Shown: positions 1 through 53,939 of the stretch, piece after piece | Layout: the number at the start of each line of letters is the position of its first letter | Numbering within the stretch: the first letter of the stretch is position 1 | Source of the DNA: a virus | Lineage: Duplodnaviria > Caudoviricetes | DNA length: 53,939 bases | IMG/VR virus record: IMGVR_UViG_3300030419_006158 | Span: 1 to 53,939 of that record | Direction: 5' to 3' (one strand) | Notes under the pieces: model-generated | The model's database searches: none | The model's input: only the letters and a program-made list of their open reading frames with translations | What the model was told of the DNA's origin: nothing | Position numbers and translations under genes: made by a program

Positions 1-1083
1 GAGCCAGGATTTGTATTTGGTAATCATCCATGGCAATTATATAACCCTTGCTTTGAGATTGGGTTCGTACCAGTTACGGAAGATGGTGTATGTGGTGTTC
101 AGTTTTGTAATTTAACATCTATTAATGGAGCCAAAATTGATACTAAAGCTAAGTTTTTAGAAGCAGTTAAAGCAGCTACTATTATTGGTACCCTACAAGC
201 AGCATATTCTGACTTTACGTACCTCAGACCTGCGTCTAAGCAATTAACTGAAGGGGAAGCATTGCTAGGTGTATCTATTACTGGAATGATGGATAACCCT
301 AAAATATTATTAAACCCAGATTATCAAAGAGAAGGAGCTGATTACGCTGTTAAGATTAATAAGTCATGGGCTAAGAAGTTAAATATCAATCAAGCCGCTC
401 GAATTACTTGTATTAAGCCAGAAGGAACATCTTCATTAGTATTAGGTAGCGCTTCAGGAATTCATCCTCACCACAGTAGAAAGTATTTTAGACGTATTCA
501 GTGTAATAAACTCGATCCCGTTTATAACCACTTTAAGAAAAGCAATCCACATATGTGTGAGGAGAGTGTGTGGTCTGCTAATAAGACGGATGATGTAACT
601 ACATTCCCTATTGAGATTTCGGAAAAGGCTTTAGTTAAAGATGACTTAACAGCCTTACAACATTTAAAGTATATTAAATCAACTCAACAAAATTGGGTTA
701 TACCAGGTACTACGGATGCTAATACTAAAAATGTAGAGCATAATGTTAGTTGTACAGCTGTAGTTAAAGATGATGAATGGGATAGAGTATTTAAATTCTT
801 GTATGATAATAAGAAGTACTTTGGTGCGGTATCATTGCTTCCTAAAACTGGGGATAAGTTATATGAGCAGGCGCCTTTAGAATCAGTAATTGATGAAAAG
901 GATGAACAAAAGTGGGAGTCTATTGTTAAACAGTATACCTCAGTAAATTATAAGTCTTTAAAAGAGGAAGAAGATACAACTGAAGTACAAGATACAGTTG
1001 CGTGTGGAGGGGGTGCATGTGAAATACCTAATTTACAAGAAGTTAAGGTACATGTTCCAGAACCAGAAGCTGAACCAGGTTAA
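1..1083 (+). CDS. nrdJ: Class II (adenosylcobalamin-dependent) ribonucleotide reductase, 5'-truncated by window edge
   Basis: Frame 1 is open from base 1: EPG, NPCFEI (thiyl-radical loop), FCNL, TCIKPEGTSSL, and C-terminal redox motif CGGGAC. Confidence 0.85.
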   Translation, partial: EPGFVFGNHPWQLYNPCFEIGFVPVTEDGVCGVQFCNLTSINGAKIDTKAKFLEAVKAATIIGTLQAAYSDFTYLRPASKQLTEGEALLGVSITGMMDNPKILLNPDYQREGADYAVKINKSWAKKLNINQAARITCIKPEGTSSLVLGSASGIHPHHSRKYFRRIQCNKLDPVYNHFKKSNPHMCEESVWSANKTDDVTTFPIEISEKALVKDDLTALQHLKYIKSTQQNWVIPGTTDANTKNVEHNVSCTAVVKDDEWDRVFKFLYDNKKYFGAVSLLPKTGDKLYEQAPLESVIDEKDEQKWESIVKQYTSVNYKSLKEEEDTTEVQDTVACGGGACEIPNLQEVKVHVPEPEAEPG

Positions 1084-1463
1084 GGTTTCGTCTTTCCACT
1101 ACCATTAAATCTAGTAAGATCTAATTGACATAATGGTTTTTCAATCTTAAGCTTACCTAACCATTCATTTTGAACAACTAGCTTGCTACCACCGATAACC
1201 TTACCGTCATGAACGTCGTAGATAAAAAAGACTGTCTTAGTAATACCTACTCGAATAATTCGACCTGGTTTTCCATCGACATATACAACATCATCGGTTT
1301 TATAATCGTTTCCGCAAAATACAAATATGCCTGCTGCGAATTTTTTAATGCTAGATTGAAATATCATTAACGCTACACCAGCTATAAACATCCATCCATA
1401 CTGTCCGATGAAGTGTTCTAATGCTTTTTCTAGTTCTCCGGGTTGAAGAAGTGCTGACTCCAT
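1080..1463 (-). CDS. Minimal MscS-like (small mechanosensitive channel beta-domain) membrane protein
   Basis: TM helix, then FQSSIKKFAAG...YKTDDVVYVDGKPGRIIRVGITKT, resembling the MscS TM3/beta-domain; TAAATA on the minus strand at 1469-1474. Confidence 0.55.
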   Translation of the reverse strand: MESALLQPGELEKALEHFIGQYGWMFIAGVALMIFQSSIKKFAAGIFVFCGNDYKTDDVVYVDGKPGRIIRVGITKTVFFIYDVHDGKVIGGSKLVVQNEWLGKLKIEKPLCQLDLTRFNGSGKTKP

Positions 1464-1468
1464 ATAAT

Positions 1469-1493
1469 TATTTAATTATGTCGGATATAAATA
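1469..1493. promoter_or_regulatory. Back-to-back T4-type late promoters
   Basis: TATTTA (minus-strand TAAATA) at 1469-1474 and TATAAATA at 1486-1493, 5 and 7 nt from divergent ATGs. Confidence 0.7.
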
Positions 1494-1500
1494 CTTAAAC

Positions 1501-1821
1501 ATGAAAAAGGTATTTAATTTTATTAAAACATATAAAAAGGAGCTTGGCGGTTTACTTCGCCACGCCGCTACTATTGCTGGTGGTGTATTAATTGCAAAAG
1601 GCTCCTTAGATTCTGAGACTTTTCATATGATTTTAGGCGCTACTGCTAGCATTGCTGGCACAGGTTGGTCTTTTGCTAACAAGATAAGTCATAAGCAAGA
1701 AGTGAAGACTGCTTTTGCTACAGACCCTGTTACTGGTGATGTTACTCGTCATTTTAATGAAGAGACTAAGGCATGGGAAGAAAAACCAGAACCCAAACCT
1801 AAGAAGAAGAAAAAGAGCTAA
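1501..1821 (+). CDS. Putative holin (Pam3 gp28-like)
   Basis: GLLRHAATIAGGVLIAKG...GTGWS pattern, two TM segments, basic C-terminus, near lysozyme. Confidence 0.6.
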   Translation: MKKVFNFIKTYKKELGGLLRHAATIAGGVLIAKGSLDSETFHMILGATASIAGTGWSFANKISHKQEVKTAFATDPVTGDVTRHFNEETKAWEEKPEPKPKKKKKS

Positions 1822-1862
1822 TTAATAAATAGCAAAACATCTCTGGATACATAAATATTTAT

Positions 1863-2216
1863 GTGGCTGTGACTTCACCAGGGTATTTGTATATTATTAC
1901 TAATAAATCTTGGCCTGGATGGTTGAAAGTTGGAACCACTCGTAACTTAAAAACTCGTTTGCAAACATATCAAACGAGTTCTCCCTTTAGAGATTACGAG
2001 GTTATATATTCTATAAAACATCCAGAATATCTTCAAGCTGAACAGAATATAAAGAAACAAATGAAATATTTTGCTAAGCAAATAAAAAATGAATGGTATG
2101 AAGTTGATTTACACGTGGCAAAGGTTAGACTATTAGAACAATTAGATAATTATTTTTATGGTGAATGTGATAAAGAAGAAGAATACCATCAAGTATTTAT
2201 TACTAATGCTGTATAA
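1863..2216 (+). CDS. GIY-YIG / T5orf172-type domain protein
   Basis: GYLYII...WLKVGTT...RL..YQT.SP...AE...NEWY. Confidence 0.8.
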   Translation: MAVTSPGYLYIITNKSWPGWLKVGTTRNLKTRLQTYQTSSPFRDYEVIYSIKHPEYLQAEQNIKKQMKYFAKQIKNEWYEVDLHVAKVRLLEQLDNYFYGECDKEEEYHQVFITNAV

Positions 2217-2219
2217 ATA
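2212..2219 (+). promoter_or_regulatory. T4-type late promoter
   Basis: TATAAATA 6 nt before the ATG at 2226. Confidence 0.7.
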
Positions 2220-2225
2220 ATTTAA

Positions 2226-3071
2226 ATGACCTTTAAACAACTATCAGACTGTAATGACGTTTTCTTGCGAGAAGGTCCGTGGTCTAGTAGAGCTGCTGCT
2301 TTAGGTTTGGGTGCCGCCAGTTTATTTGGCGGTCCCGGCGAAGTACAAGCCAAAATGCCTACCCCAATAACTCATACTATAAAACAAGACCAATCAATGT
2401 ATGATTATATTGTTCAGAGTGAAGGTAAAGGTAAAGAAGGTCGCCCGGGATATGCGTACAGAGACCATAAAGGTTACTTAACCGTTGGGGTAGGCCATTT
2501 AATTACTAAAAACGATCCTGTGCTCAGACAAGTTACAGGTCAGTATTATAATGCTGTTGTATCTGGTCGTATGCCGTTGAACGATAATCAAATGAAACAA
2601 TTGTTCAATATCGATGTACAATCTAAAATTGCTTTAGCTCGTAGAAATATTAGAGGATATGATAAATTGCCTTCATATGTTCAAAATGCAGTAGTAGATG
2701 GTTTCTTTAGAGGTGATTTATCTGGTAGTCCAGATACATTAGGATTAATGAATCAAGGTAATTGGTCAGCTGCGGCAACGGAGTATTTAGATAACGACGA
2801 GTATCGTACATCTAAAAAAGAGGGTACAGGTGTGGCTCCTAGGATGGAACGTAATGCTAGTATCTTTGCTGCTTATGGAAGAGGCGCCGATGCTGACCCT
2901 CGCCAGCGCTGGACATCATCAGGAACACCTACTAATACGTATACTGTAAAGGCAGGAGATACATTAAGTAAGATTGCTCGTGATAATAATGTAAGTATAC
3001 AGGATCTTATGAGAAAAAATAATATCTCTGACCCGAATAAGATCAGTATAGGTCAGCAATTATACATATAA
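2226..3071 (+). CDS. T4-lysozyme-like (GH24) muramidase with C-terminal LysM domain
   Basis: EG...YRDHKGYLTVGVGH catalytic region; YTVKAGDTLSKIA...NPNKI-like...IGQQL LysM motif. Confidence 0.85.
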   Translation: MTFKQLSDCNDVFLREGPWSSRAAALGLGAASLFGGPGEVQAKMPTPITHTIKQDQSMYDYIVQSEGKGKEGRPGYAYRDHKGYLTVGVGHLITKNDPVLRQVTGQYYNAVVSGRMPLNDNQMKQLFNIDVQSKIALARRNIRGYDKLPSYVQNAVVDGFFRGDLSGSPDTLGLMNQGNWSAAATEYLDNDEYRTSKKEGTGVAPRMERNASIFAAYGRGADADPRQRWTSSGTPTNTYTVKAGDTLSKIARDNNVSIQDLMRKNNISDPNKISIGQQLYI

Positions 3072-3093
3072 CATTTGATTAAATAATTAAATA

Positions 3094-4107
3094 ATGCCAG
3101 CAACGCTCGACAGGTGTGTTAAGAAAGTACAAAAGCAAGGAAAAAGTAAATCCTCTGCATATGCTATTTGTTCTAAAAGTACTGGCTGGAAAGTTGGCAA
3201 GGGTAGTACTAAAAGAAAAAAGAAATGGAAAAAGGAATCATTTAAACAATATTTTGAACAAACAAATTATTATAATGATACATTACACCCTGAGTTTTGG
3301 ACTGATGATAATTTTAATGAAGAAGTATTAAATTCTATAATTGAAATTGTAGAAGATTTTATAAAAGACGATGATCACATTACTCCTGAAATGATTGATG
3401 ATATTCAATTAACAGGATCATTAGCTAATTTTAATTACTCTCAGCATTCAGATCTTGACATACATATACTATTAGATTTTGCTAAAATAAATGAAGACGA
3501 GAGTATAGTAAAGAGAGCATTAGACGGTAAAAGATTTATATGGAATTTAACACACAATATTGAATTTAATAATCATGAAGTTGAATTATATTTTCAGGAT
3601 ATTCATGAACCTCATGTGGCTTCCGGTTTATTTAGTATACAAGATAATAGATGGATTAAAAAACCTGTTCACGATCCCCCGGAGATAGATCAGCGCGATG
3701 TTGAAAAGAAGGCAGAACAGTTCCGTACAGAAGTAGAACTAATAAAGGAAGCTCTAAATGAGATTGATGAGAAAGATGATCTTGTATTAATTAATAACCG
3801 CGCTAAAAAATTAAAAAACAAGTTAATGAGAATGCGTAGAGAGGGTCTTGCTGGTAAAGGAGAATATTCTGTAGAAAATTTAGCCTTTAAATCTTTACGC
3901 AACGATGATACAATAGCTGAATTAAATGGCTTGATTATTAAGTCGTATGATCTTATGTTTGGCGAAGACACTGTTGTTGAGAAAAAGAAAAAGAAAAAGA
4001 AAAAGAAAAAAGGACTAAAGGATTGGATGTTAAGTATAGTGCATGCATTATTTTCTAAAGATCCATCTCACATGCCTAAACCACAAAGGTACCCTGCAGG
4101 AATATGA
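3094..4107 (+). CDS. Pol-beta superfamily nucleotidyltransferase with basic N-terminal extension
   Basis: LTGSLANFNY...SDLDIH (GS-x-DxD) and downstream VELYFQD acidic residue; GEYSVENLAFK.LR tail. Confidence 0.75.
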   Translation: MPATLDRCVKKVQKQGKSKSSAYAICSKSTGWKVGKGSTKRKKKWKKESFKQYFEQTNYYNDTLHPEFWTDDNFNEEVLNSIIEIVEDFIKDDDHITPEMIDDIQLTGSLANFNYSQHSDLDIHILLDFAKINEDESIVKRALDGKRFIWNLTHNIEFNNHEVELYFQDIHEPHVASGLFSIQDNRWIKKPVHDPPEIDQRDVEKKAEQFRTEVELIKEALNEIDEKDDLVLINNRAKKLKNKLMRMRREGLAGKGEYSVENLAFKSLRNDDTIAELNGLIIKSYDLMFGEDTVVEKKKKKKKKKKGLKDWMLSIVHALFSKDPSHMPKPQRYPAGI

Positions 4108-5171
4108 AATCGTTTAAATATTTTTTTGAAGATAATGAGGACTCTGAGCACTATTTAAGAGTTGATGATAAACCATTTAAGAAATCTATACCTATAAGTG
4201 ATGATGATTATAAAGAGATAAAACATTTATTAGCCGACCGTGGTAGTATAGATGAGCTAATTACAAAGATAGGCGAACAGTCTAATTTAAAACCAGACCG
4301 AGTAAAAGATCTTCTCAAAATTCTCTTATCTCAATCTAACACTGATACTGTTATAGAATACTTACACAATAGAGAAGATATTGGAGTAACTAAAGATGAG
4401 TTAGTATCATCAGGTAATATATTTACCGCTTTTGGTGAGGTAGGATTCGAAGAAGATACGATTAAGGATTTATATAATAAACAATTCTCCGAACAGCCAG
4501 TTATGGGTAGAGGAGAAATGTTAATGGCTGTTCTTTTAAAAGGATGTACGAAACCACCTAAAGGAGATATTCTTATAGATGGTGAATTATATGATGTAAA
4601 AGGAAAGAGTGCTCGTCTGAGAGGACAGACTGGATATGGTGATGGTGCATCGGCTAGTATTTATTGGTCTACTGAGTTCACAAAATTGAGCAATGAAAAT
4701 GATTTAAACTTAGATGTACCGGAAGGTGGTACTAATGACTTTAATATTTTAATAAACAGCCCCGGTTACGCAATAAGGACTGGTTTTGAATTATTAAACA
4801 ATAATATTATTACTGCAGAATATTTTGGTACTTTGATTAAAAATGGTCTTAAGTCTGTATTTTCTCGAATGGAAGATTTTGAATTAACATTTGTTGATGA
4901 TCTAATTAATGAAGGATTTGAGGCAGGTTATAAGAGGTTTATTACTAATTATAAGATAGCATTACTTCATTACTATTTAAGACTTGAAAGGATGGAAAAT
5001 ACTGGGCTACTTATTTTTAATGAACCACAAGGTAATGTAGCACATATCAATAGTTCTACTTCTCCTGACGAGGTTTTTAGACAAGTCGGTATTGGTTTAC
5101 CAGGTTTTGGAGCTAAAGCTGGTCCACAGGGTAGTGCTGCATCGATCACAACAAAAACAAAAATTAAATAA
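4104..5171 (+). CDS. Putative PD-(D/E)xK nuclease-fold protein
   Basis: GRGE...KGDILIDGELYDVKG (E...D...D/ExK). Confidence 0.5.
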   Translation: MKSFKYFFEDNEDSEHYLRVDDKPFKKSIPISDDDYKEIKHLLADRGSIDELITKIGEQSNLKPDRVKDLLKILLSQSNTDTVIEYLHNREDIGVTKDELVSSGNIFTAFGEVGFEEDTIKDLYNKQFSEQPVMGRGEMLMAVLLKGCTKPPKGDILIDGELYDVKGKSARLRGQTGYGDGASASIYWSTEFTKLSNENDLNLDVPEGGTNDFNILINSPGYAIRTGFELLNNNIITAEYFGTLIKNGLKSVFSRMEDFELTFVDDLINEGFEAGYKRFITNYKIALLHYYLRLERMENTGLLIFNEPQGNVAHINSSTSPDEVFRQVGIGLPGFGAKAGPQGSAASITTKTKIK

Positions 5172-5392
5172 TGGCAGTATTAGGATTATATGATACAACG
5201 GTAATGGGATATAGAGTGAAAGTTCAGCCTTATGTTATCGGTATTTTTGATGATGATGATATGATCGTAGGGGAAAGAATTCCTAATAAGATTGTACGGT
5301 ATCTAATTGAAGAAGGTTTTTGTGATACTTGGTTAAAGGACGATATTGGAATTAGAGTAAATATTTACAGACAAGGCAATGCTGACTTATAA
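5171..5392 (+). CDS. Hypothetical protein
   Basis: 73 aa ORF translationally coupled to both neighbours; YLIEEGF motif. Confidence 0.6.
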   Translation: MAVLGLYDTTVMGYRVKVQPYVIGIFDDDDMIVGERIPNKIVRYLIEEGFCDTWLKDDIGIRVNIYRQGNADL

Positions 5393-6629
5393 AAAATATT
5401 TTCCGTTATATGAATCCGCTGGGCCAAATAAACATTTGACTCACTTAGAGGAGCTTATTCTCACTGACGAAAAGGATGGCGCAGTTAGAGCTATTAATTA
5501 TCTTGAAGCACTTACAGAGATATTAGATAGTAATACACCACGTTCTGTTAACGCGACAGTAAAGTACGATGGAGCACCAGCTGTAATATTAGGAGTAGAT
5601 CCAGCTGGTAGGTTTTTTGTCGGTAGTAAGTCTGTATTTAATAAAGTACCTAAAGTTAATTATTCAGTTAATGATATTAAAGTAAATCATGCTGAAGCTC
5701 CGGGTCTAGTTGATAAGTTGGTACAAACATTCACACACTTTAAAAATTTAAGTTTTGATTCTGCATATCAAGGAGACTTCTTATTTGATGACGATATAAA
5801 AGAGGTCATTGACATTGAAGGGGTACCGCACATAACATTTAAACCTAATACTATAGTATATGCTGTACCGGTTGATAGTGAAGAAGGTCAAAAAATATTA
5901 AACTCACAAATCGGTGTTGTATTTCATACCGAATATGACGTTACATTTGATCAAGAAAATTATGTCAGATTTTCTACTAAAAAATTTGGTGTTGATGTTA
6001 CGAATTTAGATCCAGGCCCTAATGTATATGTTAAAGATGCTTATTTTGAAAATGACGCTGGACATATTACATTAACAGATGATGAAACTAATACTATTAA
6101 TTCATTAATACAATCTGCTAAACAACATTTATCACAAATAGATTTTAATAAAGTCACTGAAAAACTATTGTCTAGTTTAAACACATATATCAATACTGAG
6201 ATAAGAATTGGTGATTTTTTAAGCAATACTGAATCTTCTTTTAGTCAATTTGTACAGTGGTTTACAAATAAAATAGACAAACAAATAGATAAATTAAAAA
6301 GTGATTCTGGTAAAGCGAAAGCTACTCAAAATAAAGAACAATTGTTAGCTTTAATACAAGATGCATCAACAGATATATACAGTGTATTTGAGTTTCAAAA
6401 AGCAGTAAAACAATGTAAAGATGTTTTTATACAAAAGTATAATAATATGATGCGTGGAGTTAATATGAAGAACTATTTGTTTGCCGACAATGGAGATTTA
6501 GTAGTAACAGATCCTGAAGGGTATGTTGCTATTGACGCCACTGGAAACGCTGTTAAGTTTGTTGATCGTTTAGAGTTTAGTAGAGCTAATTTTGCTATTG
6601 ATAAGGATAGTAAATTCAAAAAGAATTAG
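5379..6629 (+). CDS. Conserved T4-like phage protein (DUF6267-like) with ATP-dependent ligase-type motifs
   Basis: HLTHLEE; VKYDGAPA (KxDG motif I); QGDFLF; PEGYV (motif IV); VKFVDRLEFS (motif V). Confidence 0.65.
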   Translation: MLTYKKYFPLYESAGPNKHLTHLEELILTDEKDGAVRAINYLEALTEILDSNTPRSVNATVKYDGAPAVILGVDPAGRFFVGSKSVFNKVPKVNYSVNDIKVNHAEAPGLVDKLVQTFTHFKNLSFDSAYQGDFLFDDDIKEVIDIEGVPHITFKPNTIVYAVPVDSEEGQKILNSQIGVVFHTEYDVTFDQENYVRFSTKKFGVDVTNLDPGPNVYVKDAYFENDAGHITLTDDETNTINSLIQSAKQHLSQIDFNKVTEKLLSSLNTYINTEIRIGDFLSNTESSFSQFVQWFTNKIDKQIDKLKSDSGKAKATQNKEQLLALIQDASTDIYSVFEFQKAVKQCKDVFIQKYNNMMRGVNMKNYLFADNGDLVVTDPEGYVAIDATGNAVKFVDRLEFSRANFAIDKDSKFKKN

Positions 6630-6667
6630 TTGTTTCCTAAATTATTTCTGTAAATACTTTAGCGAGA

Positions 6668-7249
6668 ATGACTATTGTATTCAACCTATTCGAAAACATT
6701 TACAGTTCTGAGTTCTTAAAATCATGGATAACATTAACTACATACTTAAATCAAACTGGTATACGTTATCATATTTCTCAGCACAATAGTTGTAATGCTT
6801 TTTATGCAAAGCAAATGTGTCTCGGTGGTAATGTATTATCTGGACCTTCTCAATCACCGTATCAAGAAACAATTAAATATGATAGGTTAGTTTTTTTAAG
6901 TAATAAAATTACTTTTACACCTGCACAGTTTGTTAAATTATATAATAAATCTTCTGAGCATAAATTTATATCTGGAAAGGCGGATGGTAGGTATAAGGTT
7001 CTTGAAGAAGACGATAATTACATTAAAGCGGATTATTTAGATTTTGATTTTGTTATTATACAAAAAGGAGTATTTGAAGAATTAGAATACCCTTGGTTCC
7101 GTCCGCACGTAAGTACAACAGAAGCTGAACAACAGTTTGTTGATATAGATATCTGTCGGCGCTTAAGAAGACGAAATTTAGATCTATTAATAGATAAAGC
7201 AGTCGACTTGCAGGGAGGTAATTTTAATTTTATAAAAACAGATGAATAA
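6668..7249 (+). CDS. Degenerate GT2-like glycosyltransferase paralog
   Basis: Shares FV.I.KGVFE.L.YPWF.P with the downstream gene but lacks DxD. Confidence 0.5.
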   Translation: MTIVFNLFENIYSSEFLKSWITLTTYLNQTGIRYHISQHNSCNAFYAKQMCLGGNVLSGPSQSPYQETIKYDRLVFLSNKITFTPAQFVKLYNKSSEHKFISGKADGRYKVLEEDDNYIKADYLDFDFVIIQKGVFEELEYPWFRPHVSTTEAEQQFVDIDICRRLRRRNLDLLIDKAVDLQGGNFNFIKTDE

Positions 7250-7898
7250 GACTATAATTATATGTTGCCCAGGTGATTGTTTTTCAGGAAAATTTATTAA
7301 TTGTTTAACTCAATTAATTAAACATTTAAACAATCAGGGCTTCAAGGTGTACTTTTGTAGTGCCTATTCACGTAATATATACGAAGTGCGCAATAAGTGT
7401 ATGTTAGGTTCTCCAATTAAAGGCACTAATCAATTACCGTTCGATGGACGACAATATGACTATGTGTTATGGATAGATAGTGATATTGTTTTTACAAACA
7501 CAGATTTTGATTTATTATATAAAGAGGATATGGATGTAATATCAGGTCTTTATATTATGGCAAACGATAAAGACTTTGCCGCTGTAGAAACTTGGGATGA
7601 AGATCATTTTCAAAATCATGGAACCTTTGAGTTTTTAGCTAAAGAAAATGTGCGTTCAAGATATATGCCATTTAAAGTAGAGTATGTTGGTTTCGGTTTT
7701 ATTTTATTTAAACAAGGCATATTTGAACAATTACAATACCCTTGGTTCGAACCAACATATTTACAAATTCAAACATCGCAAGATTTTTCCATGGAAGATG
7801 TTACATTATGTCTTAAATTAAAGAAAAAAGATATTGATATATATGTACACCCTAATGTTGTTGTAGGGCATGAAAAATCAGTTGAATTGCGACTATGA
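7242..7898 (+). CDS. GT2-like glycosyltransferase
   Basis: YDYVLWIDSDIVF (DxD), GFGF...YPWF, ED..C, VGHEK. Confidence 0.75.
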   Translation: MNKTIIICCPGDCFSGKFINCLTQLIKHLNNQGFKVYFCSAYSRNIYEVRNKCMLGSPIKGTNQLPFDGRQYDYVLWIDSDIVFTNTDFDLLYKEDMDVISGLYIMANDKDFAAVETWDEDHFQNHGTFEFLAKENVRSRYMPFKVEYVGFGFILFKQGIFEQLQYPWFEPTYLQIQTSQDFSMEDVTLCLKLKKKDIDIYVHPNVVVGHEKSVELRL

Positions 7899-8284
7899 TA
7901 TTTGATTTAAGCGAAACACCGGAAGAATTTTGGTATAATAATCTCGAGAAATATAAACAAAGAGAAGCAGACGAGTCTTTCCCACAAAATTTAACTGTTA
8001 AATCTCTATTGAAGATTCGTAAGACCGAAGTAGCTATATTTAAAGGTCATTTAAAAACTGAGTCTGCCTCAGATATGTTATTAATAGTATACCCTACAGC
8101 TAATACTGGTATAAAAAATTTTATAGGTATTGGAGTATCTGATCGTGAGTATTTATTAGATTCTAATATTCAAATATACCCACTAGCTCATACAAAGACT
8201 ATGACTGATGATTTTATGTTTGATTTATTAGTCAAAGGTCATGGGTGGCTTATTAAAGATTACGGAGATCTATCCAGTTACTAA
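7895..8284 (+). CDS. Hypothetical protein
   Basis: 129 aa ORF, ATGA overlap with upstream gene. Confidence 0.6.
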   Translation: MIFDLSETPEEFWYNNLEKYKQREADESFPQNLTVKSLLKIRKTEVAIFKGHLKTESASDMLLIVYPTANTGIKNFIGIGVSDREYLLDSNIQIYPLAHTKTMTDDFMFDLLVKGHGWLIKDYGDLSSY

Positions 8285-8335
8285 TAGACCGTATACGCGG
8301 TTAAAATTTTTTTGCAAAAACTGTGCAAAAACGTC

Positions 8336-9325
8336 TTAAAGGGATTTATAAATGTTACTCTCTTCGAATTCCTTTATAAATGTATGAATATTGAATCTAT
8401 TTTTATTTAACTTTTTGAGATACTCATATGTGTCTTTTATTAATTGCGTATCATTAATTTTTCTGTTAGCTGATTCTAAAGTATTATAATAAAAGGGATA
8501 ATCATCTCCTAGATATTCTACAACAGCTGGATGACAGTTAATTAATAGTGGAATATTTCTAGATATACAATCCGTAACACCGTTGTTTGCACTAGTATCT
8601 AGAAGATCGAGAAACCCGCATGTGGTAGTCATATACTTATCAAACTCTTTATTCTCTAAGTGACGATGTACAATCACATTACCTCTTGTTTTTTCTCCAG
8701 TGAATGTACATTTAAGATTAAAGGTCTCTAATTGTTTTTGATACGTTTGGTGAGCGTATGGTAATCTCCCTAATAGTACATTTTTAGTCATTTTAGTGTC
8801 CAATAACCAGAAACTTTCAAAATTACGTAACCAGTAACCTATGCAAGTTAATTGAGGATCCTCTAAAAAAGCTTCTAAATTAAATTCCTCAACATCTAAA
8901 GGCGTCGGGTGTATTAGAGTCTCTATAGGGATATGATCGAAACCATATTGTATAAATAAATGCCTCATAGATTCTTCTAGATCACTAGATAAAGTGAACA
9001 TGCCTCTACAGTTTTTAAGTGCTAATAAAAATGGTAATCGAGCACACATATTAACCGGTGACTGTTTAATGTCAAATGGTTTAGGTATTATCATAGGGTT
9101 ATGAATGATACCAATCCAATCTCGTTTATGGTGAGGTAATACTAGAGCTTTATCGTTGTTAAACGTATAGTCCCAATCGAACGTTCGTTCGACAAATTCA
9201 TCTATAAGAATATCAGCTTTCGGATCATGGAATTTATTTATAAGGCTTTTTGTTACCCAGTTCCATCCAGCACGATGTATCTCTTCTTTAAATGTTTTTT
9301 CTCGTACGAAATTTAATTTTGTCAT
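8336..9325 (-). CDS. Putative glycosyltransferase-like (GT-B) protein
   Basis: HRAGW, WIGIIH, IGYWLR, SANN...CI.RN.PLL.N..PAVVEYLG..YPFYY. Confidence 0.5.
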   Translation of the reverse strand: MTKLNFVREKTFKEEIHRAGWNWVTKSLINKFHDPKADILIDEFVERTFDWDYTFNNDKALVLPHHKRDWIGIIHNPMIIPKPFDIKQSPVNMCARLPFLLALKNCRGMFTLSSDLEESMRHLFIQYGFDHIPIETLIHPTPLDVEEFNLEAFLEDPQLTCIGYWLRNFESFWLLDTKMTKNVLLGRLPYAHQTYQKQLETFNLKCTFTGEKTRGNVIVHRHLENKEFDKYMTTTCGFLDLLDTSANNGVTDCISRNIPLLINCHPAVVEYLGDDYPFYYNTLESANRKINDTQLIKDTYEYLKKLNKNRFNIHTFIKEFEESNIYKSL

Positions 9326-9360
9326 ATTGCATTATGTGATGCTCATGATAAACTTATTTA

Positions 9361-9591
9361 GTGATTCATTCTGATTTACTCAACTCGTTAAATAATGAGG
9401 AAAAAGTAATTTTATTAGCTTGTATACAACATGCAACTAAAAAAGATTATAGGTATGAAGATTTGCAGTATATACGTAAACCATTCTTTAAGCGCGTCTT
9501 AAAGAAATACTATAATAAAGTTAAACCTAATCAAAAAGAATCGTACAAGATAATGGTGGATAAAATAAACCCATTACTTAAATTATTCTAG
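9361..9591 (+). CDS. Hypothetical protein
   Basis: 76 aa ORF abutting the next gene. Confidence 0.5.
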   Translation: MIHSDLLNSLNNEEKVILLACIQHATKKDYRYEDLQYIRKPFFKRVLKKYYNKVKPNQKESYKIMVDKINPLLKLF

Positions 9592-10110
9592 ATGTCTCTG
9601 AAATTTTTTTCAATTTTAGTGTTCATATTCTCTATTGGCTGCTCGACTTCACCAGTGAAATATGACAAGCCCGTTAAAGTTGATGATTATAAAAATTTTG
9701 TTCGATTAAAAGAAGAAAAAGAGAACCCGGTTTCAGAAAAGCCTATCAGTCAAAAAATTAAAGAAAAATTCACTTTAAAATCAAAACCTAACACAATAAA
9801 AGTAGATAAGGTTGAGACAAATAAAGTAGAGATTAAAAAATCCACTCCTCTTTCTCCTTCTAAACGCAGTCCGCTTAAGCGTAGGATAAGACAAACAACC
9901 ACTAATACTATCACTTCTTCAGAACCGAAGCTACTACCTATGGCACCGCGGGTTGAATCTGAACCACCGCGGGATCTTAGTAAAAGTATTATGTTGTATT
10001 TCATATATCTGCAAGCATTCATTATTTTAATTTTCGCTTTTATGATTTTACGACGTCGCAAAAAAGTAAAAGAAGATATACCAGAAAAAACTGGCGAGTT
10101 GAACTTATAA
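9592..10110 (+). CDS. Lipoprotein with C-terminal TM helix (possible unimolecular spanin)
   Basis: Lipobox SIGC at residues 14-17; C-terminal IMLYFIYLQAFIILIFAFMIL followed by RRRKK. Confidence 0.5.
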   Translation: MSLKFFSILVFIFSIGCSTSPVKYDKPVKVDDYKNFVRLKEEKENPVSEKPISQKIKEKFTLKSKPNTIKVDKVETNKVEIKKSTPLSPSKRSPLKRRIRQTTTNTITSSEPKLLPMAPRVESEPPRDLSKSIMLYFIYLQAFIILIFAFMILRRRKKVKEDIPEKTGELNL

Positions 10111-10136
10111 CCTAAATATATTAATAACAATAATAT

Positions 10137-10295
10137 ATGACCTATCAAGACTTGTTAGACCAATTGAAAGATATTCCAGAGGAGTATTTAGATCAAGACA
10201 TAGAAGTAGCTGGTGATTGTGTAGTTGAAGAATATTATGATGTTGAGTTTAAGTACGATAAAGATGATGGTACGATCGAAATTCTTCTAGTGTGA
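10137..10295 (+). CDS. Small acidic hypothetical protein (52 aa, not in ORF track)
   Basis: MTYQDLLDQLKDIPEEYLDQDI...; TAAATA at 10113. Confidence 0.6.
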   Translation: MTYQDLLDQLKDIPEEYLDQDIEVAGDCVVEEYYDVEFKYDKDDGTIEILLV

Positions 10296-10296
10296 C

Positions 10297-10324
10297 TTGC
10301 CTTTTTATTTAGCGAAGCTATTCT
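10297..10324 (+). promoter_or_regulatory. Sigma70-type early promoter
   Basis: TTGCCT-N16-TATTCT, 6 nt before ATG 10331. Confidence 0.5.
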
Positions 10325-10330
10325 TTTGTC

Positions 10331-10564
10331 ATGGAAACTTCGTCGATTATTTCCTTTCCGTCAGATAAATTAATTGATTTTGTTAATTTTATCAATGAAT
10401 GTTGCGCTGTTATTGAACACGATCAAGTTAGTGAGTGGATTATGCTCCCTCACGGTTTTTTAAATAAAAAAACCCCGTTAGAATGGTTTACAGAATTTGG
10501 TCCAGAAAAAATATACAGGTTACTTTATTTTATTGAAAAGGATGAAGCAGATTTAATAGATTAA
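10331..10564 (+). CDS. Xre/MbcA/ParS antitoxin C-terminal-like domain protein
   Basis: VSEWIMLPHGFLNKKTPLEW...G...I.RLL matches the W-x3-P-x3-L-x2-3-TPL pattern. Confidence 0.55.
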   Translation: METSSIISFPSDKLIDFVNFINECCAVIEHDQVSEWIMLPHGFLNKKTPLEWFTEFGPEKIYRLLYFIEKDEADLID

Positions 10565-10565
10565 T

Positions 10566-10775
10566 ATGTTAACACGAGCTGAAGCGTCAAAATTGTTGTT
10601 TAAGCGAGGATGGCGTCCGGGTTTATATCCTGGTGTATGGAAGGACCCGGTTAACAAATCACTCGTAGTATGGTTCGTGGCACTTCAGCGAGAAGGTATT
10701 AAATTTAATAGAAGAGATAAACCCTGGAAGACCAACCAGTTACAATTTAAATTTACATATGGAAACATTACATAA
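10566..10775 (+). CDS. Hypothetical protein
   Basis: 69 aa ORF in the operon. Confidence 0.55.
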   Translation: MLTRAEASKLLFKRGWRPGLYPGVWKDPVNKSLVVWFVALQREGIKFNRRDKPWKTNQLQFKFTYGNIT

Positions 10776-11193
10776 AACATGGTTCGTAGATATTGATGGT
10801 ACAATATTTTACCACCTTTATAATGATAGTATTGATGATCTTATAGAAAAATATGGAGAATCAAGTCACTTGCATGAAAAGCCTATTAAAAATGCGATAG
10901 ATTTTTTTAAAAGTCGTCCAACAAAGGATAGGATTATTATTACTACTGCGAGAGAAGGTAAGCATAAGGAACACACATTACGAGCATTAAATCATTATAA
11001 TATGCGGTATGATCAGTGTCTGTTTGATTTAGCAGCTGGACCTAGAGTTGTTGTTAATGATATTAAACCACCGGGAGTAGCTGGGAATACAGAATCTATA
11101 ACTACTGCTTATGCTGTTAATCTTAGTAGAGATAAGGGTATTAATTCTGATACTCAAATGATAGCTGGATATCATAAAAATGTAAATGAATAA
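10759..11193 (+). CDS. HAD-superfamily phosphatase-like protein
   Basis: FVDIDGT, ITTAR, R.VVND.KP. Confidence 0.75.
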   Translation: METLHKTWFVDIDGTIFYHLYNDSIDDLIEKYGESSHLHEKPIKNAIDFFKSRPTKDRIIITTAREGKHKEHTLRALNHYNMRYDQCLFDLAAGPRVVVNDIKPPGVAGNTESITTAYAVNLSRDKGINSDTQMIAGYHKNVNE

Positions 11194-11362
11194 AAAAGGT
11201 AAAAAAGATAAGTGTATTATATGTAAAAGAGAGACAAGATATGATGAATTTGATCATATTGATTTTCGATATTTTTACATTGAAGGTGCTGGACAATTAT
11301 GTCCATGGTGTTATAATGAAACGTACGAAAAGAAAACGAAAATCAAAAACGTCTGGGACTAA
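11186..11362 (+). CDS. Small zinc-finger protein (58 aa, not in ORF track)
   Basis: CIIC...YIEGAGQLCPWC. Confidence 0.65.
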   Translation: MNKKGKKDKCIICKRETRYDEFDHIDFRYFYIEGAGQLCPWCYNETYEKKTKIKNVWD

Positions 11363-11422
11363 AAACTACGATATTCTACCAGAAGATTGGTCTGATGATT
11401 ATGGTATGGTTTGGTTCTGGTA

Positions 11423-11614
11423 ATGGAGCCATTATCTAGAGAGTTTCTCCTCAGCCAAAAAAAATGTTGTGGATCAGGTTGTAAAAATTGTCCATACTTA
11501 CCGCGACATAAACGAAATGCCGATGTGGTGGAATTGGTAGACACGGCAGACTTAAAATCTGCTTCCTGTAGTGGGAGTAACGGTTCGAGTCCGTTCATCG
11601 GTACCATTAAATAA
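11423..11614 (+). CDS. Cys-rich DUF5522-like protein reading through tRNA-Leu
   Basis: FLL...CCGSGCKNCPY motif; TAATG coupling at 11421-11425. Confidence 0.65.
   Translation: MEPLSREFLLSQKKCCGSGCKNCPYLPRHKRNADVVELVDTADLKSASCSGSNGSSPFIGTIK
11519..11606 (+). tRNA. tRNA-Leu(UAA)
   Basis: GCCGATG/CATCGGT acceptor stem, GCAGA-cttaaaa-TCTGC anticodon arm, long variable arm, GGTTCGAGTCC, encoded CCA. Confidence 0.95.
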
Positions 11615-11618
11615 TTTT

Positions 11619-11768
11619 ATGAATCGGGAAAAAGGAGAGAAATTAGATCTTATTGGTATTTTTGTAATATTTTTTTTGATAGTATGTTTAACAGGCTGTT
11701 CATATACGATTTATAAAGGACCTACTGAGCCTCATGTTCCAATTGTGGTTCCTTCTGATAAAGAATGA
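11619..11768 (+). CDS. Small lipoprotein
   Basis: Hydrophobic segment with LTGC lipobox; TAAATA at 11608. Confidence 0.55.
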   Translation: MNREKGEKLDLIGIFVIFFLIVCLTGCSYTIYKGPTEPHVPIVVPSDKE

Positions 11769-12448
11769 AAATATCTAAACAAGAATTACAAATTAAAGTT
11801 AACGAGCTATCAGAAAGAGGAGAGTGGAATTGTTGTTATAAGTTCCCACATGATATTTCTACAAGAAAAACTCATATTAACAGCCCGGGGTATAATTTAA
11901 ATAAATGGAAACGTTTGAGTCCTATAATAAATGAAATAGATTTAAAAGATAAAACTTTAATAGATATAGGATGTGGAGATGGTTATTATGCCATCGAATG
12001 TGCTAAAATGGGTGCTAAATATGTGTTAGGTACAGATATAGATTCTCTTAGAATAAAAAGAGGTATATTAGCAAAAGAAGTCTTTAATTTGAGTAATATA
12101 GATTTTAAGTGTATTGATTTGTATAAAGATAAAATCGAAAAATTTACCGTTGGAATGGCGTTAGGACTCCTTCACCGAATACCTAATATAGATGAATGTT
12201 TAGAAAAGTTAGGAACTATTGCTGATATTTTAGTTTTAGAATTTAAATCTTATGATACTGAAAAAGAGGTTTGTTTACCTTTAAACTCTAAATCTAAATC
12301 CAACGAGTATAATAATCTATATTCTGTACCTTCTGTTAATTATGTTAAAAAGGTATTAAGGTGTTTTGGGTTTACATTATTTTCAGAATATAAAGATACA
12401 ACGAGTAGTTTAAATTATAAACGACCTATTTTAGTTTGTAAGAGATGA
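11765..12448 (+). CDS. Class I SAM-dependent methyltransferase
   Basis: LIDIGCGDGYY, VLGTD, LGLLH. Confidence 0.85.
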   Translation: MKISKQELQIKVNELSERGEWNCCYKFPHDISTRKTHINSPGYNLNKWKRLSPIINEIDLKDKTLIDIGCGDGYYAIECAKMGAKYVLGTDIDSLRIKRGILAKEVFNLSNIDFKCIDLYKDKIEKFTVGMALGLLHRIPNIDECLEKLGTIADILVLEFKSYDTEKEVCLPLNSKSKSNEYNNLYSVPSVNYVKKVLRCFGFTLFSEYKDTTSSLNYKRPILVCKR

Positions 12449-13035
12449 TAAGTCATGAGCATAAGTACATTTTCATCGAGATTCCCAAAACCGGTACGAC
12501 AACAATATGTAGTGTTTTAAAACAACACGAAGCAGAGCAACCCTACAAGCATTTAGATCTTAAACAATATAAGGAGAGATATACTAAAGAGTATAATTCT
12601 TATTTTAAATTTTCTTTTGTCAGAAACCCGTGGGATAGAGTAGTATCATTATATAGTCGCAAAGGTGATGGTATTCAGAAAAGTATGTTTCGCCGCGGTC
12701 AACAGATCGGTCATGGGATGTCATTTGAACAGTTTGTAGATTGGATTGAATTATCAACTGACACATGTAGAAAACCGACTCCTAAAAAAAATATGGTAGA
12801 TTTTTATATGGTAGACGGTTCAATAGATATTGATTTTGTAGGTAGACTTGAAAACATCCAAGAAGACTTTAATATAGTTTGCAATAAAATTGGAATTCCA
12901 CGCCAACAATTACCACATATAAATAAATCAAAACACAAACACTACACTCGATACTATGACGATAAAACTAAACAAATTATTGCAGAGAAATTTGCAAAAG
13001 ATATTGAGTATTTTGGGTATGAATTTGGAGAATGA
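12445..13035 (+). CDS. Sulfotransferase family 2 protein
   Basis: IPKTGTT (5'-PSB), FVRNPWDRVVSLY (3'-PB), DFVGRLE, D...FGYEF. Confidence 0.9.
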   Translation: MISHEHKYIFIEIPKTGTTTICSVLKQHEAEQPYKHLDLKQYKERYTKEYNSYFKFSFVRNPWDRVVSLYSRKGDGIQKSMFRRGQQIGHGMSFEQFVDWIELSTDTCRKPTPKKNMVDFYMVDGSIDIDFVGRLENIQEDFNIVCNKIGIPRQQLPHINKSKHKHYTRYYDDKTKQIIAEKFAKDIEYFGYEFGE

Positions 13036-13038
13036 AAT

Positions 13039-13950
13039 ATGAGTTGTCATAGTATACCAAACGTATTACATTTTATATTTGGCTTAGATGAGCAGACAGA
13101 GGATTTTCTGTTTGTATATTATCTATCAGTATATTCGGCTTATATAATAAACAAACCAGAAAAGATATATCTGTATTATCATTTTGGGTCAGGAGGAGAG
13201 TGGTGGGAGAGACTTAAAGAAATTCCAAGATTAGAGTTAGTAAAAGTTTCCTTACCAGAGTATATAGGGAAACATAAGATAACTAAAACAGCCCATCGTG
13301 CAGATAAGTTAAGGATGGATGTGTTGTTTGAGTATGGTGGGGTATATATGGATATAGATACTATATCTGTTAGACCATACAAGGATTTATTACAACATGA
13401 CACAGTACTTGGATTAGAGGAACTACGTCATCACACTAACCTAGGGCCAAAGTCTATAGCTCGTTGGGGAGAATTACCAGTGATTAAAGGTATAGGTAAT
13501 GCAGTAATGTTAACACGTCCAAAAAGTCAATTTTTTAAAGAGTGGATAGGTTTATATGAAAACGTATTTCATCCTAATGGTTGGTCTGAAGCTTCAGTTG
13601 AGTTACCTAAGCACTTAGCATATAAAGACTATAAAGAAATAGAGAGACTTGCCAATGAAATCGGTGGCAATGGTATTACACCGGCTAAGATTAAACATTT
13701 AAAAGATACATTTAATACAGACAATTTAACATTATTAGGATCAGATTGTTTTTTTCAGCCTTATTGCAATAGGGTTAAGGATATATTTGTAGATGAATAT
13801 AATATACCGGAACAATTAATAACATTGCATTATTGGGCATCATTCTCATATACGTACTTTAAACATATAACAGGGTGGGATTGGGCAGAAAAAAATTCAC
13901 ATACATTATTCGGTAAGATAATGTCACAAATATATTCAAATGAACATTAA
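13039..13950 (+). CDS. GT32-like (DxD) glycosyltransferase
   Basis: IP...HF, AD.LR..L..YGGVYMDID. Confidence 0.85.
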   Translation: MSCHSIPNVLHFIFGLDEQTEDFLFVYYLSVYSAYIINKPEKIYLYYHFGSGGEWWERLKEIPRLELVKVSLPEYIGKHKITKTAHRADKLRMDVLFEYGGVYMDIDTISVRPYKDLLQHDTVLGLEELRHHTNLGPKSIARWGELPVIKGIGNAVMLTRPKSQFFKEWIGLYENVFHPNGWSEASVELPKHLAYKDYKEIERLANEIGGNGITPAKIKHLKDTFNTDNLTLLGSDCFFQPYCNRVKDIFVDEYNIPEQLITLHYWASFSYTYFKHITGWDWAEKNSHTLFGKIMSQIYSNEH

Positions 13951-14599
13951 CATAACTGATATATGCAATTTAAGTAGGATTCCTGTATGTATAGAGAAAA
14001 ACCCATTATATGTTACGTCTGTAGAAATTTTAAACGACGTAAATATTAAACCAGAAGATACTTATTTATATAAATTTTATAAACAGTTTAAACCTAAAAC
14101 ATTAAAGCAATTATTTAATATAAAAAATTCTTCATTTTCGTTTTTAGATAATTCATACAAAACATCATTTTTGCCTTGGATACACTACAAACCTGTAAAT
14201 ACTGAGGATGTCGCTTTTATTGATTTTGATGTTTCACAAAAAGTATTAAAACTTAAAAATTTAATATCTTCTATACAACAATATAATTATACTCCTGAAA
14301 AGTTTCCGACTAGACAAGGAGGTATATGTGGGTATTTTTTACAATATAAAAAACAAAGTAAATTTTATGTTACAGCAGGTAACCATAGAGTAGCTGTATT
14401 AGCAGCTTTATATAAAGATAATTCTATTCCTGTTATTTTTGAAAATAAATCTTTTTTAAAAGATAAAGAAATGAAGAACAGAGGACCTATACTCGACACA
14501 TATTCATCTGAAAATATTGACAACTGGCCGAGTATTGAACATAACACGGTACATAAAGAATGTGCATTGCAAATTATATCATCTTACTTTAATAATTAA
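13940..14599 (+). CDS. Hypothetical protein with ParB/Srx-like GNHR motif
   Basis: L..SI...Y...GNHRVAVL. Confidence 0.5.
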   Translation: MNINITDICNLSRIPVCIEKNPLYVTSVEILNDVNIKPEDTYLYKFYKQFKPKTLKQLFNIKNSSFSFLDNSYKTSFLPWIHYKPVNTEDVAFIDFDVSQKVLKLKNLISSIQQYNYTPEKFPTRQGGICGYFLQYKKQSKFYVTAGNHRVAVLAALYKDNSIPVIFENKSFLKDKEMKNRGPILDTYSSENIDNWPSIEHNTVHKECALQIISSYFNN

Positions 14600-14600
14600 T

Positions 14601-15437
14601 ATGAATCCTGTATTTGAGAAATATAAAGACAAACATACTGGTGATAGGGTATTTCTAATAGCCAATGGACCTAGTTTAAAGTATACGAATTTAAATCTCA
14701 TAAAAGATGAAATTTCCATAGCAATGAATAAGGTTTCTCTGATTTGGGCTGATAATGAAGAATGGAGACCAACGTATTATCTTTTTTCATCTACTAATGT
14801 CCGTAGTCCTATATGGGGCCAATCATGGATTGATTCTGTACGTGAAGCAGCTCAAGAAGAAAGAACTACGTCGTTTATAGCTAAACAATTCAAACAATGG
14901 ATTGACCCACAAGATACTATTCCTCAAATAAATTGGTTTAAGAGCTTATCTGAAAATAAACCAGATACGAGTGGAAATATACTTGAATCATGTTTTTCGC
15001 GAAATATTAATGAACGTATAGATAAGTCAGGTACGTCAATGAATTTAGCATTACAGTTAGCTTATCATATGAATTTTAAAGAGATTGTAATTCTAGGTAG
15101 TGATTTAGGGTTCGTCCCTGATGATGGGAGTACTTCTGATCCTAACCATTTTGATGAATCTTATAGAGCAGAAATCGCTGGTTATAAGATAAAAAAGATA
15201 AACAATCAAATGCGTAATGTTCATTCTTTAGCATATAAAAACTTTTTAGACAGAAATAAAAATAATCCTTATAAAGAAACTAAAATTTATAATGCTTCTC
15301 TTAAGACATATTTAGACGTTTATCCTATCATAGATTATGAAAATTATATTTTACATAATAAAATTATCTATCAACAAGATAAATTAAAAAAAGCTAAAGA
15401 GTATTGGGATAACCCTCATCAATATGTCGTCAAATGA
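14601..15437 (+). CDS. DUF115/MptE-like (Maf-type) sugar transferase-like protein
   Basis: FLIANGPSL, ALQLAYHM.FKEIVILG.D, NHFD. Confidence 0.75.
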   Translation: MNPVFEKYKDKHTGDRVFLIANGPSLKYTNLNLIKDEISIAMNKVSLIWADNEEWRPTYYLFSSTNVRSPIWGQSWIDSVREAAQEERTTSFIAKQFKQWIDPQDTIPQINWFKSLSENKPDTSGNILESCFSRNINERIDKSGTSMNLALQLAYHMNFKEIVILGSDLGFVPDDGSTSDPNHFDESYRAEIAGYKIKKINNQMRNVHSLAYKNFLDRNKNNPYKETKIYNASLKTYLDVYPIIDYENYILHNKIIYQQDKLKKAKEYWDNPHQYVVK

Positions 15438-15473
15438 AGAGAGAAATTTAAAAATTCGAGAGTAAATTAATAT

Positions 15474-16427
15474 ATGAAATATGTAGTCACTGGTGGTGCT
15501 GGTTTTATAGGTAGTACTTTTATAGACGAAGTACTAAAAGAAGATGTTAATCCTACAATAATTTGTATTGATGATTTTTCAACAGGGTTTAGTAGAAATA
15601 TACCCACATCTTTTAATGTAAATGTTATTAATGCTGATATATCTATGTTAGCAGGTGACAATGAAATTACTAATAAGGTAAAAAAAGAAATTGCAGGAGC
15701 GGACTATATGCTGCACTTTGCCGCGAAAGCAAGAGTACAACCATCAATAGATAATCCTATTGAATTTAATGATACGAATGTCAACGGAACTCTTAATTTG
15801 CTAGAGTTATGTAGGGAGGTAGGTGTTAAGCGATTTGTTTTCAGTTCATCGTCTTCTATATATGGAGATACAGAATTGTTCCCTACTCCAGAAACTGCTC
15901 CTTCTTGTCCCTTAAGCCCATACGGGTTACAGAAATTAATAGGAGAACAATATTGTCAGTTATATTCCACTATACACGATTTAGAGACTGTATGCTTAAG
16001 GTATTTTAATGTATATGGTGATAAAATGCCTACAGAAGGAGCGTATTGTTTAGTGATGGGTGTATTTGCTCATCAAAAACTAATTCACAGACCTCTTACT
16101 ATATACGGTGATGGTAAACAACGGAGAGATTTTACTTCCGTAAAAGACGTTATAAAAGCAAATTTATTAGCATGTACAAGTACTAATGTAGGTAAAGGAG
16201 AAGTTATTAATATTGGTAACGGTGATAATAAATCAGTACAAGATATTGCTAATATATTTGGTGGACCGTTTGAGTATAAACCTAAGCGATTAGAACCGTT
16301 TCAAACTTTAGCAGATAATACTAAAGCACGAGAATTATTAGGATGGGAACCTACAGGTAATGTACATGAGTGGGTAACTGAATATGTAAGAGAAATAGAC
16401 AACCGTATGGCTAATATACCTTTATGA
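15474..16427 (+). CDS. NAD-dependent sugar epimerase/dehydratase (GalE-like SDR)
   Basis: TGGAGFIG, SSSS.YG, YGLQK, RYFNVYG, RDF. Confidence 0.92.
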   Translation: MKYVVTGGAGFIGSTFIDEVLKEDVNPTIICIDDFSTGFSRNIPTSFNVNVINADISMLAGDNEITNKVKKEIAGADYMLHFAAKARVQPSIDNPIEFNDTNVNGTLNLLELCREVGVKRFVFSSSSSIYGDTELFPTPETAPSCPLSPYGLQKLIGEQYCQLYSTIHDLETVCLRYFNVYGDKMPTEGAYCLVMGVFAHQKLIHRPLTIYGDGKQRRDFTSVKDVIKANLLACTSTNVGKGEVINIGNGDNKSVQDIANIFGGPFEYKPKRLEPFQTLADNTKARELLGWEPTGNVHEWVTEYVREIDNRMANIPL

Positions 16428-16675
16428 AACGTAAGAGAAGATCCCCTTATACCTATTACGCACCAAGCGCAAAAAGGTTTCGTAAATTACAACGTGGTGC
16501 ACCTAATAAAATACCACCATATACTTGTCCTGCTATTGATAAGACTGTTGAGCAAGTTAACAGTTTAGTAAAGCAATTAGAAAGACTTAGAAAACAAAAT
16601 CAAAAACTTAGAAATGCGGCTGAGTACTGGGAAACAACTGCTGAATGGCTTTGTACAGAATTTTTAGACAACTAA
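16424..16675 (+). CDS. Hypothetical coiled-coil protein
   Basis: TCPAID...LE.LR..N..LR. Confidence 0.6.
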   Translation: MKRKRRSPYTYYAPSAKRFRKLQRGAPNKIPPYTCPAIDKTVEQVNSLVKQLERLRKQNQKLRNAAEYWETTAEWLCTEFLDN

Positions 16676-16676
16676 A

Positions 16677-17459
16677 ATGATTGATATTATATATTCATAT
16701 TTTAATCAAAAAGAGTATACTCGAGAGATGTTTAGATATATTAACAAATATATAGATAAATTCTTTTTAGATCAAATTATATTTACCGTGGTAGACGATA
16801 ATAGTGATTTTCCTATGATGGATTACTTACCGGAACATGAAAATTTAAATATAAAAATTTATAGAACAGATTATGAAGGATATAACCCAGCTGGTGCTTA
16901 TAATCTAGCATGTTTAAATGCCGAAACAGATTCCGTTGCTAATTTAGATATGGATATGGTTATATATAATGACTTTGTTGATCGTTTATTATCTATAAGA
17001 ACTACAGACGATAAGCATCATAGGTTTTATTTAGAAAGAGCTCATAAAATGGATTTTCGTCTAGGTAAGATTTATTATAAAAAATGTGGCTATCACGGAT
17101 TAACAACAAAAGCTACTCGTGTTAAATATCTACATGATGAACGGTTTTCTGGTAATTGGGGATTCCATGGTGTGTTTATGAGGGATTGTATGCTCCATGA
17201 TGGTATAGTAGAGGTACCTATAGATGATCAAAGGGTTATTATGCCTCCACGAATTTATTTAAATAAAGAACTGTTGAGTCGTAACTCTGATGCTGAGTAT
17301 CGTAAACATGAAACTGCTGGAGAAACACCTAATTTAATTAGAAATAAAGAAGCTAATAGACCGTTGTATGACAGGTTACTTAAAGAATTAAAAGAAGGTA
17401 CGTATGAACCATATAAGCCTCTTAATTTTAATTATGAATTAGTTTATAAAAATTTTTAG
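16677..17459 (+). CDS. GT2-like glycosyltransferase
   Basis: VVDDNS, AYNL, DMD, DERF.G.WG. Confidence 0.7.
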   Translation: MIDIIYSYFNQKEYTREMFRYINKYIDKFFLDQIIFTVVDDNSDFPMMDYLPEHENLNIKIYRTDYEGYNPAGAYNLACLNAETDSVANLDMDMVIYNDFVDRLLSIRTTDDKHHRFYLERAHKMDFRLGKIYYKKCGYHGLTTKATRVKYLHDERFSGNWGFHGVFMRDCMLHDGIVEVPIDDQRVIMPPRIYLNKELLSRNSDAEYRKHETAGETPNLIRNKEANRPLYDRLLKELKEGTYEPYKPLNFNYELVYKNF

Positions 17460-17461
17460 TC

Positions 17462-18247
17462 ATGAACAAAATAGATATTATAACTGCATATTACAATCAA
17501 AATGTTTATTTAACTGAATATTTTACATGGCTAGATAAATTTATATTACCTGAATTTGGAGATAAAGTAAACATTATTTTAATTGATGATGGTAGTAAGA
17601 AGTATCCTGCTAGAGATTTCTTACCTAAATTAACTAATACTAACTTAGATTTATATGAAATAGAAGAAGATATACCTTGGAACCTTTCTGGAGGAAGAAA
17701 CTTAGGTGTACACGTGGCAAGAAACAATAATGTTTGTTATATCGATATAGATTCAATAATTACTAAACAGCATATTACAGAATTAGTCAATATAAACTTA
17801 AATAAAAAAGAAATATATCAATTTCCGCTTTATGATTATAAATTTTTTGACTTTAGGACGAATCAATATATTTATAGGTATTTACCATCACCCTTTTTTA
17901 TGCGAAAACAAGATTTCTTACAATTTCCAATGGATGAAGATTTTTGCGGGCACTGGGGATATGAAAATGTACATTGGCTAGCATTATTACGTGTATATGG
18001 ATTCGCACTTAAAAAATTACGTACCCCAATTACTGTGACTTCAAAGACAAACGTCGATCAGAATAAAGCATCTAAAACAGATTTTAGTCAGCCAAACAGA
18101 GCATGGAAGAAAAGAGCAGGTGGTACTAATTTATCTCGTGATAGAGCAATAAACAAAGAATTGTATAATAAAAAGATTAGAGATTTAAACCCACCAGAAG
18201 ATATACTTAGATTTAATTATAAATTAGTGTATAGTACTAATAAATGA
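17462..18247 (+). CDS. GT2-like glycosyltransferase (paralog of upstream gene)
   Basis: IDDGS, WN..GRNLG, DID, DEDF.G.WGYE; shared C-terminal L.FNY.LVY. Confidence 0.75.
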   Translation: MNKIDIITAYYNQNVYLTEYFTWLDKFILPEFGDKVNIILIDDGSKKYPARDFLPKLTNTNLDLYEIEEDIPWNLSGGRNLGVHVARNNNVCYIDIDSIITKQHITELVNINLNKKEIYQFPLYDYKFFDFRTNQYIYRYLPSPFFMRKQDFLQFPMDEDFCGHWGYENVHWLALLRVYGFALKKLRTPITVTSKTNVDQNKASKTDFSQPNRAWKKRAGGTNLSRDRAINKELYNKKIRDLNPPEDILRFNYKLVYSTNK

Positions 18248-19173
18248 GCATCATAGTATCATCAAATATTAATAATAAGTTTTGGAATACGACCCATCAC
18301 GGATTTGTTGATAGTGTTGTAAAAAATATCGGGGAACATAGGTTTTTATTAATGTTTATGGATGATGGTACTGGGTTTAACTTAAACGGTTTACCTTCGA
18401 AAGTAGAAACATCAGTAATAGATAATACCTTAATTACTCATAGCAAACATGCAAATCTAAAAAGTACTTTTGGTTTTGAAAATTATGCATGTCTAGAATC
18501 TGGTGAATTTGTAAACTTTATTGATTTTGATGATGATGATATTTTAATTTTATGTGATTGGGATGTTGTAATGCAACGTGGCTTCACAGAGAAAGAGTTA
18601 GAAACTTTTAATAATTTAGGTCCGACGGAATTTGGAGTGAGTAAAGATCATTATCATAAAACAAGAGACACGCGAATTTATAGTAAGGGGAATTTATTAC
18701 ATGGGTATTTTAGAATGGCCAAAATATATGACGACATATCTGAAGACTGGGTCATATACCAAGCAGGTGTTCAAGCCGCTCGTATAAGCGCTTGGAAAAA
18801 ATTATATGAACATTGGAAAGAATTAGCACCAAGGTTTTATGAACTCCATAGAGAGCATTTTGCGTCGCAAGGATTGTTTAATTATATAATTCACAAATTT
18901 AATATGGTTAAAGAACTGCCACCTACATTTCATTTATCTAATCATTCAGGTGGTAACAGTAAAAACCCTAAACATTGGTGGCCTGGTATTAGTGCAGAGT
19001 TAAGGCCAGGTATCCCTATGGATTTACGTTATAAGTATTGTCCAAGTGAGGAGTGTGAAAAGATTTTATTTGACCAACCTCACTTTGTGTATGTCAACGA
19101 ACGTTATCCCAAAGGTGAACATGAAAAGATTTTATTTAATCATCATCACTGGAAACATTCACCAGGATTTTAA
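18244..19173 (+). CDS. Putative GT-A fold glycosyltransferase
   Basis: ILCDWDVVMQR (DxD), QAGV, Q..FNY. Confidence 0.5.
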   Translation: MSIIVSSNINNKFWNTTHHGFVDSVVKNIGEHRFLLMFMDDGTGFNLNGLPSKVETSVIDNTLITHSKHANLKSTFGFENYACLESGEFVNFIDFDDDDILILCDWDVVMQRGFTEKELETFNNLGPTEFGVSKDHYHKTRDTRIYSKGNLLHGYFRMAKIYDDISEDWVIYQAGVQAARISAWKKLYEHWKELAPRFYELHREHFASQGLFNYIIHKFNMVKELPPTFHLSNHSGGNSKNPKHWWPGISAELRPGIPMDLRYKYCPSEECEKILFDQPHFVYVNERYPKGEHEKILFNHHHWKHSPGF

Positions 19174-19177
19174 AGCA

Positions 19178-19254
19178 GCCAGCTTAGCTCAGTTCGGCAG
19201 AGCAACGGTTTTGTAAACCGTCGGTCCTCGGTTCGAATCCGAGAGCTGGCTCCA
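19178..19254 (+). tRNA. tRNA-Thr(UGU)
   Basis: GCCAGCT/AGCTGGC acceptor stem, ACGGT-ttTGTaa-ACCGT, GGTTCGAATCC, CCA. Confidence 0.95.
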
Positions 19255-19260
19255 TATTTC

Positions 19261-19268
19261 TATAAATA
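19261..19268 (+). promoter_or_regulatory. T4-type late promoter
   Basis: TATAAATA 6 nt before a GTG at 19275. Confidence 0.65.
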
Positions 19269-19274
19269 CTTATA

Positions 19275-19442
19275 GTGATAGTTATTTTACTTAATTACGG
19301 TCTTGGAGTTCTTATCGGAATGGTCGTAATGAAAGTTTTATTAGAGTCCAGAATGTTTTATCATTTAAATATTCTTTCTTTATCAGATTCTTGTAATAAA
19401 TTATTTAAATATGACAAAAGCAAAAAATCTGAAAAAAATTAA
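19275..19442 (+). CDS. Small membrane protein (55 aa, not in ORF track)
   Basis: GTG right after a late promoter; hydrophobic N-terminus. Confidence 0.45.
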   Translation: MIVILLNYGLGVLIGMVVMKVLLESRMFYHLNILSLSDSCNKLFKYDKSKKSEKN

Positions 19443-19551
19443 CTTCAGCGGCAAAAAGACAAATATGAAAGGCCGCCATTCCAAAAATAAGAGTAGCAAT
19501 CAAAAGAATTCTAAATTATACTTGAAGCGGTATCGAGGACAAGGAAGATAA
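19411..19551 (+). CDS. Small basic protein ending in YRGQGR (46 aa, not in ORF track)
   Basis: MTKAK...GRHSK...YLKRYRGQGR, a tail I recognise from T4-like phage small proteins; TAATG coupling. Confidence 0.65.
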   Translation: MTKAKNLKKINFSGKKTNMKGRHSKNKSSNQKNSKLYLKRYRGQGR

Positions 19552-19745
19552 TGGCAAGAAATAAATATAAAGCGAAAGTAAAAGCAGTAGAAGAATTACG
19601 TAAATTCATAATTGATAAAATTCAAAACACAGATAACTTAACAATGATTACTAGAACATATGAAACCTGTTCCGGAAATCTTGTGACTAAAGAGGCTGAA
19701 GTTGAGGGATCTGCAGAGAATTTTGTCTATGTTTACGAACATTAG
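19551..19745 (+). CDS. Hypothetical protein
   Basis: 64 aa coupled ORF. Confidence 0.55.
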   Translation: MARNKYKAKVKAVEELRKFIIDKIQNTDNLTMITRTYETCSGNLVTKEAEVEGSAENFVYVYEH

Positions 19746-19757
19746 TCGAGTTTAGAC

Positions 19758-19785
19758 TTGACAACTTCTCTGGCTACGTTATAAT
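19758..19785 (+). promoter_or_regulatory. Consensus sigma70 early promoter
   Basis: TTGACA-N16-TATAAT. Confidence 0.8.
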
Positions 19786-19801
19786 ATTGGCGTTGTTAGA
19801 G

Positions 19802-20725
19802 ATGAAGTTAAACATTAACAAAACTAAGTTCGAGAAGGTAGCGGATATTAAAGTTCCGGATATCTTCTATCGCCGCCTTAAGACTGGTATTGATGTTGTC
19901 GATTCAGCATTTGGCCAAGGTTTTCTCCCTTCTAGCACTGTTGTTCTCAGCGGTGAACCCGGTACTGGTAAGACTACATTCCTCCTTCAAATACTTGAAA
20001 GTCTCTCCACTCGGAAATATAAAGTTGGGTATGTTTCTGGAGAAGAGTGCATGGAGTTGCTTAAGGTAAATTGCGATAGAATTGGTGTTAAGAATATTAT
20101 GGCGTGTAGTGAGACTAATATTGAGACTATTCTTAAGCAAGTACCTGAATTTGATGCAATTGTAATTGATAGTTTTCAATCATTGAGTAGTAGTAGGAAA
20201 TCTATGGCACATGAAAAGTATTGTGTCGAGCAGATTTGTGCTGCAGCTAAAGCGCATCAGACAACTATTTTTATTATTACACATATTACTAAGACTGGTA
20301 AGATGAAAGGTAGCACACTCTTACCTCACTCTGTAGATGTTGTTTGTAATTTAAAACGACATGAAGACTTTGATGAGCTTGAAGATAAGACTGTAACGCT
20401 TAACATTACAAAAAATAGGTTTGGTCCGACTTTAATTAAAGAGCTTAATTTTACAGCTCGGGGTTATGACTGGACTACGGCGAAGAGTGTTTCAGTAGAA
20501 GCTACAGTTGCTCCAAAGAGTCAGCGAATAAAGCAAGAGACAAGTACGATTAAAGATATTGCGAAAAAGCTTCGTGATGGTAAATTTAGTATCGATGAAG
20601 TTAGTAAGGAGATAAAAAATAAGCCTAGAGCATATTATGTCTTGAATAAACTGACAAAGGATGGTATACTTGAAAAGGTCGCCAAGCGTGGTACTACTAA
20701 AACACATTATCAATTTAAGTCATAA
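19802..20725 (+). CDS. RadA/Sms-like RecA-family ATPase with putative C-terminal wHTH
   Basis: GEPGTGKTT, YVSGEE, IDSFQ, HITK.G, KNRFG signature. Confidence 0.85.
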   Translation: MKLNINKTKFEKVADIKVPDIFYRRLKTGIDVVDSAFGQGFLPSSTVVLSGEPGTGKTTFLLQILESLSTRKYKVGYVSGEECMELLKVNCDRIGVKNIMACSETNIETILKQVPEFDAIVIDSFQSLSSSRKSMAHEKYCVEQICAAAKAHQTTIFIITHITKTGKMKGSTLLPHSVDVVCNLKRHEDFDELEDKTVTLNITKNRFGPTLIKELNFTARGYDWTTAKSVSVEATVAPKSQRIKQETSTIKDIAKKLRDGKFSIDEVSKEIKNKPRAYYVLNKLTKDGILEKVAKRGTTKTHYQFKS

Positions 20726-20871
20726 TGAGAGTCATAGGTAACGTTATTTTTACTTTAATTTATATTTTTATATTTTTACCTGTAGGGTTAATACTTAGAG
20801 TCTTTAAAATTGATTTACTAGATATAAATTTTAATAAGACGGTTTCCAGTTACTGGCAAAAAAAAGATTAA
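20725..20871 (+). CDS. SxtJ-like membrane peptide (48 aa, not in ORF track)
   Basis: IFTLIYIFIFLPVGLILRVFKIDLL...SYW resembles the SxtJ C-terminal half; adjacent to carbamoyltransferase. Confidence 0.55.
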   Translation: MRVIGNVIFTLIYIFIFLPVGLILRVFKIDLLDINFNKTVSSYWQKKD

Positions 20872-20874
20872 TGA

Positions 20875-22665
20875 ATGATTGTATTAGGTATTTCAGCATT
20901 TTATCACGATAGCGCTGCTGCCATTTTAATAGATGGGGATATTGTAGCTGCTGCACAAGAAGAAAGGTTCACTAGAAAGAAACATGATGCTACCTTTCCT
21001 ATTAAAGCGATAAGTTATATTTTATCTGAAGCTAATATTACATTAAAAGATATAGATTATATAGTATTTTATGATGATCCTTCTTTAAAATTTAAAAGAA
21101 TTCTTAAAACACATTTAACAAATATTCCTAAAGGTCTCAGATCTTTTCGAACGGGTATGCCAATATGGGTTAAAGATAAATTCTTTTTAAGGAAAGTAAT
21201 TTCAAAAAAATTAAAAAAGGCGTTTGGTGGAGGTTTTAAAGGTTGTATTTTATTTACTGAACATCATTTTAGTCACGCCGCGAGTGCATTTTATCCTTCC
21301 CCTTTTAAGGATGCTGTTGTTTTAACTATTGATGGTGTAGGTGAATATGCTACAACAACTGTAGCTATTGGGAACGGAAATAAACTTAACATTGTTAAAG
21401 AAATTTGTTTTCCTAATTCATTAGGTTTATTATATTCTGCTTTTACTCATTATACAGGCTTTCGAGTTAATAGTGGTGAGTATAAATTGATGGGGCTAGC
21501 ACCATATGGAACACCTAGGTATACAGATTTAATTTTAGACAATTTAATAGACGTAAAAGAAGATGGATCGTTTCGTTTAGATCAGTCTTATTTTGATTAT
21601 ATGACTGGTCGTACTATGATCAGTAAAAAGTTTTTAACTCTTTTCGGTTACCCAGCAAGGAAACCAGACTCAGATCCTTTAAGTCAATTCCATATGGATA
21701 TCGCTGCGTCTATTCAAGCTGTAACTGAAAAGGTTTTATTGCAGATGACTCGTGCTCTTGCAGATGAATATAAAATTCCAAATTTATGTCTTGCAGGAGG
21801 AGTTGCTCTTAATTGTGTTGCTAATGGAAAAATTCTTAGAGATAAAGCTTTTGAAAATATTTGGATACAACCTGCCGCTGGAGATGCGGGAGGTGCTCTT
21901 GGAGCGGCATTAGGTGTTTGGCATAATAAATTTGCATGTAGTCCTAGAACCCTTGACAGTAATATGATGAAAGGTTCTTACCTTGGTCCTAGCTTTAGCG
22001 ATATTGAAATCGAACAACAGTTATCCGAAGCAGGTGTTATTTTTCAAAAGGTTTCAGATTCTATCCTTATTGAAAAGACTGTAAAGCAATTAATTGATAA
22101 TAAAGCTATAGGGTGGTTCCAAGGACGAATGGAGTTTGGTCCTAGGGCTTTAGGAAACAGATCAATTTTAGGTGATCCTCGATCTGAAGATATGCAAAAG
22201 CTTTTAAATTTAAAAGTAAAATTTCGAGAAAGTTTTCGTCCTTTTGCTCCTTCAGTTTTACGAGAAGATGTAGGTGACTGGTTCGAAATGGATTATGACA
22301 GTCCCTATATGTCAATCGTCACTAACGTACAAAAGAATATTCAACATGAAATGACTCAAGAGGAAAAGGCATTATTTGGAATTGAAAAACTAAATGTTAA
22401 AAGATCAAACATCCCAGCAGTGACACATGTTGATTATTCTGCTCGAGTACAAACTGTCCATTCTGAAACCAATCCATTATATCATGCTTTGATTAGTGAG
22501 TTTAAAAGGATAACAGGTTGCTCATTATTAGTTAATACCTCATTTAATATTCGAGGAGAGCCAATTGTATGTACACCGTTAGACGCATTTAAATGTTTTA
22601 TGGGTACAAATATTGATTTTTTAGTTATTGGTAATTTTATCATAGATAAAAAGCATCAAAAATAG
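20875..22665 (+). CDS. O-carbamoyltransferase (NodU/CmcH family)
   Basis: ISAFYHDSAA, QEERF.R.KH, EHH.SHAAS, DGVGE, GEYKLMGLAPYG, GGVALNC, EFGPRALGNRS, NTSFN. Confidence 0.95.
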   Translation: MIVLGISAFYHDSAAAILIDGDIVAAAQEERFTRKKHDATFPIKAISYILSEANITLKDIDYIVFYDDPSLKFKRILKTHLTNIPKGLRSFRTGMPIWVKDKFFLRKVISKKLKKAFGGGFKGCILFTEHHFSHAASAFYPSPFKDAVVLTIDGVGEYATTTVAIGNGNKLNIVKEICFPNSLGLLYSAFTHYTGFRVNSGEYKLMGLAPYGTPRYTDLILDNLIDVKEDGSFRLDQSYFDYMTGRTMISKKFLTLFGYPARKPDSDPLSQFHMDIAASIQAVTEKVLLQMTRALADEYKIPNLCLAGGVALNCVANGKILRDKAFENIWIQPAAGDAGGALGAALGVWHNKFACSPRTLDSNMMKGSYLGPSFSDIEIEQQLSEAGVIFQKVSDSILIEKTVKQLIDNKAIGWFQGRMEFGPRALGNRSILGDPRSEDMQKLLNLKVKFRESFRPFAPSVLREDVGDWFEMDYDSPYMSIVTNVQKNIQHEMTQEEKALFGIEKLNVKRSNIPAVTHVDYSARVQTVHSETNPLYHALISEFKRITGCSLLVNTSFNIRGEPIVCTPLDAFKCFMGTNIDFLVIGNFIIDKKHQK

Positions 22666-22666
22666 C

Positions 22667-22694
22667 TTGTTAATTTTCGGGAAATAGTTATAAT
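22667..22694 (+). promoter_or_regulatory. Sigma70-type early promoter
   Basis: TTGTTA-N16-TATAAT, 8 nt before ATG. Confidence 0.6.
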
Positions 22695-22702
22695 ATATTC
22701 TT

Positions 22703-23218
22703 ATGTACGACAGTGGTAGAGTATACAGAGGTTATCGTATTGAATATGATGAAGATATTCAGGAGGACTGTATAAAAAATATGTATTTTATTTATCCGCC
22801 TGATGAACCAGAAAAGTCTCATTTCGCTGATGTAAGCCCTTATGGAGCAATACAATTGATACTTGACAAGTATATTGATTTTCATATTAGTGAAGGATTT
22901 TTTCCAGATCGTAAAAGTCTTAGAAAGTTAGGTATAGATCAAATTGGTCCAACTACTGAAAAAGATATTAAACAAGCTAAACTAAAATTAGCCCTCTCTC
23001 AAGACTACAATACTAATGTTGAACAAGCAGATTTAGCTATAGACGAAGTAAATAAATTCGGTCTTATATGTATTCGTTGTGGTGGTAGAGGTGGTACTAT
23101 TGTTGAAGCTGAAGGTGGTTATTTGCCATGTTTTGCATGCGGTGACTCTGGTACTCAAACATACGAGGACTGGTTGCGAGATTTGCAAGACTTGCCATGC
23201 TCTATAGAGACTGTATAA
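22703..23218 (+). CDS. Hypothetical protein with C-terminal CxxCxGxG zinc ribbon
   Basis: CIRCGGRG...CFACGDSG. Confidence 0.6.
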   Translation: MYDSGRVYRGYRIEYDEDIQEDCIKNMYFIYPPDEPEKSHFADVSPYGAIQLILDKYIDFHISEGFFPDRKSLRKLGIDQIGPTTEKDIKQAKLKLALSQDYNTNVEQADLAIDEVNKFGLICIRCGGRGGTIVEAEGGYLPCFACGDSGTQTYEDWLRDLQDLPCSIETV

Positions 23219-23219
23219 T
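23192..23219 (+). promoter_or_regulatory. Sigma70-type early promoter
   Basis: TTGCCA-N16-TATAAT, 7 nt before ATG 23227. Confidence 0.7.
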
Positions 23220-23226
23220 AGGTTTT

Positions 23227-23469
23227 ATGAAGAATTATATTATTGCGTGGTTAGTTACTATTTTATTAACAATTGGTGGTTTGTTTGGAGTAGGGTTTAC
23301 AGTGGGTATAGTAATGGCTGCAGCTGGAAACGCGCAGGGAGCACAAAATGTTGAACAGTATGCATGGTTTAATGTATTAGTAATAATTAGTATGATTGTT
23401 CTAAATTTTCTTTCATTTAAGTTTGCGACTAAGAAATTTATAGTGGATAGAACAGCAAATGAAAAATAG
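23227..23469 (+). CDS. Two-TM membrane protein
   Basis: Two hydrophobic helices. Confidence 0.65.
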   Translation: MKNYIIAWLVTILLTIGGLFGVGFTVGIVMAAAGNAQGAQNVEQYAWFNVLVIISMIVLNFLSFKFATKKFIVDRTANEK

Positions 23470-23497
23470 TTGCACTACTGTCCAGAGTTGTTATAAT
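23470..23497 (+). promoter_or_regulatory. Sigma70-type promoter driving a non-coding region
   Basis: TTGCAC-N16-TATAAT followed by boxA-like GAGTTATTTGACAT. Confidence 0.65.
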
Positions 23498-23503
23498 AGT
23501 TTG

Positions 23504-23819
23504 AGTTATTTGACATGTTTAAAGTCGGCGAGTACAACGCCTCCATCGCCCTAGAGAGGGACAGAAGTGGTAAGACACTTTACGCTTTATTGCAGGTGGC
23601 GCTGCGACGACTTAAGAATTTGAATTTGAGATGGTTGACGGACCGTCTCTGGTGTGACAGAATAAACATTCGCCTCGAGTGTTAATGTACGCGGAGAGTA
23701 ATTGACGACCAAGTGGTAGAGAGAGCTCGAAGTGGTTCGAAGTACGGTGATCAGAATAACATTTGATCGAGGACCGGAAAAGTTGCAGGTAACCAAATAG
23801 TCCTGCCACCCTTTTTTTT
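23504..23819 (+). ncRNA. Candidate structured ncRNA (~300 nt)
   Basis: GC-richer than its flanks, no plausible + strand ORF, many hairpins with G-U pairs, 3' hairpin plus T8 run. Confidence 0.65.
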
Positions 23820-23823
23820 ACTT

Positions 23824-24636
23824 ATGATTATAATACGAACAGATACAATAAGAAGAGTGTTACTATATTTCATTTTAGCTGGCACGATGTCTTACTTTGC
23901 TGGTTACATGCACGGAGAACCTATGACCCCGTCACCGACAATACAAAAGTTCAACGGGCTCTTCATGCCAATATCAGAGCAAAATTCTAATTTATATTTT
24001 TTACTTTTACCTGGCCAAGCGGTTGTGGAAGAAGATCAAAGAATAAAACTTGATGATGAAGAGTTTACTCAAGCTATAAAAGAAACTGAAAATCATAGAA
24101 TATTTCATGTAAGGTCGAGAGGAGGTATGTTAACTCATACTTGTTTAGACGCACTACGTGGTCAAAATGAATTGCGATATTTAGATCTGTCTAACAATAG
24201 ATTGATTTCTGATCTTGCTTGTAAAAAAATCGCTGAATATTTTCCAAGATTGGAGAGATTGAATCTATTTAATACTAGTATCTCAAATAAAGGCTTGATT
24301 TATCTTATGGATTTAACTAAACTTAAGCAGTTGCACCTAGCACTGACAAAGGTCACATGGGATGAAGCGAATTTATTTAGAGGTAAGATGCAAGCAATAG
24401 CAGGTAATGAAGATTTAGAGATTACAGCAGGTTATAATAAACCTTCTTTACTAAGTTACAATTTAATTAAAAGGTTAAGAGCAACATATCAAACTAATAC
24501 TTATAATGGTAGAGTTGATCCAGATTTTAAAATAGAGATTTTAGGAGGGGAAGTTAAGGAAAATAAAAAATATGATGAGACTGATAGAGCTGAAGATGAT
24601 GCTAAAAAGTCTGTATCAGGTCCAATTTTAGAATAA
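23824..24636 (+). CDS. Exported leucine-rich-repeat protein
   Basis: LRYLDLSNN, LERLNLFNTSISNKGL, LKQLHLALTKVT; N-terminal hydrophobic segment. Confidence 0.75.
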   Translation: MIIIRTDTIRRVLLYFILAGTMSYFAGYMHGEPMTPSPTIQKFNGLFMPISEQNSNLYFLLLPGQAVVEEDQRIKLDDEEFTQAIKETENHRIFHVRSRGGMLTHTCLDALRGQNELRYLDLSNNRLISDLACKKIAEYFPRLERLNLFNTSISNKGLIYLMDLTKLKQLHLALTKVTWDEANLFRGKMQAIAGNEDLEITAGYNKPSLLSYNLIKRLRATYQTNTYNGRVDPDFKIEILGGEVKENKKYDETDRAEDDAKKSVSGPILE

Positions 24637-25373
24637 TGAAAAAAATACTATTGTCATTAATTATTGCAGGTTCTGCTTATGCAGAAGATATTCCCCCTCA
24701 TGCAGAAATGAGAAAGCCAACTAAGGTTGTAGAGCATGCTGGTTTGACTAGAGAAGAGATTTGGATGTCTCGTTCTGGTGAAGACTATTATATTGTTAAC
24801 GATATTATCAGTAAACAGACTATTTTTATTCCAATGGGAAAAGCTATGGAATATTTTATGAAGTCTTTGAACTATTATAATAGGTCATTAGGTACGACGA
24901 CAAAAAAAGCTATTGATCGAGCTAAAAAAGAAAACAAACGTGTATATGTTAACATTGTAGCTGGTAGTGATATACCCGCTCATGCATTTGCTGGGCGTAA
25001 TAATGTTTATAAAGTAGATGAATTTCCTAATGGTCAATATACAATTTTTTATGTTAGCCCTGATGGGTCTATATCTCAGGATCATTATGAATCTGGTGAA
25101 TATGGTCAAATAGGTCGTGATGGTGTTTCCTTTGAACACGCCGTTAAAACATTTGGATCGACTGAGATTAGAAAAGCTAGAGAAAGAGCTGAGAAGTCAA
25201 ATAAAGATTATGACTGGGAAGTTACATTAAAACTCCCTGACACAAAACCTACTATAATTATTTTTGATACGTTTGACAAATACGAAGAATGGTTTAACAG
25301 AACTCGGTATTCGGATCAGCATGCTAAAATGAAAAAAATATCAGCAAGTGTAGATGTTGTACAAAATAAGTGA
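24636..25373 (+). CDS. Secreted hypothetical protein
   Basis: Signal peptide MKKILLSLIIAGSAYA. Confidence 0.65.
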   Translation: MKKILLSLIIAGSAYAEDIPPHAEMRKPTKVVEHAGLTREEIWMSRSGEDYYIVNDIISKQTIFIPMGKAMEYFMKSLNYYNRSLGTTTKKAIDRAKKENKRVYVNIVAGSDIPAHAFAGRNNVYKVDEFPNGQYTIFYVSPDGSISQDHYESGEYGQIGRDGVSFEHAVKTFGSTEIRKARERAEKSNKDYDWEVTLKLPDTKPTIIIFDTFDKYEEWFNRTRYSDQHAKMKKISASVDVVQNK

Positions 25374-25529
25374 TAACTATTGGTGATATGGAAATTATTT
25401 TTTTGCTACCTACTCTATTCGTATTACTTCTAGTCGCTGTATATAACCGAAATCGTAAACAGGCTGAACGAGACGTTGAGTGGAAAAATAATAAAGATAA
25501 GTACAAATATAAAGATTGGAGATACTAAA

Positions 25530-26162
25530 ATGGGAATGTTTGATGAAATAATTGTACCGAAATCTTATTTAAGAGATATCTTAGATAAGAAGGATGAGAG
25601 TTTATTCGACACTAATCATAAATTCCAAACTAAAGATTTAGAAAATGCTTTATTTACTTATAAGATTTATAGAAAGCAATTATACAGAGCTATAACCAAG
25701 GGTATGTTTGCAGATACTACTGCAAATAAAAAGCTTGTATGGGAAAAAGTTCTAGAGACTAAAACGATATCGTTTTATGATACATTTCAAAAACGTAGTA
25801 GTGATAGTACCGGTAATAACGATTGGGATAATTTTGAGGGTGATGAATATTGGTTTGAGTTTGAGTTTAGTTTTGTTGAAGGTAAACTTGATACGAAAAA
25901 GCTGATAGACAAGACTGTAACAGATGAAGAGACTCGAAAAGCTACTCAACTTATGTGGGATATTGAACAAGAGATTTTTGATGAGTATCGAAAGAGACTA
26001 TCGTATAGATTTTGGACAAAAGTAGAGCGTGTATGTCAAAGACTTACAAACATGGCTCGTAAGAGACATTCAATACCTAATAGTCTTCGTAAGGAAGCTT
26101 ATGAAGCATCTGGTCGTTTAGTAAAAGACCCTGACGCGCTTAAATTTTATTGGGATATTTAA
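25530..26162 (+). CDS. Hypothetical phage protein (MGMFD family)
   Basis: MGMFD...FQTKDL...W.EF...F..GKL. Confidence 0.65.
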   Translation: MGMFDEIIVPKSYLRDILDKKDESLFDTNHKFQTKDLENALFTYKIYRKQLYRAITKGMFADTTANKKLVWEKVLETKTISFYDTFQKRSSDSTGNNDWDNFEGDEYWFEFEFSFVEGKLDTKKLIDKTVTDEETRKATQLMWDIEQEIFDEYRKRLSYRFWTKVERVCQRLTNMARKRHSIPNSLRKEAYEASGRLVKDPDALKFYWDI

Positions 26163-26163
26163 T

Positions 26164-26385
26164 ATGGCACATTTTATAAAATTACACACACTTGAAGGAG
26201 CAGAAATGCTGTTTAATCTCGACGTTGTAGTTAGTATCGACCCGTTACCAGACGGTACTATGGTACAAACTCGTTGGGGAGGTACTAAGGTACGAGAAGA
26301 TATAGATAAAATACTGAGTTTATCTAATCCTACAACAAACGCGACTGGACATCAATTGTTAACTGAGAATGAAACGCCTTATTAG
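26164..26385 (+). CDS. Small beta protein, FlbD-like
   Basis: FIKL...N.D.V..I.....T......VRE....I; similar to 48707-48961. Confidence 0.5.
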   Translation: MAHFIKLHTLEGAEMLFNLDVVVSIDPLPDGTMVQTRWGGTKVREDIDKILSLSNPTTNATGHQLLTENETPY

Positions 26386-26822
26386 TGCCTGAACAAATAC
26401 AATTAGACAGGACGTATTTAGCGATGGCTGCTATATGGGGTCAGTTGTCTAAAGCTAGGCGTAAAAAGGTAGGTTGTCTTATAGTAAAAGACAGTCAAAT
26501 TATTTCTGATGGTTACAACGGTACTCCTGCAGGGTACGATAATAATTGCGAGTATGAGACTAGATTTGGCTATGAAACTAAGCCAGAAGTACTGCATGCG
26601 GAATCCAATGCGTTGATGAAATTGGCTAAAAGTGTAAATAGCAGTAAAGGTTCGACAATTTATTTAACTATAAGCCCTTGTTTTGATTGTGCGAAATTAA
26701 TTATACAAGCAGAAGTTAAGAGGGTAGTTTATAGTGAAATTTATCGAATAGAAAAGGGTATAGAATTTTTGCGCAGCAATGGTGTTGTAGCAGATTTTGT
26801 TACGATTAATGAATCTACATAA
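26385..26822 (+). CDS. dCMP deaminase
   Basis: GYNGTP.G, HAESNA, SPCFDCAK. Confidence 0.93.
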   Translation: MPEQIQLDRTYLAMAAIWGQLSKARRKKVGCLIVKDSQIISDGYNGTPAGYDNNCEYETRFGYETKPEVLHAESNALMKLAKSVNSSKGSTIYLTISPCFDCAKLIIQAEVKRVVYSEIYRIEKGIEFLRSNGVVADFVTINEST

Positions 26823-27165
26823 ACAAGGTAAAATATGGGGATCTACACGACCTCTTTTTAATAAAAATAATGTTGAGATTCATAGAATTGAAACTAATAA
26901 AGGCGGTTATTGTAGCAAGCATAAACATGAACACAAATATAATTGCTTTTATGTAGAAAAAGGTCTACTAAAAATCACTGTATGGAAAAATGATTATAAT
27001 TTAATGGATACAACTATACTTTCCTCTGGAGAAGCCACTACAGTTCCTCCTGGTGAGTATCATGTATTCGAAGCATTGGAAGATTCTATATGTTTTGAAA
27101 TATACTGGGTTGAAATAAATCAATCAGATATCGTAAGAGAAGATCATGGAGGAATTCGCGAATGA
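26809..27165 (+). CDS. Cupin domain protein
   Basis: GKIWG, CSKHKH..K.N.FYV..G, PGEYH.F. Confidence 0.8.
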   Translation: MNLHKQGKIWGSTRPLFNKNNVEIHRIETNKGGYCSKHKHEHKYNCFYVEKGLLKITVWKNDYNLMDTTILSSGEATTVPPGEYHVFEALEDSICFEIYWVEINQSDIVREDHGGIRE

Positions 27166-28355
27166 GTAATTATAATCAGGCTCAATATCAACAAATTATA
27201 TCTTATATACACAAATTCTCACAGCTATTAACTAAGGCCGATGTAAAGCATTGGCTTGATTTTGGAACATTGTTACATGCCTATAGAGACGGTGGCGTGT
27301 TAAATAACCCTAACCGAGCAGCTGCTGGTAAAGATGTAAACGATACGTATTTAAATGATGATGATTTTGATATTAGTTGTATAGGTACTGATTATGATAA
27401 AGTTATAGAGGTCTGCAAAGAAAATAATATAGAGTATATAGAAATTGCTCCAAGGCAGCTAATACGTTTTACTAGAGAAGGTCTTGCAAGTATTCATAAA
27501 AATGAATGGCCAAATAGACTGTCTGGTGATTATGATAGTTGGATTGATATGTTCTTTTGGGTTGAATCTCCTAATTATGATATTTTAGTAGAAGATCAGA
27601 TTGACATGGCTTCTGGATCTAGGATAGAAAATGCTATATTAACTCTCCCCAAAAGTTCTTTATTCAACTGGACTGTTGATAAACAAAGTCATTGTGACTA
27701 CTATTGGATCACGAAAAAATATTTTATTCAAGAATTAGATTCAATCCACCTATACGGGTTTAAGTTCCCTGCACCTAGGTATGTAGAGAGACATTTAGAA
27801 GCAAGATATGGTACTAAATGGAAGACACCTATGACAAAAGGATTATTTGTAGAACATTTTTATTCTACAGATCCTGCAAAATATTTTAACTTGTTAATGG
27901 AAGATAAAATTTCAGTATTTATTGAAGGTGTCTGGGATTTATTCCATCAAGGCCATGTGGAGTTATTAAAACGAGCGCATTACGCTTATGATAAGGTTAT
28001 TGTAGGTGTTGCGTCTGATGAATTAGCAAAAAGTTATAAACGGTCACCTATTATACCATACGGTGACAGGGTTAAAATGTTAGAAGCGTGTAAATATGTT
28101 GACCAGATTTATCATAATGCTCCATGCATGGATATTACAGAAAGTGTTTTAGATAATTGCGGTGCAGATTATAGTTTACGTAGTGTTCGAGATGCTAATA
28201 ACTGGAGGGAAGAAGTAAGTGACCTTGGTCACGGTGCGTTAGTTGATACGAATAGAGTTCATTTTCTATCTTATACAAAGTATCATTCGACTGACATAAT
28301 TAATAAAATTCTTGATCCCTATTACGGGGATCCTTTAAATTCTACTCAATCATGA
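27162..28355 (+). CDS. LicD-like phosphotransferase fused to TagD-like cytidylyltransferase
   Basis: N-terminal WLDFGTLL.AYRDG...DDDFD...L..RYG..W.TP; C-terminal GVWDLFH.GH, GVASDE, R...L.AC.YVD, HST..I. Confidence 0.8.
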   Translation: MSNYNQAQYQQIISYIHKFSQLLTKADVKHWLDFGTLLHAYRDGGVLNNPNRAAAGKDVNDTYLNDDDFDISCIGTDYDKVIEVCKENNIEYIEIAPRQLIRFTREGLASIHKNEWPNRLSGDYDSWIDMFFWVESPNYDILVEDQIDMASGSRIENAILTLPKSSLFNWTVDKQSHCDYYWITKKYFIQELDSIHLYGFKFPAPRYVERHLEARYGTKWKTPMTKGLFVEHFYSTDPAKYFNLLMEDKISVFIEGVWDLFHQGHVELLKRAHYAYDKVIVGVASDELAKSYKRSPIIPYGDRVKMLEACKYVDQIYHNAPCMDITESVLDNCGADYSLRSVRDANNWREEVSDLGHGALVDTNRVHFLSYTKYHSTDIINKILDPYYGDPLNSTQS

Positions 28356-28508
28356 CTATTACACCCGCATCTGCTATTACAGCACTCATCGTTCTGAGTA
28401 TTCTCATCATCGTTACTGAGTTCTGTCGACGCAGACGTGGCCCCCGTAAATGATGTATTTAAAGAGTTATATCCGAGTTCATTATCCATTAGTTAAATAA
28501 ATATTTAT

Positions 28509-29222
28509 ATGAAATACATATTGTTCTTTTTACTGTCTGTTTCTGTTGTCGCTAAGGACAATCCATACTCACTTATTAATAAAAGAAATGCCTTTGACTT
28601 AGCTGACGACTTACCACCTGCGAAGGTACTAGTTGATAAGGTTGAGATACCTAACATAGAGCTTTTCCTAACGGGAGTCACACGTTGGAGAGGAGAGACT
28701 AAAGCACACCTCTACTCTAAAGATTTACCTAACAAATACATGAGTTTAAAAGCAGGAGAACAGTTAGGTCCAATAAAGGTGTTGAGTGTATCCAGAGATG
28801 GTGTAAAGGTTATTAATAATGGTACAGAACAGGTATTAACATTCTCATCTAATAGATTAAAAACTACTATTATTGGTGCCAAGAATAAACCAACAGTTGT
28901 TAAAAAAGACAGTAAAGAGAGTAGTAGATCTAGTCGAGATAAAGAATCAAGTAAATCAACTCCTGCTCCTCCTCGTCCAAGTGTCGTGAAGGTACCTTCT
29001 AGGAATAGAGGTATTACTGATCCTAGAATGCAGTCAATGATGGAGAGGGGATTAGAGTACCTTAATAAAATAGAAGACCCAAAAAAGAAAGAAGCTATGC
29101 TTGAAAGATTAGAAAAGTTTCAAAGAGGAGATTACGATAAAGAAATTCAAGACAGGATGAAGCGATATGAAGAGTACAGGAAGAGTAGAGATAGTGGTAG
29201 AAGCAGAGAAAGGAAAAAATAA
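28509..29222 (+). CDS. Exported protein resembling verrucomicrobial type II secretion GspC/PilP-like proteins
   Basis: Signal peptide; NPY..I..RN.F.L...PP...LTGVT...SL..GE..G.I.VL.V...VKV.NNG...LTF; late promoter TAAATA upstream. Confidence 0.5.
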   Translation: MKYILFFLLSVSVVAKDNPYSLINKRNAFDLADDLPPAKVLVDKVEIPNIELFLTGVTRWRGETKAHLYSKDLPNKYMSLKAGEQLGPIKVLSVSRDGVKVINNGTEQVLTFSSNRLKTTIIGAKNKPTVVKKDSKESSRSSRDKESSKSTPAPPRPSVVKVPSRNRGITDPRMQSMMERGLEYLNKIEDPKKKEAMLERLEKFQRGDYDKEIQDRMKRYEEYRKSRDSGRSRERKK

Positions 29223-29584
29223 TGTACGAATATAAAGCTAAAATTACTAGAGTTGTCGACGGAGATACAGTTGATGCATTAATTGATTGTGGTTTTTCCG
29301 TTTTTAGAAAGGAGAGAATTAGACTATTTGGTATTAATGCTCCAGAATCTCGTACTCGAGATAAGGAAGAAAAAAAGCGAGGTTTAGCTGCAAAAGCTAG
29401 ACTAAAGGAGCTTATAAAAGAAGGTAAGAATCAAGTTGTTGTTCAGACTCAAATAGATAAGAAGGGTAAGTTTGGGCGTTTATTAGGTGAGTTGTTTAAC
29501 CATCAAGTAAACGCCTGTAAAACTTATAATGAAATCTTAGTAGATGAGGGTCATGCTGTGGAGTACTTTGGCGGAAAGAAATAA
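29222..29584 (+). CDS. Thermonuclease (SNase-like)
   Basis: VVDGDT, RIRL.GINAPE, GKFGRLLG, LV.EGHA..Y.GG. Confidence 0.92.
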   Translation: MYEYKAKITRVVDGDTVDALIDCGFSVFRKERIRLFGINAPESRTRDKEEKKRGLAAKARLKELIKEGKNQVVVQTQIDKKGKFGRLLGELFNHQVNACKTYNEILVDEGHAVEYFGGKK

Positions 29585-29592
29585 ATATTTAC

Positions 29593-30093
29593 ATGAAGCA
29601 TCTATTGATAGTCGTAGGATTGGTATTTGGCCTAACCACCGCTTACGGTGGTCCTGATAAGGGCCCTAAAAAGCATCGCGGTAAAGGTAAGCCTACACCT
29701 GAGCAGGTTGAAGCTTTCAAAGCAAAGTGGGAAGCTGCTAAAAAGAAGAGAGATAAAAAACGTGGTGACGCTAAGAAACGTGGTAGCAAGCATCGTGGAC
29801 CTCGAGGAGAGTTCGGTAAATTAGTTCGTGATGATGCTAAAATTAAAGAACTTAAAGAAGCGTTTGAAGCGGCAGCAAAGAAACTCAAAGGCAAAGTAGA
29901 TCGGAACCAATGGAAGGATGCCACTGATGAAGAGAAAGCAGCTTTAAGAGATAAAATTAAAGCTAATCGTAAAGAGTGGGAAGCTGCAATGAAAGCTCAT
30001 AGAGTTGAAGTTGGTAAGCGCATCAGAGAAATTCGTGAAGAGTTTAAGAACAATCGTGATAAAGTCATTGATGGTAACAAACCTGGTGAATAA
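29593..30093 (+). CDS. Secreted basic helical protein (possibly Spy/CpxP-like)
   Basis: Signal peptide, K/R/E-rich helices; TAAATA at 29582. Confidence 0.55.
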   Translation: MKHLLIVVGLVFGLTTAYGGPDKGPKKHRGKGKPTPEQVEAFKAKWEAAKKKRDKKRGDAKKRGSKHRGPRGEFGKLVRDDAKIKELKEAFEAAAKKLKGKVDRNQWKDATDEEKAALRDKIKANRKEWEAAMKAHRVEVGKRIREIREEFKNNRDKVIDGNKPGE

Positions 30094-30114
30094 TTCTACC
30101 GTGTGAAGATATAC

Positions 30115-30145
30115 AAAGGCGGTCAATTAATTGGCCGCCTTTTTT
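30115..30145 (+). terminator. Rho-independent terminator
   Basis: AAAGGCGGTCAA/TTGGCCGCCTTT stem followed by a T run. Confidence 0.85.
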
Positions 30146-30147
30146 AG

Positions 30148-30175
30148 TTGCCTATAGTGGGACTAGTACTATAAT
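30148..30175 (+). promoter_or_regulatory. Sigma70-type early promoter
   Basis: TTGCCT-N16-TATAAT, 6 nt before GTG. Confidence 0.7.
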
Positions 30176-30181
30176 ATTAAT

Positions 30182-30700
30182 GTGTCTAAGTATATTTTCG
30201 ATAACGATGATGATGAGAATAAGGAAGGGTTCGGAAGTCTTAAGACTAATAAAAAATCATCTAAAACTAAAGAAAAAACTAATAAAACATTTAATCAATT
30301 AGTTAAATCCTTATATAGGTCAACAGTCCAGGCTCAAAGTAAAGTTGAGCAGCTTCATATTCAAAATTTTGTTTCAAAATATTTTGACGAAGACGGAAAA
30401 CCAAATTTCATTACATTATCATTACCTACAAATGATGGTGATGGTGCTCATAGTGTTGATGTTGATGTTCCTTTATTGACACTAGCTCATAGCACACATC
30501 TTAATATTAAAGAACTTGATATTGAGTTTGAAGTTGAATTAGGACATTTTGAAGATATTGACGATGATGAGATCAGTGCCAAGGTAACTTCTGTAAATGG
30601 AAGAAAAATGGCTAAAATTACACTTAAGTTAGACTCGTGTGATCCACCTGAAGGAATTGCTAGAATTCGACAAGAATTAAATAAAATTTTACCATCTTGA
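30182..30700 (+). CDS. DUF2589 domain protein (short paralog)
   Basis: AQ......F..YF, VPLLTL....L.I.E..IEFEV, PPEG.ARI. Confidence 0.7.
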   Translation: MSKYIFDNDDDENKEGFGSLKTNKKSSKTKEKTNKTFNQLVKSLYRSTVQAQSKVEQLHIQNFVSKYFDEDGKPNFITLSLPTNDGDGAHSVDVDVPLLTLAHSTHLNIKELDIEFEVELGHFEDIDDDEISAKVTSVNGRKMAKITLKLDSCDPPEGIARIRQELNKILPS

Positions 30701-30737
30701 TGGTTTTTTTCCGTTGGGATAATTAAATACTGGCGTT

Positions 30738-31391
30738 ATGGCAGGAATAGCAGATCAATTCAAAGGACTTCCAATGTCCGACTTAATAAGTCAACCCCTG
30801 TTAGCTGCAGCGAAGGCGCAGGGTCAATTATCAAATGTAACTCAACAGTTTATTAAAGACGTAGGTTTAGAAGGTGACGAGGGCTCCGGATATACCGCGC
30901 GCACCGTAGATTTTAAATTTAAATCTCCAGTAACAGATAAAAAAGGTAATACAACGTTAAAAGACAACGATCTTAATGTACCGTTACTGTCTATTGTAAA
31001 TGTTCCTAATTTATCAGTTAAAAAAGCTACTGTAGACTTTTCGATGGAAGTCAAATCGTCCAGTCAAGATACTACTACCGCGCAAACAGATGCTAATGTA
31101 AGCACAAAAGCGAAGTATAGTGCTTGGTGGTCACCAGTCAGTGTAGAGATGACTGCATCGGTAAGTACTAGTAATAAATCTGAAAGCGTTAGAAAAACAG
31201 ACAATTCAGCTAAGTATGATGTACATGTTGAAGCGCGTGATGATGGACCTCCAGAAGGGTTGATGAAAGTGTTAGATATTCTTAACTCTGCAATTGTTCC
31301 TAAGGGAGGTTCTACTGCACCAACTCCACCACAAGGTGGTAATAATCCACAAGGCGGAGGTGGTGGAGGAGGGAATCCACAGGGCGGTTAA
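30738..31391 (+). CDS. DUF2589 domain protein
   Basis: F.GLPM..LI..PL.AA..AQ, FI..VG, VPLLSIVN.P.L, F.MEVK, DNSAKY.V.V.A...PPEGL.KVLDIL; TAAATA at 30725. Confidence 0.8.
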   Translation: MAGIADQFKGLPMSDLISQPLLAAAKAQGQLSNVTQQFIKDVGLEGDEGSGYTARTVDFKFKSPVTDKKGNTTLKDNDLNVPLLSIVNVPNLSVKKATVDFSMEVKSSSQDTTTAQTDANVSTKAKYSAWWSPVSVEMTASVSTSNKSESVRKTDNSAKYDVHVEARDDGPPEGLMKVLDILNSAIVPKGGSTAPTPPQGGNNPQGGGGGGGNPQGG

Positions 31392-31406
31392 TAAAAGTCT
31401 AATATA

Positions 31407-31781
31407 TCAACGTTTAATACCCCAGTACTTGTGATCATAGTCTGGGGTATTTTCTTGTATTGCTGCCTCATACCATCTTCTATATTCATCTGGTTTCAGT
31501 TTCTTCATTAATTCAATTCCTGGGGTGATTGTATGATGGATACTGTTTGTGTCAGGGCTTGGTTCCCATATTCTCGCTAAAGCATACAATTGATTTTTTT
31601 CATAATCTTTACAATTAATTAACAAACAAAAGTTATGCAGTAAGGATTTTCTAGGAGGTGGATTAATTCCTCTTTCAATTTTTCTCCAAATACTCCTGTC
31701 AATTTTTAATAGTTTAGATATCTTTTCTGTGTCTCGAAAACGTCGACTTCGAAGTTCTTTTAAATAACTACTAAATTTCAT
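31407..31781 (-). CDS. XRE-like helix-turn-helix protein
   Basis: F..YLKELR...SK.L.I..S.W.KIERG..PPP. Confidence 0.7.
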   Translation of the reverse strand: MKFSSYLKELRSRRFRDTEKISKLLKIDRSIWRKIERGINPPPRKSLLHNFCLLINCKDYEKNQLYALARIWEPSPDTNSIHHTITPGIELMKKLKPDEYRRWYEAAIQENTPDYDHKYWGIKR

Positions 31782-31787
31782 TCCACG

Positions 31788-31799
31788 TATAAATATTTA
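31788..31799. promoter_or_regulatory. Palindromic bidirectional late promoter
   Basis: TATAAATATTTA gives TAAATA on both strands between divergent ATGs at 31781 and 31801. Confidence 0.65.
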
Positions 31800-31800
31800 C

Positions 31801-32283
31801 ATGACTAGACCTCTTAGAAGACGAAGACAATCTCTTATAAGTCAAATTCGACAGAGACTAGATGATATGGAGGATCGTTTAGAGTTGATCGAAGATGACT
31901 TAGGTATAAATAGTTCTATGGCAGACGATAAAATAGTTACAGCCGATGGTCCAGTCGGAGTTGGTAGCACTGCTCCTGCTGTTGGTGTCGGTAGTACAGC
32001 AACCTCTGAGACTGTTGGTGTTGGTGTTGGTAGCACTGCTCCTGATAACGTTGGTGTAGGTAGTACAGCAACCTCCGAGACTGTTGGTGTTGGTGTTGGT
32101 AGCACTGCTCCTGATAACGTTGGTGTAGGTAGTACAGCAACCTCTGAGACTGTTGGTGTAGGTAGTACAGCTCCAAGTGGTACTACACAAACTGATCCAG
32201 ATACAGCTGCAGACGGAGAGCAACCTGCTCCTGCTGTTGGCGTTGGTAGTACAGCTCCTGCACCTGATCCAGATTTCAGTTAA
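31801..32283 (+). CDS. Coiled-coil plus VGVGSTA-repeat protein
   Basis: N-terminal heptads, then about eight VGVGSTA/VGSTA units. Confidence 0.7.
   Translation: MTRPLRRRRQSLISQIRQRLDDMEDRLELIEDDLGINSSMADDKIVTADGPVGVGSTAPAVGVGSTATSETVGVGVGSTAPDNVGVGSTATSETVGVGVGSTAPDNVGVGSTATSETVGVGSTAPSGTTQTDPDTAADGEQPAPAVGVGSTAPAPDPDFS
31981..32175. repeat. 69-bp coding tandem repeat (about 2.7 copies)
   Basis: Units start at 31981, 32050 and 32119 and encode VGVGSTATSETVGVGVGSTAPDN with synonymous differences. Confidence 0.85.
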
Positions 32284-32300
32284 TACAGCGCGGTGTTTTT

Positions 32301-32330
32301 TAGTGTTAGTGTGATATCTAACACTATTTC
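32301..32330. terminator. Probable terminator hairpin between convergent genes
   Basis: TAGTGTTAG/CTAACACTA stem. Confidence 0.5.
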
Positions 32331-32339
32331 TATGTTTGT

Positions 32340-32759
32340 TTATCTTATACCGCCTGCTTGTTTTTCGTGAGGAGCACCAACCTTAGGTAAAAAATGAGGA
32401 TGGGCAGGTTCGTGTAGGTCATCTCTTCCTTGTTCTAGCTTTACAGATTTAATTCTTAAGTTATCAACATGATTTTCTAATGTAGAAACATCATCTTCAA
32501 TAAACCTCAAACGCATATTCTGTTCAGCATCGTCAGGTAGTGCACCTAACTGTCCGAGAGGCCATTTTACTCGGAACTCCGAGTTCATTGTTACGCTGTC
32601 TTTCATTCTTAATACGTCTATTTCTAATTGAGAAATTTTAGAAGTCAGTCCGAAATATCCCCAAACAGCTGCACCAGCTAGTACTATAATTTGTATTAAC
32701 CATTTAAGGTTAATACCTAAACTCGTGTCGTTATTGATTGTTGTGTTTTCACCATCCAT
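32340..32759 (-). CDS. Single-TM coiled-coil protein
   Basis: NLKWLIQIIV...VWGYF; WP.G..G.LP.D.EQ. Confidence 0.65.
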   Translation of the reverse strand: MDGENTTINNDTSLGINLKWLIQIIVLAGAAVWGYFGLTSKISQLEIDVLRMKDSVTMNSEFRVKWPLGQLGALPDDAEQNMRLRFIEDDVSTLENHVDNLRIKSVKLEQGRDDLHEPAHPHFLPKVGAPHEKQAGGIR

Positions 32760-32767
32760 GTGAATAC

Positions 32768-33001
32768 TTATGCTAATAAATCAAGTTCATATGCAGTTAT
32801 TGCATCATAAAGAGCATTATATTCTAAAGTTTCATTAATTTGTTGTGCCAGGTATGCGCCAAAAAGTCTTTCTGATGCTGCTCGACGAACCGCTGTACTA
32901 CTCGCTAATTCCGCTGAAGTCTGTTGTCGATCACTCCAAGCTTTAATGCTTTTAGATTGTATATCATTATCCCCTATGTTCCACGGTAAGTTAACATTCA
33001 T
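32768..33001 (-). CDS. Hypothetical protein
   Basis: 77 aa coupled ORF. Confidence 0.55.
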   Translation of the reverse strand: MNVNLPWNIGDNDIQSKSIKAWSDRQQTSAELASSTAVRRAASERLFGAYLAQQINETLEYNALYDAITAYELDLLA

Positions 33002-33261
33002 TTTTTAATTTCTATAGGCTCATGTTGTCTTGTTGTATAAATATGATGGAGTTTATCATACGCTTCGTCATAATTCCATTGTGGGCATTTCAAGGACATT
33101 GTTCTATGTTTTGGATAGTCTTCTTGCCATATCCATGTACCAGTGCATCCGGATAAAAATATTATAATACCGCCATACAGTATAATATGAAAAGCCCTAA
33201 AAATGGTGCTGCAGCTATAATTAAATAGCCTTCCCAGTTTTGTTTCATATCTTCCATCCAT
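32998..33261 (-). CDS. Putative lipoprotein (start uncertain)
   Basis: IIIFLSGC lipobox; overlaps the upstream ORF. Confidence 0.45.
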   Translation of the reverse strand: MDGRYETKLGRLFNYSCSTIFRAFHIILYGGIIIFLSGCTGTWIWQEDYPKHRTMSLKCPQWNYDEAYDKLHHIYTTRQHEPIEIKK

Positions 33262-33356
33262 ATTTTTTTAATTTCTTTACATTGTTTTGTTATTTTATGT
33301 TTTTTATAATTTAATTGTTCTTTAAAGGTTAGGTTTCTATGAATTGGTTTAGCCAT
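33162..33356 (-). CDS. Small membrane protein
   Basis: C-terminal TM helix. Confidence 0.5.
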   Translation of the reverse strand: MAKPIHRNLTFKEQLNYKKHKITKQCKEIKKIWMEDMKQNWEGYLIIAAAPFLGLFILYCMAVL

Positions 33357-33357
33357 T

Positions 33358-33567
33358 TCATCTTATTCCTGATCCTATTCTAATGAGGGGCAAATGTAAA
33401 ACTGAGTTTGTTTCTGACTCATTTGTTGTATAGCCTACGAACGCCATTGGTACGTCTATGTGCTCCACCTCTTTTGCAGGCGGCGGGAAGTAATAACATA
33501 TATCAAACGTTAATAGGGTACTAATAATAAAAATTATAAATGCTTTAAGTATATCTTCTGTTTTCAT
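33358..33567 (-). CDS. Small membrane protein
   Basis: N-terminal TM helix; coupled to the upstream gene. Confidence 0.5.
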   Translation of the reverse strand: MKTEDILKAFIIFIISTLLTFDICYYFPPPAKEVEHIDVPMAFVGYTTNESETNSVLHLPLIRIGSGIR

Positions 33568-34511
33568 ATATTTTTTATCCTTTTATCGTTAACTGCGCTC
33601 GCTTTAGCGAAATTCCAACTAAAGGGAGTGATTTTGCTTCCTAACGCAACATCTGTTTTGCCTTGTTTAAGAAATAAAGGCACACAATTATGAATGCTTC
33701 TTTGTGTAATTTTCTGTTTTCGTGGTACAAACATTAATTCATTTATCTTTTTTGTATAGTCCTTAAATGTATCTTTATTTATTATGTTCGAAGAAGTTAT
33801 AAAAAAATCAAAAACTGCATGTGGTGTATAACAATTAGGGGACTTTTCATCAGGAGTTCTAACTGATAACTCTGTAAAGTATATGTACCTCGATAATTGA
33901 TCTCTTCGTACTAATGCCTCTAATTTTCCATACTTAATTTGTTTTAGGTATATGTCAGATCGACTTCTAATAATAATATCATAATGTATGTTATTTTCTT
34001 CCGCGTAGTCAGTCATAAGAATCAACGACTTACACATAGACATAATTTGAGAAAATTTCATTCTACTAGTTCTTTTTATTGCAGCATAAAACCCCTCTTT
34101 AATATTCATATTACTTGCTTTTAATTCTTCTGATGAAGATTGTAAAATATGTTTCATTATTGATTCATCTTTTACGTTATGTTTCTGCGCTACTAATTGA
34201 ATATATTTCCACGCTTCATCAATATGTGGATCAAGCTTGTCTTTACTCTCACATATACCCACTGTTGGTTTAAAATTATATTGTAATTCATCAGCATTAA
34301 TATTTTTTATCATAGGTTCGTCTGTTAGCTTAACATCTCTAGGCTTAGCTGGATACTGACAAGTAACATCATCCCAGAAATGATAGAATACATCAACCTT
34401 TATTGGACCGAGACTGGCTTGGTCTATAAACTTAGAAATTGATTGGACGGCATTTTCCCAAAACCTTGGTTCTGTACTAAGACAAATAGCTATATTTATT
34501 TTTTTATCCAT
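33564..34511 (-). CDS. Glycosyltransferase-like protein (paralog of 49586-50491)
   Basis: NIAICLS.EPR, D.FYHFWD, YDIIIRSRSD. Confidence 0.6.
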   Translation of the reverse strand: MDKKINIAICLSTEPRFWENAVQSISKFIDQASLGPIKVDVFYHFWDDVTCQYPAKPRDVKLTDEPMIKNINADELQYNFKPTVGICESKDKLDPHIDEAWKYIQLVAQKHNVKDESIMKHILQSSSEELKASNMNIKEGFYAAIKRTSRMKFSQIMSMCKSLILMTDYAEENNIHYDIIIRSRSDIYLKQIKYGKLEALVRRDQLSRYIYFTELSVRTPDEKSPNCYTPHAVFDFFITSSNIINKDTFKDYTKKINELMFVPRKQKITQRSIHNCVPLFLKQGKTDVALGSKITPFSWNFAKASAVNDKRIKNI

Positions 34512-34514
34512 TTT

Positions 34515-34634
34515 TTATTCTTTAATTTCTTTCTTCGTGTTTTGTCTTTCCTCCTTCCAAAACTTTCTCTGCCAATATTTACGTAAATGCTTCCGCCATT
34601 GGGGAGATCTAGTTAGTTTACTTGTTTTGGCCAT
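34515..34634 (-). CDS. Small basic peptide (39 aa, not in ORF track)
   Basis: MAKTSKLTRSPQWRKHLRKYWQRKFWKEER. Confidence 0.5.
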   Translation of the reverse strand: MAKTSKLTRSPQWRKHLRKYWQRKFWKEERQNTKKEIKE

Positions 34635-34789
34635 TCTTCTTTTCTTTCTTGGATGGTTAGTTTTTCTTGTTTGTTACCAAACGCGCTATGTCTTGGATTG
34701 CAGCAACATTGGCATCGCGGTTTGTTGTCCCTTATTTTTTCCGCTTTGCCTGTTTTGTAATTTATATGGTTTCTCGTTGTTCTACTCAT
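34613..34789 (-). CDS. Small Cys-containing basic protein
   Basis: MSRT.R...CQCCCNPRH...LTIQERK; start overlaps the cyclase stop. Confidence 0.55.
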   Translation of the reverse strand: MSRTTRNHINYKTGKAEKIRDNKPRCQCCCNPRHSAFGNKQEKLTIQERKEEWPKQVN

Positions 34790-36326
34790 CTGTCTTGAAC
34801 TCCGCTTTTTTAGTACCTCTCCAGTCGGGGAACTCTGTTCGACCGAATCCAGGGCCGTATGCTGTATGTATGTGTACAGTTGTACCATGCTTAACAAACA
34901 CTTGACCCCAGTCTTCAAATTTTAACCCTGGTATATCCATTTCACTTACGTTATTATATACTTGGTTTGAAATTAATATATGATCATTATCTCCAGCATC
35001 CATACACCTTTGCGCCATGTTAATGCCGTGTCCACTGACGTTTGGATTATCATTAATGTCTTTTACTGGTACTACAGGGCCAGTGTATAACCCGTTCCTT
35101 AAACCTATGTTTGCGCTTTTATAGCATTTCTTACCTACATCTACTGCACATTTAAAAGCAGCATGAACACTATTAAAAAACACTAAAGCCATTCCATCAC
35201 CAGTAGGTAAGATTATTAACTTACCTTGTCTTTGTGCTTGTTGATATCCTTCTGTTCCTTTAACAATAGCGATAAGATCATCCATTACTTTCTTTTGCAT
35301 CGCGGTACTCTTTTTGGAGTAACCTACAATATCCATAAAGTATGTATGAGACTCACAAGGACTATCATACGTAATAGAATCACCTTTTAAGTTAAATGGG
35401 TCGCCTCCCCACTTCCATTTTATAACTCTAGATCTCTTCAAGCGCTCTTCTTCTGCTTTAGCTTTATCAGCAGCTTCTTGTATGCGTGCGTTTCTTTCGT
35501 CGTGTTCTTTCTGTAGCGCATCTTCTCTAGCTCGTCTATCAGCCTTCGACTCAGTCATTTTACCCCATAGACTAGTTGGAGCTTTTTTGACATTTTGAAA
35601 TTCCATAGATTTGTATTCTTTTGGTTTATTAGAACCAACTTTAACATGACTCGTAGAGCCCGTAGGTTGTTTTTTATAGTTCCTATTAGGGTTCTTTAAA
35701 CATCCTTTAGATTTTAAATACGTTAATAGCTCTTCATAATTATTATCAGAAGCTATTTCGTACGGATTTAATTGACCGTCGAGACATGCCCCGTTCGGAT
35801 TAGCCTTATATTCAAATAGTAGCTCGCACAGTTCTTTATTGTTTAACTCTACAGCATAATGAATAGCCATCCACCCTCGATTATCTCTTCCATTAACTTT
35901 TATGGTATCATCTTCTAATAATGTTTCAATTTCATCTACATCTTCCATTTGCACGGCTTGTTGTAGGGTCATATCATTACCGTAAAATTGTCCTCCCTTG
36001 TCTTTTAAGTTAGTAAGTATTTTTAACCGATTTGGTCCCTCTGCTACATCCATTGGGTAAACTATAGGATCTTTGCTATGTTCATTTTTTTCTAGAGCTA
36101 AGTTCCAATCGCTTTGAGTTTCATTTTGTGGTGGATTACTTTTTACATTTGGTGATATTCCAGCATCTAGTATTATTTGAACGATTTTAGTCTTACTGCT
36201 ATTAGCTGCATAGTGTAGAGGGCTCCATCCTCTTTCTTTATCTAAGGATAGTATAAGCCTTTTATTTTTTACAGCAGTTTTGATGCCTTTAATGTTACCA
36301 GACCTAGCTAAAGCATGAACATCCAT
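34782..36326 (-). CDS. Ankyrin-repeat / class III nucleotide cyclase fusion
   Basis: Ankyrin repeats (GWSPLHYAA, GWMAIHYAV); cyclase motifs FMDIVGYS, PTGDGMALVF, LR.G..TGPV, G.GINMAQR, ILIS, VKHG; minus-strand TAAATA at 36334-36339. Confidence 0.88.
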   Translation of the reverse strand: MDVHALARSGNIKGIKTAVKNKRLILSLDKERGWSPLHYAANSSKTKIVQIILDAGISPNVKSNPPQNETQSDWNLALEKNEHSKDPIVYPMDVAEGPNRLKILTNLKDKGGQFYGNDMTLQQAVQMEDVDEIETLLEDDTIKVNGRDNRGWMAIHYAVELNNKELCELLFEYKANPNGACLDGQLNPYEIASDNNYEELLTYLKSKGCLKNPNRNYKKQPTGSTSHVKVGSNKPKEYKSMEFQNVKKAPTSLWGKMTESKADRRAREDALQKEHDERNARIQEAADKAKAEEERLKRSRVIKWKWGGDPFNLKGDSITYDSPCESHTYFMDIVGYSKKSTAMQKKVMDDLIAIVKGTEGYQQAQRQGKLIILPTGDGMALVFFNSVHAAFKCAVDVGKKCYKSANIGLRNGLYTGPVVPVKDINDNPNVSGHGINMAQRCMDAGDNDHILISNQVYNNVSEMDIPGLKFEDWGQVFVKHGTTVHIHTAYGPGFGRTEFPDWRGTKKAEFKTDE

Positions 36327-36332
36327 ATAGAA

Positions 36333-37325
36333 TTATTTATTTTTATCTAATTTGTTAATGTATGTGATGACTTGTTTTATTGAATCATGTAATGGTGTAG
36401 TTGCTTCGAACCCAAGTATTTGTTTAGCTTTTGTAACATCAGGTATGCGTTTTTGTATATCGTATGTAGGTGGTTCGTCGCTTATGTAATTAAAAGGCTT
36501 ATCACCATTAATTTCTTTCCATACTAACTGTGCTAATTCTAAAATAGTTGTTGTCTGTGAGGTTGAGATATTAAAATCTTCATTTATTGCAGCTTCATTT
36601 TCAATGGCTAATCTTATACCTCGCACAACATCTTTTACATCTGTAAAACAACGAACTTGGTTACCAGAGCCTAAAATATGTAATGGGTCTTGTCCTTGAA
36701 GAGTTTTATTAATTAAGTCTGGTAAAACAAATTTATTAACTTTCCCTGTCGCGTGATTAATACCAGTACCTATACAATTTGATGGTCGTATAATTGTGTA
36801 TGGTAATTGATATTGCTCATATGCACTTTTAGTAATATATTCTCTTAGGAGTGTTTGAAATCCATAAGTAGAGACTGGTGCTAGAATATTTTTTAAAGAG
36901 GCTTCGGTTGTAGGAAAAGTATCAGCATTTTCAAACACCTCACTCCCAGAAAGTACAATCTGCCGTTTTACTTGATACTCTTTAAATAGCTTAATAGCTA
37001 ATTCAGTTTCAGTAGTTAATATTCGTGCGTTTGCTTGTAGTGCATCATATGAACGTTTATCATAATAACGTGTACCATATACTTCACCAGCAGCAGAAAC
37101 CCAAACATCAATATCTTTAAAACAAGGACCTAGTCTAGGAGTTATTTGACATTTTACAATATTTGTTTCTAAGAATGTAAACTCAGGATGGTTGTCATGT
37201 TTTCTTTCTATTTTTCCATACTTAGAGCAATCATCTAGACCCATTACTGAGTATCCATTACTAAGTAATTCGTCACACAAGTGACTACCTATAAACCCTT
37301 GACATCCAGTTACTACTACTTTCAT
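36333..37325 (-). CDS. NAD-dependent epimerase/dehydratase-like SDR (YxxxK altered)
   Basis: TGCQGFIG, YGFQT, RP.NCIG, G.G.Q.RCFT. Confidence 0.85.
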   Translation of the reverse strand: MKVVVTGCQGFIGSHLCDELLSNGYSVMGLDDCSKYGKIERKHDNHPEFTFLETNIVKCQITPRLGPCFKDIDVWVSAAGEVYGTRYYDKRSYDALQANARILTTETELAIKLFKEYQVKRQIVLSGSEVFENADTFPTTEASLKNILAPVSTYGFQTLLREYITKSAYEQYQLPYTIIRPSNCIGTGINHATGKVNKFVLPDLINKTLQGQDPLHILGSGNQVRCFTDVKDVVRGIRLAIENEAAINEDFNISTSQTTTILELAQLVWKEINGDKPFNYISDEPPTYDIQKRIPDVTKAKQILGFEATTPLHDSIKQVITYINKLDKNK

Positions 37326-37341
37326 TACTATGTAAAATTAT

Positions 37342-37635
37342 TTATGGCGTACTTGCGTGACAATCATAACATCTATCTTGCATTAGTTTATGATCGAGCA
37401 TCAGTTCGTGTCTTATATTCCATCTTTCGATGTCGTGTTGATCAGGTAAACTACCTGGTTCTACGTCATATTCAGCAGCGTAATAATAAATAGTAAGTTG
37501 CCGTCGGTAGTTGTGACACTCTGCCATTTGTGCGGCTTGTTTTGCTTTTGCTGAAGCTGATAGTAACATCCCTGTTAATATTGAGATTATTGTTATAGTT
37601 ACTAAAAGTTCGAGTAAGGTGTAACCTTTTCTCAT
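37342..37635 (-). CDS. Short prepilin-type protein with C-terminal CxxCH
   Basis: [12 protein letters not shown] class III signal peptide; C-terminal CYDCH. Confidence 0.8.
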
Positions 37636-38612
37636 TGCATAGGTTTCCATGTTGGATGGTGACCCCATGTATCATTCCAGTACCATCCCCAGGAATCGTA
37701 CGATTGCCCATCAATATTTCTAATATTCCAAGGTCTAAAATATCTAGATACACCACTATGAACTTTTCGCCAAGGATGATTATTAGGGTTTGGTTCAGTG
37801 GCTCTATCACTTAACCATTTTATATCTCTATTGTTAGGACTAACGAAAAGATCTCTTGTTGTTGTAGGGTTTTGTACTGATTGAGGAATAACTTTAGTAT
37901 CCTCTTCTAACCATCTTCTAAATTCCACATGAGCATCTACGAAAGAAACTACAGAGCCATAATTATGGTAAACACCAGGCCAGTCCATAGAGAATGCGCT
38001 CTCTTTTCCAGTTAAGGTAGGAGGTACTCTAAAGTTACCAGCGTTTATAGATTGTGGAGGCATTTCAATAAAAGTAAAAATAGAAGAAGGGTCTCTTACA
38101 TCATCATATGTATGATAAATTTTATGCTGAGTGTCAGCTTCGAAAGGCCAACCTGACCACCCTCCAACAAAAATATTTACGCTATAAGATCTAGGTCTTT
38201 TTTTTATAATGTTAACCCAATTAGTAGCGTCTTTAGCTTTTTCTTGCCAAACTACCGTTGACTTATCTCCGGGACATCCAAAAATCCCCATACCCGCATA
38301 AGGCTTAAGCGGTGACCAAAACAATGGCCTGTCTGTTTGACCCCAAGCTCCACTGCCACTCATGCTATCTGCAACCCAAGCCCACATACCTGTTGGTTCA
38401 GCTCTCCATGCAGACGCATAAGGAAATCTATCTTCATGGTCACCTGCAAATTCAGCATAAGCTAAATTGAGTTGGCGTTGATTGTTTATGCAGGCAGCTT
38501 GCCATCCTGTTTGTTTAGCTGATGAAAGAGCTGGTAGTAGTAATGCAGCTAGTATAGCAATGATTGCAATTACTACAAGTAGTTCGATTAAACTAAAGCC
38601 TTTCTTGAACAT
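37632..38612 (-). CDS. Prepilin-type / DUF1559 (H-X9-DG) pseudopilin-like protein
   Basis: [59 protein letters not shown]; late promoter near 38620. Confidence 0.92.
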
Positions 38613-38657
38613 ATCTAAATATTTATTCTCAGATTTCTGGAGAAAAAATATATATTT

Positions 38658-38879
38658 TTACTTAGTGAGATAAGTTACTATGATAGAACAAATAACGCCC
38701 ATCACAGCACCTCCAATAGTACCAATCATTGCTATCTTGGAATTTTGAGTAGCTACTTGAAGCTCTATCTTTTTTTGATTGTCTTGTAAGCGACCTATAT
38801 CCCCATCGAGTCTATGTAACTCACTGAGTACTAACCGTCTCCACTCGGCCCAAGACCCATTTTCTTTAGGTTCATTCAT
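38658..38879 (-). CDS. Small coiled-coil plus C-terminal TM protein
   Basis: W.EW..LVL.EL.RL; C-terminal TM helix. Confidence 0.65.
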   Translation of the reverse strand: MNEPKENGSWAEWRRLVLSELHRLDGDIGRLQDNQKKIELQVATQNSKIAMIGTIGGAVMGVICSIIVTYLTK

Positions 38880-39213
38880 GCGATATAAGAGTCACTTTCT
38901 TATGTATAAGTTTACCATCACGCCGTAAGTCTGTTACTTTTACCATGTGTTTCGTGTCGTGTATCGTAATTGTTCTAGATCGTTTATTATTCGTTAAAAC
39001 ATCTATACCAAGAATAGTATTTAGACCCTTATTGTGAATTTCTTCTTTATTCACATCAAATGACCTTTGAAAATAATCGTTACACCATTTGATTCTTCCA
39101 GCCTCTGATACTAACACAATAGAATAATCAGCCTTTGTAACGTAATCTATAAAATCGTTTTCATGCAGCTCTAGCTGATGAGTTAATTTCTCTAACTTCT
39201 TTAAATTAGTCAC
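38872..39213 (-). CDS. Stand-alone PAS-like domain protein
   Basis: IVLV...GRI.WCN..F...F....EEI....L..IL. Confidence 0.6.
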   Translation of the reverse strand: MTNLKKLEKLTHQLELHENDFIDYVTKADYSIVLVSEAGRIKWCNDYFQRSFDVNKEEIHNKGLNTILGIDVLTNNKRSRTITIHDTKHMVKVTDLRRDGKLIHKKVTLISHE

Positions 39214-39247
39214 TTGTAATTATTTATGGAAACGCTATAATGTATTT

Positions 39248-39574
39248 ATGCGTTACGATAACGTTGCAGATAAGGAAAATTGTTTTTCCTGCCAAAAACC
39301 AATCCAAGGTAAATGGGATAGTCAAGTTCACCTAGGTATGTTAACAGGTGAATTAAACAACAATAGTATATACAATCTCTTTATTTACGACAAGCATATA
39401 AAATGCTCTCCAAGTCGCGCGCAACGGATCATTCACCCTGCATATCCGCAGGTGTTTGATGATAGGGAGTCGTTTGATATTCGACTGTGGGATGAGGATG
39501 AACGAACCAAGTGGGTGAAGATATATACCGATGCTTGGGTTAAGCTTCAAGAGAAATATAATCCTAATTGGTAA
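39248..39574 (+). CDS. Hypothetical protein with CxxC...HxxC
   Basis: CFSC...HIKCSPSRAQ.I. Confidence 0.6.
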   Translation: MRYDNVADKENCFSCQKPIQGKWDSQVHLGMLTGELNNNSIYNLFIYDKHIKCSPSRAQRIIHPAYPQVFDDRESFDIRLWDEDERTKWVKIYTDAWVKLQEKYNPNW

Positions 39575-39580
39575 AAGACC

Positions 39581-39608
39581 TTGCTCTTGTACATTAATTA
39601 TATATAAT
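39581..39608 (+). promoter_or_regulatory. Sigma70-type early promoter
   Basis: TTGCTC-N16-TATAAT. Confidence 0.6.
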
Positions 39609-39619
39609 ATAATATTGTT

Positions 39620-39808
39620 ATGGTTGTTATAACAGAAGACGATTTTAAAGAATATGTTGAAGATTTAACTAGAAATAACACTTGTCATCGACCTGATATT
39701 AGTTGTTATGATATATGTGATCCTTGTCCGTATGTAAAATACTGTCTGTGTGAGTTAAATACTCGTTTAAATTCTAGAAGAAAACGTAGAAAATTGAAGA
39801 AAATTTAA
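39620..39808 (+). CDS. Small Cys-rich protein
   Basis: C.RPD...C..CPY...C.C. Confidence 0.6.
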   Translation: MVVITEDDFKEYVEDLTRNNTCHRPDISCYDICDPCPYVKYCLCELNTRLNSRRKRRKLKKI

Positions 39809-39822
39809 TAAATATTAACGAT

Positions 39823-40191
39823 ATGAAGAAGACATTATTGACATTAGCCGCTATCGGCTTTTTATCAACAACTACCCATGCCGGCTTTCTTGATCATTTC
39901 GGGGCTGGTTTGAAACCTGTGCCTTATTTGAAAGTTCCTCTAGTTAAGTTAGCAGTTCCTGCTCCATCTCTTGCAGTTGGACCTAGAGCTGGAACTGAAG
40001 TAGATGGTAAAGTTTCAGGTACTGGTGCTAGTGCAGCTCTTCCATGGATTCGTGGAGGAGTTAAATGGCCTAGCTTGACTCTGGGAGCGGGAGACGCCAA
40101 GGTGACGATTGGTCCTAAGGCTGCTAAAGGAGACGCTGCTAAGAAGAAGGCTGCTGCGGCCAAAAAGAAAAAGGCTGCTAAGAAGAAGTAA
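39823..40191 (+). CDS. Secreted protein with Ala/Lys-rich tail
   Basis: Signal peptide; AAKKK repeats; TAAATA at 39809. Confidence 0.65.
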   Translation: MKKTLLTLAAIGFLSTTTHAGFLDHFGAGLKPVPYLKVPLVKLAVPAPSLAVGPRAGTEVDGKVSGTGASAALPWIRGGVKWPSLTLGAGDAKVTIGPKAAKGDAAKKKAAAAKKKKAAKKK

Positions 40192-40215
40192 CCTATTCTT
40201 ATTCAATAAGTGGGG

Positions 40216-40246
40216 AGAGAGTCGACCATATGGTCGGCTCTTTTTT
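40216..40246 (+). terminator. Rho-independent terminator
   Basis: AGAGTCGACCA/TGGTCGGCTCT stem plus T run. Confidence 0.8.
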
Positions 40247-40283
40247 ATGTTTTTTCGTAAGGAATTCAATAAATAATATACGT

Positions 40284-40574
40284 ATGAAAAAGTTAACTAA
40301 TGTCGGTGTTGTCTCCGCAGCAAACGTTTTAGCCGTGCTGGGAGCTCTTACTGGTCTAGTCAAGGTCACCATCTTACCTGTACTCGCTGTCATCGCAGCA
40401 GGTAACTTAGGTGATATAGATGCTGCTGTTAAAACAGTTGGTGAAGCTGCATCAAAAAATGTTGGTGATGTTGTTACATTTGCCGTGGTAGGATGGTTAG
40501 GTGGTGCTGTTTGGGCATGGCTACTCAATTTATCATTGAAATGGACAAAGGGTCTAACCTGGACAGTTAAGTAA
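40284..40574 (+). CDS. Membrane protein (DUF3566-like)
   Basis: VGV.SAA...TM...N...KWT.GL; TAAATA at 40270. Confidence 0.6.
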   Translation: MKKLTNVGVVSAANVLAVLGALTGLVKVTILPVLAVIAAGNLGDIDAAVKTVGEAASKNVGDVVTFAVVGWLGGAVWAWLLNLSLKWTKGLTWTVK

Positions 40575-40592
40575 GAAACACTTAGAAAATCG

Positions 40593-40626
40593 AAAGAGCC
40601 GGTCTTATTGATCGGCTCTTTTTTTA
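40593..40626. terminator. Bidirectional terminator
   Basis: AAAGAGCCGGTC/GATCGGCTCTTT stem with T run, between convergent genes. Confidence 0.8.
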
Positions 40627-41378
40627 TACAATCGGTCTATAAGATTAACTTGTATAGATCGACGAAGTACTTTAGATGTTTTAGGATTTGTCATTGCGTG
40701 GTTAGAACATTTTCTATGAAAAGCTCCGTCGTCATCATACCATCCTTCATTAATTCTAGAAAACAAAAATAATGAATTAGGCTTATATGGTGCTATTTTA
40801 ACAAGGTCCTTATGAAAATCTAAATGAGGAGGTTTAGTAAAACTAGGATATAGTCTTGTACCTAAATTTTCATCGTCACCTTCATCGGCTAAATATAATA
40901 AAATTGAAAATATTTTTTGACCTGAATCAGCATGAATATGATATTCATATCCTGGAGTTTGTATGTCATATGTAGCATACATGCTTTCAGGTTTTGGTTG
41001 AGGTCGTTCGCTACATCTACCGCTATTTTTAAATTTTAACAAAAGAAGATCTTGCAAGTCTTTATTTAAAAAAATATTACAAAACTCTTTTGAGAGTGTA
41101 CGACTTCGAATGCGTTTTGGATCGATCCAACCCTTTTTTATATTCAGTTCCATGCTTTTTTCTTCATTAGGATGGTTACGACTGTCATAAAGGCATACTC
41201 GTCTCCGTGCTGGATTGTCTTTTCGGAGATTATGATCTATCAAACATAGTGTCTCTTTGTTAAGTTTATCATAAAATTCTTGCGGTAAGAAATTTTCTAC
41301 ATACATATGATCCCATGGATCAGTAGTTAGCATGGTTTGTGACACTTTTTGTTTCGTGAATTCTAGGATACTATCCAT
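40605..41378 (-). CDS. 2OG-Fe(II) oxygenase
   Basis: PW.H.YVENFLP, H.HAD, LLYL, GT.LY, distal H, RRSIQ. Confidence 0.8.
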   Translation of the reverse strand: MDSILEFTKQKVSQTMLTTDPWDHMYVENFLPQEFYDKLNKETLCLIDHNLRKDNPARRRVCLYDSRNHPNEEKSMELNIKKGWIDPKRIRSRTLSKEFCNIFLNKDLQDLLLLKFKNSGRCSERPQPKPESMYATYDIQTPGYEYHIHADSGQKIFSILLYLADEGDDENLGTRLYPSFTKPPHLDFHKDLVKIAPYKPNSLFLFSRINEGWYDDDGAFHRKCSNHAMTNPKTSKVLRRSIQVNLIDRLYKKRADQ

Positions 41379-41411
41379 AATTACCGATTATTTATTCCTT
41401 AAAAAAATTAG

Positions 41412-41440
41412 TTGCAAAATTAATGTGTGTATGTTATCAT
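41412..41440 (+). promoter_or_regulatory. Sigma70-type promoter
   Basis: TTGCAA-N17-TATCAT, 7 nt before ATG 41448. Confidence 0.5.
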
Positions 41441-41447
41441 ATGCGCT

Positions 41448-41690
41448 ATGAAAGACTTCTTAAGTTACAAATCTATGATAACTCCGGGAATTATAAAGAT
41501 CCTGAGCTATCTCGGAATGGTAGGTGCTATTATTTTTGGTATTTTCGCCATAGCCGCGGAACCACTTACTGGTGTTGGGCTTATTATTTTAGGACCAGTA
41601 GCAGTTCGTATTCAAGCTGAATTGATATTAGTTATGTTTGAGATTCACGCTGAACTAAAAAAGGTAAATCACGGTATTAGGAAAAAGTAG
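41448..41690 (+). CDS. DUF4282 membrane protein
   Basis: FL....MITP.IIK..Y.G...R...EL..V.F.I. Confidence 0.75.
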   Translation: MKDFLSYKSMITPGIIKILSYLGMVGAIIFGIFAIAAEPLTGVGLIILGPVAVRIQAELILVMFEIHAELKKVNHGIRKK

Positions 41691-42503
41691 ATGAAAGATC
41701 TATTTCGTCCTGGTCCGTTTGAATATAGAATGGGGCTTAGTAAAGGGAAGGCTGAAGACTTCTTTAAACATGACCCAGAGGACGAAATAGTTCTAAAAGA
41801 ACGAAAACGGATACTTTCTGAACATCCAGAAAGACATTGCGAGTTGTTAGACGAAGGTAGAGATTCCTTAGAAGAATTCAATGAATTGTTAGTACACTGG
41901 GGAATCATACCTTCGTCATTATCTTTAAAGAAATTAGGAGAATCAATTTCACCTGATGTTCTTTTTATGAAAGGAGACACTCTTCTCGGTGGTTGTGTTT
42001 GTTTTCCATCTTCGTGGGCTTTTGAGGATAAAGTAGGAAAGTCTCTTGATTGGATTCATGGAGCTGTTCCTACACTAAATGAAAAATTTGCTGATAAGAT
42101 TACGCATTTTATTAATAAAATACCTAAAGACATAGGATGGCTGCGGAGTAATTGGGGGCTCTCGGGAGATAATTTATTGAATCATCACCCTGCATTAAAC
42201 TTACCACAATTAACAGAGAGCACAAGTATGAATGATATTTGGTTTAGAGTTGAAAGGCAATTATTATTTTCTCTCCCTAAAACACAAAGTGTTCTATTTG
42301 GAATTAGGGTACAAAATTACCCCCTTTTTGAGGCTGTCGAAGATGAAGAAGTTAAGACTGGTCTACTCGAAGCATTAAAAACTATGCCAAAAGAAATCGC
42401 AAAGTATAAAAATATAAATCGAGTTCAAGATTCTATTATAAATCATTTAACAGGTACAACTATTATTTGTAGTAATCAATTTGATAGAATATTAAGTACG
42501 TGA
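41691..42503 (+). CDS. DUF3445 heme-dependent oxidative N-demethylase alpha-subunit-like protein
   Basis: CVCFPSSW...KVG..L..IH..VP, R.NW, RVERQ.L..LP.T..VLF.IR, YK. Confidence 0.85.
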   Translation: MKDLFRPGPFEYRMGLSKGKAEDFFKHDPEDEIVLKERKRILSEHPERHCELLDEGRDSLEEFNELLVHWGIIPSSLSLKKLGESISPDVLFMKGDTLLGGCVCFPSSWAFEDKVGKSLDWIHGAVPTLNEKFADKITHFINKIPKDIGWLRSNWGLSGDNLLNHHPALNLPQLTESTSMNDIWFRVERQLLFSLPKTQSVLFGIRVQNYPLFEAVEDEEVKTGLLEALKTMPKEIAKYKNINRVQDSIINHLTGTTIICSNQFDRILST

Positions 42504-42799
42504 TCAAGATTATCCCAAGTCACTCTATTAATAGTTATACAAGGCTGCCTTTTCTGTACTTCAGATACTCGTAGACCATAAACCTGTTCATCAGGCTCAA
42601 TTAATTCAGATATAAAATCATACAAACCCGTTTGTTTAACCCATTTATAATACAGGTCTTTGTTATGCTTTTCAGTCTCTAATAGAAATTCTGTATCCTT
42701 TTTTAAAAATATGGACACATATAAACAGACTGATCTTAAAGCAAGGTTTTCCGAGGGGGGAGTAACTATTCCTTCGTAAAATATAATTGGCTTAGACAT
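42476..42799 (-). CDS. Hypothetical protein
   Basis: 107 aa ORF coupled to an upstream small gene. Confidence 0.55.
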   Translation of the reverse strand: MSKPIIFYEGIVTPPSENLALRSVCLYVSIFLKKDTEFLLETEKHNKDLYYKWVKQTGLYDFISELIEPDEQVYGLRVSEVQKRQPCITINRVTWDNLDHVLNILSN

Positions 42800-42944
42800 C
42801 TCTTTTTTCTTTATCTTTTTTCTTGCACTTGTCGCAAACTACTCGCATTGATTTACGCTGTTGCAAGTAATATGTATCGGGCAACACTTCCCAGGTTAAT
42901 TGATATTCCGGGAACGTTTTTTTACATATAGAACACTCGCACAT
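42792..42944 (-). CDS. Small zinc-finger protein
   Basis: CSIC...CDKC; minus-strand TAAATA near 42951. Confidence 0.55.
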   Translation of the reverse strand: MCECSICKKTFPEYQLTWEVLPDTYYLQQRKSMRVVCDKCKKKDKEKRDV

Positions 42945-43010
42945 ATAAATATTTAAGATAATAAGGCTGGATGATTTTTCCGGAAACCTTATAATAAATG
43001 AGTTGTTGAT

Positions 43011-43691
43011 ATGAAAACGTTTAAACAGTTTCACGAAGATAATGAAATTGCAGTAAAAGACCCTTTCGATTTAGGAAACATTGAACCTTCTTTTACTGAT
43101 TTTCTAGATCGGTTAGTTGACATGCGTGCGTCTATTAAAGCAATATTAGACTTAGGTACATTTGATTTAGGTACACAGCGTACATTTAATACGGTCACTG
43201 ATCCTGCGGTAAATGCAGCAGTAGATTTTCATGAAGCCCTACAAACATTTGTCAACAGAGATGAAAAGGGTCGAGGTCCAAGTAATTTTCGACCAAGAGT
43301 ATATGAAACAGAAAAGTTCAAGCAACACAATAATTACGATGAGTATGCACAACTAGAAAAATTAAAACGTTCAGCTTTTCGTGATAGGTTTATGGCGAGG
43401 AAGGCTAAAGATGATGAAGCACTAGCCGCAGCAGAAGCTGAGTATTCACGCATAGCGGATGCACAGGCACAAACTGAGTACTGGAGAGCATATACACAAG
43501 CTAAAAAAGAGGAAGATGAATATGTAGATGTTTTACACAGGTCGCCTTTAAGTCGTGAAGCGTTAAAGAATGACGGTAGTGAGGAGTATAAAAACGCTGA
43601 AGCCGCATATAACCATCCTAATTTTGATATTAATGTTTATGGAGGTTTAGTTAAAAAGCAGATAGAAAGTATCAGATCTGCGTTGTCTTGA
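43011..43691 (+). CDS. Hypothetical protein with capsid-targeting-like N-terminus
   Basis: MKTFKQFHE; TATAAT at 42990. Confidence 0.65.
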   Translation: MKTFKQFHEDNEIAVKDPFDLGNIEPSFTDFLDRLVDMRASIKAILDLGTFDLGTQRTFNTVTDPAVNAAVDFHEALQTFVNRDEKGRGPSNFRPRVYETEKFKQHNNYDEYAQLEKLKRSAFRDRFMARKAKDDEALAAAEAEYSRIADAQAQTEYWRAYTQAKKEEDEYVDVLHRSPLSREALKNDGSEEYKNAEAAYNHPNFDINVYGGLVKKQIESIRSALS

Positions 43692-43715
43692 TTTATGGTA
43701 AAAAGGTCATATAAT
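43688..43715 (+). promoter_or_regulatory. Sigma70-type early promoter
   Basis: TTGATT-N16-TATAAT, 7 nt before ATG 43723. Confidence 0.6.
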
Positions 43716-43722
43716 GAACAAC

Positions 43723-43923
43723 ATGAGCTTGGAACGAAGAGTATTTATTTGTTTTGTTATTGTGGTCGCATTTTTTTGTAGTGGGTGTTCGTCGACTAAA
43801 TGGGAATGGTTACCACAAGAACCACATACAGACGACCAACGCAGAGGCGAGTATTCTCGACTAGATAAAGACCGTAAAGAAGTTGGCGGTGTTCAAATAA
43901 CTGTATTAAAAGCGAGTTTCTAA
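43723..43923 (+). CDS. Small lipoprotein
   Basis: FFCSGC lipobox. Confidence 0.6.
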   Translation: MSLERRVFICFVIVVAFFCSGCSSTKWEWLPQEPHTDDQRRGEYSRLDKDRKEVGGVQITVLKASF

Positions 43924-44319
43924 ATGGAAGATTTTGAAAAATTCGAACTTGAAGTGGGTAGGTGGTTCATGAGAGCTGTAGCGTTTATAGGTTTATTCCT
44001 CGGGATAATGTTTACCTTTTGGGCTCACGGTGCTCCTAGTAAACCAATTGATGCTGATATGGAAGTAAAGGTTCCTGGATTAGTTTGTCCTTCATGTGCT
44101 ATCGGTATTAAAAGAAATCTTAAAAGACAAGTCAATGTTAAATATATTGCGTTTGATATTGCAAAGGAATTGGTTCTTATTGACTTTGTTGAGATTGAAG
44201 GATTTATTCATTATCTAAAAAATGATAAAATTATAAAATTAGTTAAAGACGCAGGATATGAGGTTTCTTCTATTAAACGCCTCGATAATAATAAACCAAA
44301 TCGTTATAATAAACCCTGA
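43924..44319 (+). CDS. Exported heavy-metal-associated (HMA) domain protein
   Basis: TM/signal segment, then V.GLVCPSCA.GI...AGY.V. Confidence 0.8.
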   Translation: MEDFEKFELEVGRWFMRAVAFIGLFLGIMFTFWAHGAPSKPIDADMEVKVPGLVCPSCAIGIKRNLKRQVNVKYIAFDIAKELVLIDFVEIEGFIHYLKNDKIIKLVKDAGYEVSSIKRLDNNKPNRYNKP

Positions 44320-44357
44320 ATATTTACTTTAACGGTAAAGTTCCCTCACATTTCCAA

Positions 44358-44403
44358 AACTTTACTTAAGTAAAGTTCCTAAAGTCACTATTCCTTAAGG
44401 AAT
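44358..44403. repeat. Two perfect palindromes with CTTAAG centres
   Basis: AACTTTACTTAAGTAAAGTT (44358-44377) and ATTCCTTAAGGAAT (44390-44403). Confidence 0.8.
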
Positions 44404-44429
44404 TTGACCATTATTTCCGGAGAAAAGGC

Positions 44430-44457
44430 TTGCTGTTTTCGCAAAAGCCGCCATAAT
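44430..44457 (+). promoter_or_regulatory. Sigma70-type early promoter
   Basis: TTGCTG-N16-CATAAT. Confidence 0.6.
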
Positions 44458-44470
44458 ATTGGTGTTGTTG

Positions 44471-44854
44471 ATGAATACGATGAATGATTATTCTAAAATA
44501 TCGGCTGAGAACGCAAGTTCCAGGATGGCGACAGTTAGCGGTGAAGAAGCTTTTATGTCTAATGCGAAAACAAATACACAAACAGGGACCCTCAAATGGG
44601 GTGAGCGCAGGTTAATGGAGAATAAAGACTTTGCATTTGGAGATGTGACGGTTTATTCTGTTCCAGTTGAGGGTGAGATTGATCGAAATAAAATCCATAT
44701 TGCTCTAACTAAGAAGTTTCCAGCGCAATCAGGACAAGGACGTATGAGATGGTTTACCGGTTTCGCGGTTCTTGTTAAAGGTGAGATCGGGTTTAAGAGA
44801 TCTAAGTTTGAGAATTCTGTGACAGTCGAGGAGCACTACGCGCTAGCTAATTAA
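44471..44854 (+). CDS. Early hypothetical protein
   Basis: ORF downstream of the promoter and a GTTGTT leader. Confidence 0.6.
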   Translation: MNTMNDYSKISAENASSRMATVSGEEAFMSNAKTNTQTGTLKWGERRLMENKDFAFGDVTVYSVPVEGEIDRNKIHIALTKKFPAQSGQGRMRWFTGFAVLVKGEIGFKRSKFENSVTVEEHYALAN

Positions 44855-44865
44855 GCTAGCCGTAC

Positions 44866-44904
44866 TCTCAGGATAAGCTATAATTATTGCGTTGTTAGAG
44901 ATGA
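44866..44904 (+). repeat. 39-bp promoter/leader direct repeat, copy 1
   Basis: TCTCAGGATAAGCTATAATTATTGCGTTGTTAGAGATGA, identical to 45633-45671. Confidence 0.9.
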
Positions 44905-45062
44905 TAAGAGAACGAGAAACAGTTGGATTGCTCAAAGAGAAGCAAATGATCTTTCCGGAATGGATGCAGAAAGCTGTCGAGGGATTAAAAGATAGTGATT
45001 TTGTAACAGTCATAAGACAGCACACACCATTCGGGTCGTTTGTGCTTGGTATTGAAAAATAA
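44901..45062 (+). CDS. Early small protein (53 aa, not in ORF track)
   Basis: ATG lies within the repeated leader. Confidence 0.6.
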   Translation: MIRERETVGLLKEKQMIFPEWMQKAVEGLKDSDFVTVIRQHTPFGSFVLGIEK

Positions 45063-45064
45063 AG

Positions 45065-45289
45065 ATGAAACTGACTTACGATAGTAACTTCGAGCGTCGT
45101 AGAGATCCGAGAGGACCTCTTGCAATGAAAAAAGGAGCACTTAAATTCAAAGAATGGGAGAAGCTTCCAAGTGATATTAAATTAACTAGAGGAGAGTGCA
45201 ACCAGCTTTACAATATTCTTACCTGGAATCTATCTAATCCAGAGTTTAAAGTAATGCAGATTATTCGCAAATTAGAAAAACAAATATAA
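45065..45289 (+). CDS. Early hypothetical protein
   Basis: 74 aa ORF in the operon. Confidence 0.6.
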   Translation: MKLTYDSNFERRRDPRGPLAMKKGALKFKEWEKLPSDIKLTRGECNQLYNILTWNLSNPEFKVMQIIRKLEKQI

Positions 45290-45627
45290 TGCCTGTGACT
45301 TGTAAAACAGTATTAATACCCTATTGGAGCTCTCAGCTAGAGGAGTCTTGGAATGGTAAAAATTATATCAGCTCAGCTGAGCATGACTGGCAGTATGGTG
45401 TGCAGTGGAGAATTTGGTGGAAAATAACTGATGGTGTTAAGCACATCGCTGAAGCCCGAATCTGGGAATATGATCGTGCTCGGGACACGTTCGGTTGGAT
45501 TAAAAAAGAAGTGTTTGCTTTTAAGAATGTTTTTAATAAAAACTTAGTACCGGGTGGACACATTCCTGCTATCTTAAAGGATACGTACTACGAACTTCAT
45601 CTAGAAACCATTAAGAAGGCCGCTTGA
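45289..45627 (+). CDS. Early hypothetical protein
   Basis: 112 aa, TAATG coupling. Confidence 0.6.
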   Translation: MPVTCKTVLIPYWSSQLEESWNGKNYISSAEHDWQYGVQWRIWWKITDGVKHIAEARIWEYDRARDTFGWIKKEVFAFKNVFNKNLVPGGHIPAILKDTYYELHLETIKKAA

Positions 45628-45632
45628 TATCT

Positions 45633-45671
45633 TCTCAGGATAAGCTATAATTATTGCGTTGTTAGAGATGA
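45633..45671 (+). repeat. 39-bp promoter/leader direct repeat, copy 2
   Basis: Identical to 44866-44904; TTGATA (45624)-N16-TATAAT. Confidence 0.9.
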
Positions 45672-45901
45672 GTGCTTACATTACAAAAGATTGGACATCG
45701 ACATACGATGAGAGACACGGCGGGGCATTTGACAGAGGTCGCGCAGACAGTTATTACGGTCGACGTCGAGACCCTCACTTCTATGTTAAGGACACGTATG
45801 ATAGTCCAAGGGTAGAAGAAAAGGATATGACTGCAGAAGAGCTAAAAGCATATAACGCAGGTTACGAAGGAACTGAGTTTAATTCTAAATATAGCGCTTG
45901 A
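45668..45901 (+). CDS. Conserved phage hypothetical protein
   Basis: RHGG.FDRG.ADSYY.R...PH...Y.AGY. Confidence 0.7.
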   Translation: MSAYITKDWTSTYDERHGGAFDRGRADSYYGRRRDPHFYVKDTYDSPRVEEKDMTAEELKAYNAGYEGTEFNSKYSA

Positions 45902-45924
45902 AATATTTTAAAGAAACAAATAAA

Positions 45925-46134
45925 ATGAATTCGAATATATTAAATTTCATCAATACCCTATCAATAGAAGGTCACACTCTACAGATCACTAAAGAAAGAG
46001 ATGAGACTAGAGCGCTTGCTAATGGAGGTATTGTTAGTATTAAAGTTTTGACCTTCGGTAAATTCGCAAAAGTAGTGAAAGAGATAGTATTTGCATTTGA
46101 TAATGATACTGGTGAATTACAATACATGGATTAA
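45925..46134 (+). CDS. Early small protein, FxFxxxTGxL family
   Basis: C-terminal FAFDNDTGELQY. Confidence 0.55.
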   Translation: MNSNILNFINTLSIEGHTLQITKERDETRALANGGIVSIKVLTFGKFAKVVKEIVFAFDNDTGELQYMD

Positions 46135-46143
46135 ATTATCCAA

Positions 46144-46377
46144 ATGCGTAACAAAACAGAACACTTTAATAATTTAATTAGACTACTGAAAGACGTTATT
46201 CCAGTTTCAGAAGGCAGTAGTGTGCGAGGAGATAAAGCTCCAGATGGCTATCAAGTTGTTATTGAAGATAAAGTCGATCTTGACTCTACAACAGTCAAGA
46301 TCCCGGAGGTTGAAGTTAGTTTTAACTTCTGTAACAAGACTGGTAAACTCCGTTACATAAACAATTGGCAGGAATAA
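46144..46377 (+). CDS. Early small protein, FxFxxxTGxL family
   Basis: C-terminal FNFCNKTGKLRYINN. Confidence 0.6.
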   Translation: MRNKTEHFNNLIRLLKDVIPVSEGSSVRGDKAPDGYQVVIEDKVDLDSTTVKIPEVEVSFNFCNKTGKLRYINNWQE

Positions 46378-46860
46378 ATGGTAGTCAGTCGTTACAGTAA
46401 TCACGATGGTAGATATCACGTAGGTGTAAAAATGAAATTAAGAGACAAAATATATCAGACAGGAAATACCTGTAGAGAGGGATCAGTTAAAAAGATTGAA
46501 AAGACATGGGGACAGGAATTGTGGATTGTAAACGATGAAGTAAATGATTACTGTGGTAAGATTTTAACTATCAATCCAGGTGAAGGTACTTCTTTACATT
46601 TTCATTCTCTTAAACATGAAACATTTCTAGTAACAGAAGGTACACTAGACATTATTATTGTTGACACTGAAACAGCGAAAAGCGAATTAATTCGACTTGA
46701 AGAATATGATTCATATATAATTGAAAGAAATGTACCTCACAGACTACAATCTGTTACTGGGTGTAAGCTTTTAGAAATAAGTACGTACCACAGAGATGAA
46801 GATAGTTATAGGGTTTTCAACGGCTATGAGGACTACCTACTCCTTACGAGAAATGTTTAG
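46378..46860 (+). CDS. Cupin (mannose-6-phosphate isomerase-like) protein; start may be 46432
   Basis: K.WG.E.WIVN...YCGKIL...SLHFH..K.ETF.V..G...PH.L...E.ST.H...DSYR. Confidence 0.85.
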   Translation: MVVSRYSNHDGRYHVGVKMKLRDKIYQTGNTCREGSVKKIEKTWGQELWIVNDEVNDYCGKILTINPGEGTSLHFHSLKHETFLVTEGTLDIIIVDTETAKSELIRLEEYDSYIIERNVPHRLQSVTGCKLLEISTYHRDEDSYRVFNGYEDYLLLTRNV

Positions 46861-47167
46861 ATTACTTACAATATTATTACTCAGCAGCGTCGCGCTTACT
46901 GCAGCACCAAAAATAGAAATAAAGCGCGTACATCAAAAAGTAGTTGAAGCTACAGGTCAACCATATGGGTCACCAGGTGGTATCTATTTTAAATATACTG
47001 GCTTAGAGCCTTTTATTATGTATGCACTTCAGTATTCTCATGATATGGAAACATGGACAGATTTATACAATTTTGGTACTGTTGGTGATAACACTACCTC
47101 ACCATTATTTCACTGGTATGAGTTACCTCCTAGTAAGTGCTTCTTCCGAATAATTATGAAGTGGTAA
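46853..47167 (+). CDS. Secreted small beta-domain protein
   Basis: Signal peptide; YALQYSHDMETWTDL...FFRI C-terminus. Confidence 0.6.
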   Translation: MFRLLTILLLSSVALTAAPKIEIKRVHQKVVEATGQPYGSPGGIYFKYTGLEPFIMYALQYSHDMETWTDLYNFGTVGDNTTSPLFHWYELPPSKCFFRIIMKW

Positions 47168-47213
47168 TCCTCTCTAGCTCAGCTATAATTAATGCGTTGT
47201 TAGGATAAAAATA

Positions 47214-47474
47214 ATGAAACCAGCAAATCCATATTTTAGATCTCAGATGAACATGACATACTTTGAGAAGTTATTAGATGTTCTTCAGAATATAGAACCA
47301 AACACGACCAAGTTCCGATCAAAGGATGAATATAAGATTGCGTATGACAGAGATACAAACCTTGATGGAACGAAATCTAAGTACGTTTACATTGACGTAC
47401 CTTGTGAGGATTTGTCGTTTGCCTTCTTAAAAAAGACAGGCAAGTTAGCATTCATAGTAAACTACAAACAGTAA
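47214..47474 (+). CDS. Early small protein, FxFxxxTGxL family
   Basis: C-terminal FAFLKKTGKLAFIVN; TATAAT at 47184 and GCGTTGTTAG leader. Confidence 0.6.
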   Translation: MKPANPYFRSQMNMTYFEKLLDVLQNIEPNTTKFRSKDEYKIAYDRDTNLDGTKSKYVYIDVPCEDLSFAFLKKTGKLAFIVNYKQ

Positions 47475-47609
47475 TGACTAGTCCATATTACGATACGTTA
47501 AGGACAATGAACATAGAAAAGCAGAGAAAAGAATTACTTAAGAAGTGGAAAGAGCTACCCGAGCCAAAACCTACGTGGGAATCTTTTAAGAGAAGAAGTC
47601 AATTTAAAA

Positions 47610-47816
47610 ATGACACTACAAGAAGCAATTAGAATTGGAAGGGGAGTAGACATGACGACTATTGAAGAGTGTGTGGATACTATTCATACTTTCGCTCCTC
47701 AATTGTTTCCATACTCTAAGATAAATGAAGAGCTTACTGAGTTATATGAAGAGTACGACAATTATAAAAAACATCCTGAGACATGGATGGAAGCTCTATG
47801 TGGAATTAAATCATGA
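47610..47816 (+). CDS. Hypothetical protein
   Basis: 68 aa ORF. Confidence 0.55.
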   Translation: MTLQEAIRIGRGVDMTTIEECVDTIHTFAPQLFPYSKINEELTELYEEYDNYKKHPETWMEALCGIKS

Positions 47817-48073
47817 ATAGTATATTAAAAATAAGTGGTTGTCTATTGCTGTTAATGCTATGTAGTTGTAAGTCAACTGACAGACAATATGACAATATAA
47901 ATACGTCTTATCGCTATTACGTCATAGACACTAATAGTGATGTACCTGATGCTTATTTTAAAACATTTGAAGAAGCATCAACGTATGAAAAAGAGTTTGC
48001 TGAATATCATGATTATGTTATTGTAAAGATTGATAAAACATACAACGTATATAATATGGAGTTTTTAGAATGA
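47813..48073 (+). CDS. Small lipoprotein
   Basis: LLLMLCSC lipobox. Confidence 0.6.
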   Translation: MNSILKISGCLLLLMLCSCKSTDRQYDNINTSYRYYVIDTNSDVPDAYFKTFEEASTYEKEFAEYHDYVIVKIDKTYNVYNMEFLE

Positions 48074-48447
48074 CTATCAAAGATGTAAGAGCTAAATTAA
48101 ATGCAATCAATAAAACTATTGACGAGCACCTAGACTTCTTGCTAGAGGTAAGACGAGATGAACAGCTTTATAAAGAAGACATAAAGGAAATTGGTCAGAT
48201 GGCTGATGATGTCTTATCTACTCTTGCAAAACATAGTGACCTTTTGCACGAACCAGCTGGAGATGAAAATGAATGGGCGTGTGAGAAGTGTGGTAAGAGC
48301 ACATTTGAGACAGATTATGATTATCTAGTGCACCCTAAGCTACATTTGGAATGTGCATTAAATGATGAAATTAACGTAGACAAGAGTGACTGGGATGGAT
48401 TTGCAGAAGAGCTACAAAATACAGACTCTGGACATCAGCCGAGTTAG
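48070..48447 (+). CDS. Hypothetical protein with CxxC...HxxC
   Basis: CEKCGKST...DYL....HLEC. Confidence 0.6.
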   Translation: MTIKDVRAKLNAINKTIDEHLDFLLEVRRDEQLYKEDIKEIGQMADDVLSTLAKHSDLLHEPAGDENEWACEKCGKSTFETDYDYLVHPKLHLECALNDEINVDKSDWDGFAEELQNTDSGHQPS

Positions 48448-48521
48448 CATAATTAATTGTATGGAGTACATACTCTTAATTGTAGCAGGATGGTTTTGTT
48501 GGATGAGTATAGTATTAGTTA

Positions 48522-48704
48522 ATGAAAAAAAAGAACGACAGAGACGAAGACGACAATAAATTTATTCCTAAAGAAAAACCTATATTGAGTAATCAATTTA
48601 TTCGGCGGGATCGGCAAATGGGTTATGTTGCTAACCCTAACAATCCTTTTGTTCCTCTAACGATAGAGGATGCACTAGCTCGACAAGAGAAGAAAGATAA
48701 ATAG
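48522..48704 (+). CDS. Hypothetical protein
   Basis: 60 aa ORF. Confidence 0.5.
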   Translation: MKKKNDRDEDDNKFIPKEKPILSNQFIRRDRQMGYVANPNNPFVPLTIEDALARQEKKDK

Positions 48705-48706
48705 TT

Positions 48707-48961
48707 ATGATGTACGCAGAATTCACTGAATTAATTACCGGGGGTATTCAACAAGGATCAGAGCGAAAGCTTGTTATTAACTTAGATAAAGTTATTGCTT
48801 TTAGAGCTGAGACTCGATCAGATGGAGCAGTTTTAGAAACTCGACGAGGTGATGTACACGTTAAGGAAACATACGATCAAGTAAAGAATTTGTTTAATAG
48901 TAGAAATGGAGTACCTCCTGTATTGTTACCGGCTGTACCTCCGCAAGACTCAGTAACATGA
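48707..48961 (+). CDS. Small beta protein, FlbD-like
   Basis: INLD.V...V.ETY.QV; similar to 26164-26385. Confidence 0.5.
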   Translation: MMYAEFTELITGGIQQGSERKLVINLDKVIAFRAETRSDGAVLETRRGDVHVKETYDQVKNLFNSRNGVPPVLLPAVPPQDSVT

Positions 48962-49488
48962 AACCACAAATAATAACACAAGATCATATTAGAGAGCTTA
49001 TACCACCTGTTGGTACACTACCTAAAGGAAAATTAAGATATGTCTTGTTTTCTGATAGTAGCTATTCTATGTTCACTGAGACATTTTTAACTCGAGACGG
49101 TTTTACAGGTTTCAAGAAGTGGCTTAATTTTTGTGGTATAGAAGCGTCTGGTCAAAAGCTATATTGGAAGCGTAATTATGATTGTGATAATTTGGCTAAT
49201 GCTTTTAAGACGTATATGAATTTGTTACATGCAAAGGCTAATCCTTTTTCGTTTACAGAGGGGTTTAAGACAGGTAAATCAAATGAGACTTCAGCTGAAG
49301 GTGTTGCTATAGGTGTTGTTTATTTTGAAATGAGAAATAAAAAATCAGCTAGTCATCATGCAATTAATGTAGCAGTGACAAATGGTCTCAGAGGAGACCC
49401 TACGCTTATCTACATAGAGCCTAATGGTGCTGGTAAAATTAAATTAACTAAAAGAGAAAGAGAGTCGATATGGTACGTAAACTTCTAA
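48958..49488 (+). CDS. Papain/transglutaminase-like protein (MOA lectin C-terminal-like)
   Basis: YDCDNLA...HAIN...IEP, a Cys-His-Glu arrangement. Confidence 0.6.
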   Translation: MKPQIITQDHIRELIPPVGTLPKGKLRYVLFSDSSYSMFTETFLTRDGFTGFKKWLNFCGIEASGQKLYWKRNYDCDNLANAFKTYMNLLHAKANPFSFTEGFKTGKSNETSAEGVAIGVVYFEMRNKKSASHHAINVAVTNGLRGDPTLIYIEPNGAGKIKLTKRERESIWYVNF

Positions 49489-49585
49489 AAAAATTATTTA
49501 AATTTAAAGAAGAAGAAGATATTCAAGAAGAGCTCTTCCCTAAACCCGTTTATGTGTACGAAGACGGTGATGATGATTCTGATTG

Positions 49586-50491
49586 ATGAATATTGCTATA
49601 TGTATTAGTGGTGAACCTAGAATGTTCACCCATTTTCAAGAGAGTGCAAATGCATTTAAAAAGCAATGTGAAGATAATAATATTAACTTACATATTTTTT
49701 ATCATTTATGGGATCATGTTACTAGGAGACAACGTAACTATAAATCTCAAGATCCTATAATAGAGAATGTAAAAGAAGAGGATGTTATATCGAACATACC
49801 TGTAACTGCAGGAGTGTTTGAGAGCAAAGACTCTTTAAATGACGATATTGATTATATTTGGAATCATATATGTAATCTACCTGGTCGTCCTGGGCGCAAA
49901 TCGACATCTAAACACGCACGAGCTCCACGATACGATAAGAAAGAAATATTACAAAATCAAATTTGGTACACAAATACTCCTGGATATTCTCAAATGGCCA
50001 GCTTATGTAAAAGTAATCTTATAAGAATAGAGTATGAAAAAGCAAATAATATTCAATACGATTTAATTATAAGAACTAGAACAGATGTAGAATTTAAGTG
50101 TAACAGTATTCCTTACTTAGTAAAGCTTATAAACGATAGTAATCATTTTAGTAAAAAGATTTTCTTTCCTTTAATAGAAGTATGGAACACTAGATCTGAA
50201 TTGCAGATAATTCCTGAGTTTTGTTTTTTTCTTAGTAATTCGACAGTATTAAATGAAAATATTTTTAATGATTATTGTAAGAAAATTACCTCTGATATGT
50301 TTTCTTATGATAGTGCCTCTAATGATCGATTGCGCATTCTCAATGATCACACTGTTTTTGTTAATTTAATTCTTAACAATATTAAAATTAAGTTACAGTC
50401 AAATCTCGAAGCAAAAGGATTTAAGTATAAAATTCATCAACTACCAGTTGAATATAATAACGAAAAGGTTGAAAAATATAGTAATTACTAA
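49586..50491 (+). CDS. Glycosyltransferase-like protein (paralog of 33564-34511)
   Basis: NIAICISGEPR, FYHLWD, YDLIIRTRTD. Confidence 0.6.
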   Translation: MNIAICISGEPRMFTHFQESANAFKKQCEDNNINLHIFYHLWDHVTRRQRNYKSQDPIIENVKEEDVISNIPVTAGVFESKDSLNDDIDYIWNHICNLPGRPGRKSTSKHARAPRYDKKEILQNQIWYTNTPGYSQMASLCKSNLIRIEYEKANNIQYDLIIRTRTDVEFKCNSIPYLVKLINDSNHFSKKIFFPLIEVWNTRSELQIIPEFCFFLSNSTVLNENIFNDYCKKITSDMFSYDSASNDRLRILNDHTVFVNLILNNIKIKLQSNLEAKGFKYKIHQLPVEYNNEKVEKYSNY

Positions 50492-50494
50492 TTT

Positions 50495-50662
50495 ATGAAT
50501 AACAAAATACCACTAGAAGACATATTAGCCACTATTGATAATTGGAAACTTGAAGCTAGTTCAAGTTATAATGATGGTTGGGTCGTTAACGGCTATAAAG
50601 AAAAGCTTGAATTACTTCGACAACACTTGGAAATCAAAGAAGAACCAAGGTTAATAACCTAG
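50495..50662 (+). CDS. Small protein with S.YNDGW motif (55 aa, not in ORF track)
   Basis: W..EASS.YNDGW....Y. Confidence 0.6.
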   Translation: MNNKIPLEDILATIDNWKLEASSSYNDGWVVNGYKEKLELLRQHLEIKEEPRLIT

Positions 50663-50695
50663 CCTAGCATAAATATTTATTAAGGAAAAGGTAAT

Positions 50696-51481
50696 ATGTC
50701 TACAATAACAGCAGGATCTCTTTTTAACAGGGAACAATTAGACAGAGAGATAGAAAGAATAAAATCAGATACTACGCTTAGCCTTACAGATCCGTCGGAT
50801 TCGTTAAGTGAGCTAGAACAACTCCGTGATGATGCAATTAGCGTTCAACAAAAAGTAGAACAGGGGTTAGCAGCACCTATTGACGCTGATGATGCTGCAC
50901 ATCGCTTAGCTCTTCTTAAATTATCAGGAGATGTAATAGCAAATATTAACGCTGAGATTGGTGGTCAATCACCACCCCCGACGATGCCTCCAACTGCAGA
51001 CCCTCAATGGAGGGGTACTGGTCAAGCAACCGCAGCACGAGTTAGAGATCAAGGGTATGGAGCAGATGCTGCAGTTCAACAGAACTCCGTACAAACAGAC
51101 CCTTCTAATCTAACTGAAGCTTATAAAGTTATTAAGACTAAAGAAGACATAGCATCTGGTATGAACCATAATGCTGTTGAACCAGATATTGAAAATGATA
51201 AAGAATTAATTAAAGCTTATTACGAGTTAGTTAATTCAATGAATGATAGAATAGAAGATACTTATGAAGACCAAAAAGAGGTAGACATTCAAACTGGTGA
51301 AAATACTCCTCCTATTAAAATTAAAGTGTTAGGTTATTGTAAATCACCACAAGTAAAGGCTGCTAAAGCTCAAGAAGACGCAACTAGTATCAGTGGAGCC
51401 CTTCCCCCAACTGATAACATTCCAGGGTACGCTGAAAGTTATATGAAACACTCAACCGCTAATCCTAAGAGATTCGGATGA
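50696..51481 (+). CDS. Late hypothetical protein
   Basis: TAAATA at 50670; acidic helical protein. Confidence 0.65.
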   Translation: MSTITAGSLFNREQLDREIERIKSDTTLSLTDPSDSLSELEQLRDDAISVQQKVEQGLAAPIDADDAAHRLALLKLSGDVIANINAEIGGQSPPPTMPPTADPQWRGTGQATAARVRDQGYGADAAVQQNSVQTDPSNLTEAYKVIKTKEDIASGMNHNAVEPDIENDKELIKAYYELVNSMNDRIEDTYEDQKEVDIQTGENTPPIKIKVLGYCKSPQVKAAKAQEDATSISGALPPTDNIPGYAESYMKHSTANPKRFG

Positions 51482-52569
51482 TGGAGTCGTTTACAAAAAG
51501 TCTTGATAAAATCTATTATAATTTAGATGAACGGGAAGCAGTATATACTGAAGCTTTATATCGAGGAGCGGATCCTGAATTAGATAAGAGAGCGTCGAAG
51601 GTCGGTTTTTATGCTGGTCTAGCAGCAGCAGCTCTTTATCTCGGATACCCTGAGGTAACTAAAAGATCACCACAAGAGAATAAAGTTCATGCCGCACAAA
51701 CATATAATGATGCTTTGTTCAGCGCTGAACTTGCTCGTAGAAAGAGTGTAGAAGGTATTCTTGGTAAGAAGGAAAGAGATGAACTCTTCGAAACAGCAAA
51801 AGAAATTGCTGCTATAATCTTTCAATTCCCTGAAGAACAAAGAGATGAAGTTTTTAACAGTGTCGGTGTGGTACCAACTAGCCATCGCCATGGCTGGGAT
51901 ATATCAAATAAAGACCATACTTCTGTTGAAGCATATCTTCAATCATCAATTATAAGAATTTATAATCATTATCTAATAACAAACTGGGCAAAAAACGAAA
52001 GTACTATGAATACATTTAAAACATTTGAAAAGGAAGTATCCAGCTGGATCACAGAGGCTGACAGTAAATTTGATCAAGATATATTTAATATATTATCTGA
52101 CATGGAAGCTCAGCTTGAGACGGGTGAGTATTCTCAAGAAGAGACTGTTGATACTGTCAGTGACCGACTTCAGTCGGAATTAGGTAAAGAGATCTCTACT
52201 GAAGAAGGAGCTCGTATTGAACAAAAGGTTGAAGACTTTTATGGTATGCTAGGTCTCGAGGCTATCCCAGCTGATAGGCGATCAAGAGATTATTTGCTTC
52301 AACAGACACCTGCTCCAGCTGAACCATCTAAATCCTGGACCACAGGAACCAATGTAGCACCCAAAGTAGAAGGGCAACCATGGGTACATAGTGATGATGA
52401 TTTTATAGAGTTTTTAAGGTGGTTAGTTAAGAAAGAAAATGACGAAGGTGATCTTCAATTCAGTGCACAAACTATTGTTGATGTAGTAGAAAGACCAGAC
52501 AAGTATCAATCCGAGTACACAGATTTTTTAGATTGGAAGCAAAGAGTAGATAATGATCCGTACCTATAA
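51478..52569 (+). CDS. Late hypothetical acidic protein
   Basis: 363 aa; hydrophobic AGLAAAALYLG segment near the N-terminus. Confidence 0.65.
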   Translation: MMESFTKSLDKIYYNLDEREAVYTEALYRGADPELDKRASKVGFYAGLAAAALYLGYPEVTKRSPQENKVHAAQTYNDALFSAELARRKSVEGILGKKERDELFETAKEIAAIIFQFPEEQRDEVFNSVGVVPTSHRHGWDISNKDHTSVEAYLQSSIIRIYNHYLITNWAKNESTMNTFKTFEKEVSSWITEADSKFDQDIFNILSDMEAQLETGEYSQEETVDTVSDRLQSELGKEISTEEGARIEQKVEDFYGMLGLEAIPADRRSRDYLLQQTPAPAEPSKSWTTGTNVAPKVEGQPWVHSDDDFIEFLRWLVKKENDEGDLQFSAQTIVDVVERPDKYQSEYTDFLDWKQRVDNDPYL

Positions 52570-53228
52570 TGAACTTTAAAAATTATCATACACTTAGTGA
52601 AGCATTTGATAAACCGTACTCTTTCAAGACGGAAAGAAGAGACGGTGGTGGTCTTATAGCATATACATTTACAGTAGATGACGCTGATGATCCATATCCA
52701 ATAGAAGTCGCCTTTGCTGCAGATACAATTCTTAGTAATTATATTAACAGAAGTTCCATAGATTACTATGATGTGTATGTTTCCGAATTTTATCCAGAAG
52801 CTCTTAAACCAAGTAATGTAACTGTTACAGAGCTTGCGTTTACTGATCTTGAAACAGGTCTCCTAACTAAGAATATGAGATCTGGTCACAAAGCAACTAG
52901 AACTATTGGAACTATTCTGTACATAGTAGCTCATTATCTTATAACTAGAGCTCCTCAGGTTCTTATGTTTACCGGTGCGAAGGAAGAAAATAGAGGTAGA
53001 ATATATGATACCCTGATCCGGTATGTAATGAGCAGCGGTAAGTTTGCTAATTACTTTTATTTTAAAGAAGATTATAAGAATGATACTCGTTTTTGGGTAT
53101 TTGATAGTGAACAAGTACCTTATATGGACGACGAACAGTTTCAAGAATTCATACAAATCCAATTGACCTCACCGGACGCTGGGTCTCAACAAGCACATGA
53201 TGTTCATCAAGCACGATATGGTACTTAA
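52569..53228 (+). CDS. Hypothetical protein with capsid-targeting-like N-terminus
   Basis: MNFKNYHTLSEAFDKPY; R..GT...P..L.FTGA....R...Y. Confidence 0.65.
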   Translation: MNFKNYHTLSEAFDKPYSFKTERRDGGGLIAYTFTVDDADDPYPIEVAFAADTILSNYINRSSIDYYDVYVSEFYPEALKPSNVTVTELAFTDLETGLLTKNMRSGHKATRTIGTILYIVAHYLITRAPQVLMFTGAKEENRGRIYDTLIRYVMSSGKFANYFYFKEDYKNDTRFWVFDSEQVPYMDDEQFQEFIQIQLTSPDAGSQQAHDVHQARYGT

Positions 53229-53371
53229 ATGTCAGATGAAAAAGACAACGAGGTTGACTATCATGAATTATACAGACACACTAAACGCAAACTTCTCAGA
53301 CGGGATTATGTTCTACTTACCCTCGCCTCAATCTTCATAATTATTATATTTTTTATATACATGTCACGCAT

Positions 53372-53566
53372 ATGATCCAAGTAAACCTACGTAAAGATGA
53401 ATCTATCGATAAAGCTCTTAAAAAGCTTAAAAAGAAATTAGATAGAGACAACATACTCAAAGAATGTCGAGATAGACGATATTTCGAAAAACCATCAGCA
53501 AAAAAAAGACGTAGATTAAAAGAAGCTAAGTTCAAAGCTATGTTAGACGCACGTGATTTTGACTAA
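53372..53566 (+). CDS. rpsU: 30S ribosomal protein bS21
   Basis: V.LR..ESID.AL...KK......IL.E.R.RRYFEKPS.K.R. Confidence 0.93.
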   Translation: MIQVNLRKDESIDKALKKLKKKLDRDNILKECRDRRYFEKPSAKKRRRLKEAKFKAMLDARDFD

Positions 53567-53574
53567 ATAATTAT

Positions 53575-53939
53575 GTGAAATCATTTGTCGATTTTATTAA
53601 CGAGGCAGGAAAGTTTCCTACGGTTACATTAACTCAACCTCATTCGCATACTCGTCCAAGAGCAGGAAAGCGGTTCCGTAAGGTAAACAAAGACCCCAAA
53701 AGACTCAATCAACAACGAGATCTAAGAGATCAAGGCTATCGCTGGGATGATGAAAAGAAAAAATGGGTTAAAGGCACTGCTCCTGTCAGTGCATCAACCG
53801 TGGAGTCTAAACAAGCCAAGTACATTGAAGAAGCCAAAAGAGGTCGTGAGAGTTATGAGACACGTAATCCAGATTTTGTTAATGCTTTATTAGATATTTT
53901 TTCTGCCCTCCAAGATCGAAACCTAGAAAAAGGAATGAC
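53575..53939 (+). CDS. Late hypothetical protein, 3'-truncated
   Basis: GTG 5 nt after TAAATA (53564); MKSFVDFINEA; open to the window end. Confidence 0.6.
   Translation, partial: MKSFVDFINEAGKFPTVTLTQPHSHTRPRAGKRFRKVNKDPKRLNQQRDLRDQGYRWDDEKKKWVKGTAPVSASTVESKQAKYIEEAKRGRESYETRNPDFVNALLDIFSALQDRNLEKGM

Follow-up and report, generated by a model that had tools for sequence, protein, structure and literature searches.

The window, by which is meant the whole 53,939-nt stretch of DNA that was analysed, is a fragment of an IMG/VR virus record with an estimated completeness of 27%. On the plus strand, positions 23470–23819 form a non-coding unit that consists of a conserved promoter, a structure of about 290 nt, and a run of eight thymines (T8 run); in the list of open reading frames (ORFs) it is flanked by those at 23197–23469 and 23824–24636. 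The unit is a two-module phage RNA gene, in which a divergent module of the manA family is fused to an undescribed companion fold, named module X here. The features of the locus are:

22703..23218, +, 171-aa ORF whose C-terminus is rich in Cys (CxxCxGxG), conserved on the 5′ side of the RNA gene
23197..23469, +, 90-aa predicted membrane ORF, lineage-specific insertion 5′ of the promoter
23470–23475 (TTGCAC) and 23492–23497 (TATAAT), +, putative sigma-70-type promoter with a 16-nt spacer, recognized from the sequence
23498..23521, +, leader segment with the "boxA-like" GAGTTATTTGACAT at 23503–23516, lineage-specific insertion
23522..23613, +, module X, five-way junction (alignment A3, pair counts, covariance model R1)
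23522–23527 (AAGTCG) with 23608–23613 (CGACTT), +, helix P1 of X
23528–23530 with 23538–23540, +, helix H1 of X
23549–23552 with 23557–23560, +, helix H2 of X, with variable-length inserts in relatives
23564–23569 with 23576–23581, +, helix H3 of X, loop GUAAGA
23590–23595 with 23602–23607, +, helix H4 of X, loop GUGGCG
23614..23627, +, A/U-rich linker between the modules, 5–14 nt in most relatives
23628..23810, +, manA-like module (Rfam RF01745, RNAalifold on alignment A4, pair counts)
23628–23636 with 23641–23649, +, P1 of the manA-like module, loop GACG; includes GAGATGGT (23628–23635) and ACCGTCTC (23642–23649)
23651–23654 (GGUG) with 23807–23810 (CACC), +, long-range closing stem of the manA type
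23657–23659 with 23686–23688, and 23665–23671 with 23677–23683, +, P2, flanked by GAAUAA and UAA; includes the pairing of AACATTCG (23665) with CGAGTGTT (23676) proposed earlier
23708–23710 with 23715–23717, +, small hairpin in the centre of the manA-like module
23745–23753 with 23764–23768 and 23773–23776, +, long hairpin; includes GATCA (23749–23753) with TGATC (23764–23768)
23785–23789 (GCAGG) with 23802–23806 (CCTGC), +, 3′ hairpin
23812..23819, +, T8 run directly 3′ of the closing stem
23824..24636, +, 270-aa leucine-rich-repeat (LRR) ORF, variable downstream gene

A preliminary description, made from the sequence of the window, had proposed a structured non-coding RNA with a promoter immediately 5′ of it. 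Inspection of the sequence found every sequence feature named in it in place, and the homologues bear out both the structured RNA, on the plus strand, and the conserved promoter. The G+C content is 0.455–0.465 over positions 23500–23799, compared with 0.34–0.385 in the adjoining intervals outside and mostly 0.24–0.40 over positions 20000–28000. A 56-aa ORF at 23515–23685 begins inside the lineage-specific insertion, and the insertions and deletions that separate the relatives in the RNA region have lengths that are not multiples of three. Therefore, the RNA region is non-coding. The minimum free energy (MFE) of the region 23470–23819 is no better than chance, with a z-score of −1.49 and 9 of 100 shuffled sequences folding at least as well, and the case for a structure therefore rests on the homologues. 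A blastn search of positions 23400–23900 against 50,697 phage records gave no match.

The locus belongs to a marine T4-like myovirus with a genome of about 200 kb. A near-identical relative of the window, G001, is complete, with a length of 200,819 bp and terminal repeats, and contains exactly one copy of X and one copy of the manA-like module. The best match of a conserved 416-aa protein of the window in a cultured phage is to Pelagibacter phage HTVC008M, with 37% identity; T4-like cyanophages and the Methylophilales phage Melnitz match about as strongly, and all of these phages are classified as Kyanoviridae. Genes in the neighbourhood of the RNA encode nucleotide-sugar epimerases, glycosyltransferases, a carbamoyltransferase, a cupin, a cytidylyltransferase, and a dCMP deaminase.

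Between the window and G001, which is its 99%-identical twin, the genes flanking the RNA differ, while the promoter and the RNA are kept. The 171-aa ORF, for which neither Pfam nor PHROG contains a match, is 99% identical in loci L002 and L003, and the end of its coding sequence for the C-terminus precedes the promoter in most loci that contain X followed by the manA-like module or X alone. The 90-aa ORF is absent from G001 and L002, where the 171-aa ORF runs directly into the promoter. The LRR ORF begins 5 nt past the T-run, which leaves no space for a promoter of its own; its LRR matches in Pfam are weak and all below the cut-off, and it has no relatives in IMG/VR. It is also absent from G001 and L002, in which a homologue of the window ORF at 24636–25373 comes after the RNA.

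The promoter is identical in L002, and the pattern TTGCAC...TGTCTAGAG...TATAAT is conserved across the loci with X followed by the manA-like module and those with X alone. In most relatives, TATAAT is located 5–7 nt before helix P1 of X, so that the expected transcription start is the first base of P1. A scan for consensus promoters did not list positions 23470–23497, where the −35 hexamer matches the consensus in only three of six positions. Elsewhere in the window, the promoter motif has three matches with at most three mismatches compared with 1.77 expected, which does not constitute enrichment. The likeness of GAGTTATTTGACAT to the boxA antitermination element, pointed out in the preliminary description, does not extend to the family: the segment is part of an insertion exclusive to the lineage of the window and G001 and present only in the window, L002, L132, L133, and L152, and no boxA is conserved between the promoter and the RNA among the homologues.

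The T8 run is 5 nt away from the last hairpin. A terminator scan identified no canonical terminator in the region and did not class the T8 run as one. Runs of five to nine thymines follow the manA-like module in the relatives, except where a tRNA comes next. The T8 run could act as a weak or conditional terminator, or it could be an A/U-rich leader for translation.

Structures of module X and the manA-like module

The secondary structure of X was evaluated on alignment A3, which contains 24 distinct full-length sequences, and 97.6% of the cells in the paired columns form pairs. Nine of the 24 pairs have changed on both sides, compared with 0–1 in controls in which the pairing was slid; however, the effective sequence number of covariance model R1 is 1.05 and close kin are numerous among the aligned sequences, so that covariation counts overstate the number of independent events. 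R1 scores the X of the window at 113.6 bits. The hairpins GGCG/CGCC, CCCT/AGGG, and AAGTG/CACTT that had been proposed inside P1 are all present in X. Hairpins H1 and H2 accommodate insertions of 20–100 nt with their base pairs kept, and the X elements of the window and G001 differ by compensatory changes and by the length of one hairpin. G-U pairs, which had been taken as favouring a structure at the RNA level, are common in the conserved helices: pair 146–163 of H3 is G-U in 23 of the 24 sequences, and pair 173–188 of H4 is U-G in 13 of them. A pseudoknot between CCUCC, which follows H1, and the loop of H4 was rejected, as it contains a U-U mismatch and inspection by eye showed no covariation in L130 or L163.

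A search of Rfam 15 with positions 23485–23640, at E-values of up to 10, returned only a 20-nt fragment of snoU49 (E 7.8), which is a chance match; the X copies of L129–L131 have nothing in Rfam at E up to 0.1, and X has no match at E up to 10 to the families of the wcaG motif, the glutamine riboswitch, and tmRNA. No description of X or of the manA subfamily reported here was found in a literature search that covered papers outside their supplements, although word searches do not reach a motif that has never been named. Judged from the compared sequences, X is an undescribed fold that is well supported by covariation and linked to the manA-like subfamily in either order.

To map its distribution, a pattern consisting of the conserved loop of H3 and the next junction was scanned against IMG/VR, metagenomes, and species genomes. 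IMG/VR yielded five true loci and one chance match (L128). The 48 metagenome loci were sorted with R1 into 36 true and 12 chance matches. In 185,579 species genomes there were two matches, to Photorhabdus and to a metagenome-assembled genome (MAG) of Acholeplasmatales, and both are chance matches without X according to R1. R1 detected X neither in HTVC008M or Melnitz-3 nor in any of the 119 loci that a generic manA pattern retrieved from IMG/VR. HTVC008M itself has a weak manA-like element.

At Rfam gathering thresholds, the whole window contains two tRNAs only. A relaxed cmscan search aligns positions 23629–23816 to positions 1–192 of the manA model RF01745 with 45.0 bits and an E-value of 2.7e-10, where the gathering score is 55.2; the same search gave no match in 14 control genomes. 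The copies of G001, L129, and L130 score 47.3, 51.9, and 39.1 bits, so that the gathering score is reached neither by the window nor by the tested relatives (39.1–51.9 bits). Canonical manA was represented by 20 loci drawn from the 119 fetched with the generic pattern, and 18 of these score above the threshold, at 100–197 bits. The comparison with Rfam, proposed in the preliminary description as a check, thus had two outcomes: the 3′ part is related to manA, which cuts the novelty as foreseen, and X is without a match.

RNAalifold applied to alignment A4 of 20 distinct relatives recovers the same manA-like helices. In A4, 96.1% of cells form standard pairs, and 17 of the 39 pairs have changed on both sides, compared with 3–6 in slid controls. 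The module possesses P1 with a GACG-type loop, in which eight of eight pairs are standard in all 20 sequences and six of the eight are changed on both sides. The closing stem is paired in 20 of 20 sequences and includes one compensatory change from U-A to A-U. P2, located at 23655–23690 together with its flanks GUGAC.GAAUAA and UAA.G, has 5 of 10 pairs changed on both sides. The bipartite long hairpin occupies positions 23745–23776, with 85% of cells paired in each helix, and the 3′ hairpin GGUA...A.UA.UCC at 23785–23806 is 100% paired and aligns to the model. By contrast, the central domain of manA was not recovered: cmscan deletes the 3′ strand of its helix and skips the interior, and RNAalifold finds one 3-bp hairpin only in a region where the alignment is unreliable. 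The segments 23694–23697, 23745–23748, and 23773–23776 in and around this region are mutually complementary by eye, but since the central alignment is unreliable, their pairing is not claimed.

Covariation in homologues thus confirmed nearly all of the hairpins proposed in the preliminary description, and every helix listed there is kept with compensatory changes in relatives, except for the long-range one. This helix was to join GGTGGC at 23595–23600 with GCCACC at 23805–23810. Both segments are present; however, their pairing is unsupported, and CACC pairs instead with GGUG at 23651–23654. The segment GGUGGC belongs to the H4 loop of X and stays conserved in loci without the manA-like module. 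Two candidate kissing interactions, GUGGUU with AACCA and GGCG of H4 with CGCC of P2, were rejected because inspection of A3 and A4 by eye revealed no covariation across sequence types, and the inspection of A4 showed no consistent covariation between loops.

According to the original report, manA occurs in marine metagenomes, T4-like cyanophages, and two gamma-proteobacteria, mostly in the 5′ untranslated regions (UTRs) of mannose/fructose and nucleotide-synthesis genes, and its long-range closing stem is labelled "pseudoknot?" (Weinberg et al. 2010, PMC2864571). A preprint of July 2026 describes manA variants that have a common core and differ in their peripheral helices (10.64898/2026.07.01.735769). 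The module at 23628–23810 shares with canonical manA an alignment to the model over its full length, P1 with its GACG loop, the closing stem, the loops of P2, and the bipartite and 3′ hairpins. It differs in its lower score (39–52 bits for copies of the window type compared with 100–197 bits) and in its closing stem, which is GGUG/CACC rather than GGGAG/CUCCC. Furthermore, the canonical centre, composed of a 6-bp helix and three hairpins with GUGGUG, GNRA, and ACCA loops, is unmatched, and only a small GUGG-containing hairpin is recognizable. In addition, the module is followed by a T-run and accompanied by X. By these comparisons, the module is a divergent, non-canonical relative of manA, and the parts that are kept (P1 with GACG, the closing stem, P2, and the 3′ hairpin) appear to be the core of the manA family.

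Arrangement and genomic context of the modules

Together, the window, the five IMG/VR loci, the 36 metagenome loci, and two loci from a scan with a manA-like pattern make up 44 X-bearing loci, which were classed with a profile of A4; many of them are near-identical, and they do not represent 44 independent lineages. X is followed by the manA-like module in 26 loci, two of which contain an extra segment of about 75 nt between the modules; the linker is about 75 nt long and includes an extra hairpin in L147 and L179. The manA-like module is directly upstream of X in 10 loci. X occurs alone in six, with an ORF immediately next to it, although two of the six have little upstream sequence. The remaining two loci are too short to be classified. 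The manA-like pattern had six true matches in IMG/VR, all of them beside X or an X-like element, one of which (L198) is a reduced X-like element that scores 30.7 bits; the other three of the nine matches (L199–L201) were rejected as chance. The locus had been proposed to encode a single large novel RNA. Instead, it consists of two modules that can be separated and are arranged in either order, and X is also found by itself.

In 28 of the 42 classifiable loci, an ORF starts about 5–20 nt past the element, which leaves no space for a promoter of its own; therefore, the T-run cannot be a complete stop in these loci. In 13 of the 42, the element does not precede an ORF. The next gene varies: the window has the LRR ORF at this place, L002 and others have a gene for a secreted 245-aa protein, and L137 and L180 have a small ORF that differs from these. 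A 61%-identical homologue of the 245-aa gene, in L127, was also considered; it has a dUTPase gene upstream and no RNA element there.

Some units have other neighbours. The unit of L197, one of the 26 loci with X first, sits between two canonical intrinsic terminators. In L129, a perfect promoter is followed by a 99-aa ORF, the manA-like module, X, a GC-rich hairpin with a T-run, and a promoter that matches at 11 of 12 positions. In L130 and L169, both of which belong to the 26 loci with X first, tRNA-Cys is located no more than 3 nt past the manA-like module; cmscan places it with a 2-nt overlap, and aragorn 3 nt downstream. Of the sampled canonical manA loci, 5 of 18 have a tRNA within 150 nt, and one canonical copy is inside a tRNA array with an adjoining tmRNA match. 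Copies of the window type thus resemble canonical manA in occurring in marine T4-like phages, sometimes next to tRNAs. The T4 "species 1 and 2" RNAs are small, stable RNAs from the tRNA cluster that are co-transcribed with tRNAs and have no known function, and their likeness to the locus is an analogy only.

Sequence words sampled from the stretch were sought in sequencing runs; at least half of them are present in six DNA runs, and some in four RNA-library runs. Each of the four RNA libraries, which come from four studies, contains one short contig of 160–293 nt inside the element, and none of these contigs reaches the flanking genes; one run has a second contig that matches only a 33-nt piece further upstream. 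Contigs from three of the libraries end at positions 23797–23810, just short of the T-run, but the contigs carry no information on strand, ends, or abundance, and gaps in their cover are uninformative. Contig X19 includes 42 nt before the predicted start, with TTGCAC...TATAAT, and contig X20 includes 14 nt, with TATAAT; this upstream sequence may originate from DNA carry-over or read-through. The contigs are a weak hint of a discrete transcript and in part conflict with its predicted start.

Possible roles of the RNA

The locus is most likely a stable phage RNA gene. The RNA would act independently and might self-assemble, and its promoter would also feed the variable downstream genes; we give this reading as a whole a probability of about one half. 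The sigma-70-type promoter would direct the synthesis of a transcript of about 320 nt, the two modules of which would fold independently of each other. The RNA is proposed to be a stable folded particle in its own right rather than a sensor for one downstream gene, because the order of the modules is shuffled, some units are bracketed by terminators or adjacent to tRNAs, and canonical manA self-assembles in vitro. The T-run would be a leaky stop, and variable moron genes, such as the LRR ORF here, would ride on the promoter of the RNA. The sequence comparisons establish the absence of coding, the two secondary structures, their modularity, and their distribution; the start and stop of the transcript, its stability, its oligomerization, and any action in trans belong to the proposal. 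Several observations are less easily accommodated by a stable RNA: the manA score is below the threshold, the central domain is unmatched, and the MFE is not significantly low; moreover, the −35 hexamer matches in three of six positions, a canonical terminator is missing, and X19 and X20 contain sequence from upstream of the predicted start.

The serious rival is a cis-regulatory leader, which is the less probable of the two. The RNA would then form a long 5′ UTR that works as a tandem riboswitch or as an attenuator, with X and the manA-like module as aptamers for a ligand or a factor, and the folding of GGUG/CACC relative to the T8 run would set termination or read-through. The position of an ORF without its own promoter right after the element makes the RNA physically a 5′ leader in two-thirds of the classifiable loci (28 of 42), as would fit a cis-regulatory role, and nearly all copies that precede an ORF have a T-run after the closing stem. 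The window also contains nearby nucleotide-sugar genes, a cupin gene with a weak match to mannose-6-phosphate isomerase, and genes for cytidylyltransferase and dCMP deaminase. Alternative pairing of 23745–23748 with either 23694–23697 or 23773–23776 would suit a switch, but it was noticed by eye and is not robust. The original report rated cis-regulation by manA as certain and a riboswitch function as probable (Weinberg et al. 2010, PMC2864571); however, manA has no known ligand. The gene immediately downstream is inconstant, being the LRR ORF, the gene of the 245-aa protein, or a small ORF, and in 10 loci the pair of modules is 3′ of an ORF, with a hairpin that resembles a terminator and then a new promoter coming after it. 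The T-run, separated by 5 nt from the last hairpin, is non-canonical as a terminator, and a permutable module order is unusual for the design of an aptamer plus an expression platform. Copies that are bracketed by terminators, as in L197, or abut a tRNA, as in two loci, speak against a dedicated 5′-UTR sensor.

The self-assembly of canonical manA has been reported from cryo-electron microscopy of RNA in vitro, where it forms pentamer-based octamers and decamers and a 60-subunit cage; the oligomers described in this preprint, which has not been peer reviewed, were obtained with canonical constructs at 10 mM Mg and high RNA concentration (10.64898/2026.07.01.735769). By extension, the manA-like module could form a cage, and X could serve as a cargo, cap, or docking domain on or in it, which would make X a new class of structured phage RNA and the fused transcripts, whatever the order of their modules, a natural two-component RNA nano-assembly that marine T4-like phages produce during infection. 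This elaboration of the stable-RNA reading is speculative and unlikely.

A further explanation is that the modules are processing or stability elements, which would set the half-life of mRNAs or tRNA precursors as protective 5′ or 3′ folds or as RNase entry sites and would neither bind a ligand nor act in trans. They are found at 5′ ends in 26 and six loci, at 3′ ends in 10, and beside tRNAs, and in most relatives P1 of X is positioned at the predicted +1, which would give the transcript a paired 5′ end. Simple stabilizers, however, need no invariant loops and junctions, whereas GUAAGA, UACGCUUUAUU, GUGGCG, GACG, and GAAUAA differ little or not at all between lineages, and known stabilizers are far less complex than a five-way junction combined with a domain of several helices and about 180 nt. 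We regard this explanation as rather improbable. The model of the preliminary description, a single large novel non-coding RNA with boxA-type antitermination and a helix between 23595 and 23805, accounts for the promoter, GAGTTATTTGACAT, and the complementary GGTGGC and GCCACC segments, all of which are present, yet it is very improbable, because the boxA-like segment is missing in all relatives outside the lineage of the window and G001, the 3′ half resembles manA, the two modules occur apart and in either order, CACC pairs with 23651–23654 in all 20 sequences with one compensatory change, and the GUGGCG loop is conserved where the manA-like module is absent.

GOLLD and ROOL are phage-associated RNAs of about 600–800 nt that are often encoded beside tRNA genes, compared with about 90–185 nt per module at this locus. 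The 3′ hairpin had been loosely likened to those of GOLLD- and ROOL-type RNAs, but no Rfam match to them is present at the gathering threshold or at E up to 10. The likeness is functional at most: GOLLD, ROOL, and OLE form RNA-only oligomers (Kretsch et al. 2025, PMC12286853), as canonical manA also does in vitro. This variant might likewise oligomerize.

Since 2010, manA has been an orphan RNA, and it is the preprint from 2026 that reports RNA-only cages in vitro (10.64898/2026.07.01.735769). The locus adds a divergent manA subfamily that is missed by the threshold of Rfam. The subfamily appears to reside in marine T4-like phages rather than in classical cyanophages: among cultured phages, one protein of the window is matched best by the SAR11 phage HTVC008M, the phage with the weak manA-like element. 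The natural fusion, together with the series of variants, offers a means of testing what the conserved core of manA does and what peripheral domains add to it. For phage biology, the RNA is a candidate abundant early RNA to be looked for in marine metatranscriptomes. The wcaG motif, the glutamine riboswitch, and phage tmRNA share the ecological and genomic niche of this locus. Phage S-CREM1 carries wcaG, manA, and glnA RNAs, with a manA copy scoring 100.6 bits (PMC9964418), and Melnitz phages have a glutamine riboswitch together with tmRNA (PMC9004378). Matches to the glutamine riboswitch and tmRNA also lie near canonical manA copies.

Genes flanking the RNA

The gene of the RNA, which comprises module X and a manA-like module, is apparently an insertion hot spot for morons. 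Three open reading frames are located next to it or upstream of it in the window:
22703-23218, 171-residue-long ORF with the C-terminal cysteine-rich motif CxxCxGxG ... CxxCGDSG
23197-23469, 90-residue-long predicted membrane-protein ORF, on one flank of the RNA gene
23824-24636, LRR ORF, on the other flank of the RNA gene

Both the membrane-protein ORF and the LRR ORF are missing from G001, a complete phage genome that is 99% identical. In most of the related loci, the 171-residue-long ORF is conserved and precedes the promoter of the RNA. It has no match in Pfam or PHROG; its cysteine-rich motif belongs to the DnaJ zinc-finger type.

tRNA genes and the surroundings of canonical manA RNAs

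The window contains two phage tRNA genes, one of which has a long variable arm:
11519-11603, tRNA gene
19178-19251, tRNA gene

Both are positioned within the region of glycosylation genes, and neither adjoins the RNA formed by module X and the manA-like module.

Matches to the glutamine riboswitch (35-39 bits) are located ~225-380 nucleotides from the canonical manA RNAs of three cyanophage-like contigs (L010, L037, and L054), which suggests the existence of RNA-gene islands. In the IMG/VR contig L050 (positions 1705-2735), a dense array of phage tRNAs encloses a canonical manA RNA (100.2 bits), with the nearest tRNAs 6-7 nucleotides away on the 5' side and 4-5 nucleotides away on the 3' side. 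A cyano_tmRNA / permuted-tmRNA match (116.6 bits) adjoins the same manA RNA.

Possible additional elements in the window and its relatives

As judged by eye, in a region where the alignment is unreliable, nucleotides 23745-23748 of the manA-like module can pair with either 23694-23697 or 23773-23776, and the three segments seem to vary in concert among the window, L132-type, and L129-type sequences. The segments could form an alternative pairing, subject to the same uncertainty of the alignment.

In the IMG/VR relatives L197 (11776-11830) and L198 (equivalent position), ~60 nucleotides of conserved sequence, which may represent a further small RNA element, extend from the T-run of the manA-like module to a strong canonical terminator, in which a U-run comes after CACCCCGC-GAAA-GCGGGGUG.

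The genome of Pelagibacter phage HTVC008M (KC465899.1) contains a weak manA-like element at 5037-5223 (25.9 bits, E 6.8e-6 in a search of this single genome), in which the closing stem, P2, and 3' hairpin are recognizable. The element overlaps an annotated 56-residue-long hypothetical CDS (4993-5163), which may be a spurious annotation. A gene encoding a single-stranded DNA-binding protein is located downstream of this CDS.

Follow-up and report, generated by a model that had tools for sequence, protein, structure and literature searches.

A predicted class III nucleotidyl cyclase with ankyrin repeats, conserved in large uncultured marine phages

What might a phage do with a nucleotidyl cyclase joined to ankyrin repeats, and which cyclic nucleotide would such an enzyme make? 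The question is raised by an open reading frame (ORF) in the window, by which we mean the whole 53,939-nucleotide stretch of viral DNA analysed here. The ORF begins with an ATG and encodes 514 amino acids plus a stop codon (protein P0001). An earlier sequence-only reading had placed it at the correct coordinates, without stating that it lies on the minus strand, and had described ankyrin repeats, a charged helix and a class III cyclase domain. This architecture is borne out by Pfam, by homology searches and by a structure model, and its parts are as follows (positions are those of the window).

34782-36326, minus strand: the whole ORF, encoding the ankyrin-linker-cyclase protein, with full-length homologues in 41 viral loci.
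36135-36326, minus strand: ankyrin block 1 (residues 1-64), matched by Pfam Ank (33-63) and Ank_3 (33-60), with helix pairs modelled at pLDDT 92-97.
35982-36134, minus strand: insert separating the two ankyrin blocks (residues 65-115), in which the model places a small beta hairpin at 69-80 and the homologue alignment (A3) shows conserved motifs PMDVA.GP.R.KI.
35682-35981, minus strand: ankyrin block 2 (residues 116-215), matched by Pfam Ank_2 (121-212), Ank_4 (122-170) and Ank_5 (136-192), pLDDT 82-96.
35571-35681, minus strand: low-complexity, probably disordered linker (residues 216-252), with pLDDT <50 over 217-246.
35433-35570, minus strand: long charged helix rich in E, K and R (residues 253-298), modelled as helices 253-257 and 261-298 at pLDDT 55-68.
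35358-35432, minus strand: segment before the cyclase domain (residues 299-323), beginning RVIKWKWG.DPF, conserved in the same alignment and modelled with low confidence.
34809-35357, minus strand: class III cyclase homology domain (residues 324-506), defined by homology searches, the domain model and structure matches.

The N-terminal region has the properties of an ankyrin repeat protein. Five Ank-family Pfam models pass their cut-offs (Ank_2 at E 2.9e-20, Ank at E 5.7e-12, and Ank_3, Ank_4 and Ank_5), and paired helices are modelled with pLDDT >90 over most of residues 1-215. The insert between the two blocks is missing in some homologues (P0038, P0102-P0121). Mean pairwise identity among homologues is highest in the cyclase domain (0.71), followed by the segment at 299-323 (0.59) and the ankyrin blocks (0.52-0.55), and falls to 0.31 over residues 216-300, the least conserved part, in which the disordered linker lies.

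The phage origin of the gene is well supported. It is carried by 41 IMG/VR contigs, one of them a complete T4-like genome of 200,819 bp in which the homologue is 97% identical; this genome shows terminal repeats and encodes a T4 Gp23 capsid protein (E 5e-90). The possibility of a mis-called bacterial contig was considered and rejected in view of the capsid gene and terminal repeats of that near-identical genome, together with the terminase neighbourhood of relatives. Conservation among related phages, on which the sequence-only reading had let its proposal depend, is evident from the 41 viral loci, and no near-identical host homologue was found in 185,579 species genomes. The single match in those genomes has the same phage gene order and is a mis-binned phage contig. 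A Verrucomicrobia host, a group that the same reading had named for comparison with viral genomes, finds no support. The only cellular labels seen are those of two Flavobacteriales MAG bins, both holding phage contigs.

Among 50,697 deposited phage genomes, tblastn gave no match to the whole protein (E 1e-5) or to the domain (E 1), and a megablast search of window positions 20000-44000 against deposited phage genomes yielded nothing. Plasmids gave just three distant matches at about 30% identity. The family is abundant in marine metagenomes, with 1757 proteins at E ≤ 1e-3. Comparison with the 97%-identical homologue gives a dN/dS of 0.031 overall and 0.013 for the cyclase domain. The gene is therefore under strong purifying selection (dN/dS 0.03).

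Several lines of evidence bear on the identity of the C-terminal domain. The Pfam model Guanylate_cyc (PF00211) scores it below the cut-off of 21.9 bits, at 17.2 bits for the whole protein and 19.9 bits for the C-terminal 214 amino acids, and only two of five phage homologues pass. A phmmer search of the PDB matches the cyclase domain of Rv1900c (1ybt) at E 2.2e-5, and a profile of the cyclase subfamily discussed below matches 23 of 23 cyclase chains at E ≤ 1e-3, the best at 5.4e-12. The metagenomic protein P0149, which aligns without gaps at 45% identity (BLASTP E 7e-50), is among the subfamily representatives scanned with PF00211, all 60 of which are positive. The modelled domain (pLDDT 89.7, pTM 0.86) resembles the Ma1120 adenylyl cyclase (4wp9) with a VIA Z score of 18.6 and an rmsd of 2.5 Å over 160 residues, and scores 18.2 to Rv1900c and 18.3 to Rv1264. 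Foldseek gives E 6.5e-11 to 3et6 and a TM score of 0.81 to 1ybt. All 50 VIA matches listed are adenylyl or guanylyl cyclases, and the Foldseek matches listed are likewise all cyclases. On the basis of sequence relationship, predicted fold, the metal-binding Asp residues and the Asn/Arg pair, residues 324-506 are assigned to the class III nucleotidyl cyclases.

The residues that would form the active site are listed below. A hand check of the codons confirmed the motifs FMDIVG (D332), LPTGDG (L373, D377), NVSG (N429) and GINMAQR (N436, R440).

35331-35333, minus strand: Asp332, the first metal-binding Asp (FMDIVG), aligned with the D of FTDIVG in 1ybt and present in 145/145 subfamily domains.
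35208-35210, minus strand: Leu373, in place of the adenine-specifying Lys and four residues ahead of the second metal-binding Asp, in the register of Rv1625c K296/D300 and of K-T-T-G-D in 3mr7.
35196-35198, minus strand: Asp377, the second metal-binding Asp (TGDG), aligned to 1ybt and 3mr7 and present in 145/145.
35040-35042, minus strand: Asn429, in place of the adenine-specifying Asp and seven residues ahead of the transition-state Asn, aligned with the D of D-i-f-G-d-a-v-N in 3mr7.
35007-35021, minus strand: Asn436...Arg440 (GINMAQR), the transition-state pair, aligned to N.A.R of 3mr7 (N in 142/145, R in 145/145).
34890-34892, minus strand: Lys479 (VKHG), a probable triphosphate-binding Lys, aligned to the K of VK in 3mr7 and present in 145/145.

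The retention of both metal-binding Asp residues and of the transition-state Asn/Arg pair, as first read from the sequence, is confirmed by their invariance in the 56 aligned homologues. In the same alignment D332, D377, R410, N436, R440 and K479 are all invariant, and they are found in 142-145 of 145 subfamily domains. The role of the Lys479 position is presumably to bind the triphosphate, as in the cyclase literature. The Pfam score under cut-off and the non-canonical residues of the base pocket might be taken to mean that the domain is a non-catalytic module for nucleotide binding or dimerisation, and that the ankyrin repeats do most of the work, for instance by tying up a protein of the host. 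Phage proteins that consist of ankyrin repeats alone and act on the host have indeed been published (bioRxiv 10.1101/608950, accessible text). However, every catalytic residue is invariant in homologues down to 32% overall identity, and the cyclase domain, with its dN/dS of 0.013, is the most conserved part of the protein. Pseudo-enzymes usually lose their catalytic residues. We consider a purely non-catalytic role very unlikely.

The two positions that contact the base require separate treatment. Asn429 has the same spacing as D365 of Rv1625c, whose transition-state residues we take to be Asn372 and Arg376. In Rv1625c, the metal ions are bound by D256 and D300, and the substrate is specified by K296 and D365 (PMC4174876, accessible text). 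Because the register is identical to that of Rv1625c, Leu373 occupies the Lys position and Asn429 the Asp position. The sequence-only reading had named Leu and Asn at these two positions, and the alignments to Rv1625c and 3mr7 agree. Both residues are invariant in the 56 homologues. The protein thus carries Leu373/Asn429 where a canonical purine-specifying pair would be Lys/Asp (adenylyl) or Glu/Cys (guanylyl), and its product is not readable from these positions.

This pair had been viewed as a peculiarity of the phage protein that would imply an unusual product. In fact Leu/Asn is the consensus pair in a very large subfamily of cellular cyclases (3807 representatives at E ≤ 1e-3): of 145 representatives, 124 have the Leu and 139 the Asn. 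Shared so widely, the pair is uninformative about phage biology in particular, and taken alone it gives no ground for expecting an unusual product. The hallmark of the subfamily is a Leu-Pro-Thr sequence preceding the second metal-binding Asp, plus Asn in place of the adenylyl cyclase Asp. Its domains are often fused to Ser/Thr kinase domains or TPR repeats, and in 20 of 61 alignment members a protein kinase domain accompanies the cyclase domain. A literature search with the motif strings found no paper on the LPTGDG-type subfamily, and no product was found in the literature for any of its members.

The phage proteins share with these cellular LPTGDG...N-V-A-G-x-G-I-N-x-A-Q-R proteins 40-46% identity over about 175 ungapped residues, the Leu/Asn pair, and invariant C393, H449 and K479-H480. 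They differ in carrying ankyrin repeats rather than kinase or TPR domains, and at positions otherwise conserved in the subfamily, for example Tyr414 for His and Pro466 for Trp. They also stand apart as their own clade on a long branch. In a quick tree that used 28 of the 56 phage rows and 72 of the 143 other rows, a single branch with an SH-aLRT value of 100 separates the phage cyclase domains from the others. The phage proteins form one clade of the cellular subfamily.

The reading that we favour, with a probability of roughly 0.6, is that the protein is a catalytically competent, phage-borne class III nucleotidyl cyclase that acts as a homodimer, probably makes cAMP and shifts the physiology of the host. 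A single chain supplies every catalytic residue, which is also the case for bacterial enzymes that work as homodimers (PMC4174876, accessible text). Two chains would be expected to pair head to tail and form two active sites at their interface, as in other single-domain bacterial cyclases. Asp332 and Asp377 would hold two Mg or Mn ions, Asn436 and Arg440 would stabilise the transition state, Lys479 would hold the triphosphate, and Leu373 and Asn429 would line the base pocket. The enzyme might in this way convert an NTP to the 3',5'-cyclic NMP inside the infected cell. We rate cAMP as the likeliest product, perhaps with relaxed purine specificity, because the enzyme's nearest relatives of solved structure are adenylyl cyclases, among them Rv1900c, in which the Lys is likewise missing. 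In the phmmer alignment Rv1900c has Asn at this position, and it is described as an adenylyl cyclase (PMC4174876, accessible text; also PDB titles). The Leu at the Lys position leaves no obvious hydrogen-bond partner for the adenine ring, and cAMP is therefore a default guess and not a deduction.

The same pocket could instead belong to an active enzyme whose main product is cGMP, a cyclic pyrimidine or another nucleotide, and which interferes with the nucleotide-based immunity or signalling of the host. Its two invariant residues constitute neither Lys/Asp nor Glu/Cys, small pocket changes switch the product in Pycsar and Pucsar cyclases (PMC11224242; bioRxiv 10.64898/2026.08.12.744502; accessible text of both), and Asn recognises uracil in other nucleotide-binding proteins (PMC11224242, accessible text). 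Yet Leu/Asn is the rule in thousands of kinase- and TPR-fused cellular proteins that are not defence-like in look. In addition, PycC models barely match the domain (E 0.023, 12.2 bits), none of the bulky pocket-filling residues described for PycC can be placed here, and the nearest solved structures among the matches listed are purine cyclases. The phage genomes likewise yielded no partner gene for an effector, a sponge or an MBL-type nuclease. Such a product is possible but unlikely in our estimation.

Returning to the cAMP-forming homodimer, its effects would presumably be exerted through the host. The cyclic-nucleotide-binding family PF00027 was found in none of five phage records, two of which are complete. 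With no recognisable cyclic-nucleotide receptor in these phage genomes, the product would act on host receptors, and this action might shift host physiology in favour of the phage. The ankyrin domain may bind a host or phage protein that places the enzyme or switches it.

Expression of the gene would be predicted to occur late in infection. The sequence-only reading had given it a late promoter of its own, 7 nt from the ATG, and a promoter-like motif is present at that distance.

36334-36341, minus strand: AATAAATA, a promoter-like motif set 7 nt ahead of the start codon; it overlaps the final codons of the epimerase gene upstream, stop included.

By count the AATAAATA octamer is not enriched (18 observed versus 13.4 +/- 3.6 expected). 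Its core, ATAAATA, has only 40 copies in the window, and 12 of the 65 ORF starts chosen have one that begins 12-20 nt upstream of the start codon, a positional enrichment with a binomial P of about 3e-18. The motif and its recurrent core are therefore consistent with the TATAAATA-like element found just upstream of T4-type late genes. In most relatives, the cyclase gene lies behind GTGTAAT rather than ATAAATA, and GTGTAAT also precedes a putative portal gene. The shorter form GTGTAA precedes 32 of the 41 cyclase genes and 12 of the 13 portal-like genes. The T4 late-type motif here and the sharing of GTGTAAT with the putative portal gene in relatives point to late expression. The word 'late' in the earlier claim rests on motifs only. 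In a related complete genome the major capsid gene has a slightly different motif, further upstream, and AATAAATA is partly made of the last codons and stop of a gene only 6 nt upstream, which makes co-transcription with the epimerase equally possible. These two observations leave late timing short of established. Scans for sigma-70 promoters and terminators around the gene gave results at or below chance, and the 279-nt stretch downstream folds only slightly better than shuffled sequences (z -1.78).

The upstream motifs also invite the proposal that the enzyme is made late, packed in the virion and injected with the DNA, so that cyclic nucleotide would surge as the next infection begins, and not as the current one ends. 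T4-type phages inject late-made enzymes, and both the T4 late-type motif in this phage and the motif common to cyclase and putative portal genes in relatives would suit such a route. However, no capsid-targeting sequence was recognised in the protein, and the putative portal gene is weakly assigned, with a PHROG match at E 4.7e-4 and none in Pfam. We see only a slim chance that this is the case. A more speculative combination is that the Leu/Asn pocket of the phage clade and its cellular relatives makes a cyclic nucleotide other than cAMP or cGMP, or an unselective mixture, and that the phages make this product late in infection, or inject the enzyme, to override or pre-empt host signalling or immunity. 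We judge this distinctly unlikely.

In the window the neighbours of the cyclase gene encode the epimerase, pilin-like proteins and proteins of unknown function, and two small downstream ORFs recur among relatives.

32998-33261, minus strand: ORF of 87 amino acids with a lipoprotein-like signal (LSGCTG), assigned to cluster 11 and recurring just downstream of the cyclase gene.
31407-31781, minus strand: helix-turn-helix (HTH) protein of 124 amino acids, matched by Pfam HTH_31 at E 6.7e-5, below the cut-off.

The 87-amino-acid ORF, for which no Pfam or PHROG match was found, is present at 20 of 42 loci, 93-1887 nt downstream of the cyclase gene. The HTH gene is the most constant neighbour, lying downstream in 25 of the 31 loci whose sequence extends 3.4 kb or more past the cyclase gene, and we infer from this only a possible functional link to the cyclase gene. 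In other lineages, the cyclase gene adjoins PhoH, a sigma-like gene, an ERCC4 nuclease and a T4-type large terminase. Because neighbours beyond the small HTH gene are not conserved, the context gives little functional guidance. A search for repeats around the minus-strand island showed that it is not bounded by inverted repeats of the kind expected of a mobile cassette, and Rfam annotated two tRNAs only.

The counter-measures that phages are known to direct at nucleotide signalling break down host messengers or sequester them. A phage gene that is conserved and strongly constrained, and that seems able to make a cyclic nucleotide, would represent the opposite strategy to messenger removal, and the large uncultured marine phages that carry it probably make a signalling nucleotide inside their hosts. 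Its absence from all of the deposited phage genomes searched explains how the family has escaped study. Assigning a product to the phage protein would be the first such assignment for a very large uncharacterised cellular cyclase subfamily, and the ankyrin domain offers a handle on the host target. If the reading with a product other than cAMP or cGMP were true, it would define a new messenger-producing branch of class III and phages that synthesise, rather than destroy, second messengers.

Among characterised systems, the mycobacterial cyclases Ma1120, Rv1900c, Rv1264 and Rv1625c share the fold, the two metal-binding Asp residues, the Arg and the register of the pocket residues. Rv1900c also shares the lack of the Lys and a longer loop before the pocket Asn or Asp. 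However, identity is only about 20%, Leu/Asn replaces Lys/Asp, and the phage-carried protein has N-terminal ankyrin repeats and a charged helix instead of the mycobacterial regulatory domains.

Pycsar PycC and the cGMP-forming PucC have a distantly related class III-type fold with the metal-binding Asp pair, and in both a few pocket residues set the product (PMC11224242; bioRxiv 10.64898/2026.08.12.744502; accessible text of both). The analogy that had been drawn to Pycsar proves weak. The PADLOC PycC match to the cyclase domain covers 56 residues, the full-length protein has no PycC match at E ≤ 1, and no PycC chain is among the 50 matches listed by either structure search. No adjacent PycTM- or PycTIR-type effector was found, there being no TIR or TM effector beside the gene, and the phage genomes yielded no effector or cNMP-binding gene. 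Moreover, Pycsar is a host defence system, whereas the ankyrin-cyclase gene resides in a phage.

Among viral proteins, structural matches in BFVD include two of 'uncultured Caudovirales phage' (A0A6J5RWB7, E 3.3e-7; A0A6J5KRX6, E 2.8e-4) and of giant viruses (Harvfovirus, Faunusvirus, Pandoravirus). In contrast to the protein described here, these have transmembrane sensor, response regulator or kinase architectures and 10-17% identity, and no ankyrin repeats appear in the descriptions of the matches listed. Literature searches on ankyrin-linked phage cyclases, or on class III cyclases in phage counter-defence, returned nothing pertinent except a report of an adenylate cyclase in the curli (T8SS) cluster of pelagiphages (PMC9599517). 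The accessible text of that report mentions no ankyrin fusion and does not state the cyclase class, and it places the gene with CsgG/CsgF, a histidine kinase and FecR, whereas CsgG is absent from all five phage records here. The likeness is that both cyclases are encoded by uncultured marine phages, and the pelagiphage enzyme is proposed to alter host behaviour via cAMP (PMC9599517, accessible text).

The gene at 34782..36326 (-) is a 514-codon open frame that begins with ATG, in a linear IMG/VR virus record of 53,939 bp with a G+C content of ~34% and a completeness estimate of 27%. Five ankyrin-repeat Pfam models exceed their cut-offs in its product (Ank_2, E 2.9e-20). The Pfam adenylate/guanylate cyclase model stays below its cut-off of 21.9 bits, scoring 17.2 bits over residues 402-481 of the whole protein and 19.9 bits when the C-terminal 214 residues are searched by themselves. 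Despite this sub-threshold score, the C-terminal part is firmly identified as a cyclase domain. It matches the cyclase domain of the mycobacterial adenylyl cyclase Rv1900c (PDB 1ybt; E 2.2e-5, 130 residues), and at E <= 1e-3 a profile of 18 relatives matches 23 distinct PDB sequences that are without exception cyclases (best 3mr7, 5.4e-12). Modelled with AlphaFold2 (pLDDT 89.7, pTM 0.86), the domain resembles solved cyclase domains in Foldseek (E 6.5e-11, TM up to 0.81) and superimposes in VIA-align on the adenylyl cyclase Ma1120 (Z 18.6, rmsd 2.5 A, 160 residues), with adenylyl or guanylyl cyclases filling all of the best 50 VIA-align entries. The full-length model (pLDDT 79) has the following layout:

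Residues 1-64: ankyrin block 1, confidently modelled
Between the ankyrin blocks: conserved insert with a small hairpin
Residues 116-215: ankyrin block 2, confidently modelled
Residues 217-246: disordered stretch
Residues 261-298: charged helix of 38 residues
Residues 324-506: cyclase domain

Homologues are abundant: of 2005 candidates from a word-indexed search with the protein, 1757 reached E <= 1e-3. The matches listed come from marine surveys; 118 of these 120 carry ankyrin Pfam domains, and identity over the cyclase part runs from 98% down to 44%. Some homologues are labelled 'ankyrin repeat protein/class 3 adenylate cyclase' by JGI. The gene is present at 41 IMG/VR loci. A 97%-identical copy resides in a 200,819-bp record that has direct terminal repeats and is rated complete. 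The major capsid protein of this record is T4-type (PF07068, E 5.2e-90) and shares no more than 31-38% identity with its counterparts in deposited phages, among which cyanomyoviruses are nearest. In other lineages, the genes within a few kb of the cyclase gene include PhoH, a sigma-70-region-2-like gene, an ERCC4 nuclease, a T4-type large terminase and a weakly portal-like gene. Deposited phage genomes gave no match to the cyclase protein.

A scan for close relatives, covering one genome each of 185,579 species, returned one locus, in a 'Flavobacteriales bacterium' MAG. The 77-kb contig of homologue-bearing locus L045 (NZWA01000041.1, 'MAG: Flavobacteriales bacterium NAT55') carries the cyclase, helix-turn-helix, PhoH, sigma-like and nuclease genes. 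This gene order is the same as in the phages, so the contig most likely comes from a phage and was placed in a bacterial MAG by binning. The binning may hint at a Flavobacteriales host or at similar composition alone. Likewise, the contig of a homologue labelled 'Crocinitomicaceae' doubles as an IMG/VR record.

Alignments to PDB cyclases identify the metal-binding residues as Asp332 (FMDIVG) and Asp377 (TGDG) and the transition-state pair as Asn436 and Arg440 (GINMAQR). All catalytic residues are invariant across 56 aligned homologues. Mean pairwise identity is highest in the cyclase domain (0.71), compared with 0.52-0.55 in the ankyrin blocks and 0.31 in the linker. Measured against the closest homologue, dN/dS is 0.013 for the cyclase domain and 0.031 for the gene as a whole; pairs further apart are saturated. 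A quick maximum-likelihood tree, which took alternate rows of the two sets and so included 28 phage domains and 72 others, placed the phage proteins on one side of a single branch with SH-aLRT 100. The ankyrin-cyclase fusion is phage-specific and strongly constrained, and it retains the full catalytic set. Synonymous divergence from the 97%-identical homologue L002 is ~1.06 in the cyclase half (34809-35357) and 0.11 in the ankyrin half (35682-36326), which hints at recombination inside the gene.

The sequence-only reading had assigned Leu and Asn by eye to the base-selecting positions and described these residues as non-canonical. The assignment holds. For the mycobacterial adenylyl cyclase Rv1625c, PMC4174876 gives D256 and D300 as the metal-binding residues, and K296 and D365 as those that specify the substrate. 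The Lys, K296, is thus located 4 residues before the second metal Asp, D300. The specificity Asp of Rv1625c sits 7 residues ahead of the transition-state Asn. These registers therefore put Leu373 at the Lys position and Asn429 at the Asp position; the K/D-type cyclase 3mr7 has K-T-T-G-D and D-x-x-G-x-x-x-N-x-A-x-R at the corresponding places.

The pair is not peculiar to phages, as shown by 145 aligned domains taken from the matches listed in a domain search, two of them from the phage family. Leu occupies the Lys position in 124/145, with the Pro that follows it in 138/145 and the next Thr in 137/145, and Asn occupies the Asp position in 139/145. Both metal Asp residues, Arg410, Arg440, Lys479 and His480 are present in 145/145. 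At E <= 1e-3 this search, against 1.84 billion cluster representatives, gave 3807 proteins, of which 343 reached E <= 1e-30, the best matches outside the phage clade having 40-46% identity over ~175 residues within proteins of 240 to 1300 residues. PF00211 matched all 60 subfamily proteins scanned (best 4e-30), and a protein kinase domain occurs in 20/61 and TPR repeats in about 23/61 members of the subfamily alignment. A few members carry the JGI names 'serine/threonine protein kinase', 'TPR repeat protein' or 'class 3 adenylate cyclase'. A literature search for the subfamily motif strings found no paper mentioning them, and no member of the subfamily is known to have been characterised. The non-canonical pocket is thus typical of a large cellular subfamily that is itself uncharacterised, and the phage proteins inherited it.

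Presumably, the protein works as a homodimer and produces a 3',5'-cyclic nucleotide inside infected cells, and its ankyrin domain would bind a partner protein that positions or controls the enzyme. By analogy, cAMP is the most probable product, since adenylyl cyclases are the closest relatives of solved structure and one adenylyl cyclase, Rv1900c, also lacks the Lys. Nothing in the pocket positively favours adenine, however, which makes cAMP a default choice. The earlier suggestion of an unusual cyclic nucleotide seems unlikely. Excerpts on Pycsar/Pucsar cyclases (PMC11224242; bioRxiv 10.64898/2026.08.12.744502) describe how a few pocket residues decide between UTP, CTP and GTP, but profiles of the Pycsar cyclase PycC barely match the protein (E 0.023). 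The product, whichever nucleotide it is, would act on host receptors because the phage encodes no recognisable receptor. Five phage records (two complete) each have exactly one cyclase-domain gene, and none of the five contains a cNMP-binding domain (PF00027), CsgG or an MBL-type hydrolase (PF12706).

In the window, the cyclase gene belongs to a minus-strand island whose remaining genes, other than those listed here, have no assigned function:

36333-37325 (-): NAD-dependent sugar epimerase, 6 nt upstream of the cyclase gene
37342-37668 and 37632-38612 (-): two proteins with prepilin N-terminal methylation motifs (Pfam N_methyl, E 1e-7 and 4e-7)
38872-39213 (-): weakly PAS-like protein of 113 aa (PAS_GdpP, E 4e-4, below cut-off)

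Encoded next to the epimerase and the cyclase, the two prepilin-motif proteins might mimic a pilus or secretion system. None of these neighbours (epimerase, prepilin-like, PAS-like or others) is conserved among relatives; the PAS-like gene, which has ATAAATA ahead of it, recurs in two related loci only. The sole steady companion is a helix-turn-helix protein of 112-124 aa (window 31407-31781), encoded 0.2-3 kb downstream of the cyclase gene in 25 of the 31 loci whose downstream sequence is long enough. A small lipoprotein-like ORF (window 32998-33261) is seen again in 20/42 loci, and neither protein has a recognisable nucleotide-binding domain.

Divergent to the adjoining helix-turn-helix gene is a 160-aa ORF (31801-32283, +) for a repetitive Gly/Val/Ser/Thr-rich protein, within which 31943-32255 holds nine imperfect copies of a unit of 27-39 nt and three copies of a 69-nt unit. 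A DUF2589 protein (30738-31391, +; Pfam E 5e-39) also adjoins the island and is conserved in two related loci only. Clustered sugar/glycan genes at 15474-16427, 20875-22665, 27162-28355 (+) and 36333-37325 (-) encode two nucleotide-sugar epimerases, a Nol-like carbamoyltransferase and a heptose kinase/adenylyltransferase-like protein, which suggests that the phage modifies surface polysaccharide. Two tRNA genes (+), Leu(taa) and Thr(tgt), are located at 11519-11606 and 19178-19254.

A late promoter of the gene's own had been proposed 7 nt from the ATG, and AATAAATA is indeed found there, at 36334-36341 (-) with the core ATAAATA at 36334-36340. Counted without regard to position, neither AATAAATA nor TATAAATA is more frequent in the window than expected by chance. 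ATAAATA, with only 40 copies on both strands, starts 12-20 nt ahead of the start codon at 12/65 ORF starts (0.2 expected, P ~3e-18) in a set of ORFs that we compiled ourselves so that none overlap, most of them 100 aa or longer. Examples are:

1487-1493, 2213-2219, 28497-28503, 29581-29587 and 31789-31795 (+): ATAAATA before ORF starts
36334-36340, 38620-38626 and 41389-41395 (-): ATAAATA before ORF starts

Many copies lengthen to the palindrome ATAAATATTTAT, and a Shine-Dalgarno-like tetramer precedes only 10/65 ORF starts. ATAAATA and the scarcity of Shine-Dalgarno sequences suggest a T4 late-type promoter whose transcripts have almost no leader, or else an operator site. The motif and its positional enrichment bear out part of the proposal of a putative late promoter. 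AATAAATA also overlaps the stop and last two codons of the epimerase gene.

ATAAATA lies ahead of the cyclase gene in only 4/38 relatives. GTGTAA is found within 35 nt ahead of it in 32/41, and begins 14-17 nt before the ATG in 31/33. In related loci, 93/156 copies of GTGTAAT lie no more than 30 nt ahead of an ORF start, and the motif precedes the portal-like gene in 12/13 loci. It also precedes a 148-aa gene in 16/28. In the complete relative, the capsid gene is preceded at a greater distance by TATAAATG, with a Shine-Dalgarno-like leader. In most phages the cyclase gene thus has a conserved upstream signal of its own, which it shares with a probable structural gene. Such a signal fits late expression without proving it.

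Among known systems, an excerpt of PMC9599517 reports adenylate cyclases encoded in curli clusters of uncultivated pelagiphages, and the BFVD library holds cyclase-domain proteins of two uncultured phages and several giant viruses. In the ESM Atlas, a bacterial cluster likewise fuses ankyrin repeats to a cyclase domain (score 0.95), which we treat as a lead only. Literature searches for phage ankyrin-cyclase fusions nowhere found a clade with this architecture described. What is new is a large, coherent, phage-restricted ankyrin-cyclase clade, derived from a cellular subfamily that lacks a product assignment.

Follow-up and report, generated by a model that had tools for sequence, protein, structure and literature searches.

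A conserved CxxCH motif on a minimal phage pilin: a possible heme-bearing pseudopilin

Why would a phage encode a very small pilin-like protein that ends in the attachment motif of c-type cytochromes, and does this protein carry heme? The question arises from a sequence of 53,939 nucleotides belonging to a Caudoviricetes virus (IMG/VR record IMGVR_UViG_3300030419_006158), the whole of which was analysed and is here called the window. The first-pass annotation had described a pilin-like protein with a class III signal (MRKG-YTLLE, Glu at +5) and a CYDCHASTP end, coupled by an ATGA overlap to the gene of a larger pseudopilin, and all of these points were borne out. The 97-aa open reading frame has both the signal and the end; the overlap at 37632-37635 could be read directly, with the TGA of the large gene (37634-37632) sharing bases with the ATG of the small one (37635-37633); and the protein scored above cut-off against both Pfam N_methyl PF07963 (30.5 bits, cut-off 21.2) and NCBIfam TIGR02532 (28.6 bits, cut-off 16.3). 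The features of the locus are listed in Table 1.

Table 1 Coordinates of the mini-pilin gene, its conserved codons and the associated genes within the window.
Feature	Position	Strand	Basis
Mini-prepilin gene, 97 aa	37342..37635	minus	ORF; N_methyl PF07963 and TIGR02532 matches; AF2 model; 62 homologues
CxxCH codons (C89-Y90-D91-C92-H93)	37357..37371	minus	C89, C92 and H93 invariant in 54/54 unique genes
Cys40 codon, alpha-1 stem	37516..37518	minus	invariant in 54/54 unique genes; aligns with C41 of the large pseudopilin
ATGA overlap, large pseudopilin stop/mini-pilin start	37632..37635	minus	direct reading of ORFs
Pseudopilin gene, 326 aa, H-X9-D(G/A) type	37632..38612	minus	N_methyl 29.8 bits; invariant C41, C113
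Secreted protein, 237 aa, GspC/PilP-type HR beta-domain	28509..29222	plus	AF2 model and structural matches; 8 kb from mini-pilin

The mini-pilin frame ends at a stop codon at 37344-37342. A 108-aa form starting from an upstream ATG at 37668 also appears in the ORF listing; the 97-aa start is supported by the homologues without an upstream gene, which begin at the M-N-K-G-F-T-L position. The N-terminus has marks of a type IV pilin-like protein, namely a small residue at -1 (Gly, closing the leader MRKG), Y at +1 and Glu at +5 in the mature YTLLE, and a hydrophobic stretch of about 20 residues. The basic leader and the N-terminal hydrophobic helix together form a prepilin-type signal, which implies, by inference from the family's topology, a non-cytoplasmic, periplasmic C-terminus. 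The stem reads A-E-C40-H-N-Y-R-R-Q-L and the C-terminus C89-Y-D-C92-H93-A-S-T-P. A scan for promoters and terminators gave 22 promoter-like sites, below the shuffle mean of 28.2.

The first-pass annotation had also assigned the pilin stem to the DUF1559 type, and this did not hold as stated, as neither pilin matched PF07596 at E ≤ 0.01. The large neighbour is instead an H-X9-D(G/A)-type pseudopilin, judged by its motif (H-x9-D-A) and by the source names of its homologues, of which we found 7867, some named 'prepilin-type processing-associated H-X9-DG protein'. Among the 120 of these homologues listed, 3 matched PF07596 and none contained CxxCH. C41, C113, D116, H216, D226 and H228 were invariant in an alignment of 51 large-pilin homologues, and the joint invariance of C41 and C113 suggests an ancestral stem-to-head disulfide in this family. 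The mini-pilin is 39% identical to the large pilin over about 50 N-terminal residues, with C40 aligned to C41, and has thus kept the parental stem while swapping the head for a short segment which ends in CxxCH. With the H-X9-DG/DUF1559 pseudopilins of Planctomycetota-Verrucomicrobiota-type bacteria it shares the alpha-1 stem C-x-N-x-[KR]-Q-L and the aligned Cys, but it is without their entire head, including the C-P-x-D and H-X9-DG motifs, and leaves PF07596 unmatched. No match to the H-X9-DG families of NCBIfam (such as TIGR04294) was found at E ≤ 0.1; the mini-pilin ends short of the place of the motif.

Just upstream of the large pilin, the minus strand encodes a small PAS-like protein (38872-39213, below Pfam cut-offs) and a 73-aa single-pass membrane protein (38658-38879). 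The same pair recurs in locus L033, at 87% and 76% identity.

We then asked how far the C-terminal motif is conserved. A word-indexed search returned 62 mini-pilin homologues at E ≤ 1e-3 among 63 candidates, all metagenomic and 70-126 aa long, and in their alignment C40 was invariant while H41, K88, C89, Y90, C92 and H93 were at least 90% conserved. When 1.84 billion representatives were searched exhaustively with HMMER, 17,553 matched at E ≤ 1e-3, though nearly always in the generic N-terminus, and just 9 matched at E ≤ 1e-10. Eight full-length relatives with 37-49% identity (P0063, P0065, P0066, P0067, P0069, P0072, P0098 and P0152) all end in C-Y-x-C-H, with the 30-40 residues preceding the motif unrelated in sequence, and the motif is retained in two remoter relatives, P0079 (as CWGCH) and P0088 (70 aa, with the middle nearly deleted), so that across the distant relatives it reads C-[YFW]-x-C-H despite the replaced middle region. 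In a selected alignment of 39 sequences, chosen from about 75, E+5, C40, R45, Q46, C89 and H93 were invariant, and C92 was absent from one row (P0058, which has W).

Loci were collected by two scans. The metagenome scan, which gave 51 loci, used the stem pattern alone and was therefore unbiased towards CxxCH, while the viral-contig scan used patterns which included CxxCH and gave 9 loci, 7 of which (L001-L007) hold a mini-pilin gene. Two of the remaining candidates, L008 and L009, were rejected since their CxxCH sits inside an unrelated protein of about 510 aa. In the resulting set (the window and 58 gene-holding loci, L001-L007 and L011-L061), all 76 stem-bearing ORFs have C..CH 38-49 residues after the stem Cys. 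In one of these loci (L007:828-1316) the mini-pilin frame stays open further upstream, where a Cys-rich segment (CxxC ... CxxCH) precedes the pilin N-terminus; this segment may be a fused or overlapping zinc-ribbon-like element. Tandem mini-pilin paralogues, two or three to a locus, were found in 15 loci (L002, L012, L014, L015, L017, L020, L023-L025, L027, L028, L035 and L044-L046); one type ends in ...KCYDCHAS.P, a second in ...SC[YF]DCH.S.LT.VR and a third has a His-rich tail.

For codon analysis the 72 ORFs with a recognisable pilin N-terminus were collapsed to 54 unique genes. Loss of the His in homologues had been set beforehand as a result that would refute the heme c proposal, and H93 was invariant in 54/54 unique genes, as were C40, C89, C92 and E+5; the proposal was thus not refuted on this point. 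Both synonymous codons were used at each of these positions (for example TGT 27 and TGC 27 at C40, and CAC 29 and CAT 25 at H93). Position 90 held Y in 48 genes, F in 5 and V in 1, position 91 held 9 different residues, and H41 was retained in just 39 of the 54 genes and is gone from distant relatives. For the 12 homologues nearest to the window gene (lowest pN), pS was 0.77-0.96 and pN 0.19-0.24, with silent sites nearly saturated. This purifying selection and the fixed length of the family led us to reject a decaying fragment of the large pilin as the identity of the gene. Longer or fused forms were seen in none of 52 candidates scored, which is weak evidence.

In a control set of 148 representatives, the stem regular expression matched 12, of which 8 contain CxxCH. 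CxxCH occurred in 2 of the 136 representatives without the stem motif and, as both of these are the small relatives P0079 and P0088, it was found in 0 of 134 unrelated pseudopilins. It should be noted that the four stem-bearing representatives without CxxCH (P0073, P0074, P0086 and P0142), which have divergent C-termini, count against a heme function.

What, then, is the motif for? The best reading, which we hold tentatively, is that a host cytochrome c synthase puts heme on a pseudopilin made by the phage, and that this subunit becomes part of the type II secretion or type IV pilus machine of the host. The best explanation of the protein itself, offered with the same caution, would be a phage minor pseudopilin in which a minimal heme c module has taken the place of the globular head, and on sequence grounds the mini-pilin may be a heme-carrying pilus subunit. 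This reading is favoured by the invariance of CxxCH, C40 and E+5 with both synonymous codons in use and low pN relative to pS, by the absence of CxxCH from the 134 unrelated pseudopilins and the 120 large-pilin homologues, by the presence of exactly three Cys in each mini-pilin together with the retention of the motif in 37-49% identical relatives in which the middle has been replaced, and by the module context, with a pilin upstream and a coupled HR-domain protein. Two properties expected of a c-type cytochrome were found: CxxCH is conserved across homologues (54/54 genes; 76/76 ORFs), and the motif would be exported to the Ccm/Ccs side, to judge from the topology of the pilin family. Purified bacterial CcsBA attaches heme in vitro to a 9-mer, for which both thiols and the His were needed and the flanking helix was not (PMC8112865); as CcsBA needs only the motif, a periplasmic CxxCH would be a cytochrome c synthase substrate.

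We modelled the mini-pilin with AF2 from the 39-row alignment. The model has two helices (7-53, alpha-1, and 66-91) and zero strands, with a mean pLDDT of 68, and its CxxCH is at the end of the second helix. C(i), C(i+3) and H(i+4) at a helix end is the geometry of cytochrome c. The antiparallel beta-sheet of an alpha-beta pilin head is absent from the model, a weak observation given that the head has a pLDDT of only 44-55; this low confidence also weighs against the heme reading. Foldseek gave no match of the model to the PDB at E ≤ 0.001, residues 54-97 gave no usable match in the ESM Atlas, and the best sequence match to a solved structure was Geobacter PilA-N (9egp_A, E 7.5e-8), over the N-terminal 55 residues only. 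No Pfam cytochrome family matched at E ≤ 0.01, and the family lacks a conserved Met or His that could act as distal ligand; both findings count against heme.

The same two findings fit the main alternative, a non-heme staple, which we regard as possible though less probable. Here C40, C89 and C92, with or without H93, would form a metal site (Zn, Cu or Fe), or C40 would form a disulfide with C89 or C92 beside a functional His; by the same assessment, the short tail would be tied to alpha-1 in place of the beta-sheet head, and the protein would be an ordinary, very small minor pseudopilin. Exactly three Cys were found in all 53 unique mature mini-pilins, and with the one invariant His a Cys3His site would use all four residues. 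C40 aligns with the invariant stem Cys of the large pilin, whose single invariant partner is C113, and because C40 is homologous to this probable disulfide Cys it may simply pair with C89 or C92. The spacing between C40 and CxxCH varies from 38 to 49 residues, and is 22 in P0088, which fits a tail closing back on C40. The type IV pilin PilJ of C. difficile reportedly has a Zn site, a precedent that counts for the staple. However, a plain disulfide leaves the invariant His and the third Cys unexplained, Cys-ligated metal sites are rare in the oxidising periplasm, and the neighbouring C92 and H93 are hardly able to ligate one tetrahedral metal ion. A periplasmic CxxCH would also meet the cytochrome c synthase, for which the motif alone is described as sufficient (PMC8112865).

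Comparison with known systems bears on both explanations. The mini-pilin resembles the minor pseudopilins and pilins (GspH/I/J/K and FimU/PilV/W/X) in its class III signal, its Glu+5, its long hydrophobic alpha-1 and its place in a small pilin operon, but it differs from them in being modelled without a beta-sheet head, in its invariant CxxCH end and in being encoded by a phage; matches to the minor-pilin equivalog HMMs were confined to the N-terminus and far under the cut-offs. The naturally truncated PilA-N of Geobacter (geopilin domain 1) is likewise very short and mostly alpha-1, but unlike the mini-pilin it has no Cys or CxxCH. Geobacter PilA-N pairs with a separately encoded PilA-C. Class II cytochromes c (c' and c556) are helical and have a single CxxCH near the C-terminus, at the end of the last helix. 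This position resembles that of the mini-pilin motif, but these cytochromes have a Sec signal and about 125 aa folded as a four-helix bundle, whereas the mini-pilin has two helices and a prepilin signal, and no sequence or fold match to a class II cytochrome c was found (Pfam at E ≤ 0.01; Foldseek against the PDB). A further parallel is TfcP of Myxococcus xanthus, a noncanonical cytochrome c with a His/Cys-ligated heme encoded in a minor-pilin/PilY1 cluster (PMC8833165). According to its abstract, TfcP serves the type IVa pilus priming/tip complex and not electron transport (PMC8833165). The mini-pilin is similar in combining CxxCH with a further invariant Cys and in being encoded among pilin genes; TfcP, to which the abstract gives no pilin label, is a cellular periplasmic protein, whereas the mini-pilin is viral.

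The wider locus indicates which host machine may be involved. The window encodes, 8 kb from the mini-pilin, a secreted protein with a beta-domain at about residues 49-113 (AF2 pLDDT about 89) followed by a charged helical C-terminus. Its N-terminus, judged by eye, carries an apparently cleavable signal sequence and not a membrane anchor, and nothing meaningful was found in Pfam even at E ≤ 1. The top 11 structural matches of the domain had Z scores of 6.0-8.1, with the next at 4.0, and comprised nine HR-domain chains of GspC, PulC, LspC or PilP, GspB and one Dot/Icm type IV secretion system chain; the match to 3oss_C had Z 8.1 and an rmsd of 2.6 Å, with 61 of 65 residues aligned. In Foldseek the nine GspC/PulC/LspC/PilP chains had probabilities of 0.93-1.00 and the Dot/Icm chain one of 0.84, and GspB was absent among the matches listed. 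HR domains bind the N0 ring of the secretin. Homologues of about 230 aa were found elsewhere (L001:10276-10950, L056:10279-10950 and others), and in all 7 loci examined the start of the HR-protein gene overlaps the mini-pilin stop as ATGA.

Module genes were counted by tblastn on 58 sequences, i.e. the window and 57 mini-pilin loci (L061 was missed), and these counts include the near-duplicate contigs L003/L039, L005/L006, L002/L027 and window/L011. The large pilin lies directly upstream of the mini-pilin in 30 of the 42 informative loci and does not in the other 12, and the HR-protein gene is present in 22 of the 58 sequences, in 14 of them no more than about 220 nt from the mini-pilin. The common order is the H-X9-D(G/A) pseudopilin, the CxxCH mini-pilin and the secreted HR-domain protein, joined by ATGA overlaps. 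From this gene order, the overlaps and the HR fold, we take the unit to be the large pseudopilin, the mini-pilin and the HR-domain protein, which points to a three-gene phage module aimed at the type II secretion or type IV pilus machine of the host. Among ORFs of at least about 80-90 aa, neither the window nor the flanks of six loci contained a gene for a prepilin peptidase, an assembly ATPase or a secretin, or any gene for Ccm/Ccs or heme synthesis; the lack of Ccm/Ccs and heme-synthesis genes counts against heme.

Carriage by a phage, also claimed beforehand, was supported by the virus record itself and by gene content. The window has genes for a Pam3 gp28-type holin, a LysM lysin-like protein, T5orf172, a partial ribonucleotide reductase (RNR) and a dCMP deaminase, and among the genes of related loci are those for lambda-like minor tail proteins, RNR, ThyX and Hsp20. 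The ESM Atlas clusters which contain the mini-pilin were 88-100% viral. A scan of 185,579 species genomes with strict patterns, which distant cellular members could escape, yielded no true member, and the one candidate from a cellular genome, locus L010 from a Gemmatimonadales MAG, was rejected as its match is confined to 21 residues of the stem. Neither the mini-pilin nor the large pilin had a tblastn match among GenBank phages. The mini-pilin family looks virus-restricted and marine. The named cellular relatives of the large pilin, at about 40% identity, are Verrucomicrobiota MAGs, and the nearest bacterial ESM Atlas cluster is verrucomicrobial (score 0.86, a lead only); with moderate confidence, the host phylum is probably Verrucomicrobiota.

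Several other genes in the window and related loci are worthy of note. A minus-strand gene at 34782-36326 encodes a 514-aa protein with ankyrin repeats at its N-terminus and, at its C-terminus, a weak resemblance to adenylate/guanylate cyclases (PF00211, E 0.004, below cut-off), and an 82% identical copy lies directly after the pilin genes in L002 (L002:10953-12491) and L027. On the plus strand, 4 kb away from the CxxCH pilin, 41691-42503 matches a family like the alpha-subunit of heme-dependent oxidative N-demethylase (PF11927, E 4.9e-39); the flanks of six related loci showed no such gene. A long plus-strand run of sugar- and surface-modification genes (about 5400-28400) includes DUF6267, a methyltransferase, a sulfotransferase, several glycosyltransferases, two NAD epimerases/dehydratases, a Nol-type carbamoyltransferase, a cytidylyltransferase and cupins. 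The genes at 23824-24636 (plus strand) and L013:8064-8780 encode a secreted leucine-rich-repeat protein (about 240-270 aa; the versions from different phages share 57% identity), and in L013 and L038 this gene is near the pilin module. Encoded at 39823-40191 (plus strand) is a secreted protein of 122 aa whose tail is rich in Ala and Lys (...AAKKKAAAAKKKKAAKKK); the local composition there is unlike that of the remaining AT-rich window. In L002, a TnpB/Cas12f-like gene (L002:12598-13953; PF07282, E 1.2e-10) follows the pilin genes, some 2 kb downstream.

Under the heme-bearing pseudopilin reading, the mini-pilin would insert N-in/C-out with its C-terminus in the periplasm, and the host prepilin peptidase would cleave after G4. 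A host cytochrome c synthase (CcsBA or CcmFH) would bind heme to C89 and C92 through thioether bonds, and H93 would be the proximal ligand of the iron; the heme would pack on alpha-1, and the invariant C40 might serve as a distal thiolate ligand, as in TfcP. The holo-subunit would then be taken up, together with the co-translated large pseudopilin, into the type II secretion or type IV pilus machine of the host, and the HR-domain protein of the phage would dock on the secretin. The purpose may be to remodel or block the host machine in infection, for example to exclude further phages or to alter secretion. A redox-active subunit and a dominant-negative pilus cap, the two roles put forward in the first-pass annotation, would both be candidates.

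Heme could also be attached without any role in a filament, the protein being a membrane-anchored mini-cytochrome which taps host electron transport or a decoy for the synthase or the heme supply. We consider this unlikely. It draws on the same heme evidence as the leading explanation, and CXXCH peptides are described as inhibiting cytochrome c biogenesis in vitro (PMC8112865). At -1, 27 of the 53 unique homologues have Gly, 13 have Ser and 13 have Ala; in the 26 with Ser or Ala prepilin processing may be inefficient, which counts against the leading explanation and, through weaker cleavage, could favour this one. In 12 of the 42 informative loci the gene directly upstream of the mini-pilin is not a phage large pilin, which also fits. 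However, Glu+5 in 53/53 unique mature mini-pilins, F or Y at +1 in 53/53 and the small residue at -1 argue for selection by a peptidase and an assembly machine, and the translational coupling to a pseudopilin and to an HR protein of the secretin-binding type tells against an isolated anchor.

A still bolder reading, which we think very unlikely, is that mini-pilins are cytochrome-pilins, each with one covalent His/Cys-ligated heme, polymerised by the host machine under phage control. The tandem sets of two or three paralogues in 15 loci leave room for a multi-heme filament scaffolded by pilins. In such a short filament or tip neighbouring hemes would be within electron-tunnelling distance, a pilin-scaffolded heme wire that is equally doubtful and that, if true, would be distinct from e-pili and from OmcS-type cytochrome filaments.

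Pilins and c-type cytochromes are the two protein classes central to the microbial nanowire debate, and in searches of the full-text literature we found no description of a pilin with CxxCH or heme or of the mini-pilin viral family, and no function for H-X9-DG/DUF1559 proteins. In this family as a whole, a heme c motif is strictly conserved under selection on a minimal pilin scaffold. The finding would be considerably more remarkable if heme were shown; if the site is a metal or disulfide staple, the mini-pilins would still be the smallest conserved pilin-like design in this analysis. The three-gene module suggests that phages manipulate the type II secretion or type IV pilus machines of their marine bacterial hosts, probably Verrucomicrobiota, and it offers a functional handle on the very large uncharacterised H-X9-DG/DUF1559 family.
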